The notes under the pieces were generated by a model. That model ran no database searches. It was not told the origin of the DNA and saw only the letters and a program-made list of their open reading frames with translations. A DNA stretch of 47,960 bases from an uncultured Methanosarcinales archaeon (GTDB lineage: Archaea > Nanobdellota > Nanobdellia > Woesearchaeales > DATDXC01): positions 229,399 through 277,358 of the forward strand of contig CAZDZV010000001.1 in the NCBI GenBank assembly GCA_964510025.1, written 5' to 3'. The position numbers were made by a program, and so were the translations under genes. This document shows, in pieces, positions 1 to 47,960 of this stretch. How positions within the stretch are numbered: the stretch's first letter is position 1; every line of letters starts with the position of its first letter.

Positions 1-878
1 AAAAACATTAAAGCCATTGATTTTGTTCTTCCAATCTTGTCTGACAGCCATCCCCAGACAATCCTTCCTGCCCCATTGAATAGGGCCAAAATACCAACTG
101 CAGAACCAGCAATGGCGGGAGTGAGCCCTGAAAAAACACCGAAAGGCTTGAGATTTCCGATAACAAGCAATCCGGCAGATGCCCCAAACATAAACATTAT
201 CCAAAGCATCCAGAACTGGGGGGTAGCAACCATCTTCTTCCATGTAAAATTATTCTGCTTGGTTTTTTTTGCTACCTTCCTGGATTTCTTTTTTGTGGGC
301 GACCAACCAGCAGGAGGATTTCGCAGGATTATTGCTGACAAAACAATCGAGGAGCCAAAGATTATCCCCAAGATAAAAAAAGCAGGCCTTACACTTCCAA
401 GATTATCTATAATAGTCGATGCTAGCCTTGCAAAGATCCAAGCTCCTGCCCCAAACCCAGCTACTGCCAGGCCAGATATTAAGCCTCTCATGTCTGGAAA
501 CCATTTTATCAAGGCAGCTATTGGGCATACATAACCAAACCCGATTCCTGCACCACCGATGATGCCGACTGTTAAGACCAGTCCCAGAAACGAACCATCC
601 ACAAATCTAGCTGAGATGTAGCCTAGCCCCAGCAATATGCCCCCTAAGACAGCGACTTTTCTGGGTCCGACCCTGTCCTGCCACCTACCGGCAAAAACCA
701 TAACTAGTGCAAATGTCGCGAGCGCAACTGAAAATATAATCTGTGTCTGGGTGGTTGTAAATCCATACTCATTTTTTAATGGATTGACAAAAACACTCCA
801 GGAATATAATGCACCTAGACAGAGCTGAATTATCAAACCAGCAACCACTAGAATCCATCTGTTGATAATTTTTTTCAT
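1..878 (-). CDS. OFA-family (oxalate:formate antiporter-like) MFS transporter, 3' end outside window
   Basis: Not in the ORF track because it runs off the edge. Manual translation from ATG at 878: MKKIINRWILVVAGLIIQLCLGALYSWSVF...GRWQDRVGPR...GIGFGYVCPIAALIKWFPD...NGAGRIVWGWLSDKIGR, typical OFA/MFS motifs. GGAGGG SD upstream. Confidence 0.9.
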   Translation of the reverse strand, partial: MKKIINRWILVVAGLIIQLCLGALYSWSVFVNPLKNEYGFTTTQTQIIFSVALATFALVMVFAGRWQDRVGPRKVAVLGGILLGLGYISARFVDGSFLGLVLTVGIIGGAGIGFGYVCPIAALIKWFPDMRGLISGLAVAGFGAGAWIFARLASTIIDNLGSVRPAFFILGIIFGSSIVLSAIILRNPPAGWSPTKKKSRKVAKKTKQNNFTWKKMVATPQFWMLWIMFMFGASAGLLVIGNLKPFGVFSGLTPAIAGSAVGILALFNGAGRIVWGWLSDKIGRTKSMALMF

Positions 879-1090
879 ATAATCCCTCCAAAGTCTAGTT
901 TGAAAATCTGCAATGATTTATATTTCTTTTGCAATAGTTGATAGGATTTTGTGGTATATAACTTTCTTGCTTTGGAATTTGCGTGGTAATTAGCTGTGTT
1001 TTTGGGATGGATGTGGTATATAAAAGCAAAAGCTTTAATAATATCCTAATTTTTCAAATTTTGAAAAAACAATTTAGGGGGGATAGTTGT

Positions 1091-3058
1091 ATGTCAGAAA
1101 AAAAAACAATACAATCAATGAGTCAGGAAAAAAGGAAGATTTCACCAGCTGAAAAGTTCAGAAATAAAGCATACATAAGGTCTGAGGAAGAATATAAGAA
1201 AATATACAAAGAGTCCATAGAGGATCCTGAAAAATTTTGGGCTGAAAAAGCCAAGGAGTTGCACTGGTTTAAACCTTGGGACAAGGTCTTTAGCTGGGAC
1301 AAAGAGAAAGTCAAGTTTACATGGTTTGCCGGAGGCAGGACAAACGTCTGCTACAACTGCCTGGACAGGCATCTTGAGAAAAGAGGCGACCAAGTTGCAA
1401 TAATATGGCAGGGTGAACCTGAGGATGATGTACAGAATATTACCTATAAAGAGCTCCACAGCAAAGTATGCAGATTCGCTAATGTTCTGAAGAAGAAAGG
1501 GGTTAAGAAAGGCGACAGGATTTGCCTTTATATGCCCATGATTCCTGAAGCAGCCGTCGCTATGCTTGCATGCGCCAGAATCGGAGCAATGCATTCTGTG
1601 GTATTTGCTGGTTTTTCTGCAGAATCACTAAAAGACAGGATTCTAGATTCAACCTGCAAGATACTGCTTACTGCAGATGGCTCTCTTAGGGCAGGCAAAA
1701 AAATTCCGCTTAAGAAAATTGCTGATGAGGCACTGCAGGGTGTAGACTGCATAGAATCTGTAATTGTAGCAAAGAGAGCGATGATAGAGCATAATATGGA
1801 AGAAGGAAGAGACTCCTACTGGGAAGATGAGATTAATGCAGAGGACATCAAAGATGAATGCCCTGCTGAAGAAATGGACGCAGAGGATCCTTTGTTTATC
1901 CTGTATACGTCCGGAACAACAGGGAAACCAAAGGGCGTTCTGCACACAACAGGAGGCTACCTAACTTACGTCACGCAAACATTCAAATATGTCTTTGACT
2001 ATCACGACGGCGATATCTACTGGTGCACTGCAGATGTTGGCTGGATCACAGGACATTCTTACATAGTATATGGGCCGTTATCGAATGGAGCTGTATCCAT
2101 GATGTTTGAGGGTGTTCCTACATATCCAGATAACGACCGGTTTTGGCAGATAGTCGAGAAATTTAAGGTGAATATATTTTACACAGCACCAACTGCTATA
2201 AGGGCAATCGCCAGGTTTGGAACAGAACCTATAGAGAAACATGATTTGAGCAGCCTAAAGCTACTTGGTACAGTAGGCGAACCCATAAATCCTGAAGCAT
2301 GGATGTGGTATTACAACAATATTGGCCATAAAAACTGCCCTATTGTGGATACTTGGTGGCAGACTGAAACAGGAGGTATCTTAATTACGACACTTCCAGG
2401 AGCAATAACAATGAAGCCAAGCTGTGCTGGAAGACCGTTATTTGGCATTGAACCAATCATACTCAGGGAAGATGGAAATGAGGCAGATATAAATGAGGGG
2501 GGCTATTTGGCATTAAAGAAGCCCTGGCCGGGCCTGATGAGGACAGTATATGGTGACCATCAGAGATTTGTAGATACATATTGGAGCAGATTTAAGGGAA
2601 TGTATTTTGCTGGAGATGGGGCAAGAAAGGATGAGGACGGTGACATCTGGCTTATGGGCAGAATAGATGATGTGATAAATGTTTCCGGCCATAGGATAGG
2701 GACAGCTGAAGTTGAAAGTGCGTTGGTCAGCCATGATAAGGTGGCAGAAGCAGCAGTTGTACCCTTTCCCCATGATATCAAGGGGCAAGCGCTCTACTGC
2801 TTTGTTACACTGAACAAGGGCGTTGAAAGAAGCGATGAACTTATCCAGGAGCTAAGACAGCATGTTGGCAAGGAAATAGGACCAATTGCTAAACCTGACA
2901 AACTTCAGTTTGCAGATTCACTCCCAAAAACCAGGAGCGGAAAGATAATGAGGAGAATCTTGAAAGCAATAGCTGAAGGCAAGGATGATGTTGGAAATAC
3001 CACCACACTTGCAGACCCAAGTGTAGTGGATAAGCTTATCAGCGAGAGGTCGTCGTGA
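1091..3058 (+). CDS. acs: Acetyl-CoA synthetase (AMP-forming acetate--CoA ligase)
   Basis: [14 protein letters not shown]-binding loop, [21 protein letters not shown] with the regulatory Lys. Start moved to ATG 1091 after a GGGGGGA SD-like run. Confidence 0.95.
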
Positions 3059-3328
3059 TTTTTCCAAAAATATCTTATTTTTCTTTAATTTATATATGAA
3101 AAACAAGTTATAGTAATATATATGTTGCTCTTCCAACATATTTATATATAAGTTATGTTTATTTCATTGTATTTTGTTTTAACTTTATAGTTAAAATTTT
3201 GTGTGACTAGGTAAGAGTGAAAACACTGTTACGAGGTAAATAACCGTAACATATATTAAGTAGTAGTTATTTTTTACCCTATCAAGAAGTGAAAAAATGT
3301 TACTTCTTGAAAAAGGGGGTGTAAGGAA

Positions 3329-4132
3329 ATGATTGTGAAGGACGAATTTTTAAGCAAGCTTAGGAGGTATTTCTCACTAAACTTGTATGAGGTCAAGATT
3401 TGGACTGCACTGTTGAGCAGGGGCGTTTCTACGGCAGGAGAGCTTTCTGATATTGCAAATGTGCCCAGGAGCAGAAGCTATGATGTTCTAGAGAGCCTGG
3501 AAAAAAAGGGATTTGTCATCATGAAGTTAGGAAAGCCTATCAAGTATGTGGCAGTAGCTCCTTCTGAGGTTTTAGAGAGAGTAAAGAAAAATGTGAGAGA
3601 AGAAGCAAAGGAACAGATAAAGAGGCTGGAAAGCCTAAAGGGAACAGAAGTCATAGGCGAACTGAATTCTCTGCATACTCAGGGAATAGAGCTTGTTGAA
3701 CCTGCTGATCTATCGGGATCTTTGAAGGGAAGACACAACCTATATAACCATCTTGAGCTTATGATAAAAAATGCAGAAGAATCTGTCTCGATAATGACTA
3801 CAAGCCAGGGCTTCATGAGAAAGGTAGAGGGACTGAAGCCGGTTCTTGAGAAAATAAAGAAAAGAGGAGTAAAGATAAAAATTGCAGCGCCTCTAACAAA
3901 GGAGACTATGCCTTCTGTGAACGATATCAAGGGAGTTGCCGAGATAAGACATACAGATTCTAAATCAAGGTTTTGCATTGTTGATGGAAAGGAACTTGTC
4001 TTTATGGTCTTGGATGATAAAGACGTCCATCCGACCTATGACCTGGGTATTTGGGTAAACACTCCTTTTTTTGCATCAGCTCTGCAGGATTTGTTTGAGC
4101 AATCCTGGAAGAACATGAAAGCAGTCAAATAA
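3329..4132 (+). CDS. TrmB-family transcriptional regulator / chromatin protein (TrmBL2-like)
   Basis: N-terminal wHTH LNLYEVKIWTALL...VPRSRSYDVLESLEKKG, C-terminal PLD-like domain (SRFCIVDGKE). SD GGGGGTG. Confidence 0.88.
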   Translation: MIVKDEFLSKLRRYFSLNLYEVKIWTALLSRGVSTAGELSDIANVPRSRSYDVLESLEKKGFVIMKLGKPIKYVAVAPSEVLERVKKNVREEAKEQIKRLESLKGTEVIGELNSLHTQGIELVEPADLSGSLKGRHNLYNHLELMIKNAEESVSIMTTSQGFMRKVEGLKPVLEKIKKRGVKIKIAAPLTKETMPSVNDIKGVAEIRHTDSKSRFCIVDGKELVFMVLDDKDVHPTYDLGIWVNTPFFASALQDLFEQSWKNMKAVK

Positions 4133-4148
4133 ATTTTTTTCTTTTTTT
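4133..4148 (+). terminator. T-rich archaeal terminator after the TrmB-family gene
   Basis: TTTTTTTCTTTTTTT directly after the stop codon. Confidence 0.55.
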
Positions 4149-4150
4149 GA

Positions 4151-4168
4151 AATAATAAAATTTAAAAG
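4151..4168 (+). promoter_or_regulatory. BRE/TATA promoter of the leader transcript
   Basis: AATAATAAAA-TTTAAAAG. The first T of the TATA box is 31 nt upstream of ATG 4192, similar to the spacing at other leaderless genes in the window. Confidence 0.6.
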
Positions 4169-4191
4169 TATGCTTTGATTCCCATACCAAA

Positions 4192-4251
4192 ATGGCACAT
4201 GAAAAGGCCCTCAATAAGGATTTTTTTCTAGTTCCATATTTCTATTTTTGA
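4192..4251 (+). CDS. Putative Phe/Tyr-rich leader peptide MAHEKALNKDFFLVPYFYF (19 aa)
   Basis: ATG 4192 to TGA 4251. Four Phe and two Tyr among the last 9 codons. Lies directly upstream of the Phe/Tyr biosynthesis-pheST operon. Confidence 0.6.
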   Translation: MAHEKALNKDFFLVPYFYF

Positions 4252-4253
4252 TT

Positions 4254-4302
4254 GTCCCGCGGTTTAGCTACTGCAGGGACCAGTGATTTTGCAGTTGTTT
4301 TT
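4254..4302 (+). promoter_or_regulatory. Putative attenuator: alternative hairpins plus U-tract
   Basis: GTCCCGCGGT(4254-63) pairs with ACTGCAGGGAC(4270-80). Alternatively ACTGCA(4270-75) pairs with TGCAGT(4290-95), extendable by G-U pairs and followed by TTTTT(4298-4302). Confidence 0.5.
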
Positions 4303-4370
4303 CAGCTATTAATAAAAAAATTTAAAAACACCTGTGCAAAATTAGCCAGTGGGGGTGTAAATGCTGTAAA

Positions 4371-5183
4371 ATGTCAAAATTAAATGACCTTAGAAAGATT
4401 GCCTTAGAAGTCAGGAAGGATATACTTAGAGATACCTGTGAAGCCAGTTCAGGCCACCCAGGGGGAAGCCTATCAGCTACCGATATTTTAGTTTACCTAT
4501 ATTTCAGAAGACTACGGCATAATCCAAAGAATCCTCAATGGGCAGATAGGGACAGATTCATACTCAGCAAGGGTCATGCTGCACCTGCTTTGTACGCATG
4601 CCTCGCGCACTCAGGCTATTTTCCTGTCAGCGAGCTAAAGACATTGAGGTGTTTAGGCTCAAGGCTGCAGGGGCATCCTGAAAGGACAAGACTGCCTGGG
4701 GTAGAGGCTTCAACAGGCCCGCTTGGCCAAGGATTGAGCTTTGCCAACGGGGTAGCTCTGGCAGCCAGGATAGATAAAAAAAGCTACAAGGTCTACTGCT
4801 TGATTGGCGATGGGGAAAGCCAGGAAGGCATGATATGGGAGGCAGCGATGACAGCAGGCCATTATAAGCTGGATAATCTTTGCGTAATACTAGATCATAA
4901 CCGGCTACAGATAGATGGTAAGGTGGCTGATGTTAAGAATATAGAGCCAATTAAAGATAAGTTTAGCGCCTTTAATTTTTATGTCATTGAAATTGACGGC
5001 CACAATTATCAAGAGATCGGTGAGGCGCTAGAAAAAGCTGACAAGCAAAAAGGGAGACCAACTGTAATAATCGCGAATACGGTAAAAGGGAAAGGAGTAG
5101 AGTGTATGGAAAACAAAGCTGAGTGGCACGGGAAAGCCTGTAAGCCCGAAGAATTAGAAAGCATATGCCGGAGCGTAAAGTAA
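4371..5183 (+). CDS. tkt: Transketolase, N-terminal (TPP-binding) subunit
   Basis: SGHPGGSLS, DRFILSKGH, LQGHP, GDGESQEG...N TPP motif. Confidence 0.95.
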   Translation: MSKLNDLRKIALEVRKDILRDTCEASSGHPGGSLSATDILVYLYFRRLRHNPKNPQWADRDRFILSKGHAAPALYACLAHSGYFPVSELKTLRCLGSRLQGHPERTRLPGVEASTGPLGQGLSFANGVALAARIDKKSYKVYCLIGDGESQEGMIWEAAMTAGHYKLDNLCVILDHNRLQIDGKVADVKNIEPIKDKFSAFNFYVIEIDGHNYQEIGEALEKADKQKGRPTVIIANTVKGKGVECMENKAEWHGKACKPEELESICRSVK

Positions 5184-5184
5184 A

Positions 5185-6108
5185 ATGGAAGCAACCAGGG
5201 ACGGATTCGGAAGAGGAATTGTAGAAGCAGGCAGAAACAGGAATGTCGTAGTCTTAGATGCAGATTTGGCAGAGTCTACAAGAAGCATCAGATTTAAGGA
5301 GAAATACCCAGAAAGATTTTTTGATATGGGGATTGCAGAGATGGATATGGTCGGGACAGCTGCAGGCCTGGCAGCCTCAGGAAAGATACCTTTTGCATGC
5401 AGTTTTGCAGTATTTTCGACAGGCAGGGCATATGGGGCCATGAGGCTGGCTGCGATATCTCAGTTGAATGTAAAAATTGTGGGCAGCCACGCTGGAATAG
5501 GCACTGGAGAAGATGGGGCAACACATCAGTCCATTGATGATATTGCGCTAACGAGGGTATTGCCTGGCATGACCGTTGTGCAGCCGTGCGATTCGATAGA
5601 GGCTGAGAAAGCTACCTTGGCCCTAGCAAACGACACAGGAACTGCTTATCTAAGACTAACAAGATCAAAATTGCCAATATTGACCAGCAAGGAGGAGGAC
5701 TTCATAATAGGCAAAGGAGAAATAATCCAGGAGGGAAAGGATGCAACTATAATAGCGACAGGCAGCATGGTAAGCATAGCTTTGGAAGCTGCATCTGCTT
5801 TAAAAAAAGATAAGATAAGTGCAGCAGTTGCTAATTTTCACACGATCAAGCCAATAGACAAAAGAATGATAATAAAAATGGCCAAACAGACAGGATCCAT
5901 AGTAACCGCCGAGGACCATAGCATAATAGGCGGATTAGGAAGTGCTGTAGCAGAGACTCTAGTTGAGAAATATCCGATCAACATGGCTAGGATAGGAATT
6001 AATGATTTATTCGGCCAGTCTGGAAAGCCAGAAGAGCTTTACAGAGAATACGGTTTAACAAAAGATAATATAACAAAGACAGTTAAGTCTTTGAGGAGGT
6101 CAAAATGA
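5185..6108 (+). CDS. tkt: Transketolase, C-terminal subunit
   Basis: [38 protein letters not shown]. Confidence 0.95.
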
Positions 6109-6893
6109 TTGGAAAAGAAATAAGGATGCAAAGAATAATAGACAGAAACACAGGAAATACCGTTATTATCCCGATGGATCATGGGGTGACTGTCGGCCCG
6201 ATAAAAGGGCTAGAGAATATGAAGAACACAATAGACAAGGTTGCTGAAGGCGGTACCAACGCTATTTTACTGCATAAGGGAATCGTCTCAGTTGGCCATA
6301 GGACAAGCGGAAGAGATGTCGGGTTGGTTATTCACCTATCAGCATCGACGTGCCTAGGACCTGATCCCAACCATAAGGTGATTGCATGTTCTGTAGAGGA
6401 AGCGCTTAAGCTGGGCGCAGATGCCGTGTCTATACATGTGAATATCGGAGCTGATGATGAAGCATACATGCTTAAGGATATGGGTAAAATCTCCAGAAAA
6501 TGCGATGAGTGGGGAGTTCCTCTGCTTGCTATGATGTACCCAAGAGGCAAGAAAATAAAGGACGAAAAGGATGTGGATGTTGTAAAGCTAGCTGCCCGGG
6601 TAGGTGCTGAACTGGGAGCAGATATAGTGAAGACAAATTATACAGGCAGTGTAAAAACCTTCAAGCAAGTGGTTGAAGGCTGCCCAGTGCCTGTAATAAT
6701 AGCCGGCGGTTCCAAAGGCAACGAACTAAGCACACTTAAAATGATAGAGGATGCTATGCAAGCCGGAGCTAAAGGCGTAGCCATGGGAAGAAATTCATTT
6801 CAACATCCAAATCCTGTCAAATTTGTAAAGGCTGTATGCGAGGTTGTACATAAGGGCAAAAAAGCAAAAGATGCAGCTAAGATCCTTAGGTGA
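6105..6893 (+). CDS. aroA': 2-amino-3,7-dideoxy-D-threo-hept-6-ulosonate (ADH) synthase, DhnA-type class I aldolase
   Basis: [21 protein letters not shown] Schiff-base Lys, AGG. Adjacent to DHQ synthase II. Confidence 0.88.
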
Positions 6894-6895
6894 AT

Positions 6896-7891
6896 ATGAT
6901 GAAAAAATTTTGGGTAAATGTACCAAAGTGGGATAAGAAGATAGTGACAACTGCACTGGAAAGCAATGCCGATGCTATTGTCATACCTGAAGGACACTCT
7001 GACAAAGTAAAGGAGTTAGGATTAATCACTACAGTAAGCAAGGATGGGGACATGAAAATTGGAAGGGATGTCGTAATGGTGACAATAAACAGCAAAGAGG
7101 ATGAGAGGCAGGCCCTACATGAGTCCAAATCAAAGACAGTAGTCATAAAAACCAAAGACTGGAGGATAATACCTTTAGAAAATCTTATATCACAAACTAA
7201 GGGACTTATAGCAGAAGTGAAGAATGCTTCTGATGCAAAGACCGCCCTGGAGATACTGGAGAAAGGTGTTGACGGAGTATTGTTGACAACATCCAACCTT
7301 AACGAGATAAAGAAAACAGCAGCACTGATAAAGAGATCCACAGAGAAACTAGAGCTTGTCAAGGCGAAAATACTGAGTATCCGGCCAGTGGGAACAGGAG
7401 ACAGAGTCTGCATAGATACCTGCACAAACATGAAGATAGGACAAGGGATGCTAGTGGGAGATTCAAGCTCTGGTATGTTTTTAGTCCATTCAGAGTCTGT
7501 AAAGAATCCCTATGTGGCCCAGAGGCCGTTTAGGGTAAATGCGTCTGCTGTTCATGCCTATATAAAAGTACCTGAAGGAAAAACTAAGTATCTCTCAGAG
7601 CTTTCCACAGGAACAGAAGTACTTGTGGTCGACCATAAAGGAAATACTGAGTTGGCGATAGTAGGAAGGACAAAGGTGGAGAAAAGGCCGCTTATGCTGC
7701 TTGAAGCTGAGGCCAAAGGGAAAAAGATATCCCTGATCCTGCAGAATGCGGAAACTATCCGACTTGTCAAGCCAAGCGGAAAGCCCATATCGATCATAAA
7801 ATTAGGAAAAGGGGATTATGTTTTAGCCTACACCGAAGCTGCAGGAAGGCATTTTGGAGTAAAAATAAAGGAGACCATAACCGAGAAATGA
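6896..7891 (+). CDS. aroB': 3-dehydroquinate synthase II
   Basis: WRIIPLENLI, GDRVCIDTC, RPFRVNA, LQNAETIRL, GRHFG. Start at ATG 6896 or 6899 (GTG 6890 possible). Confidence 0.95.
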   Translation: MMKKFWVNVPKWDKKIVTTALESNADAIVIPEGHSDKVKELGLITTVSKDGDMKIGRDVVMVTINSKEDERQALHESKSKTVVIKTKDWRIIPLENLISQTKGLIAEVKNASDAKTALEILEKGVDGVLLTTSNLNEIKKTAALIKRSTEKLELVKAKILSIRPVGTGDRVCIDTCTNMKIGQGMLVGDSSSGMFLVHSESVKNPYVAQRPFRVNASAVHAYIKVPEGKTKYLSELSTGTEVLVVDHKGNTELAIVGRTKVEKRPLMLLEAEAKGKKISLILQNAETIRLVKPSGKPISIIKLGKGDYVLAYTEAAGRHFGVKIKETITEK

Positions 7892-9300
7892 TATGTGTAC
7901 CGATAACTGCTTCAAAGACAGAAGCGGCCTTAAAAGAAATTAGGGAATCAAAAGCAGGCCTGATAGAGCTTAGGCTAGATTTTATCAAGGACATAAATGA
8001 AGAAAACCTGGTTAGGTTGATGAAAAGAACAAGGAAGAAGACTATAGTAACAGACAGAAAAATGAGATTGTCTCTCCTGAAGAAAGCTATCGAGATGAAA
8101 GCGGATTATATTGATATTGACTATAAGGAGCACCACAGACTTGCTGGTAGGTTTGACACGGGCAAGACAAAGCTGATAATATCATTTCACGATTTTAGGA
8201 AGACAGACATGAGAAGAATAAGCTCTGTCTTGGCAAAAATCAAAAAACTGAATCCGGATATCATAAAGCTTGTAAGCCGGGCAAACAGCATAAACGATAA
8301 TTTTGCAATCTTTGATATACTCAAAAAAAACAAGAAGACGGTGGCCTTCTGCATGGGTGAAAAGGGAAAGATATCAAGAATTTTGTGTATTTTTTTCGGA
8401 TCTGCATGGACCTATGGCAGCCTGTCAGAAGGAAGGGAATCTGCGCCCGGCCAAATACCGGCAGACGAACTTCGCAGTATTTACAGAATCCATAAATTAC
8501 AGAACCCCAAAATATACGGGCTAGTAGGAAACCCTGTCGAGCACAGTATAGGGATTTTTGTCCATAACCGCGCATTTGAGAAAACAAACATAAATGCAGT
8601 ATATGTAAATTTTTTAGTGGAAGAACTGCTAGGTTTTGTAAGGAAGGCCAGGGGTTTATTTTCAGGCTTCAGTGTCACCATTCCATTTAAAAAGAGTATC
8701 ATACCAATACTAGACAAACTGGATCCTATAGCTGCAAAGATCGGTGCTGTAAATACAATTATCAAGAGAAATGACGGATTAATAGGATATAATACAGATA
8801 TAGCCGCCTTAGAAAGCCTAGGAGGAGTTAGAAACAAAAAAGTCATTTTGATTGGGGCCGGGGGAGGTGCCAGGGCGATTGCTTTTGGGATAAAGAAAAA
8901 AAAAGGAAAGCTAACAATTATAAACAGAACTGTAAGCAAAGCCAGGAAATTAGCCGCAGAATTAAACTGCGAGTACATGGGCCTGAAAAAAGTCCAAGAA
9001 ATCAGACGGGGGGATATACTCATTAATTGCACGCCTATCGGAATGCACCCCTATACAAACAGAAGTCCAGTAGGAAAAAATACGTTAAAAAAAATATTAA
9101 AGAAAAAAGCCACTGTTTTTGATATTATATACAATCCAATCAAAACAAAGCTGCTAAAGGAAGCCGATGCGTTGGGTTTCAGGACCATAAGTGGCGTTGA
9201 TATGTTTGTCGATCAGGCAGCAGAACAATATCGGCTTTGGACAAATAGGAAAGCTCCCAGGGAACTGATGAAAAAAATTCTCCTGAAGCATCTAAAATGA
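7888..9300 (+). CDS. aroDE: Bifunctional type I 3-dehydroquinate dehydratase / shikimate dehydrogenase
   Basis: N-terminal IELRLD, ISFHDF, IIKLV, SAPGQ (AroD). C-terminal GNPVEHS, SVTIPFK, GAVNT, NTD, GAGGGARA (AroE). Confidence 0.92.
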   Translation: MICVPITASKTEAALKEIRESKAGLIELRLDFIKDINEENLVRLMKRTRKKTIVTDRKMRLSLLKKAIEMKADYIDIDYKEHHRLAGRFDTGKTKLIISFHDFRKTDMRRISSVLAKIKKLNPDIIKLVSRANSINDNFAIFDILKKNKKTVAFCMGEKGKISRILCIFFGSAWTYGSLSEGRESAPGQIPADELRSIYRIHKLQNPKIYGLVGNPVEHSIGIFVHNRAFEKTNINAVYVNFLVEELLGFVRKARGLFSGFSVTIPFKKSIIPILDKLDPIAAKIGAVNTIIKRNDGLIGYNTDIAALESLGGVRNKKVILIGAGGGARAIAFGIKKKKGKLTIINRTVSKARKLAAELNCEYMGLKKVQEIRRGDILINCTPIGMHPYTNRSPVGKNTLKKILKKKATVFDIIYNPIKTKLLKEADALGFRTISGVDMFVDQAAEQYRLWTNRKAPRELMKKILLKHLK

Positions 9301-10571
9301 AGATAATAGCAAAAAAAACAGAGAAACTACAAGGTGCAGTAACCATACCTAGCTCAAAGTCGCATACCATCAGAGCTGTAATCTTCGCCTCTTTGGCAAA
9401 AGGCATCTCAAGGATAATAAATCCGCTACAATCAGGGGATACCATATCTGCTGTAGAAGCATGCAGGTCTTTTGGCGCAAAAATTGATACAAGTAAAGAT
9501 ACTGAATGGACAGTTGAAGGATTTGATGGGCAACCAAAAAAACCTGATAATGTAGTGGATTTAGGAAATTCTGGCACCTCACTAAGGATACTAACCGGGG
9601 TAGCTTCATTAGGCGACTTTAAGGTAGAACTCGACGGAGATGATTCCCTGAGGAAAAGGAATATGCAGCCTTTGCTATCAGCATTAAACAGATTAGGATC
9701 TGAGGCTTTATCGGTAAATAATGATGGGTGCCCGCCAGTAGAGATAAAAGGGAGGATTACCGGAGGAAGTGCTGTGCTGGATTGCAAAAGTTCACAATAT
9801 ATCTCAAGTTTACTGATAAGCTGCCCGCTAGCTGAGAAAGACTCCGAGATCGAGCTAGTAAATGTTTGTGAGAAGCCTTATATCGAGATGACCATGAGGT
9901 GGCTTGACGAACTAGGTATTAGATATGAAAACCATAATTTCGAGAGGATGAGGATTTTCGGAAATCAAAGGTATAAGGCATTTGATAAGACTATCCCAAA
10001 TGACTGGAGCTCTGCCACATTTTTGCTTGCAGCCGGAGCTATGCTTGGAGAAGAGCTGCTTATCAAAGGGCTAGATACAGAAGATTCACAAGCCGACAAG
10101 GAAGTCTTGGACTATCTTAGGAAAATGGGGGCGAATATAAAAACTGAAAAAGATGGGATAAGAATAACCAAGTCAGATCTAAAAGGCTGTGAACTGGATT
10201 TGAACAATACTCCGGATGCCTTACCTGCAATGGCTGTACTGGGATGCTATGCAGCGGGAGAGACCATAATAAAAAACGTGGGGCATGCCAGAATAAAGGA
10301 GACCGATAGAATCAAGATTATGGCTGAACAGCTAGGCAATATGGGGGCAGATATAAGAGAGCTGGAGGAAGGACTTATAATCAGAAAGAGCAGACTGAAG
10401 GCAGCAAGACTAAAAGGATACAGCGATCACAGGATTGTAATGGCCCTGAGTCTAGCAGGCCTAATAGCCGACGGCATCACAGAAATAGACAGTGCCGAAG
10501 CTATTAACGTGACCTTCCCTGGCTATACACATTTAATGAAGAGTCTAGGCGCCTTATTAGAAGAAAAATGA
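9297..10571 (+). CDS. aroA: EPSP synthase
   Basis: PSSKSHTIRA, GNSGTSLR, SSQYISSLL, RIKETDRI, DHRIVMA. Confidence 0.96.
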   Translation: MKIIAKKTEKLQGAVTIPSSKSHTIRAVIFASLAKGISRIINPLQSGDTISAVEACRSFGAKIDTSKDTEWTVEGFDGQPKKPDNVVDLGNSGTSLRILTGVASLGDFKVELDGDDSLRKRNMQPLLSALNRLGSEALSVNNDGCPPVEIKGRITGGSAVLDCKSSQYISSLLISCPLAEKDSEIELVNVCEKPYIEMTMRWLDELGIRYENHNFERMRIFGNQRYKAFDKTIPNDWSSATFLLAAGAMLGEELLIKGLDTEDSQADKEVLDYLRKMGANIKTEKDGIRITKSDLKGCELDLNNTPDALPAMAVLGCYAAGETIIKNVGHARIKETDRIKIMAEQLGNMGADIRELEEGLIIRKSRLKAARLKGYSDHRIVMALSLAGLIADGITEIDSAEAINVTFPGYTHLMKSLGALLEEK

Positions 10572-11074
10572 ACATAGTACTAATAGGTTTCAAAGCAGTG
10601 GGGAAAACAACTTATGGGAAGCTACTGGCTGAAAAGCTGGGCAAGGATTTTGTTGACCTTGATGATCTATTAGTTGAGACAAGCGGAGAAAACACCAGCT
10701 GCAGAGAGATTTTTCAAAAAAGAGGAGCAGAATTTTTCAGAAAACTGGAGACAAATGCATTAAAAAAAATAAAATCTGCTGAAGATAAAATAATTGCTGT
10801 AGGAGGGGGCACAATATCAAGCAAAGAGAATGTCCAAATGCTTAAGGCTATAGGAAAGATTGTATATTTGGACGACGACAAAGATAGCATATTTAAGAGA
10901 ATGATGAAACAGGGATTGCCTGCTTTCATTAATGAATCTGCCCCACGGGAATCATTTGAAAAAATTTTTTCGGAAAGAAGGGAAGAATATAAAAAGGCAG
11001 CAGATATTATAATAGACTGCAAGAAAAAAACAAGTGCAGAGATAGTAGATGAGATTGTTGAGAGGTTAGCATGA
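10568..11074 (+). CDS. aroK: Shikimate kinase, bacterial (NMP-kinase fold) type
   Basis: P-loop GFKAVGKTT, DLD, FRKLE, GGG; 168 aa. Confidence 0.92.
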   Translation: MNIVLIGFKAVGKTTYGKLLAEKLGKDFVDLDDLLVETSGENTSCREIFQKRGAEFFRKLETNALKKIKSAEDKIIAVGGGTISSKENVQMLKAIGKIVYLDDDKDSIFKRMMKQGLPAFINESAPRESFEKIFSERREEYKKAADIIIDCKKKTSAEIVDEIVERLA

Positions 11075-12132
11075 GCAGCACAATGGGAAAGCAAATGAAA
11101 ATCATGACTTTTGGAGAGTCTCATGGAGAGGCAGTCGGTGTCGTTATAGATGGCATAAAGCCCGGCCTAAAAATAGACAAGAAAGATATACAGAAAGAGC
11201 TAGACAAGAGAAAGCCCGGCAAAAACATACTTGAATCTCAGCGTAAGGAAAAGGATGAGGTCCATATACTATCGGGTATATTCAACGGAAAGACCACGGG
11301 GCATCCTATCTGCATGGTTGTTTATAACAAAGCCCAGAATCCAAAGGATTATGCGAGGATAAAAGACATTTTTAGGCCAGGTCATGCTGATTATACCTAT
11401 TTCCGAAAGTATGGGATCAGGGATTACAGGGGCGGAGGAAGAGCTTCAGGCAGGGAAACAATAGGCCGGGTTGCAGCGGGAGCTGTTGCGAAAAAGATTC
11501 TAGCAAAAAAGAACATAAAGATAGTAGCCTATACAGTCCAGATAGCAGATATCAAGGCAAAGAATTTTGAGCTGAAGCAGATCAGCAGGAACAAAGTAGG
11601 ATGTCCTGATAAGATGGCAGCACATCTTATGGAAAAGAGGATTTTGGAAGCAAAGAAGGAAGGAGACTCTGTCGGGGGGATAATCGAGGTATACATAAAG
11701 AACTGCCCCATTGGTCTTGGGGATCCGGTTTTTGATAGGCTGGATGCAAATATCGCAAAAGCTGTCATGTCAATAGGCGCAGTCAAAGGAATCGAATTTG
11801 GAGCAGGATTTAAGGCAGCTATGCTTAAGGGATCTGAGAATAATGATGAGTTTTTTCTTAAAGCAGGAAAAATAAAGACCAAGACAAATAATGCTGGGGG
11901 GATTTTAGGGGGAATCTCGAACGGAGAGGATATTGTCTTTAGGATAGCTGTGAAGCCGACTGCGTCTATCTCCAAAGAACAGGAAACAGTGGATGTTAAT
12001 AAAAAGATGAAAAAAATAAGGATAAAAGGCAGGCATGATCCATGCATCTGTCAGAGAGTTATCCCGGTAGTTGAATCCATGACCAGCATTGTAATTGCTG
12101 ATGCTATATTGGAGCAGGAAACGATAAGATGA
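11071..12132 (+). CDS. aroC: Chorismate synthase
   Basis: GESHG, RPGHAD, GGGRASGRET, KPTASI, GRHDPC. Confidence 0.97.
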   Translation: MSSTMGKQMKIMTFGESHGEAVGVVIDGIKPGLKIDKKDIQKELDKRKPGKNILESQRKEKDEVHILSGIFNGKTTGHPICMVVYNKAQNPKDYARIKDIFRPGHADYTYFRKYGIRDYRGGGRASGRETIGRVAAGAVAKKILAKKNIKIVAYTVQIADIKAKNFELKQISRNKVGCPDKMAAHLMEKRILEAKKEGDSVGGIIEVYIKNCPIGLGDPVFDRLDANIAKAVMSIGAVKGIEFGAGFKAAMLKGSENNDEFFLKAGKIKTKTNNAGGILGGISNGEDIVFRIAVKPTASISKEQETVDVNKKMKKIRIKGRHDPCICQRVIPVVESMTSIVIADAILEQETIR

Positions 12133-12971
12133 AAAAGAACCTGATAGGGATTATTGGGGGAACCGGTCAGATGGGCCAGTGGTTCAAGAATTTTTTTGAG
12201 AAAGAAGGATATGAAGTTATGGTCGCAGGCAGACAAACCAGTTTGAGTCATGAGGAATGCGCCTCCAGGGCAGATGTGGTCATCATATCGGTGCCCATTA
12301 ATGCAACCCAAGATGTTATCAAAAAGGTGGGGCCCTATGTAAAAAAAGGAGGTCTTTTGATGGATATCACCTCAATTAAAGAAGAACCTGTCAAGGCAAT
12401 GAAGAAATATTCCAAGTCAGAAGTAATCGGCACACATCCTGTGTTCGGGCCGAATATAGCTTCGATTGAGGACCAGACTGTGGTTCTTTGTCCGGCAAGA
12501 GGCAAGAAATGGCTTGAATGGCTGAAAAAAATCCTGGAGAAACACGGCGCAAAAATCAAGGTCACCTCGCCCAAACATCATGATGAGATGATGGGGGTCA
12601 TACAAGGGGTGATCCACTTCAGCTCCATAACAATAAGCCATACACTTAAGGAACTTGGCATAGGGGTAAAAGAAAGCCAGGAATTCAGCAGCCCGATCTA
12701 TAAGCTAAGGCTGGATATGGTGGGAAGAATACTAAATCAGAATCCGGACCTTTACGCCGATATAGAGATACTGAATAAAAACTCAAAAAAAGCTATCAAA
12801 ACCTACCTGAAGACCCAAAAGAAACTTCTAAAAATTATCCAGCAAAAAGATACAGAAGGCTTTATAAATTATTTTAATGAAGCCGCAGAGTATTTGGGGG
12901 ACTTTAGAAAAGAAGCTGAGGAGTACAGCAATTACGTCATAGAAAAAATTATCGAGAGGAGTAGCTCATGA
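12129..12971 (+). CDS. tyrA: Prephenate dehydrogenase
   Basis: GGTGQMG Rossmann motif, DITSIK, HPVFGP, HDEMMGVIQG. Confidence 0.92.
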   Translation: MKKNLIGIIGGTGQMGQWFKNFFEKEGYEVMVAGRQTSLSHEECASRADVVIISVPINATQDVIKKVGPYVKKGGLLMDITSIKEEPVKAMKKYSKSEVIGTHPVFGPNIASIEDQTVVLCPARGKKWLEWLKKILEKHGAKIKVTSPKHHDEMMGVIQGVIHFSSITISHTLKELGIGVKESQEFSSPIYKLRLDMVGRILNQNPDLYADIEILNKNSKKAIKTYLKTQKKLLKIIQQKDTEGFINYFNEAAEYLGDFRKEAEEYSNYVIEKIIERSSS

Positions 12972-13771
12972 AGACCGCAACCCTTGGTCCAGAAGGTACC
13001 TTCAGCCATGAGGCTGCCCTTCAGAGATCTAAAAATATCGAGTTCAAAAACACCATATGGGATGTTTTTGAAGCTGTAGATAAGGATGAAGTAGAAGAAG
13101 GGATCGTACCTGTTGAGAATTCTGTTTCTGGAAGCCTTGGCCTGACTTTGGATGCCCTGATGGAATTTGATCTGAAAATAACAGGGGAGATAATACTGCC
13201 CGTAAGACACTTTCTCGTCGGGCATGATGGTATGAAAGATATCAAGACTTTATATGTGCATCCTGCAACATATGAGCAGTGCGAGAAATTCATCCGGAAA
13301 AACCTGCCCCAGGTTGATATAATAAGAACCAACTCAAATGCTGCTTCGGCCAAGATAATTATGGAAAAAAACGATAAAGCAGCTGCCGCCATAGTGCCAA
13401 ACAAGTCGATAGGGCTTTACAAACTGAAAGTAATAAGAAAACAGATCCAGGATAATAAGTTTAATGTAACCAGATTCTTCGCAATCGGCAAGCAAATCCC
13501 CAAGGCAACCGGAAGGGACAGAACCTCAATCGCAATTTATCCCCAAACCGATAAACCTGGATTGTTGTATTCTTTACTGGGGGAATTTGCATCAAGAAAT
13601 ATCAATCTTACCAAAATAGAATCAAGGCCTTCCAAGGGCAAATTAGGGGACTATATTTTTTACATAGACCTTCAAGGCCATAAAGAGCAAAAGAGCATAA
13701 AGGATGCTTTCAAGGAAATCGAAAAGAATTTTTTCCTCAAGATATTAGGAAGCTATCCTAAAGAGTACTAA
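12968..13771 (+). CDS. pheA: Prephenate dehydratase with ACT domain (no chorismate mutase domain)
   Basis: LGPEGTFSH, PVENS, NVTRF, NLTKIESRP, LGSYP. Confidence 0.95.
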   Translation: MKTATLGPEGTFSHEAALQRSKNIEFKNTIWDVFEAVDKDEVEEGIVPVENSVSGSLGLTLDALMEFDLKITGEIILPVRHFLVGHDGMKDIKTLYVHPATYEQCEKFIRKNLPQVDIIRTNSNAASAKIIMEKNDKAAAAIVPNKSIGLYKLKVIRKQIQDNKFNVTRFFAIGKQIPKATGRDRTSIAIYPQTDKPGLLYSLLGEFASRNINLTKIESRPSKGKLGDYIFYIDLQGHKEQKSIKDAFKEIEKNFFLKILGSYPKEY

Positions 13772-13772
13772 A

Positions 13773-15281
13773 ATGAATATCGTGGAAAAGCTACATCCTC
13801 TGGAAAGAAAAATACTTCCTTTGGTAGATAGCAATAATTTTCTTGATCTTGTTAAGCAATCTAACCTAAAAGATGTTGAGGTAATGAGGGCAGTTCAGTG
13901 GCTGGAAAATAAGAACCTGATTAAAATAGATAAGAAAATCTCAAAAGTGATTGACTTGGCACCAAACGGCAAGAATTATGCTCGTTCAGGACTTCCAGAA
14001 AGAAGGTTCCTGGAAGCCTTAAAAGGAAAGATGCCTGTAGCAGAAGTCGCCCAGAAGGCTAAACTAAGCAAAGATGAGATAAATGTATGCCTGGGTGTCC
14101 TGCGAAAAAAGGCAGCGATAGCCATAGGCAGGGACAAGCATTTGATTGTCAAGGCGCTTCCAAATGCTGAAAATCTGTTGACAAGCGGATTTTTGGAAGA
14201 AAAACTGCTAAAGAAGAATTTTCCTTTACGTATTGACGAGCTTAAGGATGAAGAGAAATTCGCATTGGAGAATTTGAAAAAGAGAAAGGATATAATAAGA
14301 ATCGAAGAAAAGACAACAATAGAAACAGAACTTACAGAACTAGGAAAACAAGCACTAAGGACAGGCCTGGAGCAAGATGATATTATAGACCGGGTGACCA
14401 AGAAAATTCTTGAAGAGTCGTCTTGGAAGAAAAAAAAATTCAGAGGCTATGACATAAAGATAAATGTTCCTGAGATTTTTGGAGCCAAGAAACAGCACTA
14501 CAGAAGATTTCTAGATGAGGTCAGAGCTAAATTCATGTCGCTGGGATTTAAGGAGATGTTTGGCCCTATTGTCGAAACCGACTTTTGGGATATGGATGCG
14601 CTTTTTATGCCACAATTTCATTCTGCTAGAGATATTCATTCAGCATATTATGTGAAGGAACCTAGGTACGGAGATATAGATAAGGATCTTATTAGTAAAG
14701 TAAAGAAATCACACGAAAAAGGCTATAATACTGGGAGCCGAGGCTGGAACTATGCCTTCGATACAAAAAAGACAAAAAGGCACCTATTAAGGACACAGGG
14801 AACAGCTCTTTCTGCAAGGATGCTTGCTTCCAAAAACCTCAGGATACCGGGGAAATATTTTGCTATAGCCAGATGTTTTCGACCAGATGTAGTGGATGCC
14901 ACCCACTCTGTAGATTTCAATCAGGTAGAGGGGATTGTAATCGAAGAAGGACTTGATTTCAGGCACCTTAAGGGCCTGCTGAGGCTTTTTGCTAGAGAGT
15001 TTGCTGAAACTGAGAAAATAAAAATAACTCCTGCTTATTTTCCTTTTACCGAGCCGTCTGCTGAACTTCATGCAAAGCATCCTGACCTGGGATGGGTGGA
15101 ACTAGGAGGATCAGGGATATTTAGGCCGGAAGTGGTGAAACCTTTGCTTGGAAAGGAAATTCCAGTACTGGCATGGGGCATCGGTATAGACAGAATTGCA
15201 ATGTTCAAGCTAGGTATTGGTGATATCAGGCAGCTGTTCAGCCATGATCTAAAAATGTTAAGGCAGACAAGGGTAATATAG
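13773..15281 (+). CDS. pheS: Phenylalanyl-tRNA synthetase alpha subunit (archaeal long form)
   Basis: FWDMDALFMPQFHSARD, DATHSVDFNQVEG, YFPFTEPS, AWGIGIDR. Confidence 0.96.
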   Translation: MNIVEKLHPLERKILPLVDSNNFLDLVKQSNLKDVEVMRAVQWLENKNLIKIDKKISKVIDLAPNGKNYARSGLPERRFLEALKGKMPVAEVAQKAKLSKDEINVCLGVLRKKAAIAIGRDKHLIVKALPNAENLLTSGFLEEKLLKKNFPLRIDELKDEEKFALENLKKRKDIIRIEEKTTIETELTELGKQALRTGLEQDDIIDRVTKKILEESSWKKKKFRGYDIKINVPEIFGAKKQHYRRFLDEVRAKFMSLGFKEMFGPIVETDFWDMDALFMPQFHSARDIHSAYYVKEPRYGDIDKDLISKVKKSHEKGYNTGSRGWNYAFDTKKTKRHLLRTQGTALSARMLASKNLRIPGKYFAIARCFRPDVVDATHSVDFNQVEGIVIEEGLDFRHLKGLLRLFAREFAETEKIKITPAYFPFTEPSAELHAKHPDLGWVELGGSGIFRPEVVKPLLGKEIPVLAWGIGIDRIAMFKLGIGDIRQLFSHDLKMLRQTRVI

Positions 15282-16934
15282 ATGCCAACTGTTACTTTTT
15301 CAGTTAAGGACCTGGAGTCATTAGTAGGAATGAAACTGGCGATAGAAGATATTCAGAAGTATGCTCATCTGGGAAAAGGAGATGTAGATGCATATGATAA
15401 GGATACAGATGAAGTAAAGATTGATTTTGGAGATACGAACCTGCCTTATCTTTGGTCTGCAGAGGGCTTTGCTAGGCTTATCAAGCTCAGTGCAGGAATA
15501 AACAAAGGCATCCCCAAGTTATTGGTAAAGAAAGGAAGTTACAGGGTAAATGTGGACAAATCGGTTGGAAATATCAGGCCATATATAGCTGCTTTTGTGG
15601 CAAAAGGCCATAAGATAGATGATAATCTGATTAAACAAATAATACAACTTCAGGAAAAACTCTGCGAGAATTATGGGATGAAAAGGCAGAAGGTTGCAAT
15701 AGGGATATACCGACATGACAAGATTAGCTTCCCTATACATTACAAAGCCACTGATCCCGAATCTGTTGAGTTTATTCCACTAGACTACCGGAAACCGATG
15801 ACGCAACAGGAAATCTTGGAAGACCATCCCAAAGGAAGGGAATACGCCTGGATCCTAAAGGGCAACAAGAAGTATCCCCTATTAGTGGATGACAAAGACC
15901 AGGTTTTAAGTTTCCCCCCTATAATAAATTCAGAGGCTACCGGAAAGATTGAAGAAGGCGATGAAAACCTATTCTTTGAAGCAACCGGAACAGACCTTAA
16001 TTCTGTATTGTTAGCAACAAATATATTCGCACAGGCGCTTTACGAGCGGGGATTTAAGATATATTCTGCAGAGATTAGATACAATAAGAACAAAATAACA
16101 ACACCCAAGCTTTTTTATGATAAGATTCAACTAAGTACAGATTTAGCAAAGAAGCTAACTGGATTAGACCTAAAAAGAAGCGAACTAAAAAGCCTGATAC
16201 TTAAAGCAGGGTACGATATATCTGGAGACAAGATTATGGTAGCCCCGTACAGAGCAGATATCCTGCATCCGGCTGATCTTATCGAGGATATTGCAATTGC
16301 ATATGGCTACGATAATATCGATGAGCAGCCACTGCAAAGCCACACTATAGGTTCAACTTCAGAGCTTATCAGCTTCATTGATAAAATCAGGGAAATTGCC
16401 ATAGGATTAGGATATCAGGAGATATTCAGTCCGATACTCAGCAACAAGCCCACCCTTTATGACAGAATGAACATAAAAGACTTTGGCACCATAGAGATTG
16501 ATAATTTCATGTCAGAAAAATACTCGGCAGTAAGGTCCTGGTTAGTCCCCATCTTGCTGGAATTCCTCTCAGTGAACAAACATGCGGAATATCCGCAGAA
16601 TATCTTTGAAGAAGGGCTTGTCTGCAGCAGAAAGGCTGACGACATAATGGAGCACCACAGGATTGCCCTGATCAGATGCAGTGAGAAAGCTGATTTTACA
16701 GAAATAAAGCAAGCTCTGGATTACCTATTCAGGATGCTAAATGTTGAATATAAGATAGAAGAGACTATACATGGGTCATTTATCCAGGGCAGAACGGGAA
16801 GGGTCGTTGTCGATGGCAAGAAAGTTGCATACATAGGGGAGATTCACCCAAAGGTTCTAGAGAGGTTTGGCATAAATATGCCTACTGCTGCATTCGAACT
16901 GAACATTTCAGAACTATATGAGGCTATTTCTTAG
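15282..16934 (+). CDS. pheT: Phenylalanyl-tRNA synthetase beta subunit (archaeal type)
   Basis: MPTVT N-terminus, LSFPPIINS, YRADILHPADLIEDIAIAYGY, GEIHPKVL. Confidence 0.96.
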   Translation: MPTVTFSVKDLESLVGMKLAIEDIQKYAHLGKGDVDAYDKDTDEVKIDFGDTNLPYLWSAEGFARLIKLSAGINKGIPKLLVKKGSYRVNVDKSVGNIRPYIAAFVAKGHKIDDNLIKQIIQLQEKLCENYGMKRQKVAIGIYRHDKISFPIHYKATDPESVEFIPLDYRKPMTQQEILEDHPKGREYAWILKGNKKYPLLVDDKDQVLSFPPIINSEATGKIEEGDENLFFEATGTDLNSVLLATNIFAQALYERGFKIYSAEIRYNKNKITTPKLFYDKIQLSTDLAKKLTGLDLKRSELKSLILKAGYDISGDKIMVAPYRADILHPADLIEDIAIAYGYDNIDEQPLQSHTIGSTSELISFIDKIREIAIGLGYQEIFSPILSNKPTLYDRMNIKDFGTIEIDNFMSEKYSAVRSWLVPILLEFLSVNKHAEYPQNIFEEGLVCSRKADDIMEHHRIALIRCSEKADFTEIKQALDYLFRMLNVEYKIEETIHGSFIQGRTGRVVVDGKKVAYIGEIHPKVLERFGINMPTAAFELNISELYEAIS

Positions 16935-17238
16935 TTTTCTTTTGAGTTTCAGATTGCTTTTTATTTGTTTTCTTCGGCTTTTCCTTTTTAACCTTTACCT
17001 TACTCTCTCTTGCTTTCAATCCCAGCTTCTGAAACTCCTTTTTTATTTCGTCATGGGACGCTTTTTTCTTAATCTTTATAGCCTTATCTAATGGTTCCAA
17101 ATGAGAAATATTGCATTTCCTTCTTCGAGTTTCACCGTCTATAAGAACATATTTATCATCCAAGGTATCAATAATAACGCATTTACATCCTGCGTCCCTA
17201 CCTGCAATCTTCACGCATAGCTGTCCAATCTCAAACAT
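16924..17238 (-). CDS. rpl14e: 50S ribosomal protein L14e
   Basis: EIGQLCVKIAGRDAG...RRKCNISHLEP. Start at MFEIG (17238). Confidence 0.93.
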   Translation of the reverse strand: MFEIGQLCVKIAGRDAGCKCVIIDTLDDKYVLIDGETRRRKCNISHLEPLDKAIKIKKKASHDEIKKEFQKLGLKARESKVKVKKEKPKKTNKKQSETQKKTKK

Positions 17239-17491
17239 TTTCTCTTGCCTCACTAATTATTTTTTTCCTCATACAGGCTGAACAGAGATGAGGGTATGGT
17301 CTTTCCGGCCTTTTTTTTGTTTTTGCTATTTTTTTCAATTTATAAGGCAATTCCCTTATAGTGCCAGAGATAGTCTTTCCACATGTGCTGCATTGACCCT
17401 GCTTGGGTCTTTTTTTCTTATAGTGAACAGCTGTCTGGTTGCCAGGCAGCTTCACATAGACTTTTCTTAAATTTCTTGATTTTTTTATCAT
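17231..17491 (-). CDS. rpl34e: 50S ribosomal protein L34e
   Basis: KLPG, CSTC, KRPERPYPHLCSAC zinc motif. Confidence 0.92.
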   Translation of the reverse strand: MIKKSRNLRKVYVKLPGNQTAVHYKKKRPKQGQCSTCGKTISGTIRELPYKLKKIAKTKKRPERPYPHLCSACMRKKIISEARENV

Positions 17492-17493
17492 TT

Positions 17494-18282
17494 TCAATAA
17501 ACCTTCAAAAGTTTCCTTATTATCATACTTGTTATTATGGAGATTATTATGTATGTTCCAAGCCAGCCGCCCCTGTATCCTAGCAAATTAAAATTCTCGC
17601 CAAAGTGCAGAACCTTCTTCGGCTCATGCTCTACCTTAACAGTGTTTAGCGGACTCTCCCTGTAGTTCTCTACAGGCTCGTAATAATCTTGTTCACGTGT
17701 TATTAATAAATTTTTGTATTCTACCCTATCCCCTATCAAGATTTTTATGGCATCCTCTCCGTTGTAGTCTCCTGCTTCTCCCTTAAGGACCCAGGTAGCC
17801 TTATTATCTGTTATTTCCTTGTTCTTATTGCCCAAAACGGTAATTCCATCCGGGACCTCTATATTGACCTCACCAAAGGCGCCTCTGCTAAATGCTGCCT
17901 CGACACTAAATTCTGTATTCGGTAATATTGGCTCATAAGCAAGATTTGCATACATCCATGGAAATATGAGCATTATGGGTATGAATGTGATCAAAGTAGA
18001 TTTAAGTGTCTTGGTCATATACTTGGAATTGGTCTGCATCATCTTCCGGTTTACTTCCATCATCCTTTCTGGATTGTTCTTAAGCTCTTTCATCTCTTTC
18101 TGCAGTTCCTTCATCTCGTTCTTCAGCTGTTTCATCAAATTTTGATCAGTAGAAAACTTGTATATCAGGGTAATGAGAAGAGACATAAATGTAGCTAGAA
18201 ACGCCACAACCAAAAAAGGATTCAAATTCAGGAGAGGCGATAGTACAGGATCGACAAAATCAATAAAAATGCTGCCAATCAT
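17494..18282 (-). CDS. DUF106 / EMC3-TMCO1 (Oxa1-superfamily) membrane protein
   Basis: TM helix, coiled coil (TDQNLMKQLKNEMKELQKEMKE), ITFIPIMLIFPW, C-terminal GWLGTYII...RKLL. Conserved position downstream of secY. Confidence 0.85.
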   Translation of the reverse strand: MIGSIFIDFVDPVLSPLLNLNPFLVVAFLATFMSLLITLIYKFSTDQNLMKQLKNEMKELQKEMKELKNNPERMMEVNRKMMQTNSKYMTKTLKSTLITFIPIMLIFPWMYANLAYEPILPNTEFSVEAAFSRGAFGEVNIEVPDGITVLGNKNKEITDNKATWVLKGEAGDYNGEDAIKILIGDRVEYKNLLITREQDYYEPVENYRESPLNTVKVEHEPKKVLHFGENFNLLGYRGGWLGTYIIISIITSMIIRKLLKVY

Positions 18283-19712
18283 CAGCTACCACCCATAAAT
18301 CTTCTCATCATTGGATTCATATCCATCATATGCTGCTGCGCTATCTCCTCATATAGCTTATAAATAATCATGACAGTAAGCAGTATTCCGGTGCCTCTGG
18401 AAAGAGCACCTGTCAAGTCTGCAGTTGCTGCCAAAAAACCCACTGTAAGGCCGCCCATTACTGTCAATGGCCAGATATATCTATCCAGAAGCCTCTCCAA
18501 GACCCTTTCATCTCTCCTAAAGCCGGGTATCTGCAAACCAGAAGACATCATCTGCTTAGCCTGGCTTTTGGCATCCATACCTGAAGTCTGCACCCAAAAG
18601 ATGCTAAATATCACTGCACCAATTATCATAAAGGACACATAAACCAAAGCTTGAAGATATATGTTCGATCCAATGAATATGGTTCCCTGTTCAATTATAG
18701 TACGGACAATGTTCGGGCTCTGGATCCAGTATATCAAACCAGAGATAGGCTGGCCAGAAACCTCACTGAACCTCCCCAAGATAGGGAGACCCCAATTCTG
18801 AAGCAACCTTCCCCATAACTGAAGATTAGCCATAAGTGCTGCCACTAAAATAACAGGAATATTTGAGGTATATATAAAGCTCAAAGGCCACCTTATTCCA
18901 TGACCGCGAACCCTGCCAAAACTTAATGGTATCTCAACCTTCATGGCTTGCGCATAGACGGCAATAACAAACACAAGAGCTGTAGATAGAAGGGCAGCTA
19001 TCTTTATGAAAGCCGTAGTAGGATCACCAGCAGCCAAGGCCTGAAATAAAGCAGGTATTGCACCAGCAGAATATGTGATTCCTGCTACTCCGCTAGGTCC
19101 GGGCAGCCAGTTGAATGTCTGAACAAATATGCTCTGTGAAACACCTGCAGCAATAAAAAGGCTGATTCCTGATCCAAAGCCCCATTTAGACACGACCTCA
19201 TCCATAAACAGGATCATAAGTCCGCCAAGGGTTAGCTGAAATATTAAGAGCAATTGCAACACATTGTATATGGGCATTCCTTTTGTAACTACTCCAGCAA
19301 ATCCTTCTGGCGACAAACCGCCCATCAAAACATATATGGCTGCTTCAAATATAATAAAGAATATTGCCAGCAGCTTCTGCACACCCTGGAATGTCCTTTT
19401 ACCTTCAGGAGAAGTCAGGTCAAACTTCACAATGCCTGATCCGTTTAAGAGCTGGAGGACAATAGAGGCTGTGACGATTGGTCCGATACCAAGGGAAATA
19501 ATGGACCCAAAGTTGGCTGCAAGAATTATGGAAAGATATTCAAATCTCTGAAGGGCGTTCTGCCCCAGACCAAACAGGGGCAATAATCCCAAGACAAAGA
19601 AAATTATCAGAATAATGAGTGTCCACTTTAGCTTTTCCTTGAAGGACAGCCTTTTCTGCGTCGGACCGACGACTTCCGGCAGATTTGATAGAATAGATTG
19701 CCAAACAGACAT
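18282..19712 (-). CDS. secY: Preprotein translocase subunit SecY
   Basis: LGIGPIVTASIVLQLL, DEVVSKWGFGSGISLFI, YTSNIPVIL, IPGFRRD, GTGILLTV. Confidence 0.97.
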   Translation of the reverse strand: MSVWQSILSNLPEVVGPTQKRLSFKEKLKWTLIILIIFFVLGLLPLFGLGQNALQRFEYLSIILAANFGSIISLGIGPIVTASIVLQLLNGSGIVKFDLTSPEGKRTFQGVQKLLAIFFIIFEAAIYVLMGGLSPEGFAGVVTKGMPIYNVLQLLLIFQLTLGGLMILFMDEVVSKWGFGSGISLFIAAGVSQSIFVQTFNWLPGPSGVAGITYSAGAIPALFQALAAGDPTTAFIKIAALLSTALVFVIAVYAQAMKVEIPLSFGRVRGHGIRWPLSFIYTSNIPVILVAALMANLQLWGRLLQNWGLPILGRFSEVSGQPISGLIYWIQSPNIVRTIIEQGTIFIGSNIYLQALVYVSFMIIGAVIFSIFWVQTSGMDAKSQAKQMMSSGLQIPGFRRDERVLERLLDRYIWPLTVMGGLTVGFLAATADLTGALSRGTGILLTVMIIYKLYEEIAQQHMMDMNPMMRRFMGGS

Positions 19713-19713
19713 T

Positions 19714-20139
19714 TTAGCTGCCTTTAATAACCACTTCGCCCCCCTTTTTTTTGATCTTCTCTAGAGCTTTTTTAGAAGCTTCCTTTACAGTTATTTTCAG
19801 TTTAGAACTTATATTGCCTTTTCCCAGCAGCTTGTCATAGCCCATCTTATCCAGATCAATTAAATCGGCACTCTTCAACTTTTCTGAATTGATGGCATTC
19901 TCGAGTTCAAAAATATTTATACTCCTAACCTCTTTCCTTATACCTTTTTTCTTGAATCCCTGTTTTCCAAAATATCTCTTACGCCAATATGAGGGCTTTT
20001 TTTGGTCTGCCCTCTTTCCTGTACCGGCACGGCCTCTGCCGCCTCTGCTGCCGGCGCCCCTGTGTTTTTTTCTGGAACCATACCCGTGGCTCCAACTACC
20101 TCTGTGCCGGCTATTTTTCTTTCGTTTATTAATGACCAT
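19714..20139 (-). CDS. rpl15: 50S ribosomal protein L15
   Basis: RGSWSHGYG...HRGAGSRGGRGRAG, KLLGKG. Confidence 0.95.
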   Translation of the reverse strand: MVINKRKKNSRHRGSWSHGYGSRKKHRGAGSRGGRGRAGTGKRADQKKPSYWRKRYFGKQGFKKKGIRKEVRSINIFELENAINSEKLKSADLIDLDKMGYDKLLGKGNISSKLKITVKEASKKALEKIKKKGGEVVIKGS

Positions 20140-20140
20140 T

Positions 20141-20572
20141 CTATATCATCCTTTTGATCAGATCGTTAATTTTGTCTCCCCGATATCCTAAGGCACCACC
20201 AGCATTAAAACCTGTTTTTACCCCTTTCCGGCCAAATCCTTTTTTAGGCGGGTTCAGCCTAAAGAAAGGCTTAACCTTTTTCTTCTCTACCATGATGAAG
20301 CCTTTATACTCAATTTTTTTCTTTTTATCTGTTTCTCTTCCTTTGTATAATTCTCCCCTTTTTTCCAGCAACTGCTTGTAAGTTTGCTCATCAATTTCTC
20401 CATATGTTACATAATCCTTGATTTTCTTTATCATACCCAAAAGAGCGGGAGTATTGTCTGCTATGCGGCAGTAGTTTTTCCTGAAAAGCTTCAGGGATTT
20501 CAGAGTATCCTTCACTCTGAAGTTTGCTTTCGTAGCTCCCCTCACCCTTATAACAGCAATTTTTTCACTCAT
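20141..20572 (-). CDS. rpl30: 50S ribosomal protein L30
   Basis: AVIRVRG, DYVTYGEI, FRLNPPKKG, GALGYRG..IN.LI.RM. Confidence 0.95.
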   Translation of the reverse strand: MSEKIAVIRVRGATKANFRVKDTLKSLKLFRKNYCRIADNTPALLGMIKKIKDYVTYGEIDEQTYKQLLEKRGELYKGRETDKKKKIEYKGFIMVEKKKVKPFFRLNPPKKGFGRKGVKTGFNAGGALGYRGDKINDLIKRMI

Positions 20573-21314
20573 TTTCCTGTATTGTCTCCTTTTTTGCTAC
20601 AATAGGCCCTTCCACAACACTACATTCTTTAGCTGCAGATGGAATCACCCTAGTTTCCATAAGGCTTTTCAGTGCATCAAAACAAGCCTGAATCAAATTT
20701 ATTGAACTTCTAGTCTGTCCTTTTGTTTTTGACCAAATATCCTTTATACCTGCAAGTTTCATAATTTTCTGCAATTCTTTCTGGATCCTAAGGCCGGTTC
20801 CATTAGGCGCAGGGATAAGATCAACTATTACCGAGCCTGATTTTCCCTGGACACGGAAAGGGATCGTATTCGGCTCTGTACTTACGTCTTCCCATGAGCC
20901 ATTTCCTCTCCTTATCTTAATAATGTTTAATTTTGCATTCCTTATTGCCTTTTCCCTAGCAGGGACGGTTTCCTTACTTTTGCCGTAGCCTATACCTACT
21001 ATTCCATTCATATTGCCGACGGCAGCAATTGTTGCGAATTTTGGCTTATTCCCCTCCTGCGTCTTTTTCTGTGTTTGCCTAAATACACGACGTTGCCCCC
21101 CGCCAAATTTACCCTTGGACTGGCCTATCAGCAACAGTTCACTTGACAGGTTAGGGATAAGCACGTCGACTATTTCTGGCTCTAATATCCTCAATCCGTT
21201 ATCCAAAATTTCGCATACATCCGTAATCTCATCATTTTTTACTTTTTTTCCTAAACCTGTTTTAGGATTCCAATTTTCCTTGTCAAATCCTGTATCTTCT
21301 TTCTTACCTACCAT
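20565..21314 (-). CDS. rps5: 30S ribosomal protein S5
   Basis: WNPKTGLGK, LEPEIVD, VGNMNGIVGIG, LIPAPNGTGL, LAGIKDIW. Confidence 0.95.
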   Translation of the reverse strand: MVGKKEDTGFDKENWNPKTGLGKKVKNDEITDVCEILDNGLRILEPEIVDVLIPNLSSELLLIGQSKGKFGGGQRRVFRQTQKKTQEGNKPKFATIAAVGNMNGIVGIGYGKSKETVPAREKAIRNAKLNIIKIRRGNGSWEDVSTEPNTIPFRVQGKSGSVIVDLIPAPNGTGLRIQKELQKIMKLAGIKDIWSKTKGQTRSSINLIQACFDALKSLMETRVIPSAAKECSVVEGPIVAKKETIQENE

Positions 21315-21315
21315 A

Positions 21316-21897
21316 TTAAGCACCTAGTATCTTATTCTTTATTTTGTCAAAATATTCTGAAAAACCCTCAGGCTCAATACCATTTTTCAAGTAAACGCCG
21401 AACCTTTTGCTGTAGTTTTCCTTATCACCTTTTATTGCTGAGGCATAGGATGCGATATGCTCCCCCCTTATCCTTTTCACAGTTGGTAGCATATCCTTGT
21501 TATGTGGTATTGATATTCCGCTGTCAAGAACGCCTTTTACTACAGCGTAGATTCTTGATCCCTTAATAGATTTCTGATATCCCATATCCAATACCATTTC
21601 CTTGATATTTTTTTCTTTGGCTTTCTTTCCGATCAGCAATCCTACAAGATAAGCGCTAGGAATATTTTGCTTACTGGATTTCCAACCTAAAGACTGGAGA
21701 TGGTTGCTCGAAACTGAAGCTAAGATACGATCTCCTTCTTTGCGATATTCGATTATCTGGACGATTATATTCTTCAATGTTTTCCTTACAACTAACCTTG
21801 GCTTTTCAGACAGTAAAAGTTTAAGCCTCATTCTGTAGTTTGTTAGGCCTTTCCTCTTCCTTCTGTACTGCACAACGTGCGTATTCTTCCTGCTCAT
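21316..21897 (-). CDS. rpl18: 50S ribosomal protein L18
   Basis: RRKRKGLTNYRMRLKLL, PRLVVRK, NIPSAYLVG. Confidence 0.95.
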   Translation of the reverse strand: MSRKNTHVVQYRRKRKGLTNYRMRLKLLLSEKPRLVVRKTLKNIIVQIIEYRKEGDRILASVSSNHLQSLGWKSSKQNIPSAYLVGLLIGKKAKEKNIKEMVLDMGYQKSIKGSRIYAVVKGVLDSGISIPHNKDMLPTVKRIRGEHIASYASAIKGDKENYSKRFGVYLKNGIEPEGFSEYFDKIKNKILGA

Positions 21898-22346
21898 TTT
21901 TTCTTAACCAAATTATTTTCTTCTAAATATAGTTTTATATGTCTTTTGCTCCTAAAAAAACCGCCCTTGCTCTTAAGGTATAGCTCCCTATATGCGCTTG
22001 TATCCAGAAGATTCTTGCTTTTAAGCTCCTTCAAAAACCTTCTCTGAATCCTTATCTTTCTGATCCATGCCTTTTTCTTTCCCAGTCTTGCAGTTTTTTT
22101 GCCTTTTCTGGATCCGTGACCTTTCTGCTTACCCTTGCTTTTCTGCAACTTGATTTTTTTTGTACGGAAACCAGATATACCTGTCGATTGTTTTTTCCTG
22201 ATGATACCTTTCTTTATGAGAGATTTTATGTCCACTTTCGTAATAGCTTCCTTCACCTCAGTGAGATTCTTGGGATTAATCCATATCCTTTTCTGCGAGC
22301 ATTTCAGTACAGCAGCAGCAAGCCTCTTCTGAACAACCAGTTTCAT
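21894..22346 (-). CDS. rpl19e: 50S ribosomal protein L19e
   Basis: QKRLAAAVLKC, GHGSRKGKKTAR, YRELYLKSKGGFF. Confidence 0.95.
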   Translation of the reverse strand: MKLVVQKRLAAAVLKCSQKRIWINPKNLTEVKEAITKVDIKSLIKKGIIRKKQSTGISGFRTKKIKLQKSKGKQKGHGSRKGKKTARLGKKKAWIRKIRIQRRFLKELKSKNLLDTSAYRELYLKSKGGFFRSKRHIKLYLEENNLVKKK

Positions 22347-22882
22347 CAAATATCCCTCTTTGTCAGCAACTTATCCTTTTCCTTCTTTTGCTTCTCTTTT
22401 TGCTCTTCTTCGCTTATCTTATCTGTCAGGTCTTCTTTCTTTTTCTTAACCTTTTTCTCTTCCCTCTTCTTTTTGCGCTGCAGCTTTTTTTCTTTTCTGG
22501 CAGCCATGCTCTCCTCTGCCTTCTTCAGATACGCTGCAATATCTTTGATATTGCTTACCTTAATGCCTTTTTCCTCAGCCAGCTTCACAATCTCAATCCT
22601 CTTTTTTTGGCCAAGACCTGATGATATAACAATACAGCCTTTTTCAGGCAGCTTATCCCTGATTGAAAAGATATGGACCGACTTTAAGCCGTCCTTAGTG
22701 AGATTCTTGATCTCCCTCGGGGTGCCGTATCCTGTGGATACGCTTTTTCTTTGCCCCCTTTTGCCTTGCCGCATCTTGGAATGCCATCCCTTAGGCTTTC
22801 TCCACTTCTTTTCCAGCTTTTTCTTTTTATGAATATCTTGTCTTACAAAATTCGGCTTCTTCCTTTTAATCTGCTTTTTCAT
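22346..22882 (-). CDS. rpl32e: 50S ribosomal protein L32e with Lys/Glu-rich C-terminal extension
   Basis: KPNFVRQD, WRKPKGWHSKMR, GYGTP; charged tail after about residue 115. Confidence 0.92.
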   Translation of the reverse strand: MKKQIKRKKPNFVRQDIHKKKKLEKKWRKPKGWHSKMRQGKRGQRKSVSTGYGTPREIKNLTKDGLKSVHIFSIRDKLPEKGCIVISSGLGQKKRIEIVKLAEEKGIKVSNIKDIAAYLKKAEESMAARKEKKLQRKKKREEKKVKKKKEDLTDKISEEEQKEKQKKEKDKLLTKRDI

Positions 22883-23430
22883 TTTATCTCTTTGTCATCC
22901 TTTTTGATTATGTATATGCCATCCTGGAATATCCTTCTATCATAAGCGGTTCTGCGAGTTAAATTCTCAATATCTGCAGCCACTTGGCCGCACCTCTCCT
23001 TGTCTATGCCTTCAACATGTATTAAATCACCGTCAATCTTAACATCGACGCCCTGCTTTACCCTTAATTTTCTCGGATACTTCTCCCCAAAAAAATTCTT
23101 AATTGTCAACTCAGCATTACTCAAAGACACATTCATTGGAAAATGACCCGAACAAATTTTTAGGGTATACTTATGCAAGTTCTGCCCGCCTGTGATCATA
23201 TTATTTATTGCGGCCTTAAACGTGCCAATAATCTTTTTTTCTCTTTTGCCGGATTTGCGGGAGCTGATAACCAGCATATTATCCTCTTTTTCAATCTTTA
23301 TGTTTGGGTTAGGGAAGGTCTTTGTTATCTGTCCTTTTGGACCCTTTATACTAACTTCCTTTCCATTGACAGATACCTCTATATCTTTAGGAATCTCTAC
23401 ATTCTGCTGTATTTTGGCTTCTCTGCTCAT
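22879..23430 (-). CDS. rpl6: 50S ribosomal protein L6
   Basis: KGPKG, HFPMNV, NFFGEK, DRRIFQDGIYI. Confidence 0.96.
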   Translation of the reverse strand: MSREAKIQQNVEIPKDIEVSVNGKEVSIKGPKGQITKTFPNPNIKIEKEDNMLVISSRKSGKREKKIIGTFKAAINNMITGGQNLHKYTLKICSGHFPMNVSLSNAELTIKNFFGEKYPRKLRVKQGVDVKIDGDLIHVEGIDKERCGQVAADIENLTRRTAYDRRIFQDGIYIIKKDDKEIK

Positions 23431-23431
23431 T

Positions 23432-23821
23432 TTAGTAACAGTATGCTATCAGTCTTCCTCCAAAATTATTCTTCAGCGCCTCTTTGTTGGACATGATACC
23501 TTTTGGGGTACTGACTATAAGGATCCCCATCCCCTTGGCAGGCAAATATCTTTTCTCAAATTTCTCAAAATCAGCCTTCTTGATGGCGTATCTAGGCTTG
23601 ACAGCTCCGCATCTGTTTATGTTTCCCAGGAGATTTATTCTTATGTATTTCCCTTTTCCATCCTCGATTTCCTTAAAGCTTCCAATATAGCCATTTTCAT
23701 TCATTATTGTAAATACTTTCTTAATAACCCCTGAGATAGGCTTGATAAGGCAATCCTGCTTGGCTACCTTCTCTGCGTTCAATATTTTTGATAATGCACT
23801 GGCTAATGGATCATTCAACAT
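23432..23821 (-). CDS. rps8: 30S ribosomal protein S8
   Basis: DPLASAL, INRCGAVKPR, STPKGIM, GGRLIAY. Confidence 0.96.
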   Translation of the reverse strand: MLNDPLASALSKILNAEKVAKQDCLIKPISGVIKKVFTIMNENGYIGSFKEIEDGKGKYIRINLLGNINRCGAVKPRYAIKKADFEKFEKRYLPAKGMGILIVSTPKGIMSNKEALKNNFGGRLIAYCY

Positions 23822-23830
23822 AAAATCACC

Positions 23831-24064
23831 CTAGGTATATTTTTTAAACCCAATCTTTGTGGCTATCTCTCTAAAACACTGCCGACAAACATGGATCCCA
23901 TATTTACTGATGTGCCCCCTTATCCTTCCGCAACGCACACATTTTTTAGTGCTTCGTCCAAACCCCCTTTTTTTGGGGCTATTGTGCTTGATAAACTTCT
24001 TAAGCTTTTCTGGCTTTGCTTTAAGCTGCTTGAATACTTTTTTATGTGAACTATATGTCATCAT
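23831..24064 (-). CDS. rps14: 30S ribosomal protein S14 (Zn-binding, N-terminally extended)
   Basis: CVRCG...[15 protein letters not shown]. Confidence 0.95.
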
Positions 24065-24573
24065 TCATCACCAATTTTGATCTTAAATTCATTTTTGATA
24101 TAATCAATGGCTTCCTCCCTGGAAATCCTATGCTTTTTAGGTATTTTTTTCCTTTTTACCCTTCTTTTCTTGATTCTGAATCCTGGCCTTTCCAAGGTCA
24201 CACAAGCTTCAAGGCCCATTACCCCTATCTTGGGATCGTATTTTGCCTGGGGGATATCTATATATTCTGGGATCCCAAAGGAAAGATTTCCTTCACCATC
24301 AAACTGAGATTTTTTTAACTCATTATTTTTGGACTCAAAAAGCCTTACAATAAGCTCCTTGGCCATTTTCCCTCTTAATGTAATCTTGCAGCCAATAGGC
24401 AGACCAGGACGAATTCCCCAGCTTGGTATCCTTTTCTTGCTGTATGTTTTCACTGGAGCTACTCCAGCAATATTTTTTAGAAGCTTGATCCCTTTTTCCA
24501 GCTTGGTCTGCTCCTTTCCTGCCCCTATATTCAGGGTTAATTTCGATATCTTAATGTTTCTCATCTTGTTCAT
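24061..24573 (-). CDS. rpl5: 50S ribosomal protein L5
   Basis: [35 protein letters not shown]. Confidence 0.96.
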
Positions 24574-25259
24574 TTTTCTACTTTTATAACTGGCTTGTCC
24601 TTGCCAATAACAAAGGCATAGTCCTTAAGCGTCTCAAATATTTCTTCCTTGACCTTATAGGTTATCTTGTTCCCCTTTATATCCTCAACAGTTCCCAGTT
24701 CACTAATGTGCTTGCCACCGATCAAATATACCAAAGCCTTTTTCTTAAAGGGCAGCTTCTCCTTGATCTCGTTCTTTTTTGTGGACAAAATTAAGGTATC
24801 AGCTGTCTTGAAGTCATCCTTATCCACTATCAAATTGCTTCCGTCCGAAAGATGCAGCTGTGTTTTTCCTTTCAGTTTACTCTTGCCAACTACCCTCACG
24901 GGCCGCAACTCTGCGTCCTTTTTTTCTATTTTTATCACAGCTATCTTTCCCTTTTTATCCAAGATAACCCTGAAATATTCCTTTGTTTCTTCAGCTTCAA
25001 CTAAATCAAATAGTCCTACTGGAAATTTCAGCTCCTTTCTTCTTTTGCCATTTATCAGTATGTTCTTATTTTGCAAAATAAGCCTGCTCTCTCTCTTTGT
25101 ATTTGACAATGCCAGTACATCCCTCAGCATGACATTGAGGGGCATGCTTGTAGCCATATTATGCGGGCCAGGCAAGGGCCTTGTAACATACTTAAATCCC
25201 TTTTTCTTTATTCGCCAGCTATTCTCAATATTAAGCCTTTTTAGGTGTTTCTTACTCAT
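24570..25259 (-). CDS. rps4e: 30S ribosomal protein S4e
   Basis: HLKRL, PGPH, FPVGLFD, GGKH, FETLKDYAFVIG. Confidence 0.95.
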   Translation of the reverse strand: MSKKHLKRLNIENSWRIKKKGFKYVTRPLPGPHNMATSMPLNVMLRDVLALSNTKRESRLILQNKNILINGKRRKELKFPVGLFDLVEAEETKEYFRVILDKKGKIAVIKIEKKDAELRPVRVVGKSKLKGKTQLHLSDGSNLIVDKDDFKTADTLILSTKKNEIKEKLPFKKKALVYLIGGKHISELGTVEDIKGNKITYKVKEEIFETLKDYAFVIGKDKPVIKVEK

Positions 25260-25644
25260 TCTTATTCACTTTTTTTCTATTCATTGATTTCTGCCTCATT
25301 TTATCATCCAGGTTAAGTTCAGTTATCACGAGATTGGAAATAACTACAGGGTAACGTGTTTTGGTTCCGTCCTTTTTAGCTATGTCAATACCGCTTATTA
25401 TTGATTTTCCATCCTTTAGACTGACGGACTCTACTTTTCCGGTTTTACCTTTGAAGTGGCCCCGTACGATATTTACCTTGTCGCCTTTCTTGAGCCCAAT
25501 GGATCTAGCACCATATTTTTTTCTGAGTTCCTTAGACAAATGACAGGATACAAACTTCTGTCTCAAATGCAAGGGAGCATTGAACCTATACAGCCTTTGC
25601 TTTTTTGGCTTTTTGCTCTTTATCCAACTTTTTGAAAACTGCAT
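25252..25644 (-). CDS. rpl24: 50S ribosomal protein L24
   Basis: KPKKQR...APLH, LSKELR, GDKVNIVRG KOW motif. Confidence 0.95.
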   Translation of the reverse strand: MQFSKSWIKSKKPKKQRLYRFNAPLHLRQKFVSCHLSKELRKKYGARSIGLKKGDKVNIVRGHFKGKTGKVESVSLKDGKSIISGIDIAKKDGTKTRYPVVISNLVITELNLDDKMRQKSMNRKKVNKNE

Positions 25645-26046
25645 TTATACCACTATCCTGGCAACTTTGGCTATACCTGGCCATCTTTCGGTAACTTCCT
25701 TTGCGATCGCACCCTTAAATATAGTGCCTTTGGGATTGCCCTTGTCGTCCTTCAATACAACTGCCGCGTTATCCTCAAACTTAACTCTCATACCATTCGC
25801 TCTGCGATACTCCTTTTTCTGCCTAACAATAACCGCAAATACCACCTGCTTCCTCATATCAGGCCTTCCCCTTTTTACCGCAGCCAACACCAGATCTGAA
25901 ATTGATGCTGCCTGTTTCCTGCCTTTAACGGTTTTATGCCCTTTTACTCCAACTATCTCAATTACCTTTGCGCCTGAATTATCGCAGACATCAACCTGCG
26001 ATCCCAGTGGCAGACCTCTTGCTAATTTTGACTTAATCGACTTCAT
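25645..26046 (-). CDS. rpl14: 50S ribosomal protein L14
   Basis: DNSGAK, IVRQKKEYRR, FEDNAAV, PKGT. Confidence 0.96.
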   Translation of the reverse strand: MKSIKSKLARGLPLGSQVDVCDNSGAKVIEIVGVKGHKTVKGRKQAASISDLVLAAVKRGRPDMRKQVVFAVIVRQKKEYRRANGMRVKFEDNAAVVLKDDKGNPKGTIFKGAIAKEVTERWPGIAKVARIVV

Positions 26047-26422
26047 CTTTCTTAACTTCTTCTTTCTTTATCTTGGATTCCTCTAAAGCTTCCATCCTTT
26101 CCTTAAACCCTTTCTTCTTACCAATATTCTCCACAATTACAAAATGTTTGGTCTTGCTCAAAGGCCTGCACTCATGTATCCTGACTATATCACCCTCTTT
26201 GATTTGAAGGCAGGCGGGATTATGAGCTTTTACCTTTGTCCTTCTTTTCTCGTATCTTTCGAATTTTGGAAGGTAGAAACGCCTCTCAAACTCAACAACA
26301 GCTGTTTTATACATCTTGGTTGAAGTAACTATGCCTGTAAGAACCTTGCCTCTACAGCTTAAGCTGCCATGAATCGCGCAATTTTTATCAGTACACTTTT
26401 TAGTACTTTTTTTCTTTTTCAT
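26033..26422 (-). CDS. rps17: 30S ribosomal protein S17
   Basis: CTDKNCAIHG, KFERYEKR, ECRPLSKTKHF. Confidence 0.95.
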   Translation of the reverse strand: MKKKKSTKKCTDKNCAIHGSLSCRGKVLTGIVTSTKMYKTAVVEFERRFYLPKFERYEKRRTKVKAHNPACLQIKEGDIVRIHECRPLSKTKHFVIVENIGKKKGFKERMEALEESKIKKEEVKKDEVD

Positions 26423-26435
26423 GTTTGCATCACTC

Positions 26436-26744
26436 TTATTTAACAACTATTGTGTCAGGTGAAAAACCGCTATCAAGCAAAATTTCCTTGACCTTCTGCT
26501 TATGCTCTCCCTGAAGCTCTATTTTCCCTTCCTTGGATGTTCCGCCGCAGGCCAATTTGCTTTTCAATTTCTTTGCCAGCTCTTTCATATCGATCTCCTT
26601 ATCATCTATACCCTCTATCACTGTATAAGGTTTGTTGAATTTTTTTTTCTCGATGCTTATTGTTATCTTCTGACTCTCTTTGGCTATTGTTTCACAAACA
26701 CAAAGCTCTTTCACAAGCCCGCACTTTGGGCAAATTTCACTCAT
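26436..26744 (-). CDS. sui1: Translation initiation factor SUI1 (aIF1)
   Basis: CPKCGL..ELCVCE, LKSKLACGGT, IELQGEH. Confidence 0.95.
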   Translation of the reverse strand: MSEICPKCGLVKELCVCETIAKESQKITISIEKKKFNKPYTVIEGIDDKEIDMKELAKKLKSKLACGGTSKEGKIELQGEHKQKVKEILLDSGFSPDTIVVK

Positions 26745-26943
26745 CCTTTTTCTTTACCTCCTTTGATTTTTCAAGAGTAAGTATCTTAGCGATAGACCGT
26801 TTGATTTCTCTTATTTTTCCGGGACTTTTAGGTGTTGTTCCGGTAGATACCTGAGCATTGAGCTTCATAAGCTCTTTTCTAAGGTCCCCTAGCTTGGATT
26901 TTCGATCCTGCTTACTCAGGCTTTTCAGTTCCTTTATCTTCAT
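26737..26943 (-). CDS. rpl29: 50S ribosomal protein L29
   Basis: MKIKELK...LRKELMK...PGKIREIKRSIAKILT. Start moved to ATG 26943. Confidence 0.93.
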   Translation of the reverse strand: MKIKELKSLSKQDRKSKLGDLRKELMKLNAQVSTGTTPKSPGKIREIKRSIAKILTLEKSKEVKKKDE

Positions 26944-27592
26944 TTTCGTCCTTCTTTTCTTCAATTTCTGGCTTTGTTTCAGCCTTTTCCGGCTTTTCTT
27001 CCAGTATCGAAACATCATCGGGAAGCTTTATGGTGGGAGGCATTATCCTTACCTTAATACCCACTATGCCGGTCTTGAGCTTGGCTATAGAGTATGCCTT
27101 GAGCACACCTTCGATGGCTATATCCCCACATTTCTTGAGGTAGCCCGAATAAAAACGCCAGGATCTGGCCCTCGAGCTAGGTATCTTGCCATTGATAACT
27201 ATCTCTATGCCAAGGGCGCCTGCGCCCATAACGTCGCCCATTACCTTGTGGCCAATGCCTTTGAAATTCTTGGATCCGAATCTTTCCAGTGAATTTGAGA
27301 TCCTTTCTGCCACTATATTGGCATCCAAATTCGTATTTTCAACCTCATTAATCTCAATCTGCGGATTTTCAGCATTAAATTTCTTTTTGAGGACCTTTGT
27401 CAAGTCCTTGATATTTTGGCCCTTCCTTCCAACAACCAGACCAGGCCGTGAGGCATGAACGATTATCTTTTCCCCAAGCGGAGTCCTCTGAATTTTGGTC
27501 TTGGAGTGCCCAGCACCCTTTAGATTTTCACTTACAAATTCTTCAATCTGGAACTCCCTCAGTTTCTCTGCGATAAACTTCCTTTCAATCAT
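26912..27592 (-). CDS. rps3: 30S ribosomal protein S3
   Basis: RTPLG, RPGLVVGRKG KH domain, GALGIEI, GIKVRIMPP. Confidence 0.96.
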   Translation of the reverse strand: MIERKFIAEKLREFQIEEFVSENLKGAGHSKTKIQRTPLGEKIIVHASRPGLVVGRKGQNIKDLTKVLKKKFNAENPQIEINEVENTNLDANIVAERISNSLERFGSKNFKGIGHKVMGDVMGAGALGIEIVINGKIPSSRARSWRFYSGYLKKCGDIAIEGVLKAYSIAKLKTGIVGIKVRIMPPTIKLPDDVSILEEKPEKAETKPEIEEKKDENEDKGTEKPE

Positions 27593-28059
27593 TTTTTATC
27601 CTCTTTAGCACGTTTTTTTGTATCTTTCTTTGCTGTTTTTTTCCGCTCTTCCACTATTATCTCAATATTTGTCCTCTTCATCTTTCTTCTTCGTTTTCTG
27701 CCGTAATGCCACTGCTTTGCAGCCTTATTTACCACAATTTTGCTAATGATTAGGTCAGAGGTATTAAGCCCCTTAAATTGAGCATTTGCTTCAACATTTT
27801 CGAGCAATGATAATATCTCTTGAGATGCCTTCTGGGGAAACCTGCCAGGGCCAACCTTTGTCTGATGCGGAACGTCCCGCTTGTAGATCCTTATAGGCAA
27901 GGGCCTCTTAAAGGCGATAACATCCCTAAGGAACGATTTCGCCTTGTTCAGGTTTTTTTTCCTTATTTGGTTGGCAATCTCTATCGAGTGCTTCGTTGAT
28001 ATGGAAAGAGACCTGCCTAAAACCTTTGCCATATGCTCTTTATTGTATCCTAGTTTCAT
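27589..28059 (-). CDS. rpl22: 50S ribosomal protein L22
   Basis: [27 protein letters not shown]. Confidence 0.95.
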
Positions 28060-28439
28060 TTTACCGATAAGCTTGAGCTAGATCTGGTAGCTCCTATGCC
28101 TGGCGCAGAGTGCTGGACCGTCTTTCTGGTAAGCATAAACTCACCAAGTACATGCCCAATCATCTCTTCCTGGATATTTACAGCCTCAAAAGAGTTGCCA
28201 CGAAACACCAAGAAGGTCTTACCGACCATCTCAGGCAAGATTATCATATTTCTGCAATGGGTTCTGATATTATTCTTTCCATTTCGGATTTTTTTCAGCA
28301 ATTTTTTCTGAGCATCTGTAAGTCCCCTTTTCAAGGATCTTCTTTGCCTAGCAGGCAGAAGCTGCATAAACTCATTCATGCTCAGCGCCTGTAGTTCCTC
28401 TAGTGTCTTTCCCCTGTAAGTGAATATTTTTTTTGCCAT
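28056..28439 (-). CDS. rps19: 30S ribosomal protein S19
   Basis: [35 protein letters not shown]. Confidence 0.96.
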
Positions 28440-28486
28440 ACTTAAAAAGCACCTCGTGACCTTTGGCGTAAATTTCCAAATTTCAT

Positions 28487-29203
28487 TTACCTTTTCTTCC
28501 TTCCTGTCCTTTTTGGTGAGAGCTTACCTACCTTCCTTCCAGGCGGCGAGTTCTTTGAAGCTTGAGTAGGCCTGCCTTTAATGGATGAACTGGATCCGCC
28601 AAACGGATGGTCGACCGCATTCTGGCTTGTTCCAGATACACTAGGCCAAAGCTTATTTTTTGCTTTCTTTGCAAAATATTTATTGCCTGCTTTGAGAAAT
28701 GGCTTTTCCAGCCTTCCTGAGCCTGCTATGGTCCCTATGCATGCCCTGCAATTCTCATTAAAATGCCTCTTCTTGCTGGATGGAAGCAACACAACAACAT
28801 CATTTTTTATCTTGGACTCGACTTTAGCAAATGTGCCGGAAGATCTGACAAATTTGCCGCCATCACCTGGCTGGGACTCGATATTGTAGACTAATGTCCC
28901 GGCAGGTATATTCTTCAGAGGCAAAATATTACCCACCTCTACATCTACAGAGGGACCTGAAGCTACTGTCTGCCCGACCCTTATCCCTTCCGGAGCCTGC
29001 AATAAAATCTCCTGACCGCCACCATAGCTGATTTTTGCCAATGGAGCACTATGGCCCCTGCAATGAATAAGATCCACTATCTTTCCCACATCATTTTCTT
29101 TCCTATAGCTGCCAAAGCTGACCTTGCCTTTATACTTAAAACTAGGCGACCTGTATCTAGGACCGCCTTTTCCTCTTGCCTGCTGAATTAGGTTTTTTCC
29201 CAT
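28487..29203 (-). CDS. rpl2: 50S ribosomal protein L2
   Basis: [40 protein letters not shown]. Confidence 0.97.
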
Positions 29204-29213
29204 TATCTACACC

Positions 29214-29474
29214 TTACATCAATCCTAACTGGGTGGCAATATCGATAGCAGGGGTCTCATCAGAGAACTTCACATAAGCCCTTTTATCTCCCTTTGAGGA
29301 TATGAATGTGTTCACTTTCTTGACTTTTGTATTGAATATCTTCTCAACAGCTTCCTTTATCTCCTTTTTATTTGCGTTTCTGTCAACTACGAATATCAAT
29401 TTGTTTTCAGATTCCATAAGTCTTATCGACTTTTCTGTCGATAACGGATGCTTGATGACCTTTTCTAGTTCCAT
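29214..29474 (-). CDS. rpl23: 50S ribosomal protein L23
   Basis: PLSTEKS, NKLIFVVD, KVNT, KRAYVK. Start at ATG 29474. Confidence 0.95.
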   Translation of the reverse strand: MELEKVIKHPLSTEKSIRLMESENKLIFVVDRNANKKEIKEAVEKIFNTKVKKVNTFISSKGDKRAYVKFSDETPAIDIATQLGLM

Positions 29475-29475
29475 T

Positions 29476-30276
29476 TTATCTGAAATAATTATTTTTTTCG
29501 AGCATTTCAATTGCTTTTGAAGTCCATAACGTTAGCCTGCCAGGAACTGCTCCGGGAGCCAGGAGTTCCAGGTTTATCTTGTCCACCTGCACAATATCTA
29601 TTCCAGGAATATTGCCGGCTGCTTTCGATAGCTTGCTGTCTTTCGACACCACTATAAGCGGCCCTTTTTTCTTCCTGTATTTACGGCCTCTTGATTTGCC
29701 CTTGCCTGCCCTGACCTTTTTCTTCAGGGTCCTTTCCAGCTCGTTCTTCAGGCCAAGCTGCTCCAGAGCTACCTTAATCTCCCTCGTGCTTTCTAAAGAT
29801 TCTATCTTAGAGTCAACAATGAACGGATAATCATCTGGCAGTATATGGCCTCTTTTTTCAACCAGCTCCTTATTTACTGTGGCAGACATTGCGCTTCTTA
29901 TTGCTTTTAGCCTCTCTTTTCTGTTGATTTTCTTATAAAACAACCTACTTGATTTTGGTGCGTGTGCTTTTCTGCCACCGACAGTGCCAGGGGCAAATGC
30001 ACCAACCCAGGAAAATCTCCTTCCCATCCTGCTCAGTATCTTTCTTGGCACCCTTGATATTCCATATCCATAAGCTCCTCTGTAGTTCCTCCTCCTTCTC
30101 GATAATTTAGCGGAGGATCGTTTTCCTGCTTCAGGGTCTGCGCCATACGGCTGCCTTTTATGGCTCATCAAGGCCAAGAAGCCACGCTCAATAATATCCG
30201 GCCTAATATCTTCGTGAAACTGCCCAGGCAGCTCTCTCTTGCCAATATCTTTGCCGCTTATGTCTTTCAATTTCAT
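29476..30276 (-). CDS. rpl4: 50S ribosomal protein L4
   Basis: IRPDII, GISRVPR, GGRKAHAPK, RAGKGKSRGR, LAPGAVPGRLT. Confidence 0.96.
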   Translation of the reverse strand: MKLKDISGKDIGKRELPGQFHEDIRPDIIERGFLALMSHKRQPYGADPEAGKRSSAKLSRRRRNYRGAYGYGISRVPRKILSRMGRRFSWVGAFAPGTVGGRKAHAPKSSRLFYKKINRKERLKAIRSAMSATVNKELVEKRGHILPDDYPFIVDSKIESLESTREIKVALEQLGLKNELERTLKKKVRAGKGKSRGRKYRKKKGPLIVVSKDSKLSKAAGNIPGIDIVQVDKINLELLAPGAVPGRLTLWTSKAIEMLEKNNYFR

Positions 30277-31232
30277 TTTTGAATACTCTTTATGACTGGT
30301 GGTTCTGATGGTATGAGCCTGTTCTGCCTTGATCCGGCTGAAAATATAATCAGCCTCTTTTTAGGCCCCATCACAGATCCCTTTATCAAAACATAGGGAT
30401 TTTTCACTGGGCTATAGCATATGAAGCCGCCTTTGGGATTTATACTCTCTTTTTTATCCCCTATCTTTAAAATGAGCTTATTGTATTCAACCCTTTGGTT
30501 ATATCCTGTCTGACCTGCCTGGGCTACACGCCACATTACATGCCCCTGGCCGCACCATGGTCCCAGGCTTCCGGGCCTTCTTCTGCCTTTCTCAGATTTT
30601 TTCTGCTTCAAGGAAATGCCAAACCTTTTCACGGGTCCCTGGTATCCTTTTCCCTTTGTTACTGCATGTACATCTACCTGCTCACCAGCCTTAAAAACAT
30701 CATTTATGTCTATTTCCTTACCAAGATTTTCTTCGGCCCATTTCAGAGCTTCCTCTTTTTTTCCGCCGATAGATATTTCAAATAGCTCAGGCTTTTTCTT
30801 CCCGATGCCTGTCAGCTTCGGCTGGGTATATACACAGATCCTAAGCTCATCAAACTCTTTTACCTGATTTTTCTTATTTTTTTTAGGCAAGCAGATTTTT
30901 CTTTTCAGATCCGAATCAAGCTTATCTGAAAAGATTTCCGAAATAACTTTCAAGCCCTGTTGTGTTTTTTTGTAGAATCGGATAGAAGCAGATTTTAATG
31001 GGGGACATTCGAGTATAGTTGCCGGACAGACGATCTCCTGGCCTTTTGTATCAGACTTGGATCGGTTGTCAATAATTGCAAGATGCGTCATCCCTACCTT
31101 ATAGCCTGCGAAAACATTCAGTTTCGTCTTTTCATTCTTCAAAGCAGCCCTAAGTCTAGGATAGATCCGTCTGGCCCTTTTGCGAGGCCAATACTGCAAA
31201 CTTCCTTTTCTTGGTTTTCTTGTGCTTGGCAT
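30273..31232 (-). CDS. rpl3: 50S ribosomal protein L3
   Basis: PRKGSLQYWPRKRA, GYKVGMTH, TKGKGYQGPVKRFG, KGSVMGPKKR. Confidence 0.97.
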   Translation of the reverse strand: MPSTRKPRKGSLQYWPRKRARRIYPRLRAALKNEKTKLNVFAGYKVGMTHLAIIDNRSKSDTKGQEIVCPATILECPPLKSASIRFYKKTQQGLKVISEIFSDKLDSDLKRKICLPKKNKKNQVKEFDELRICVYTQPKLTGIGKKKPELFEISIGGKKEEALKWAEENLGKEIDINDVFKAGEQVDVHAVTKGKGYQGPVKRFGISLKQKKSEKGRRRPGSLGPWCGQGHVMWRVAQAGQTGYNQRVEYNKLILKIGDKKESINPKGGFICYSPVKNPYVLIKGSVMGPKKRLIIFSAGSRQNRLIPSEPPVIKSIQK

Positions 31233-31420
31233 TTTGTAATGCGACAGGTAGCTCTGACCTATGTAATTTATGAAAAAATAGCCTTTTACTAAAACCTTTT
31301 ATAGAAACCAGTATTGGACTGTACTGAAAAGGTTCCTTTTCAGGCTTTTCTTCTGCTCTAGTATTTATAAACTAAATACTATTTAATCTTTTTTTAGGAA
31401 TAGATGTCTATTTATAAAGA

Positions 31421-32734
31421 TTACTGTTTATTCCGCTGCGATCTGGACTTTATTATCGCATAATTGACCGGATTCTTTATCTTTCTGCACAAACCATCTG
31501 GAAAACATATCCGTAGATCCTTGTAATAAACCTGGTTCTGGCAGTTGGGTGGCAATATCTTCTCTTTTTTCTGCTTGTGGTAACGAAACTGGCCCTTGAG
31601 TATGGTCTCTCTTAGAGGCTCTGCATTTTTTTTATTCCATTTGTCCAACAATTCCTCAATCATATCATAGCTCCAGCCGCAGTTTGCAAGGAAATTAAGC
31701 AGGACAAAGGTGCTTCTTTTCTTCCCGTCATCGAGACCTGCAAGAATCTTCTTAATACACGGAGGGAAAAATTTTTCTGGTATTGCTGCCTCAAGCTTTA
31801 GGAATTGCTTAGTCTCTTTCTTGGTATCCTCTATCTTTATCTCAAAATCAAATGCCTGTACAAGAATCTGTTTTCCCTGATTCTCCTCCACTCCTTTTTT
31901 ATCCAAAAACCGGAACCTGGAGACTTCGACCTTTTCAGGCTGAGCTATTGCCTTGTGGAAAAGCAGCACTTTATCCGGATTTATAACAACAGAGACCAGC
32001 CCTGATTTCTCGTTGAATGAGTAGGGCATCCTGTAAAGGTGCCTGCTAGATATAAGGATAGTGTCGATATCAAGAAACGGCTCTGCATTCAGATACCTAT
32101 TTACCATCCCTATCTGATTTCTTTTGGCATAAACCACCTCTTTCATGGATTTCCCAGTTTTCTTAAGAATATTCGAGAAATTGCCTTTTTCCAGCTCCAT
32201 AATCTTTTCTCCCAAAGGCCTCTTAATCATCTCCTTGAGGTACAGGGCAATCCTTTTCGGAGCTTCAGGAAAAAGCCTAGCTGTGTCAGTACCGTTGACT
32301 GTTTTCGGAAATGCCTCAAAAGGGACGCCTATATGGAATCCTTTGTTTCCTGAAAATTTGCATGATATGGATTTAATTCCATGAAATTTCAAGGCTTTAA
32401 CAACCAGATCTGCAGCTATCTTGGAATATTCCAAAAAATGACAGTCGATATCAATGACAAGATCCCAGCCTGTCCGAAGTTCTTCGACGTCTTTTTTCCT
32501 CATATCTTGTCCAAGCTGCAGAGGATTCTTCCAAATCTCCTCTGAAGCATGAAAAGAGGTTGCTCCCTGTTTTGCAAGCTCAAGAATATCCCCGGGGTAT
32601 TTCAGAATGTCAGGTCTTTTCCCAAATCCCCTATCTCCGTATTTTATGGCAACCTCCCTATTGACTGCATTTTCAATCAACTCTTTCTGTATGTCTGCCC
32701 TTTTGTAATGCTTCAACAAGGCGCTTATGTTCAT
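31421..32734 (-). CDS. priSL: Fused DNA primase (PriS catalytic domain + PriL C-terminal Fe-S domain)
   Basis: WDLVIDID, SGNKGFHI and RHLYRMPYS (AEP motifs), followed by PPCI...PPNC...CFPDGLC..IKNP (PriL-CTD cysteines). Confidence 0.9.
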   Translation of the reverse strand: MNISALLKHYKRADIQKELIENAVNREVAIKYGDRGFGKRPDILKYPGDILELAKQGATSFHASEEIWKNPLQLGQDMRKKDVEELRTGWDLVIDIDCHFLEYSKIAADLVVKALKFHGIKSISCKFSGNKGFHIGVPFEAFPKTVNGTDTARLFPEAPKRIALYLKEMIKRPLGEKIMELEKGNFSNILKKTGKSMKEVVYAKRNQIGMVNRYLNAEPFLDIDTILISSRHLYRMPYSFNEKSGLVSVVINPDKVLLFHKAIAQPEKVEVSRFRFLDKKGVEENQGKQILVQAFDFEIKIEDTKKETKQFLKLEAAIPEKFFPPCIKKILAGLDDGKKRSTFVLLNFLANCGWSYDMIEELLDKWNKKNAEPLRETILKGQFRYHKQKKEKILPPNCQNQVYYKDLRICFPDGLCRKIKNPVNYAIIKSRSQRNKQ

Positions 32735-32772
32735 GCCGTCAAGTAATACAATAATGTTTATAAGGTTTTGTT

Positions 32773-33492
32773 TTAAACAAGATTTATCAAACCCACCAAC
32801 AGAATTATCAAGTAGGCAAGATGCTTGAAGAGGGGTACCGGCATCCTGTTAAGGAGCCTTTTACCAATAGCAGTGCCAACAAGAGGGATGAATATAAGTC
32901 CTACCACTAGGAACGGGGAATTTATGTAAAAGGCATTTATCTGCGAATAGCCAATCATCCGGACCAAACCTGAGATAAGGAGTACTGCCGAAGCAAGTGC
33001 TACGAGCTTCTGTTTGGTCTTTCCGTATTTCAAGAGCAATGCAGCAAGCAACGGTCCTGCAGCACCTATGCTCGCTTCTAGCACCCCAAAAATAAAAATG
33101 CCAATATTCAGACCCACCCTGTTTAATCTGGTTTTCAGGCTTATCTTAAACAGCTTATAGAGCGCATAAATAATCAAAAAAACAGAGAAAAGAGAGGACA
33201 GTATGCTTGTGTCAGCAATTTTGAAAAGCAACAGTCCTAGGACTATGCCTGGAACCAAAAACCAAACCATCTCAACCAATAATTCTCTGTCAATATTTCG
33301 CTTCAGCCCATAGATCAGAAAGATATACTGGACAAAAGCAAAGATTGCGCTGATTACAATGGCTTCCTTGATGCTTATGAAGAAATTCAGAACAGCTATC
33401 AGCATAACCTTGCAGCCAAAACCTATGAATGTATCCAAAATCGATATCAATAAGGCTGATACCAGAACAATAACAACTGCCAGGGCTTCCAT
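32773..33492 (-). CDS. TauE/SafE (TSUP) family membrane transporter
   Basis: About 8 TM helices in two repeats: TFIGFG and ASIGAAGP motifs, GTAIGKRL. Confidence 0.75.
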   Translation of the reverse strand: MEALAVVIVLVSALLISILDTFIGFGCKVMLIAVLNFFISIKEAIVISAIFAFVQYIFLIYGLKRNIDRELLVEMVWFLVPGIVLGLLLFKIADTSILSSLFSVFLIIYALYKLFKISLKTRLNRVGLNIGIFIFGVLEASIGAAGPLLAALLLKYGKTKQKLVALASAVLLISGLVRMIGYSQINAFYINSPFLVVGLIFIPLVGTAIGKRLLNRMPVPLFKHLAYLIILLVGLINLV

Positions 33493-33565
33493 CTAGTTAT
33501 ACCATAGGATATTTTTTATAAACTTTTCTCCAAAAGCTTAAAAAGCAGCCTGCCTTCCTAGGATT

Positions 33566-33946
33566 ATGAACTGCCCTTTTCTCGCAGTAGACACCATAAT
33601 CAGGTATAAGGCAGGTATTGTGCTTGTGAAGCGAAAATATGAGCCATTTGGATGGGCAATACCAGGGGGATTTGTTGAATACGGGGAAGATGTTGAGAAA
33701 GCTGCTTTCAGGGAAGCTTTTGAAGAGACAAATCTCAAGCTTAAGAACCTAAAGCAGTTTCATGTTTATTCTGATCCTAAGAGGGATCCAAGGCAGCATA
33801 CGGTATCTGTTGTATTTACAGCAGATGGTCAGGGAGAGCTAAAAGCAAAGGACGATGCAGCAGAAGCAGCCGTGTTCAGCAAGAAAGAGCTGCCAGAGCT
33901 TGCATTTGACCATAAAAAGATTCTAGATGATTATTTTGGCAAATAA
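33566..33946 (+). CDS. NUDIX hydrolase (ADP-ribose pyrophosphatase-like)
   Basis: Nudix box [33 protein letters not shown]. Confidence 0.92.
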
Positions 33947-34295
33947 GGAAGAACTTCAGGATTTTATCAGAAAACTTATACAAAGCAATAAGCTTGTAGT
34001 TGTCGAAGGAATAAAGGACAAGAATTCACTTAAAAGACTCGGGGTAACTAACTATATTGTGTTGATGAACAAGAAACCGATCTTCCAGACAATAGAAGAC
34101 ATTTCAAAAATAACAAAAGATGCCATCATTCTTACAGACTTTGATAAGAAAGGCAAGGAACTGTACGGCAGGCTCAAATCTGGTCTGCAGAGATTTGGGG
34201 TAAAGGTAGACCATTATTTTCGGGAATGGCTGCAGAGAAACACAAGACTTTCTCATATAGAAGGCATGGCAAAATATATTGAGTCTCAGTCCTAA
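33927..34295 (+). CDS. Small TOPRIM-domain protein (RNase M5 / primase-like)
   Basis: VVVEGIKD and [15 protein letters not shown] motifs. Confidence 0.85.
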
Positions 34296-34352
34296 ATTAT
34301 GGAATGAGACTTAAAAGATAACTTTTTAAATACAAATAGACTACAGGATAGT

Positions 34353-35210
34353 ATGGCGATTGAAAACCAAATCAGGACTGTCATTCTGCTTGGACTGCTC
34401 ACAGCCCTGCTTTTATGGGTGGGCCGACTGGTTGGAGGCCCCTCTGGACTGGCTGTAGCTATAGTTTTTGCTGTTTTCATGAACTTTGGCGCATACTGGT
34501 TTTCTGACAGGATCGTGCTAGCTATGTATAGGGCAAAAGAGGTGAGCGAAACCCAGGAACCAGAATTGCACAGAATGGTCAGAGAAGTGGCAAACCTAGC
34601 CAAAATGCCGATGCCAAAAGTATATCTTATAGATGCACCATACAGCAATGCCTTTGCCACCGGAAGGAATCCCAAAAAAGCGGCAATTGCCGTAACAACC
34701 GGAATAAAAGAGCTGCTCACAAAGGATGAGCTGAAAGGGGTAATAGCGCATGAGATGAGCCATATTAGGAATCGGGATACACTTATACAGGCAGTGGCAG
34801 CAACGATAGCAGGTGTAATCGGCTATGTGGCTTTGATGGCAAGATGGGCTGCAATATTTGGCTACGGCGGGAGAGACAGAAGAGGCGGTTCAGGACTTGA
34901 GCTGCTGGTGCTGGCAATATTGACGCCGCTGCTGGCTACGCTTATACAGCTTGCAATCTCAAGAGGCAGGGAATTTTTGGCAGATGAGTCAGGAGCAAAG
35001 ATCCTGCATAACGGGTTAGGACTGGCTTCAGCGCTTGAAAAACTCGAGCAGGGCAAGAACAATGTGGCTCTCAGGCCAACATCACAAACACAGACAACAG
35101 CACATCTGTTCATTGTCAATCCTTTCAGGGGCAAGGGATTTTTCCAGCTTTTCATGACACACCCCTCGATAAAGGAGAGGGTTAAAAGACTCAGAAGCAG
35201 AGCTTATTAA
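34353..35210 (+). CDS. htpX: Zinc metalloprotease HtpX (M48)
   Basis: NAFATGR, HEMSH, SRGREFLAD, THP...R. Confidence 0.95.
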   Translation: MAIENQIRTVILLGLLTALLLWVGRLVGGPSGLAVAIVFAVFMNFGAYWFSDRIVLAMYRAKEVSETQEPELHRMVREVANLAKMPMPKVYLIDAPYSNAFATGRNPKKAAIAVTTGIKELLTKDELKGVIAHEMSHIRNRDTLIQAVAATIAGVIGYVALMARWAAIFGYGGRDRRGGSGLELLVLAILTPLLATLIQLAISRGREFLADESGAKILHNGLGLASALEKLEQGKNNVALRPTSQTQTTAHLFIVNPFRGKGFFQLFMTHPSIKERVKRLRSRAY

Positions 35211-37420
35211 GGTATATATTTTTCTTCCAGCACTTTTCTTATCATCTCAGCCTTTTTCGGACCTATCTTTTCAACTTTTTCCAACCTCTCTTGTTTTGCA
35301 TTGACAATCTTTTTAATTGTCTTAAATTTTTTCAGGATAGGCTTGGCAAGCGTTGCTCCTATGCCTGGAAAGGAGGAAACTATGTACTCCTGCCATTCTT
35401 TTAAAGACATTGCCCTTTTTTCTGCGTGGGGTGTAAAGTCCTTTCCTGTTTCCTGCTGCTCCCTTTTTGCGATGATATGGAGCAAAGAAGCGGTGTCTTT
35501 TGAATTAAGAGTGTAGAGGATAGGTATACCATAGCTGACCGCGATAGTAGCAAGCATGCCCCGTATGCTGTTGGCATGCACATTTCTTGCGGAATATATA
35601 TTATCCTCCCCTTCAATGATCAGGAGAGGCCTTTGAAAATCCTGCTTAAGCGTCTTTATCTGCTGCAAAAGTCTTCCATCCACAATAGAATCCACAAAAT
35701 CCTGGACTGTTTTGAATTCTACACCGCATCTGGCGCTTAGGAGGTAGTCAGCATTCTCGATTTTCTCCAAGCTTATATCGGCCCCGATATCAACCAGCTC
35801 CTTTATGACCCCTGATGCTTTTTCCCGGAAATCTGCTATTATTTTAATGCTATCCTCCTGCCCCATATATTTATCGAGCTTGATGATATTGGTGGTAAGG
35901 CTGATCTTTTTCTTTATATTTTCAAGATTTCTGTACATCCTTTTTTCCTTATGGTGGGCGGACCATTTGTATCCTTCATCTCTTGTGTTTTTTGCCATCA
36001 GTATTATGACCCGCCCTTTTTCCTGTCTTCCGGTACGCCCTCTCCTCTGGATGTGCCTAATCGCTGAAGGTATGGGCTCATAAAATACCACCAAATCCAC
36101 CTTCGGGACGTCTATGCCCTCTTCACCTACAGATGTAGCCACCAATACGTTAAATTCGCTATCCCTGAAGCTGTCAAGGACTGCCTTCTGCTCTTTTTGT
36201 GTAAGACCAGTCTCCCCTTTTTTTGCCTGGCCAACAAACATCTCTGCCCTAATCCCTTTAATATTGTTCAGCTTATCTTTGATGTCCAGCGCATTGTCCC
36301 TGTATTGGTTAAAGACCATCATCTTTATATCATGGTTCCTGGATAATTCCTTTTCCACAATATGCTGCAACTCCACCAGCTTAGGGTGCTCCACATGTTC
36401 CTCGTACAGCTTTGCTGTTCTATAGAAGGCAGCCTTAAATTCAGGTGATTTGACTATATTCTTCACTGCCTTAACCTTTGTTGTGAGTGATTCATCGCTT
36501 AGTCTCTTTAGATATTTGTAAAGAGGGATTATTCCCTGGGTCTCAAGGAGCTCCAAAGCATGCTGCATCTTCATGATCTCTGCCAGGACAGAAATTGCAT
36601 TCCAAAGTACAAAGTCTCTACCAGCTTTAGCTGCCTGGCCTCTAAGCTCGCTCTGCAGCATCAGAAGATTCTTTTTGGAAACATATTTCAGATTGATGTC
36701 CTTCCTTCTGATCAGGCCCCATTGCTTAAGCTTCTTTATCCTTTCATCTATGAAGCCCCTAATGTCTTTCAGTATATCTGTGAAGAGGGGGGGCAGGTCA
36801 ACCTTAACCCAATCCAGTTCGATCTCTTTGATATAAGGAAGCACATCCGGGCTTTTGTCTGTCCTTATCTCAATATCCTCTATGAAAAGGTTATTGCAGA
36901 CTTCCTGGATCTTCTCCATGTCTGAGCCAGGAGATGCAGTCAAGGCAAGGATTCTAGGAAAAGGGGCTTTTTTCTGATATTCCTTAGCTACAAACACATA
37001 TGAATAATCACCTACTGCCCTATGGGCTTCATCTACCCCAAGAAGGCAAACATCCTGCAGCTTAATCCTTCCGGTTATTATATCATTTTCCAAGCCCTGA
37101 GGGGTGGAAAAGACTATCTTGACCCTATCCCAAAGTTCAGCCCTCTTTTCAGGCTTGACAAAGCCGGTGAAGACCGCCATCTGATCTTCGCCAATGTCAA
37201 AGTGCTTCTTAAAAACTTCTAAGTACTGGTCAATCAGTGGCCGGGTAGGCCCGATGAACAGAATTTTCGATTTGGGATAGAGCCTAAGCCTGTGTGCTGC
37301 AAGCATGAGAAATATATTGGTCTTTCCCATTCCAGTGGGCAAAACCACCAGGGTGTTCTTTTGGGTGGCTGTATTGAAGATGGTTTCTTGATATAATCTA
37401 GGCTGAAAATCTTTGATCAT
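35207..37420 (-). CDS. hef: Hef: SF2 helicase fused to an ERCC4/XPF nuclease with HhH motifs
   Basis: PTGMGKT, DEAH, TASPG, QRRGRTGR, then ADFRE, ADY...VEFK...D and PGIG/IGPK HhH. Confidence 0.93.
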   Translation of the reverse strand: MIKDFQPRLYQETIFNTATQKNTLVVLPTGMGKTNIFLMLAAHRLRLYPKSKILFIGPTRPLIDQYLEVFKKHFDIGEDQMAVFTGFVKPEKRAELWDRVKIVFSTPQGLENDIITGRIKLQDVCLLGVDEAHRAVGDYSYVFVAKEYQKKAPFPRILALTASPGSDMEKIQEVCNNLFIEDIEIRTDKSPDVLPYIKEIELDWVKVDLPPLFTDILKDIRGFIDERIKKLKQWGLIRRKDINLKYVSKKNLLMLQSELRGQAAKAGRDFVLWNAISVLAEIMKMQHALELLETQGIIPLYKYLKRLSDESLTTKVKAVKNIVKSPEFKAAFYRTAKLYEEHVEHPKLVELQHIVEKELSRNHDIKMMVFNQYRDNALDIKDKLNNIKGIRAEMFVGQAKKGETGLTQKEQKAVLDSFRDSEFNVLVATSVGEEGIDVPKVDLVVFYEPIPSAIRHIQRRGRTGRQEKGRVIILMAKNTRDEGYKWSAHHKEKRMYRNLENIKKKISLTTNIIKLDKYMGQEDSIKIIADFREKASGVIKELVDIGADISLEKIENADYLLSARCGVEFKTVQDFVDSIVDGRLLQQIKTLKQDFQRPLLIIEGEDNIYSARNVHANSIRGMLATIAVSYGIPILYTLNSKDTASLLHIIAKREQQETGKDFTPHAEKRAMSLKEWQEYIVSSFPGIGATLAKPILKKFKTIKKIVNAKQERLEKVEKIGPKKAEMIRKVLEEKYIP

Positions 37421-37458
37421 CGCTACAAAAAGAAGGGATGGATAGTTTATATAGTTAA

Positions 37459-38028
37459 CTAATAATCATGTCCTGGAGCTAAGATGTCATATTCTAGATT
37501 TCTGAGTCTTGCCAAGCTGGATTCCATCTCAGCAGGCACAGAATTTGGCAGATCATACCTGCCTATGCCGTTCTCAAACAGGCAATCTCCAGAAAAGAGT
37601 ATCTTTTTGTAAAGGACCGCAATACTTCCCGCAGTATGTCCAGGCACATCTATGATCCTAATATCCATCTTATTCAGGGAAGCCCTGATAGATTCTATCA
37701 TCTTCAACCTCTTTCTTAGCAGCATGATACTCTTTGGGCTAAGGTTGAAAGCTACCAGGGGATTTTTCCTGAAATCAAGAATCTCTTTCTCAGATGCATA
37801 TATCTCAGCGCCAGGAAACAAGTCAACATTACCTGCATGGTCATAATGAATATGGGTCAGTATGATTTTTTGTATTTTATCAATGTCAATTATTCTGCCC
37901 AACTGCTCTTTTACCTGTTGGCTGTAGGCTTTTGGACCAGTATCGATAATTATGTTCTCTTTCAGCTTAAGCAAATATATGTTTGAGTCAACATTTAGTT
38001 TCCAGACATTTTCTGCTAGTCTAAGCAT
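37459..38028 (-). CDS. MBL-fold metallo-hydrolase (glyoxalase II-like)
   Basis: THIHYDHAG, PGHT, SGD, PGH. Confidence 0.9.
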   Translation of the reverse strand: MLRLAENVWKLNVDSNIYLLKLKENIIIDTGPKAYSQQVKEQLGRIIDIDKIQKIILTHIHYDHAGNVDLFPGAEIYASEKEILDFRKNPLVAFNLSPKSIMLLRKRLKMIESIRASLNKMDIRIIDVPGHTAGSIAVLYKKILFSGDCLFENGIGRYDLPNSVPAEMESSLARLRNLEYDILAPGHDY

Positions 38029-38130
38029 TTTTTCAATATAAGAAACTAGGCAAGTTCTTATAAAGCTTTTGCATTATTCTTGTGATTTGCAAATCTTTAA
38101 ATACCCAAGTTTCTGAAATTTGGCGCCTAA

Positions 38131-39030
38131 GTGAGAACTATGGAGAAAGCAACAGAAATAAGAAGGTTTCTAAAAGAAATTAAGAAACCAGCGATTGCTA
38201 GGTGGATAGATGGCATTACCTTTCCCAATATCATGATTGTCTGGATCATCATAATAATCTTTTTTGGTATTGCTTACTTTTTCTTTGAAAATAATTCATC
38301 ATTCCTTCTTAACGTAATGGAGGGAACCAAGACAAGTAACTTGAGGGACGCAATATATTTCAGCTTTGTTGCTGCCACAACAACAGGCTTTGGGGACATT
38401 GTTCCCTTTGGGTATTTTAAGGTTATAGCTGTATTTGAAGTCGTTTTTGGACTTCTGCTGCTTGCTATTGTTACATCCAAGCTTATATCCATCAAGCAGG
38501 ACATCATATTGAGTGAACTTTACGAAATATCATCCAAGGAACGCATCAACAGAATAAGATCATCGCTACTGCTATTCAGGCAAGGAGTAGAGAAAATGAT
38601 CACCAAGATTGAAGGTAATTCTATCCAGAAGAGAGAAATTGCCAATTTATATTCACACATCTCTTCTTTGGAAGAGACACTTAGTGAGATACTAAACCTA
38701 ATTGCAAATACTAGGAAATCCCATTTCATAAGGAGGATGGACTCCATCAATGCGGAACTGGTTTTTAACAGCATAAACACATCTTTAGAGAAATTGCGAG
38801 AACTTCTGGACCTGCTGGAACAAAAAAAAGTTTACTGGAAAAGCGAAATAAACCTATTAGTACTGAAAAAATGTATTATGGTTAACGAAAATCTGTTTAA
38901 CCAGATAGCATCTTCAGGGATACTACCTATGGAGAAAGTCAAGGAGATTGTAGAGCAGAAAAATCAGACTTTAGAAAAGATAAATAAATCTCATGCACTG
39001 GCCGAAAAACTTAATACCTTACATCCCTGA
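38131..39030 (+). CDS. 2-TM potassium channel family protein with long helical C-terminus
   Basis: AIYFSFVAATTTGFGDIVP pore and selectivity filter between two TM helices. Start at GTG 38131 or ATG 38140. Confidence 0.85.
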   Translation: MRTMEKATEIRRFLKEIKKPAIARWIDGITFPNIMIVWIIIIIFFGIAYFFFENNSSFLLNVMEGTKTSNLRDAIYFSFVAATTTGFGDIVPFGYFKVIAVFEVVFGLLLLAIVTSKLISIKQDIILSELYEISSKERINRIRSSLLLFRQGVEKMITKIEGNSIQKREIANLYSHISSLEETLSEILNLIANTRKSHFIRRMDSINAELVFNSINTSLEKLRELLDLLEQKKVYWKSEINLLVLKKCIMVNENLFNQIASSGILPMEKVKEIVEQKNQTLEKINKSHALAEKLNTLHP

Positions 39031-39340
39031 TTATCCCGCTGTCGTGAAGAGAATAACTCAGTAAGATCCCAATGACAAACAGGATTATCATCACATTCCT
39101 GTTTCCGTAGTATGCCCCCAAAAGATAGCCTATCAGGAAGCCGATTATCCAGAGATAGTAAGGAAACTGCAGCTTGTTTTTCCTCTCATAAAGCAGTCTT
39201 CCTCCCATCATGCCCCCACAAAATATCAGAGCATAGCTCAAAACAGCAGAAGGTGTAAGCAAGGAAAACAAGAAACCTATGATAAGCAGTATGAAAAAGA
39301 AAAGTTCTGCCCAGTTTCTCAGATAAAATTTTAGCGCCAT
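39011..39340 (-). CDS. Small hypothetical membrane protein (about 4 TM)
   Basis: Hydrophobic ORF from MALKFYLRNW (39340), 1 nt after the upstream stop. Confidence 0.7.
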   Translation of the reverse strand: MALKFYLRNWAELFFFILLIIGFLFSLLTPSAVLSYALIFCGGMMGGRLLYERKNKLQFPYYLWIIGFLIGYLLGAYYGNRNVMIILFVIGILLSYSLHDSGIIRDVRY

Positions 39341-39341
39341 C

Positions 39342-40115
39342 TTATGGATATGGCCCCCTCCAAAAGCCTTTCTCAAGGAAGATGTAGTACAATAGCCAGC
39401 CCACAAAGGCAAGGATGACAGAACCTATGAGCGCGATCCATACAGGGATATCTATCCACAGCAGGATTACAGCTGCCAGGACAAAAAAGAACCCAAGCGC
39501 ATATACCATCCTTGAGCCAAAGAACATCCTTGAGCCGTCCAATGGCGGGATAGGCAGCATGTTATAGAGAGCAAACAACAGATTGAAGGTTATGGCCTTC
39601 AGTATCAACGCGTTCACCACTACGCCGCTAAGGGCCTTGAAGATAACAGCTAGCAAAACATTTGACAAAGGGCCGGCCATAGATATCCAACCAGCCTCAT
39701 AGATGTTCACATCATACCTGAAATGGCCTAGCCTATGGCCGGCAAGATGCTGAAGCATTATGCCGCCAGCCAAAAGTATCCAGACAGGACGGCCCCATGC
39801 GGTGGAAACAAATACAATCATAACGCCAAAGATGAGGCCAAATGTCCATAAGTCGTATTCAGCCCTGTACCCCACCTGCAAGGCTGCGATTTTCTTGACT
39901 GAAAGATGGACTAGAAAGGACAGTGTTACCACAAGAACTGCATTGAATAGGCTTATAAGCCCATAGAACAGGTCAAACCGATCGCCAGGGCCCCATTCGC
40001 CAAACGATACTATAAAGGAAAGAACCGCTATCGTTATTATTATGCTTCTTATCTCTTTGGGCGTGAATTTGAAATATTTTTTTATATTGTCGAACAGGTC
40101 AATTAATTCTCCCAT
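39342..40115 (-). CDS. Site-2 protease (M50)-like membrane protein with degenerate HExxH
   Basis: ISMAGPLSN and NMLPIPPLDG are intact; the HExxH position reads HLSVK. Confidence 0.75.
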   Translation of the reverse strand: MGELIDLFDNIKKYFKFTPKEIRSIIITIAVLSFIVSFGEWGPGDRFDLFYGLISLFNAVLVVTLSFLVHLSVKKIAALQVGYRAEYDLWTFGLIFGVMIVFVSTAWGRPVWILLAGGIMLQHLAGHRLGHFRYDVNIYEAGWISMAGPLSNVLLAVIFKALSGVVVNALILKAITFNLLFALYNMLPIPPLDGSRMFFGSRMVYALGFFFVLAAVILLWIDIPVWIALIGSVILAFVGWLLYYIFLEKGFWRGPYP

Positions 40116-40155
40116 AACACTGATTTAGGGTTAGGAATATATAAAATTTTGTTTT

Positions 40156-40845
40156 TCAGATGTCTATAGAATTAATCCTAGCTTTTATTATCCCAATTAT
40201 TTCGTCCTCATGGCCAGCGCCCACTACGGCCATTATGGTCTGTTCTGGGTAATGCTTCATTATCCTTATAAGGTTCCTGGCCATTATCTCATTCCTTTCT
40301 GTCACCAGGATCCTGTAGATATTAGGGTACCTTTTTTTCACAATCCTCAACAGTTTCTTAATGAGCTTCTTTTCAGGCACTTTTGTAATATCGATGCTAA
40401 CCTCTTTTCTTCTTAGAACAAACGCCTTAAACAAATCTGCCAGAAAGTTCCATTTCTCTTTCCAGCTCAGGTATCTGGAGATCCTTTGCAAGGTTACTTC
40501 AATATCCTGGTCTATAAGCGCAATCTTTATCTTATTTTTTTTTGCTAAGCTGGCTGCTTTGACCATCTCTGAACCAGGCAAGACCCCAGCATGCTTACCT
40601 AGCTTATACTCTGCCCAGGCACCAATCAGCGAGAATATGAATCCGCGTATCCCTACCTTCCTGATTGCGTAGAGAGATATTCTTTTTTTCGGGCTGCTCT
40701 TGTCCAGGAGGGAAATATATCTTTTTTTATCCAGCTCCAGGGCAATGATGCCTGGATTGTGTTCTTTCATGGCCTTTTCTATCCGGTCCAGGCTTTCCTT
40801 AGCTATATGCGAGGTGCCTATAATTACGAGGTTTTTATAGTTCAT
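40156..40845 (-). CDS. TraB/PrgY-family protein
   Basis: IGTSHI, ALELD..R, PGSEM, LIDQDIEVTL, ERNEIMA, VVGAGH. Confidence 0.88.
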   Translation of the reverse strand: MNYKNLVIIGTSHIAKESLDRIEKAMKEHNPGIIALELDKKRYISLLDKSSPKKRISLYAIRKVGIRGFIFSLIGAWAEYKLGKHAGVLPGSEMVKAASLAKKNKIKIALIDQDIEVTLQRISRYLSWKEKWNFLADLFKAFVLRRKEVSIDITKVPEKKLIKKLLRIVKKRYPNIYRILVTERNEIMARNLIRIMKHYPEQTIMAVVGAGHEDEIIGIIKARINSIDI

Positions 40846-40922
40846 TCTTGAATGGTAATAATACCAAAAGCTTTATATAGTTATCTAGCTTAAATCTTTT
40901 TTAATTAATGGAGGGGATTACA

Positions 40923-41198
40923 ATGTTAAAGATGAAGAAAATATCTGAGACATATGACATGCGTGTTTTTACTGACAGTGGCGATTATTTTGGAGATATA
41001 GAAGAGATTATCCTTACACAGACAAAGGTTTTCGGCTGGAGGGTAAGGGCAACCAAAAATTCATTCTTAAGCAAGGTCTTAGGCTCTGCAAAAGGGGTCA
41101 TAGTTCCGCATCAGCTTGTAAAGTCTATCGGAGATATAATGATCATAAGCAAGGCAGCTGTTCCCAGCTACAGCGGTGAGGAATCAGCTGAGGAATAG
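40923..41198 (+). CDS. PRC-barrel domain protein (CdpB-like)
   Basis: VFTDSGDYFGDIEEI...VIVPHQLVKSIGDIMII. SD GGAGGGG before ATG 40923. Confidence 0.85.
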   Translation: MLKMKKISETYDMRVFTDSGDYFGDIEEIILTQTKVFGWRVRATKNSFLSKVLGSAKGVIVPHQLVKSIGDIMIISKAAVPSYSGEESAEE

Positions 41199-42413
41199 TC
41201 ATCTTATCTGTACCTTAGGGGCAAATACAGCGCAGAATACTTCCTTTCTATAAAATTTATCTATTTCTGTATAGGTGGCTACGGGCTTGCCTGTTCTAAC
41301 TTCTTCCTGCCTGTTCATAGGAACCTTAAAAACATAATATGCTGTCTCTGTCTCTGGGTTAATTACCACATGGGCCCTTTTCCTGCTGACTAGGGGCCTA
41401 GATTCTCTTTTTTGGAATACATAGCTTGGCCTGAAGCCTTGCCCGAAGATTTCCACTGTTTCTGGCCTTTCTGGCTCTATACTATGGCCAACGAAATCAT
41501 ACGGCACCTGCCTTTCCCTCCTCCATAGTTCTCTGATAACCGCCTCTTTTATTTTGTAACAATTTTCAGAAAAATCATCGATCAAAGGCATCATGCCAAA
41601 GAAGGCATCACCTCTCATAAGCATCCTTGAAGCTGCTGGACTCAAAATATTTTCATAAAAATCTGACATGCTGAAGCTTATCTCCCATAATGGCTGATGG
41701 TCAACATATCTTCTGACAAAGGCGTCCAGGACAAGCTCAGGATAGTCCCAAAGGTCTATCGGCATGAAGACCGGATCCCCCCTCTCAAGGCCTTTTATCG
41801 TCAAAGGCAAGCGGCCCAGGCTTTCATTAGACGCCCGGATAAGCCTCGCCATTGTGTGATAACATATTACTTCAGTTTCATAGTCACGAACCTTGCCCTT
41901 ATGCTCTCCTGAGTCCGGGCAGCAATGACCTATCCTGGCATGAGGATGCACAGCTCCACTTACCAGAAAGGGATTATGAAAAGAGCCGCTCCTTACTGTC
42001 GGCTCATCAAAGCGATGGCCTCTTCTTCTTCCTTTTATGCCCATGTTCAACTGGTCTTTTGGTGAGATCGAGCCCCTATAGCGGGGATCCTCTGGAAGAT
42101 AGGCAGCCATCCTTGTAAGATTTCTTGACCTAGCCGGTCTTCTGGTGTTGGGGTCAGTCATAAGAGCAGCATCCAAAGCAGTTATTCCTATCCTGCCCTG
42201 TCGTTCAACCCAGGAAGCGAACCTGTCTGCCGGAGCATCCATGTCTGCAAGATGATCCTTTGTCTCCTGCCTTGTCCATAGACCTAAGGATGCCTCTGCT
42301 GCCCTTTCAAGGTCAAAGACAAGATAACTGCCAAGGTCTCTGGGTTCTCTTTCTGTTTCTGTGGGGCCCCTTGCCCTGACAAAAAGCCCGTATAAAAAAG
42401 GCACCTGTTGCAT
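41199..42413 (-). CDS. Hypothetical protein with a possible SWIM-like Zn finger
   Basis: About 404-aa ORF with a TATA box (minus strand, 42436-43) 30 nt upstream of ATG 42413; contains HCCPD-x17-CYH. Confidence 0.7.
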   Translation of the reverse strand: MQQVPFLYGLFVRARGPTETEREPRDLGSYLVFDLERAAEASLGLWTRQETKDHLADMDAPADRFASWVERQGRIGITALDAALMTDPNTRRPARSRNLTRMAAYLPEDPRYRGSISPKDQLNMGIKGRRRGHRFDEPTVRSGSFHNPFLVSGAVHPHARIGHCCPDSGEHKGKVRDYETEVICYHTMARLIRASNESLGRLPLTIKGLERGDPVFMPIDLWDYPELVLDAFVRRYVDHQPLWEISFSMSDFYENILSPAASRMLMRGDAFFGMMPLIDDFSENCYKIKEAVIRELWRRERQVPYDFVGHSIEPERPETVEIFGQGFRPSYVFQKRESRPLVSRKRAHVVINPETETAYYVFKVPMNRQEEVRTGKPVATYTEIDKFYRKEVFCAVFAPKVQIR

Positions 42414-42489
42414 AACAGGGAAGAATTGTGGCAGATTTTTAAAGATTATCAAAAAGCTTTAAATTTCAGCGCATCTTAGCTGATTTCAT

Positions 42490-42612
42490 ACGGCAGTGAT
42501 CTAACGGCTATGATTCGAGCTTCCCATCTCTCCCAAGGAGCAAAGAATGCAATTTGCATTCGCTGAAATGTGGAAACAGCTCGCTATCCGGGTTCGAATC
42601 CCGGCTGCCGTA
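42490..42612 (+). tRNA. tRNA-Gly(CCC) with 51-nt intron (42527-42577) at position 37/38
   Basis: Acceptor ACGGCAG/CTGCCGT plus A73, anticodon stem CGAGC/GCTCG with loop TT-CCC-A|A, T arm CCGGG-TTCGAAT-CCCGG, upstream TTTAAA. CCA not encoded. Confidence 0.9.
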
Positions 42613-42655
42613 TTTTTCAAAACATATTTAAATAAAACAGCAAATTACATGCAAG

Positions 42656-43237
42656 ATGAGCTGGGGCCTGGTCACAGAGGTTAAGAGAAAGGCATTTCAC
42701 CTACTTATATTGCTTGTGATCGGCGGCTATGTCATGCTTGAGAATAATTTTTCCAAGCAGATAGCTCTGATGGCCCTTGTGGGGCTTCTTGTGTTTTTTC
42801 TGCTGGCAGAGTATTTCCGGCTTGAGCTGGGCTTGCAGGTGCCTTTCTTTGACCAGATAATCAGGCCCAAGGAAAGGGAAAGATATTACGGTGTCATCTA
42901 TTTCATTTCTGCAACCATAATAAGCCTGGCTGTTTTTGACTTTAATATCGCTCTGGCTGCATTGCTGATGACCACATTCGGGGACATGTCAGCAGCCCTG
43001 ATTGGGAAAAAATACGGAAAAACCATAGTCTTCAAGAACAAGACATTAACAGGGACGCTGTTTGAGCTGGCTGTCAATCTTGTAGTGGGATTTTTTGTCC
43101 TTACGAATGTCTACATAATAATAGCGATGGCTTTTGTGGCAACCTTTGTAGAGACTATAGTTGAGGAGCTTGACGACAATCTGCTCATACCGCTGTTTTC
43201 TGGATTCGCGGGCCAGATCCTGACTTTCTTCTTATGA
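42656..43237 (+). CDS. Polyprenol/dolichol/diacylglycerol kinase family (SEC59/DGK1/VTE5-like) membrane protein
   Basis: EVKRKAFH, FGDMSAALIGKKYG, NKTLTG, DDNLLIP. Confidence 0.85.
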   Translation: MSWGLVTEVKRKAFHLLILLVIGGYVMLENNFSKQIALMALVGLLVFFLLAEYFRLELGLQVPFFDQIIRPKERERYYGVIYFISATIISLAVFDFNIALAALLMTTFGDMSAALIGKKYGKTIVFKNKTLTGTLFELAVNLVVGFFVLTNVYIIIAMAFVATFVETIVEELDDNLLIPLFSGFAGQILTFFL

Positions 43238-43343
43238 ATTTGTACACAAAGACAGGGTACTGAACTTTTTATGCGCATAGCGCCTTGTTTTTAGTTGGGC
43301 CCCGTTGTCTTTGCTCTATACATCCTTTCAGGAATATTTCTGC

Positions 43344-43799
43344 CTATTTAAAATTTTCTTGTATATCTTTTTCATTCAATGGCTCCACCATATCGAACAT
43401 CGATTTGAGGCCCTTATGCAGGGAACCTTCATCACATATCTTTTTATGTGTGTAAGGGCATATGATCCATTTTTTATCAAGCGCGGAAAAAGGATTCACA
43501 GAGTATATTGTCAGGTTCTTGAAACCAACGAGCCTATCCCACCCATCTGAAATAGCCTTGAAATTAGCTTTTGTATTCAGGGTCACCAGGCCGTAGGATT
43601 TTGCAGGATCCAGCCTGTCCAGAACCTCAAGGCTTATCATAGGCTCCACGATAAAATATCTTTCATGGTCCTTGTAAGTGGCTATCAAATCAAATCCACC
43701 CTTGCCTTTTTCCAGAGAAACAAGGTTCCTGAAGACCGCATTTCTGCCATTGATGAAGTTTTCTGTCCATTCTACAAGATATGCTTTTGCCCTTTCCAT
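43344..43799 (-). CDS. Hypothetical protein
   Basis: ORF from MERAKAYL with an upstream TATA-like element; no recognised motif. Confidence 0.7.
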   Translation of the reverse strand: MERAKAYLVEWTENFINGRNAVFRNLVSLEKGKGGFDLIATYKDHERYFIVEPMISLEVLDRLDPAKSYGLVTLNTKANFKAISDGWDRLVGFKNLTIYSVNPFSALDKKWIICPYTHKKICDEGSLHKGLKSMFDMVEPLNEKDIQENFK

Positions 43800-43876
43800 A
43801 CAATGCAAGCTGCCAAATTAGTATATATAGTTTTCCATTGGTAAAATATTTAAATGGCAACATCTAGTATGGAGTA

Positions 43877-45697
43877 ATGAAAAAGATTTTGTGGGCAATA
43901 TTGCTGCTGCCGCTCGTAGCGGGGGATGCAATATTCAGCGGCAGCGTAGAGGATGATTCCAGCTTTTCAATTGGGGAATACAACTGCTCTGTTGACTACA
44001 AGGCATCCATTAACAAGCTTTATTTTTCAGTGGGCCAGAATGGCAGGATCCTGGTGCAAGGCGAATGCTCTGAAATAGACGAATTAAGGGTATGTTTTGA
44101 TGGCATAAATGTGGATGATGAGGATTTCTACGATGAGGCTGACGATGACGGTGTGGGCAGCAGGTCTATCACGGTCGATGTCACTGCCTATGCGCTCGTA
44201 CCCAGCGTCACCATATCAAGGAGCTTTTCTGATACAAGCGTCTATCTGGGGGAGGAGATAGATATCGAGACTACGATCAGTAATGGGGGCTATGATACTG
44301 CCCGGGCCATGGTGTTTACAGACAGCTTTCCAAATGCCTTCCAACTTAGCGGAGCTGATGTTGAAGGCAGTTCAGTGAAATGGAACGGCAATATTGTCGG
44401 TGAGAATTCAGAGACCATAAAGTACAAGCTGAAGTCTGTCAAACTGGCAAATTTTACATCTCAGGCTTCTTTGACATATGTCTTTGAAGGAAAAAGCAAG
44501 GATGTTGTGTCATCGGAGCAGCTGATTCAGGTACTGAAACCATACAGCGTGGAAACCACCATATCTAAGAAATCCCCTAAGCAGGGCGAAAACATAGTCT
44601 ACAATATCACAATTGAGAACAAAGGGGAAGACAACCTGAAAATTGAGGATATGCTGATTGAGCCCTCTGTGAATGTTGAGATAGTAGACTACAGCGGATT
44701 TGGCAACTACAGGCCATTAGACAACAAGATTTCTTACGGTGGCAGCATTGTCGGCGGCGAGAGCCAGACCCTTTCGATAACAGTACGCTCCAATCGTGTA
44801 GGCAGGCATTCTGTAAGAACAAAGGCCACTGCCAGCCAAGGCAGATTTGATTTCAATGAGGACATTACCGATGAGTTTGGAATAGGGGTTTCGGAGATTT
44901 ATGCTATAATAAATGTCACACCTGAGGTGGCGTCAGGCGAAGACCTGAAATTAAAGGTGTATCTGCTGAATACAGGAGCTGAAAAGATCGAAGATGTCAG
45001 CGTAGTAGCCCAAAGCCAGCTATTTGATGATCTGGAGGCCTTAAATAAAGATGTGGATGCTGATGAGAAACTGGAAGCTATCAGCAAAACGATAGTTGCC
45101 CCTGATGTGGATGGGGACAAGCATTATACTGTCAAGGTGACAGGCTCATACAAGAAGGAAAGCCAGACATTTACCTTTAAGGAGAATGCAGAGACTACGA
45201 TAAAACCAGGTGACAAAATAGTCGATGTGATATATGAACTGGATAAGGACGAATATGCGGCTGGAGATCAAGTAAATGTCGAGGTTTTTGTGCTGAACCT
45301 GGAGAATCAGGATCTATCCAAGGTGAGCCTCATAGAGATACTGCCAAACGAGATAAAATCCAGCTTAGAGGGACAGATCACAGCTGATATACCATTGGGG
45401 CCAAAGGAGAAAAAAAAGGCCTACTCATACAGCTTTATGATACCTGCGGTTTATGGCAGCGTTGAGCTAAAAGCAGTTGTAAACACCAGGATAGGGGATT
45501 CTCTAAAAAAGTATGAAGAGGTCAGGAGGATCGAGATTAAATCCGCCGGATTAAGCGAACCAATTATCAATCAATCCATGAATGATAGTGCCGAGATGTC
45601 GGAGAGTGCCGAGAAGCCAGAGCAGACATTTATCCAGAAAATCATAGATTTCTTTTTAAGCTTTTTTAGTCGTTCTCAACCCGAGGAGCAAGAATAA
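43877..45697 (+). CDS. Secreted acidic beta-rich surface protein with tandem Ig-like (DUF11/CARDB/S-layer-like) repeats
   Basis: Signal peptide MKKILWAILLLPLVAG. Repeats of G(E/D)x(I/V)x(I/V)xxx(I/V)xNxG. Amphipathic C-terminal FIQKIIDFFLSFF. Confidence 0.75.
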   Translation: MKKILWAILLLPLVAGDAIFSGSVEDDSSFSIGEYNCSVDYKASINKLYFSVGQNGRILVQGECSEIDELRVCFDGINVDDEDFYDEADDDGVGSRSITVDVTAYALVPSVTISRSFSDTSVYLGEEIDIETTISNGGYDTARAMVFTDSFPNAFQLSGADVEGSSVKWNGNIVGENSETIKYKLKSVKLANFTSQASLTYVFEGKSKDVVSSEQLIQVLKPYSVETTISKKSPKQGENIVYNITIENKGEDNLKIEDMLIEPSVNVEIVDYSGFGNYRPLDNKISYGGSIVGGESQTLSITVRSNRVGRHSVRTKATASQGRFDFNEDITDEFGIGVSEIYAIINVTPEVASGEDLKLKVYLLNTGAEKIEDVSVVAQSQLFDDLEALNKDVDADEKLEAISKTIVAPDVDGDKHYTVKVTGSYKKESQTFTFKENAETTIKPGDKIVDVIYELDKDEYAAGDQVNVEVFVLNLENQDLSKVSLIEILPNEIKSSLEGQITADIPLGPKEKKKAYSYSFMIPAVYGSVELKAVVNTRIGDSLKKYEEVRRIEIKSAGLSEPIINQSMNDSAEMSESAEKPEQTFIQKIIDFFLSFFSRSQPEEQE

Positions 45698-46412
45698 AGC
45701 TTAAGCTGACCTTATCAACTGTTGTATAGTCCAGCCTTAATGGATAGTCTTTGTTAAACCTTATTGCCACATTGTCAGACAGCTTTGATGCACCGATCAT
45801 CTTTTTCAGATACTCTATGCTGTATTTTGATTTGACCTTTCCAGAGCCTTCAACTTCGATTTTATTGCTGTCTGATTCTTTTATCTCTATTTTTGCTTGA
45901 GACAGATCCCCTTCTGCCAGTATATTAAGCTTTTTCGGCTCTGCTTCAAAGCTTACCGATTCTGCGACTATGTCAGCATCCTCAATGACCTCGTTCAGGA
46001 CCTTGGAAGGCATCTTAATAGAAACAGGAAACTTCAGGTCAGGTATCTTCTGTTCCTTGTCTTCCAGCTCTATGATCGGCAGATTGAAAGTCCTGGTGTT
46101 ATTCCCCTTAAGCTGTATCCTAAGCTTGTTTTCTTCTCCAAACTCAAGGGTGAGCATGTCGCTTGAGCTTGTACGCCGCAATATCTGCTTCAGGTTTCCA
46201 AGATTTATGGCAATCTCTACATCTTGCTTTATGTTATATTCTGTGAATATTGAACTAAGAAGCTTGAAGATGACCATAGCCACATTTGCAGGATCCATAG
46301 CCACCAGTTCTATACCTTCTTTTGTGACCTTAAATCGGGCTTCATTAACCAGGTCAGATATAATCGATACAGATTCCTTCAGGTAAGTCGGTTCAGCTAA
46401 AGTCAATTTCAT
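45666..46412 (-). CDS. pcn: DNA polymerase sliding clamp PCNA
   Basis: AMDPANVAM, KYSIEYL, DYPL, FILAPRVE. Start at ATG 46412. Confidence 0.96.
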   Translation of the reverse strand: MKLTLAEPTYLKESVSIISDLVNEARFKVTKEGIELVAMDPANVAMVIFKLLSSIFTEYNIKQDVEIAINLGNLKQILRRTSSSDMLTLEFGEENKLRIQLKGNNTRTFNLPIIELEDKEQKIPDLKFPVSIKMPSKVLNEVIEDADIVAESVSFEAEPKKLNILAEGDLSQAKIEIKESDSNKIEVEGSGKVKSKYSIEYLKKMIGASKLSDNVAIRFNKDYPLRLDYTTVDKVSLSFILAPRVEND

Positions 46413-46467
46413 GTTTTTCACACCCCATATTCAAGTAATATATACCTATTTATAATTTTTATGGTTT

Positions 46468-47799
46468 TTATAGCTGCAGCCTTTGCCCGTCATTTATCAG
46501 GTGCAGGGTTTTTCCTCTTTTGTATCCTTTCTCCACAGCCAGGGAGGCCAAGGCCTCTTTCATTTCCGGTTCACCGTGGGCAGGAATTATATGTTTAGGC
46601 CTGACAAGATTGATCAAATCACGCAAATCTTCCCTGGAAGCGTGGCCTGATTGATGTATGTCCTTGAATATCCTGATATGGTGCGACTCAAGCTGCCTCT
46701 CGAGCATATCCCTGTTTTCGATATTTACCTGGCTGGGTATGACTGTGCAAGAAAATATCATATGATCTTCCGGCTCAAAATTGAAAGGCAGCTCTTTTCT
46801 TACCATCTTTGACAATGTAGCTTTTTTCTCTCCCTGGTGCCCCGTAACGACCAGGAGATATTTCTCTTTGCCTTTTTTGTAGATCTCATTCAGCTTCTTC
46901 CTGATCTTGCTGCCGTATTTCACTATTTCAACATCCTTGGAAAAATTAACCAAGCCGATTTTCTCAGCTGCGAGGCTGTATTTCGCCAGGCTTCTGCCCA
47001 GGAAGACTATCTTTCTGTTTATCTTTTTCCCAAACTCTATTATAGACTTCAGCCTTGCGAGATGAGAGGAAAATGTTGTTATGATTACACCCTTTCCCTT
47101 TGAGTTTGTTCCTATCAGGACATCCCTCAACATCTCTTTTGCCACTATTTCACTGGGGGTCTTCATGGCCTTGCCTGCCCTTGTAGAGTCACAGATTAAA
47201 GCCATGGTCCCCTTATCCCCCAATTCCTCAAGCCGTTTATAGTTGGGCTTTCTTCCGATCAGCGGATGATTATCGAACTTGAAGTCATTTGCGTATATGA
47301 TAATCCCTTGTCTTGTATGCAAAGCCACCATTACGGTCTGGGGCACGGAGTGGGTGGTATTTATGAATTCAATCTTCAGGTTATCTGAAACAGTATATAC
47401 AGAGTTAACGTTCAGAGTCTTTATGGGATTTTCAATCTTCATCTCCTGGTCTTTCAGGAGCACGTCGATTACCTCTCTTGTAAAAGGGGTGCATAGTATC
47501 GGCGCATCATAGCTGTTAGCCAAGAACATTATTGCGCCCACATGATCCAAATGGGCGTGGGTCGGCACTATGGCCTTGACCTTATCCCTCCAGTCGCTGA
47601 TTATCTTATCGTTAGGTATGGCTCCAACCTTTCTGAGCTGAGCGGTGTTTATTTCAACAATATCCTCTTCGTCTGTATACCTTATGTAGGGATCAAGATG
47701 CAGGCCCATGTCCAGAATAACAACATCTTCATCAACCTTTACCGCAGTCATATTTTTACCTATCTCATTATAACCGCCTATTCCACATATTTCTATCAT
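46468..47799 (-). CDS. rnj: Ribonuclease J (beta-CASP)
   Basis: GGYNEIGKNMT, THAHLDHVG, HSVP, DFKFD, TGHQGE, HQSGHA, PAHG. True start is ATG 47799, with a TATA box about 30 nt upstream. Confidence 0.94.
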   Translation of the reverse strand: MIEICGIGGYNEIGKNMTAVKVDEDVVILDMGLHLDPYIRYTDEEDIVEINTAQLRKVGAIPNDKIISDWRDKVKAIVPTHAHLDHVGAIMFLANSYDAPILCTPFTREVIDVLLKDQEMKIENPIKTLNVNSVYTVSDNLKIEFINTTHSVPQTVMVALHTRQGIIIYANDFKFDNHPLIGRKPNYKRLEELGDKGTMALICDSTRAGKAMKTPSEIVAKEMLRDVLIGTNSKGKGVIITTFSSHLARLKSIIEFGKKINRKIVFLGRSLAKYSLAAEKIGLVNFSKDVEIVKYGSKIRKKLNEIYKKGKEKYLLVVTGHQGEKKATLSKMVRKELPFNFEPEDHMIFSCTVIPSQVNIENRDMLERQLESHHIRIFKDIHQSGHASREDLRDLINLVRPKHIIPAHGEPEMKEALASLAVEKGYKRGKTLHLINDGQRLQL

Positions 47800-47844
47800 C
47801 TTAGGGCTTATTTCCTTATCAGGTTTATATAACTTATGGAAGAA

Positions 47845-47960
47845 TGAGAGAGTGGGGATTCGAACCCCAGTAGGCACTAAGCCAATAGATGGCCCATAGA
47901 GCATATCATCGGCCTTGGATAAAGACCTCATCACTCAGCAACTTGAGTTTGGATTTTTCA
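47845..47960 (-). tRNA. tRNA-Leu, 3' exon (47845-47890) plus part of an intron; 5' exon outside window
   Basis: Minus strand reads A-TCTAT-T-GGC-TTAGT-GCC-TAC-TGGGG-TTCGAAT-CCCCA-CTCTCTC-A: long variable arm and A73, typical of Leu. The matching anticodon arm is not adjacent, implying an intron of at least 70 nt. Confidence 0.8.

What the first reader, a model, noticed from the sequence alone, without database searches (positions are those of the whole stretch)
4151..4302. Candidate Phe/Tyr leader-peptide attenuator in an archaeon
Seen: a TATA box (4161-68) spaced for a leaderless transcript starting at ATG 4192. The 19-codon ORF MAHEKALNKDFFLVPYFYF ends in 4 Phe + 2 Tyr within 9 codons and has no Trp, matching the downstream operon, which has pheA, tyrA and pheST but no trp genes. 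Two nt after the stop is hairpin A (GTCCCGCGGT 4254-63 / ACTGCAGGGAC 4270-80; 10 bp, 1 bulge). Its 3' arm can instead pair with 4287-99 (core ACTGCA/TGCAGT) to give hairpin B, which runs into TTTTT. Established: this is the layout of bacterial pheL/pheM/trpL attenuators, and transcription-translation coupling occurs in archaea, but to my knowledge amino-acid leader attenuation is not an established archaeal mechanism. Inference: a ribosome reaching the stop masks 4254-63, so B plus the U-tract terminates; stalling at Phe/Tyr codons frees A and allows read-through. Caveats: T-rich DNA yields Phe/Tyr codons by chance, hairpin B is weak, and a second TATA box lies downstream.
Basis: partly seen in the sequence, partly recalled or inferred. 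Interest (0 to 1): 0.92.

Follow-up and report, generated by a model that had tools for sequence, protein, structure and literature searches.

The report
Archaeal Phe/Tyr leader-peptide sensor
A tiny gene ending in phenylalanine and tyrosine codons sits in front of the operon that makes those amino acids in small-genome archaea, and matching tiny genes sit in front of their leucine, isoleucine, cysteine and tryptophan operons, which points to ribosome-read amino-acid sensing of a kind I found described only for bacteria, probably wired to a different off-switch.

Summary
The genome is a Woesearchaeon. A TATA-spaced, 19-codon ORF ending in four Phe and two Tyr precedes tkt-aro-tyrA-pheA-pheST. 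A blind scan found such ORFs at 34 of 46 relatives' aro-operon heads versus 8 of 159 other heads. The curated set is 48 leaders (42 genomes in 27 families, plus 5 other records). Cognate leaders precede leuA (25/30), cimA (19/20), cysK (19/30) and trpE (15/30); this genome has all four.

Hairpin A is conserved (41/46) with co-varying arms. Instead a CA-N-Y-G(U) motif follows A, or follows the stop directly in hairpin-less Cys leaders.

Best model: a finishing ribosome leaves U-rich RNA open to the aCPSF1/FttA terminator nuclease, and a starved ribosome shields it. The sensor role is about 0.9 likely; this wiring about 0.5. A stronger second promoter-like site (4313-4329) may bypass the leader. 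No expression data were available. Nine literature searches found no archaeal precedent. This scan already noted such leaders on other DNA (Woesearchaeota, Bathyarchaeia, methanogens, Asgard).

The parts
3329..4132 (+). Upstream TrmBL2-like gene; neighbour, not needed for the element
   Evidence: NF041141 E 6.5e-24, below cut-off. Many leaders lie after other genes. Of 70 trmB loci with no aro gene in view, 67 lack an F/Y/W leader.
4133..4148 (+). Oligo-T tract, likely terminator of the trmB-like gene
   Evidence: Sequence; function inferred from archaeal U-tract terminators (PMC8716108 passages).
4155..4168 (+). Promoter P1: purine-rich BRE-like bases plus TATA box (4161-4168), 31 nt before the leader ATG
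   Evidence: A TATA-like box starts 29-34 nt before the ATG in 38 of 48 leaders (the ATG nearest 30 nt was chosen where several were in frame). 7.6 bits on a matrix built from non-aro leaders. No start site mapped.
4192..4251 (+). Leader ORF, 19 codons, predicted leaderless; sensing codons Phe11, Phe12, Tyr16, Phe17, Tyr18, Phe19; the 3' half is a U-rich run
   Evidence: conserved in 48 loci; blind head test 34/46 versus 8/159. Translation not shown.
4192..4237 (+). Weak 5' hairpin inside the ORF, closing near a CTAG kept in some relatives
   Evidence: CTAG in 22 of 46 leaders; ORF fold beats codon shuffles in only 10 of 46. Weak, sub-clade feature.
4254..4280 (+). Hairpin A (4254-4263 paired with 4270-4280), starting 2 nt after the stop codon
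   Evidence: About -15 kcal/mol. A hairpin of -6 or better starting within -3..+4 of the stop end in 41 of 46 aro and 23 of 25 leuA leaders. Own-arm duplex median -11.7 versus cross-locus -6.7 kcal/mol, no such gap in slid windows.
4281..4285 (+). CA-N-Y-G motif (CAGTG here; mostly CATYGT in relatives) at the 3' base of hairpin A; candidate aCPSF1/FttA cleavage or RNAP pause signal
   Evidence: At the base of A in 17 of 41 aro and 12 of 23 leuA leaders; 18 of 46 versus 2.1 expected. CATYGT within 45 nt of the stop in 14/46 aro and 10/19 Cys leaders versus 5/252 ordinary gene ends of this genome. The focal copy is a degenerate match. Function inferred.
4266..4302 (+). Alternative hairpin B (4270-4278 with 4287-4295) plus T5 (4298-4302); present here, not conserved
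   Evidence: -9 to -10 kcal/mol, z -0.69; 6 of 41 versus 4.2 expected.
4313..4329 (+). Second promoter-like site P2 (A-run plus TATA box 4322-4329)
   Evidence: 12.6 bits; a site of at least 7 bits lies between A and the first gene in 12 of 41 aro leaders, 3.3 expected. Activity unknown.
4329..4358 (+). SD-like GGGGGTG (4351-4357), predicted paired with 4329-4334 (-8.1 kcal/mol), independent of the A/B state
4371..16934 (+). Controlled operon: tktN, tktC, ADH synthase, DHQ synthase II, aroD-aroE, aroA, aroK, aroC, tyrA, pheA, pheS, pheT (overlapping or abutting genes)

Best explanation
This is a cis-acting, ribosome-read Phe/Tyr sensor at the head of the aromatic operon, one member of a set of cognate leaders (F/Y, L/V, I, C, W) in amino-acid-making Woesearchaeales. 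P1 gives a leaderless transcript whose first ORF ends in the sensed codons (conservation shown; transcription and translation inferred). With Phe and Tyr plentiful, the ribosome finishes the ORF and leaves. The U-rich codon run, hairpin A and the single-stranded CA motif at its base are then free, and the archaeal termination nuclease aCPSF1/FttA cuts the nascent RNA and ends transcription before tkt (inferred). When charged tRNA-Phe or tRNA-Tyr is short, the ribosome dwells on the last codons, covers the U-rich run, and RNA polymerase reads through (inferred). Hairpin A belongs to the ribosome-free OFF state or acts as a pause that times the decision; B is a local extra. The sensor role alone is about 0.9 likely; the confidence below is for this whole wiring.
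For: Pathway match in five classes: aro heads 34/46 versus other heads 8/159; leuA 25/30, cysK 19/30, trpE 15/30, with only 2 cross-class hits among these 90 loci; cimA 19/20. Codon phase: F+Y fill 255 of 384 last-eight codons in frame, versus 103 and 79 in the other frames and 127 +/- 6.5 after shuffling the same bases; all three stops and synonymous codons are used (set chosen for F/Y content). The last sensing codon lies 0-1 codons from the stop in 45/46 aro, 25/25 leu and 18/19 Cys leaders, and exactly 1 codon in 11/15 Trp leaders. No conserved terminator hairpin. Cys leaders show no paired arms yet carry the motif 6-11 nt after the stop in 11 of 19. Several have a tRNA-like sequence between leader and cysK (tRNA-Cys called in this genome), which argues for an RNA-level, not SD-level, output. 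In this genome's cimA leader the hairpin holds the SD-like bases, so there hairpin means OFF. aCPSF1 and Spt5 are encoded. Literature: aCPSF1 prefers single-stranded CA (PMC3553952). FttA cuts 22 nt from the RNA 3' end, favours U-rich RNA 9-14 nt upstream of the cut, and is hypothesised to exclude the ribosome (PMC11616081). Archaeal terminators need no hairpin (PMC8716108).
Against: No transcript or ribosome data. The motif is missing from more than half of the aro leaders and was picked after seeing the data. In the later cimA set it was at the called hairpin base in only 4 of 17 (0.9 expected), although within 45 nt in 11 of 19. It is rare in Trp leaders (2/15). The FttA structure favours U, not C, just 5' of the cut, and a folded A would have to loop out between the U-run and the CA. 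Leu and Cys tails are only 47% U, and 3-4 of 29 his loci have His-run small ORFs, so U-rich codons are not strictly required. A stalled ribosome also uncouples from polymerase, which might itself invite FttA. SD capture by the hairpin is not general in cimA leaders. P2 may bypass the leader.
Confidence: 0.5

Rival explanations
1. Classical two-hairpin attenuation: A is an antiterminator freed by stalling; a ribosome at the stop masks A so that B plus the U-tract terminates at about 4300.
For: In this locus A (-15.2) forms when bases to 4252 are masked, and B (-9.7) when masked to 4258 or 4261 (using the 15-16 nt Haloferax ribosome reach of PMC7261190). T5 follows B. A is conserved and co-varies.
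Against: B is not enriched (15/41 versus 16.9), nor is B plus U-tract (6/41 versus 4.2; leuA 1/23 versus 2.4). A stall at Phe19 would give the terminator. Nothing upstream competes with A, so an untranslated leader would read through. Cys leaders lack A. Archaeal terminators generally lack hairpins.
Confidence: 0.17
2. Translational attenuation: ribosome position on the leader decides whether the SD or start codon of the first gene is sequestered, as with the mycobacterial poly-Cys leaderless ORFs.
For: Same leaderless architecture (10.1101/834739 abstract). This genome's cimA hairpin holds the SD-like bases. The focal SD is predicted paired. An SD-like motif precedes the first gene in 24 of 38 aro leaders, and some folds reach the start codon.
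Against: The distance from stop to first gene varies from about 60 to 230 nt in most loci. The focal SD hairpin does not depend on A or B. A tRNA gene lies between leader and cysK in this genome. In most cimA leaders the SD is outside the hairpin.
Confidence: 0.13
3. Promoter interference: P2 makes the operon mRNA, and P1 transcription through the leader, sustained or cut short by the ribosome, switches P2 off or on.
For: P2 scores 12.6 bits here versus 7.6 for P1; strong P2-like sites occur in 12 of 41 aro (3.3 expected) and 7 of 23 leuA leaders (2.0 expected).
Against: 29 of 41 aro leaders have no strong P2; its distance to the start codon varies from 37 to 91 nt; no start-site data.
Confidence: 0.1
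4. No codon sensing: the conserved thing is a U-rich RNA signal or a small hydrophobic peptide acting in trans, and the Phe/Tyr codons are incidental.
For: The F/Y run is 65% U; a sub-clade keeps an FFLD-like motif.
Against: F+Y in frame 255 versus 127 after shuffling the same bases, Tyr 105 versus 32. The amino acid changes with the pathway. The N-terminal halves are not conserved and lengths range from 15 to 34 codons. The CTAG behind FFLD occurs in different frames.
Confidence: 0.05

Closest known systems
E. coli pheM-pheST and pheL-pheA leader-peptide transcription attenuators (also trpL, leuL, ilvL, hisL); recalled, not fetched
   Same: Short ORF at the transcript start whose last codons are the operon's own amino acid, followed at once by structured RNA. 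Targets include pheA and pheST. One F/Y leader precedes a pheST unit with no aro gene in it (L166).
   Different: TATA-driven, predicted leaderless, archaeal polymerase. No conserved terminator hairpin with U-tract, no conserved upstream protector, no Rfam or NCBIfam match. One leader senses both Phe and Tyr for the whole shikimate route.
Mycobacterial poly-cysteine leaderless short ORFs (Ms5788A; Canestrari et al., 10.1101/834739; abstract and outline seen)
   Same: Leaderless short ORF heading an operon; stalled ribosomes turn expression on; several loci form a 'ribulon'. The Woesearchaeal Cys leaders look alike.
   Different: There the output is release of an SD-sequestering duplex. Here SD capture is seen in single loci only, a tRNA gene can intervene, and at least five amino-acid classes are covered in an archaeon.
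Rho-dependent, stall-protected leaders such as E. coli tnaC (recalled) and the Rho-gated leaders reviewed in PMC13675443 (passages)
   Same: Proposed logic: a ribosome held at the end of a leader ORF hides the loading site of a termination factor that binds through NusG/Spt5.
   Different: The factor would be the nuclease aCPSF1/FttA; the stall comes from uncharged tRNA, not a nascent-peptide arrest; biosynthetic, not catabolic, operons.
aCPSF1/FttA-dependent terminators (PMC11616081, PMC8716108, PMC3553952; passages)
   Same: U-rich nascent RNA, single-stranded CA, no required hairpin; the factor and Spt5 are encoded here.
   Different: The passages read describe them at ends of transcription units and inside operons, not as ribosome-gated switches in 5' leaders. 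CATYGT is rare at ordinary gene ends of this genome (5/252).

Membership tests
Bacterial leader-peptide transcription attenuator (pheL/pheM/trpL type) | Short ORF at the operon head enriched in codons for the pathway's end product | tested here: met
   cross-pathway specificity.
Bacterial leader-peptide transcription attenuator (pheL/pheM/trpL type) | Conserved hairpin next to the stop whose 5' arm a terminating ribosome covers | tested here: met
   41/46; arm-swap test; masking folds.
Bacterial leader-peptide transcription attenuator (pheL/pheM/trpL type) | Mutually exclusive terminator hairpin plus U-tract sharing an arm with that hairpin, conserved across orthologues | tested here: not met
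   6/41 versus 4.2 expected; leuA 1/23 versus 2.4. Met only locally in this genome.
Bacterial leader-peptide transcription attenuator (pheL/pheM/trpL type) | Upstream protector/pause hairpin overlapping the ORF that competes with the antiterminator | tested here: inconclusive
   ORF fold beats codon shuffles in 10/46, median z -0.52; in this locus the 5' hairpin does not overlap A.
Bacterial leader-peptide transcription attenuator (pheL/pheM/trpL type) | Sequence or structure match to curated leader families | tested here: not met
   No Rfam match at gathering score; best E 0.21, unrelated families. No NCBIfam hit for 6 of 6 leader peptides.
Bacterial leader-peptide transcription attenuator (pheL/pheM/trpL type) | Leader translation and amino-acid-dependent premature termination shown | not testable with these tools
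   Needs transcript, ribosome or reporter data.
Mycobacterial leaderless poly-Cys translational attenuator | Leaderless short ORF as first gene of the operon | tested here: inconclusive
   TATA 29-34 nt before the ATG in 38/48 predicts it; no start site mapped.
Mycobacterial leaderless poly-Cys translational attenuator | Leader-region RNA pairs with and hides the downstream SD | tested here: not met
   The focal SD pairs locally at 4329-4334, not with leader or A; seen only in single loci such as this genome's cimA.
aCPSF1/FttA-dependent terminator | Factor and Spt5 encoded | tested here: met
   TIGR03675 906 bits, TIGR00405 151 bits, both over cut-off.
aCPSF1/FttA-dependent terminator | U-rich RNA 9-14 nt upstream of a single-stranded cut site | tested here: inconclusive
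   Roughly fits the Cys leaders by eye; in aro leaders only if hairpin A loops out; no cut site mapped.
aCPSF1/FttA-dependent terminator | Cleavage and termination depend on the factor | not testable with these tools
   Needs depletion or in vitro assay.

The most novel reading that the evidence does not exclude
Woesearchaeales run a multi-pathway regulon of leaderless cognate-codon ORFs (Phe/Tyr, Leu/Val, Ile, Cys, Trp, occasionally His) in which the ribosome gates access of the CPSF73-family nuclease aCPSF1/FttA to a shared hairpin-plus-CAUYGU module. This would be amino-acid attenuation built from the archaeal/eukaryotic cleavage-termination machinery instead of a terminator hairpin, and genomic evidence that coupling is tight enough in DPANN archaea to be used for regulation.
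Probability: 0.4. Interest if true: 0.95.

Novelty: new variant of a known kind. Interest (0 to 1): 0.87.

Why it matters
Ribosome-mediated amino-acid attenuation is a textbook bacterial mechanism. Nine searches of the held library listed no archaeal case, and two reviews on archaeal coupling and on termination never use the word. A 2025 commentary calls direct evidence for archaeal transcription-translation coupling scarce, and the FttA structure paper leaves ribosome/FttA exclusion as a hypothesis. A 170-nt cassette with a TATA promoter, swappable codons and dozens of natural variants makes both questions testable in a tractable archaeon. It also shows that some supposedly dependent DPANN archaea not only keep biosynthetic pathways but appear to regulate them by end product.

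Tried and rejected
RNA reads: no RNA holder was listed for 3300-6100; this says nothing about expression, and no reads were laid.

RNAalifold on a MAFFT alignment of 23 leaders gave no consensus structure. The stems are offset by one column between loci and loops vary, so I used the arm-swap test instead. No covariance model was built.

A DNA pattern search across 301 class genomes was uninformative: the reversed control pattern matched as often. The range outside the order is therefore untested.

Rfam: only chance-level matches. NCBIfam: no leader-peptide family.

Self-BLAST of the region in its own genome gave only AT-rich chance matches.

Of 80 metagenome tkt loci, only the 2 closest (L047, L048) were examined; both carry leaders.

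The idea that only U-rich codons are used was weakened by His-run ORFs in 3-4 of 29 his loci.

A TrmB-operator reading was rejected: leaders occur without trmB, and trmB loci without aro genes lack them. G-U pairs and variable loops in A point to RNA.

The motif as an anti-AUG element: inspected by eye; no consistent partner.

The first hairpin caller over-extended A in this and other loci and missed the focal motif; one search used a single-stem caller.

No His or Arg leader was seen at this genome's his and arg heads. Thr, Lys and Met operons were not surveyed beyond lysC and hom.

Two near-identical leaders (L145, L155) were dropped before the structure counts (48 to 46). Paper supplements were not opened; small-ORF tables of PMC7261190 and PMC11456600 might hold untested archaeal leaders.

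Full report
1. Observation. The region 4250-4310 folds better than shuffles (z -2.45), but B alone does not (z -0.69). Only 4 of 1126 intergenic small ORFs in this genome have five or more F/Y in their last nine codons. The operon is tktN-tktC-ADH synthase-DHQ synthase II-aroDE-aroA-aroK-aroC-tyrA-pheA-pheS-pheT. The genome is 1.70 Mb and 97.7% complete. Of the 80 closest records for the upstream gene, most are titled Woesearchaeota, Nanoarchaeota or Nanoarchaeia; a block of third-party assemblies is titled 'uncultured Methanosarcinales'. I read the lineage as Woesearchaeales.

2. Conservation. aroC was found in 66 of 401 order genomes. I fetched 58 of those loci plus earlier ones and mapped their genes. 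A blind rule was applied to all transcription-unit heads in 69 loci: an ATG ORF of 8-50 codons in the gap, with at least five F/Y/W in its last ten. It was met at 34 of 46 aro heads (28 with a TATA box), 5 of 31 internal aro gaps, and 8 of 159 other heads (3 with TATA, one of them in front of a pheST unit). The 12 misses include two scoring four, heads called at an upstream gene, and loci with no leader in view. An independent control used 80 trmB loci, 4 too short. Of 70 with no aro gene in view, 67 lack such an ORF; of 6 with aro genes, 3 have it right after trmB and 2 more just before DAHP synthase.

The curated set is 48 leaders: 43 from 42 genomes in 27 families (counted by hand), 2 from metagenome contigs and 3 from named records. 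They are 15-34 codons long and use TAA 21, TAG 14 and TGA 13 times. A TATA-like box starts 29-34 nt before the ATG in 38. F+Y fill 255 of the 384 last-eight codons in frame, against 103 and 79 in the other frames and 127 +/- 6.5 after shuffling the same bases. This set was chosen for F/Y content, so one search is the unbiased test. In five loci the leader ATG follows the trmB stop within a few bases and has no TATA. The leader stays when the first gene changes among tkt, DAHP synthase, chorismate mutase and ADH synthase. Kin are not independent, so counts overstate significance. Three leaders come from unpublished genomes (G135, G210, G212); they also contribute 3 of 30 leuA, 3 of 30 trpE, 3 of 30 cysK, 3 of 20 cimA and 3 of 30 his loci. 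No main conclusion depends on them, but 2 of the 4 strict cimA motif hits do.

3. It is a system. A scan of this genome for TATA-spaced small ORFs gave three more cognate leaders: MNQSRNIDIISIIIA before citramalate synthase, MKSTGKADNGFLLVSLLLVL before leuA-ilvB, and MMVNCICC before tRNA-Cys and a cysK-cysS fusion (genes confirmed). MKMSGYRWL lies before the trpE-like gene of the separate trp operon. In the 66 aroC-positive or aro genomes I examined the best 30 loci per gene. Leu/Val/Ile-run leaders occur at 25 of 30 leuA, Cys runs at 19 of 30 cysK and Trp leaders at 15 of 30 trpE loci, with two cross-class hits and no F/Y leader among the 90. Ile runs occur at 19 of 20 cimA-like loci (20 of the weaker hits). 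His-run ORFs occur at only 3-4 of 29 his loci, where the head may lie outside the 1.35 kb seen. The amino acid tracks the pathway, which neither U-richness nor a trans-acting peptide explains.

4. RNA anatomy. A single stem-loop of -6 kcal/mol or better starts within -3 to +4 nt of the stop end in 41 of 46 aro, 23 of 25 leuA and 17 of 19 cimA leaders. Each 5' arm pairs better with its own 3' arm than with those of other loci (median -11.7 versus -6.7), and the gap vanishes in slid windows and in Cys leaders. Outer pairs vary as G-C/U-A/C-G followed by C-G, A-U or U-A, with G-U pairs. RNAalifold on a plain alignment found nothing.

Hairpin B is not conserved. A competing stem forms in 15 of 41 (16.9 expected), and one followed by a U-rich octamer in 6 of 41 (4.2 expected); this locus is one of the six.

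What recurs instead is CA-N-Y-G, mostly CATYGT. It lies at the 3' base of A in 17 of 41 aro and 12 of 23 leuA leaders (18 of 46 versus 2.1 expected), and 6-11 nt after the stop in 11 of 19 Cys leaders. CATYGT within 45 nt of the stop is found in 14/46 aro, 4/25 leu, 10/19 Cys and 1/15 Trp leaders, against 5 of 252 ordinary gene ends here; the looser CANYG is at 37 of 252. The motif was chosen after seeing those sets. In the later cimA set it was within 45 nt in 11 of 19 but at the automatically called hairpin base in only 4 of 17, 0.9 expected. The focal copy, CAGTG at 4281-4285, is degenerate but exactly at the base of A.

A second promoter-like site lies before the first gene in 12 of 41 aro leaders (3.3 expected); here it outscores P1, 12.6 to 7.6 bits.

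5. Mechanism. Shown: conservation, phase, pathway match, hairpin A, the motif, and the lack of a conserved B. Inferred: everything dynamic. With the 15-16 nt ribosome reach measured in Haloferax (PMC7261190 passages), this locus folds A with the ribosome at Phe17 and B at Phe19 or the stop.

I favour a stall-protects model (0.5). The finishing ribosome leaves, and the U-rich codon run and the single-stranded CA become a substrate for aCPSF1/FttA; a starved ribosome covers the run. The genome encodes aCPSF1 and Spt5. The Pyrococcus enzyme prefers single-stranded CA (PMC3553952 passages). FttA cuts 22 nt from the 3' end, favours U-rich RNA upstream, and is hypothesised to exclude the ribosome (PMC11616081 passages). 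Archaeal terminators need no hairpin (PMC8716108 passages). Sensing codons abut the stop even where density does not force it: 16 of 19 Cys leaders end on Cys, and 11 of 15 Trp leaders have Trp one codon before the stop (selection required Trp near the end). A tRNA between leader and cysK favours an RNA-level output, and this genome's cimA hairpin holds the SD-like bases, so there hairpin means OFF.

Against this model: the motif is missing from more than half the aro leaders; the structure favours U before the cut; A would have to loop out; Leu and Cys tails are only 47% U; a few His leaders exist; and the motif could equally be a polymerase pause (pyrimidine then G at the 3' end, recalled from bacterial pause consensus). 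Translational control (0.13), P1/P2 interference (0.10) and no codon sensing (0.05) remain.

6. Known systems and novelty. It works like the E. coli pheL/pheM attenuators (recalled) and the mycobacterial leaderless poly-Cys ORFs (10.1101/834739, abstract and outline). It fails membership of both: no conserved terminator hairpin, no general SD capture, no Rfam or NCBIfam match. Nine searches (listings only) showed no archaeal amino-acid leader attenuator. In passages of PMC8116511, PMC13675443, PMC8716108, PMC10450193 and PMC11456600 the word 'attenuation' does not occur; PMC13681488 uses it once, in a general list of what coupling regulates. The library lacks most subscription papers, and I opened no supplements.

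This scan had already noted Woesearchaeota F/Y leaders on other DNA, and similar leaders in Bathyarchaeia, methanogens and Asgard archaea. Those notes are unchecked leads; I tested only the Woesearchaeales claim.

7. Verdict. A real, conserved regulatory element; new variant of a known kind; sensor role about 0.9, output mechanism open. Interest 0.87.

Noticed in passing
G000:C1:195209-195256 (+), L265: Ile-run leader before citramalate synthase; the hairpin right after its stop holds the SD-like bases of the gene.
   Followed up: yes
G000:C10:57301-57239 (-), L266: Leu/Val-run leader with hairpin before leuA-ilvB-ilvH; leuC, leuD, leuB and ilvC-like genes follow.
   Followed up: yes
G000:C3:134155-136569 (+), L267: Cys leader, then tRNA-Cys, then a 760-aa fusion of cysteine synthase and cysteinyl-tRNA synthetase (both over cut-off).
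   Followed up: partly
G000:C10:31123 (-); L305, L307, L309, L310, L315, L317, L323, L324, L327: Very short Trp leaders before trpE. Nine relatives share an S-D-C-x-W motif, more peptide conservation than sensing one Trp needs; they lack hairpin A and mostly the CA motif.
   Followed up: partly
L236:4887, L242:4955, L245:4895 (+): Phe-only leaders (no Tyr) before an unidentified gene followed by pheS-pheT, with no aro gene within 4 kb: pheM-like. L166 has an F/Y leader before a similar unit.
   Followed up: partly
L043:8194-8271 and 8586-8666 (+), G039: Two complete F/Y leaders in tandem, each with its own TATA box and hairpin, before ADH synthase.
   Followed up: no
L392, L397, L407 (his loci): His-run small ORFs (MNRVGYLHHH, MISNNGFVLASHHHH, MTKVGHHHQ) upstream of hisG regions in 3 of 29 loci; a fourth (L390) has two His.
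   Followed up: partly
window 4361-4369: Two-codon ORF (ATG CTG TAA) between the SD-like GGGGGTG and the tkt start, its stop one base before the start codon; could take part in initiation.
   Followed up: no
window 4371-16934: No chorismate mutase gene or domain was called in the operon (tyrA 280 aa and pheA 267 aa match only the dehydrogenase and dehydratase parts), whereas many relatives carry one; not searched elsewhere in the genome.
   Followed up: no
L004, L044, L047, L127, L132, L169, L174: A second, independent hairpin downstream of A that pairs a U-tract with an A-run ending in G(G/A)A(C/G)TA (7 of 48 by motif); absent from this locus; role unexplained.
   Followed up: partly
L038, L039, L041 versus window 6105-7891: The same trmB-tkt-aro-pheST locus uses either ADH synthase/DHQ synthase II or DAHP synthase/AroB, or both, behind the same leader.
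   Followed up: partly
L131 and L165, heads of the DAHP synthase genes: Atypical aromatic-rich ORFs whose F/Y/W codons lie in the middle, not at the end; scored as misses.
   Followed up: no
Genome contigs records: Many records titled 'uncultured Methanosarcinales archaeon' have 74-82% identical TrmB-like proteins and Woesearchaeota-like gene order; the titles are probably wrong.
   Followed up: no
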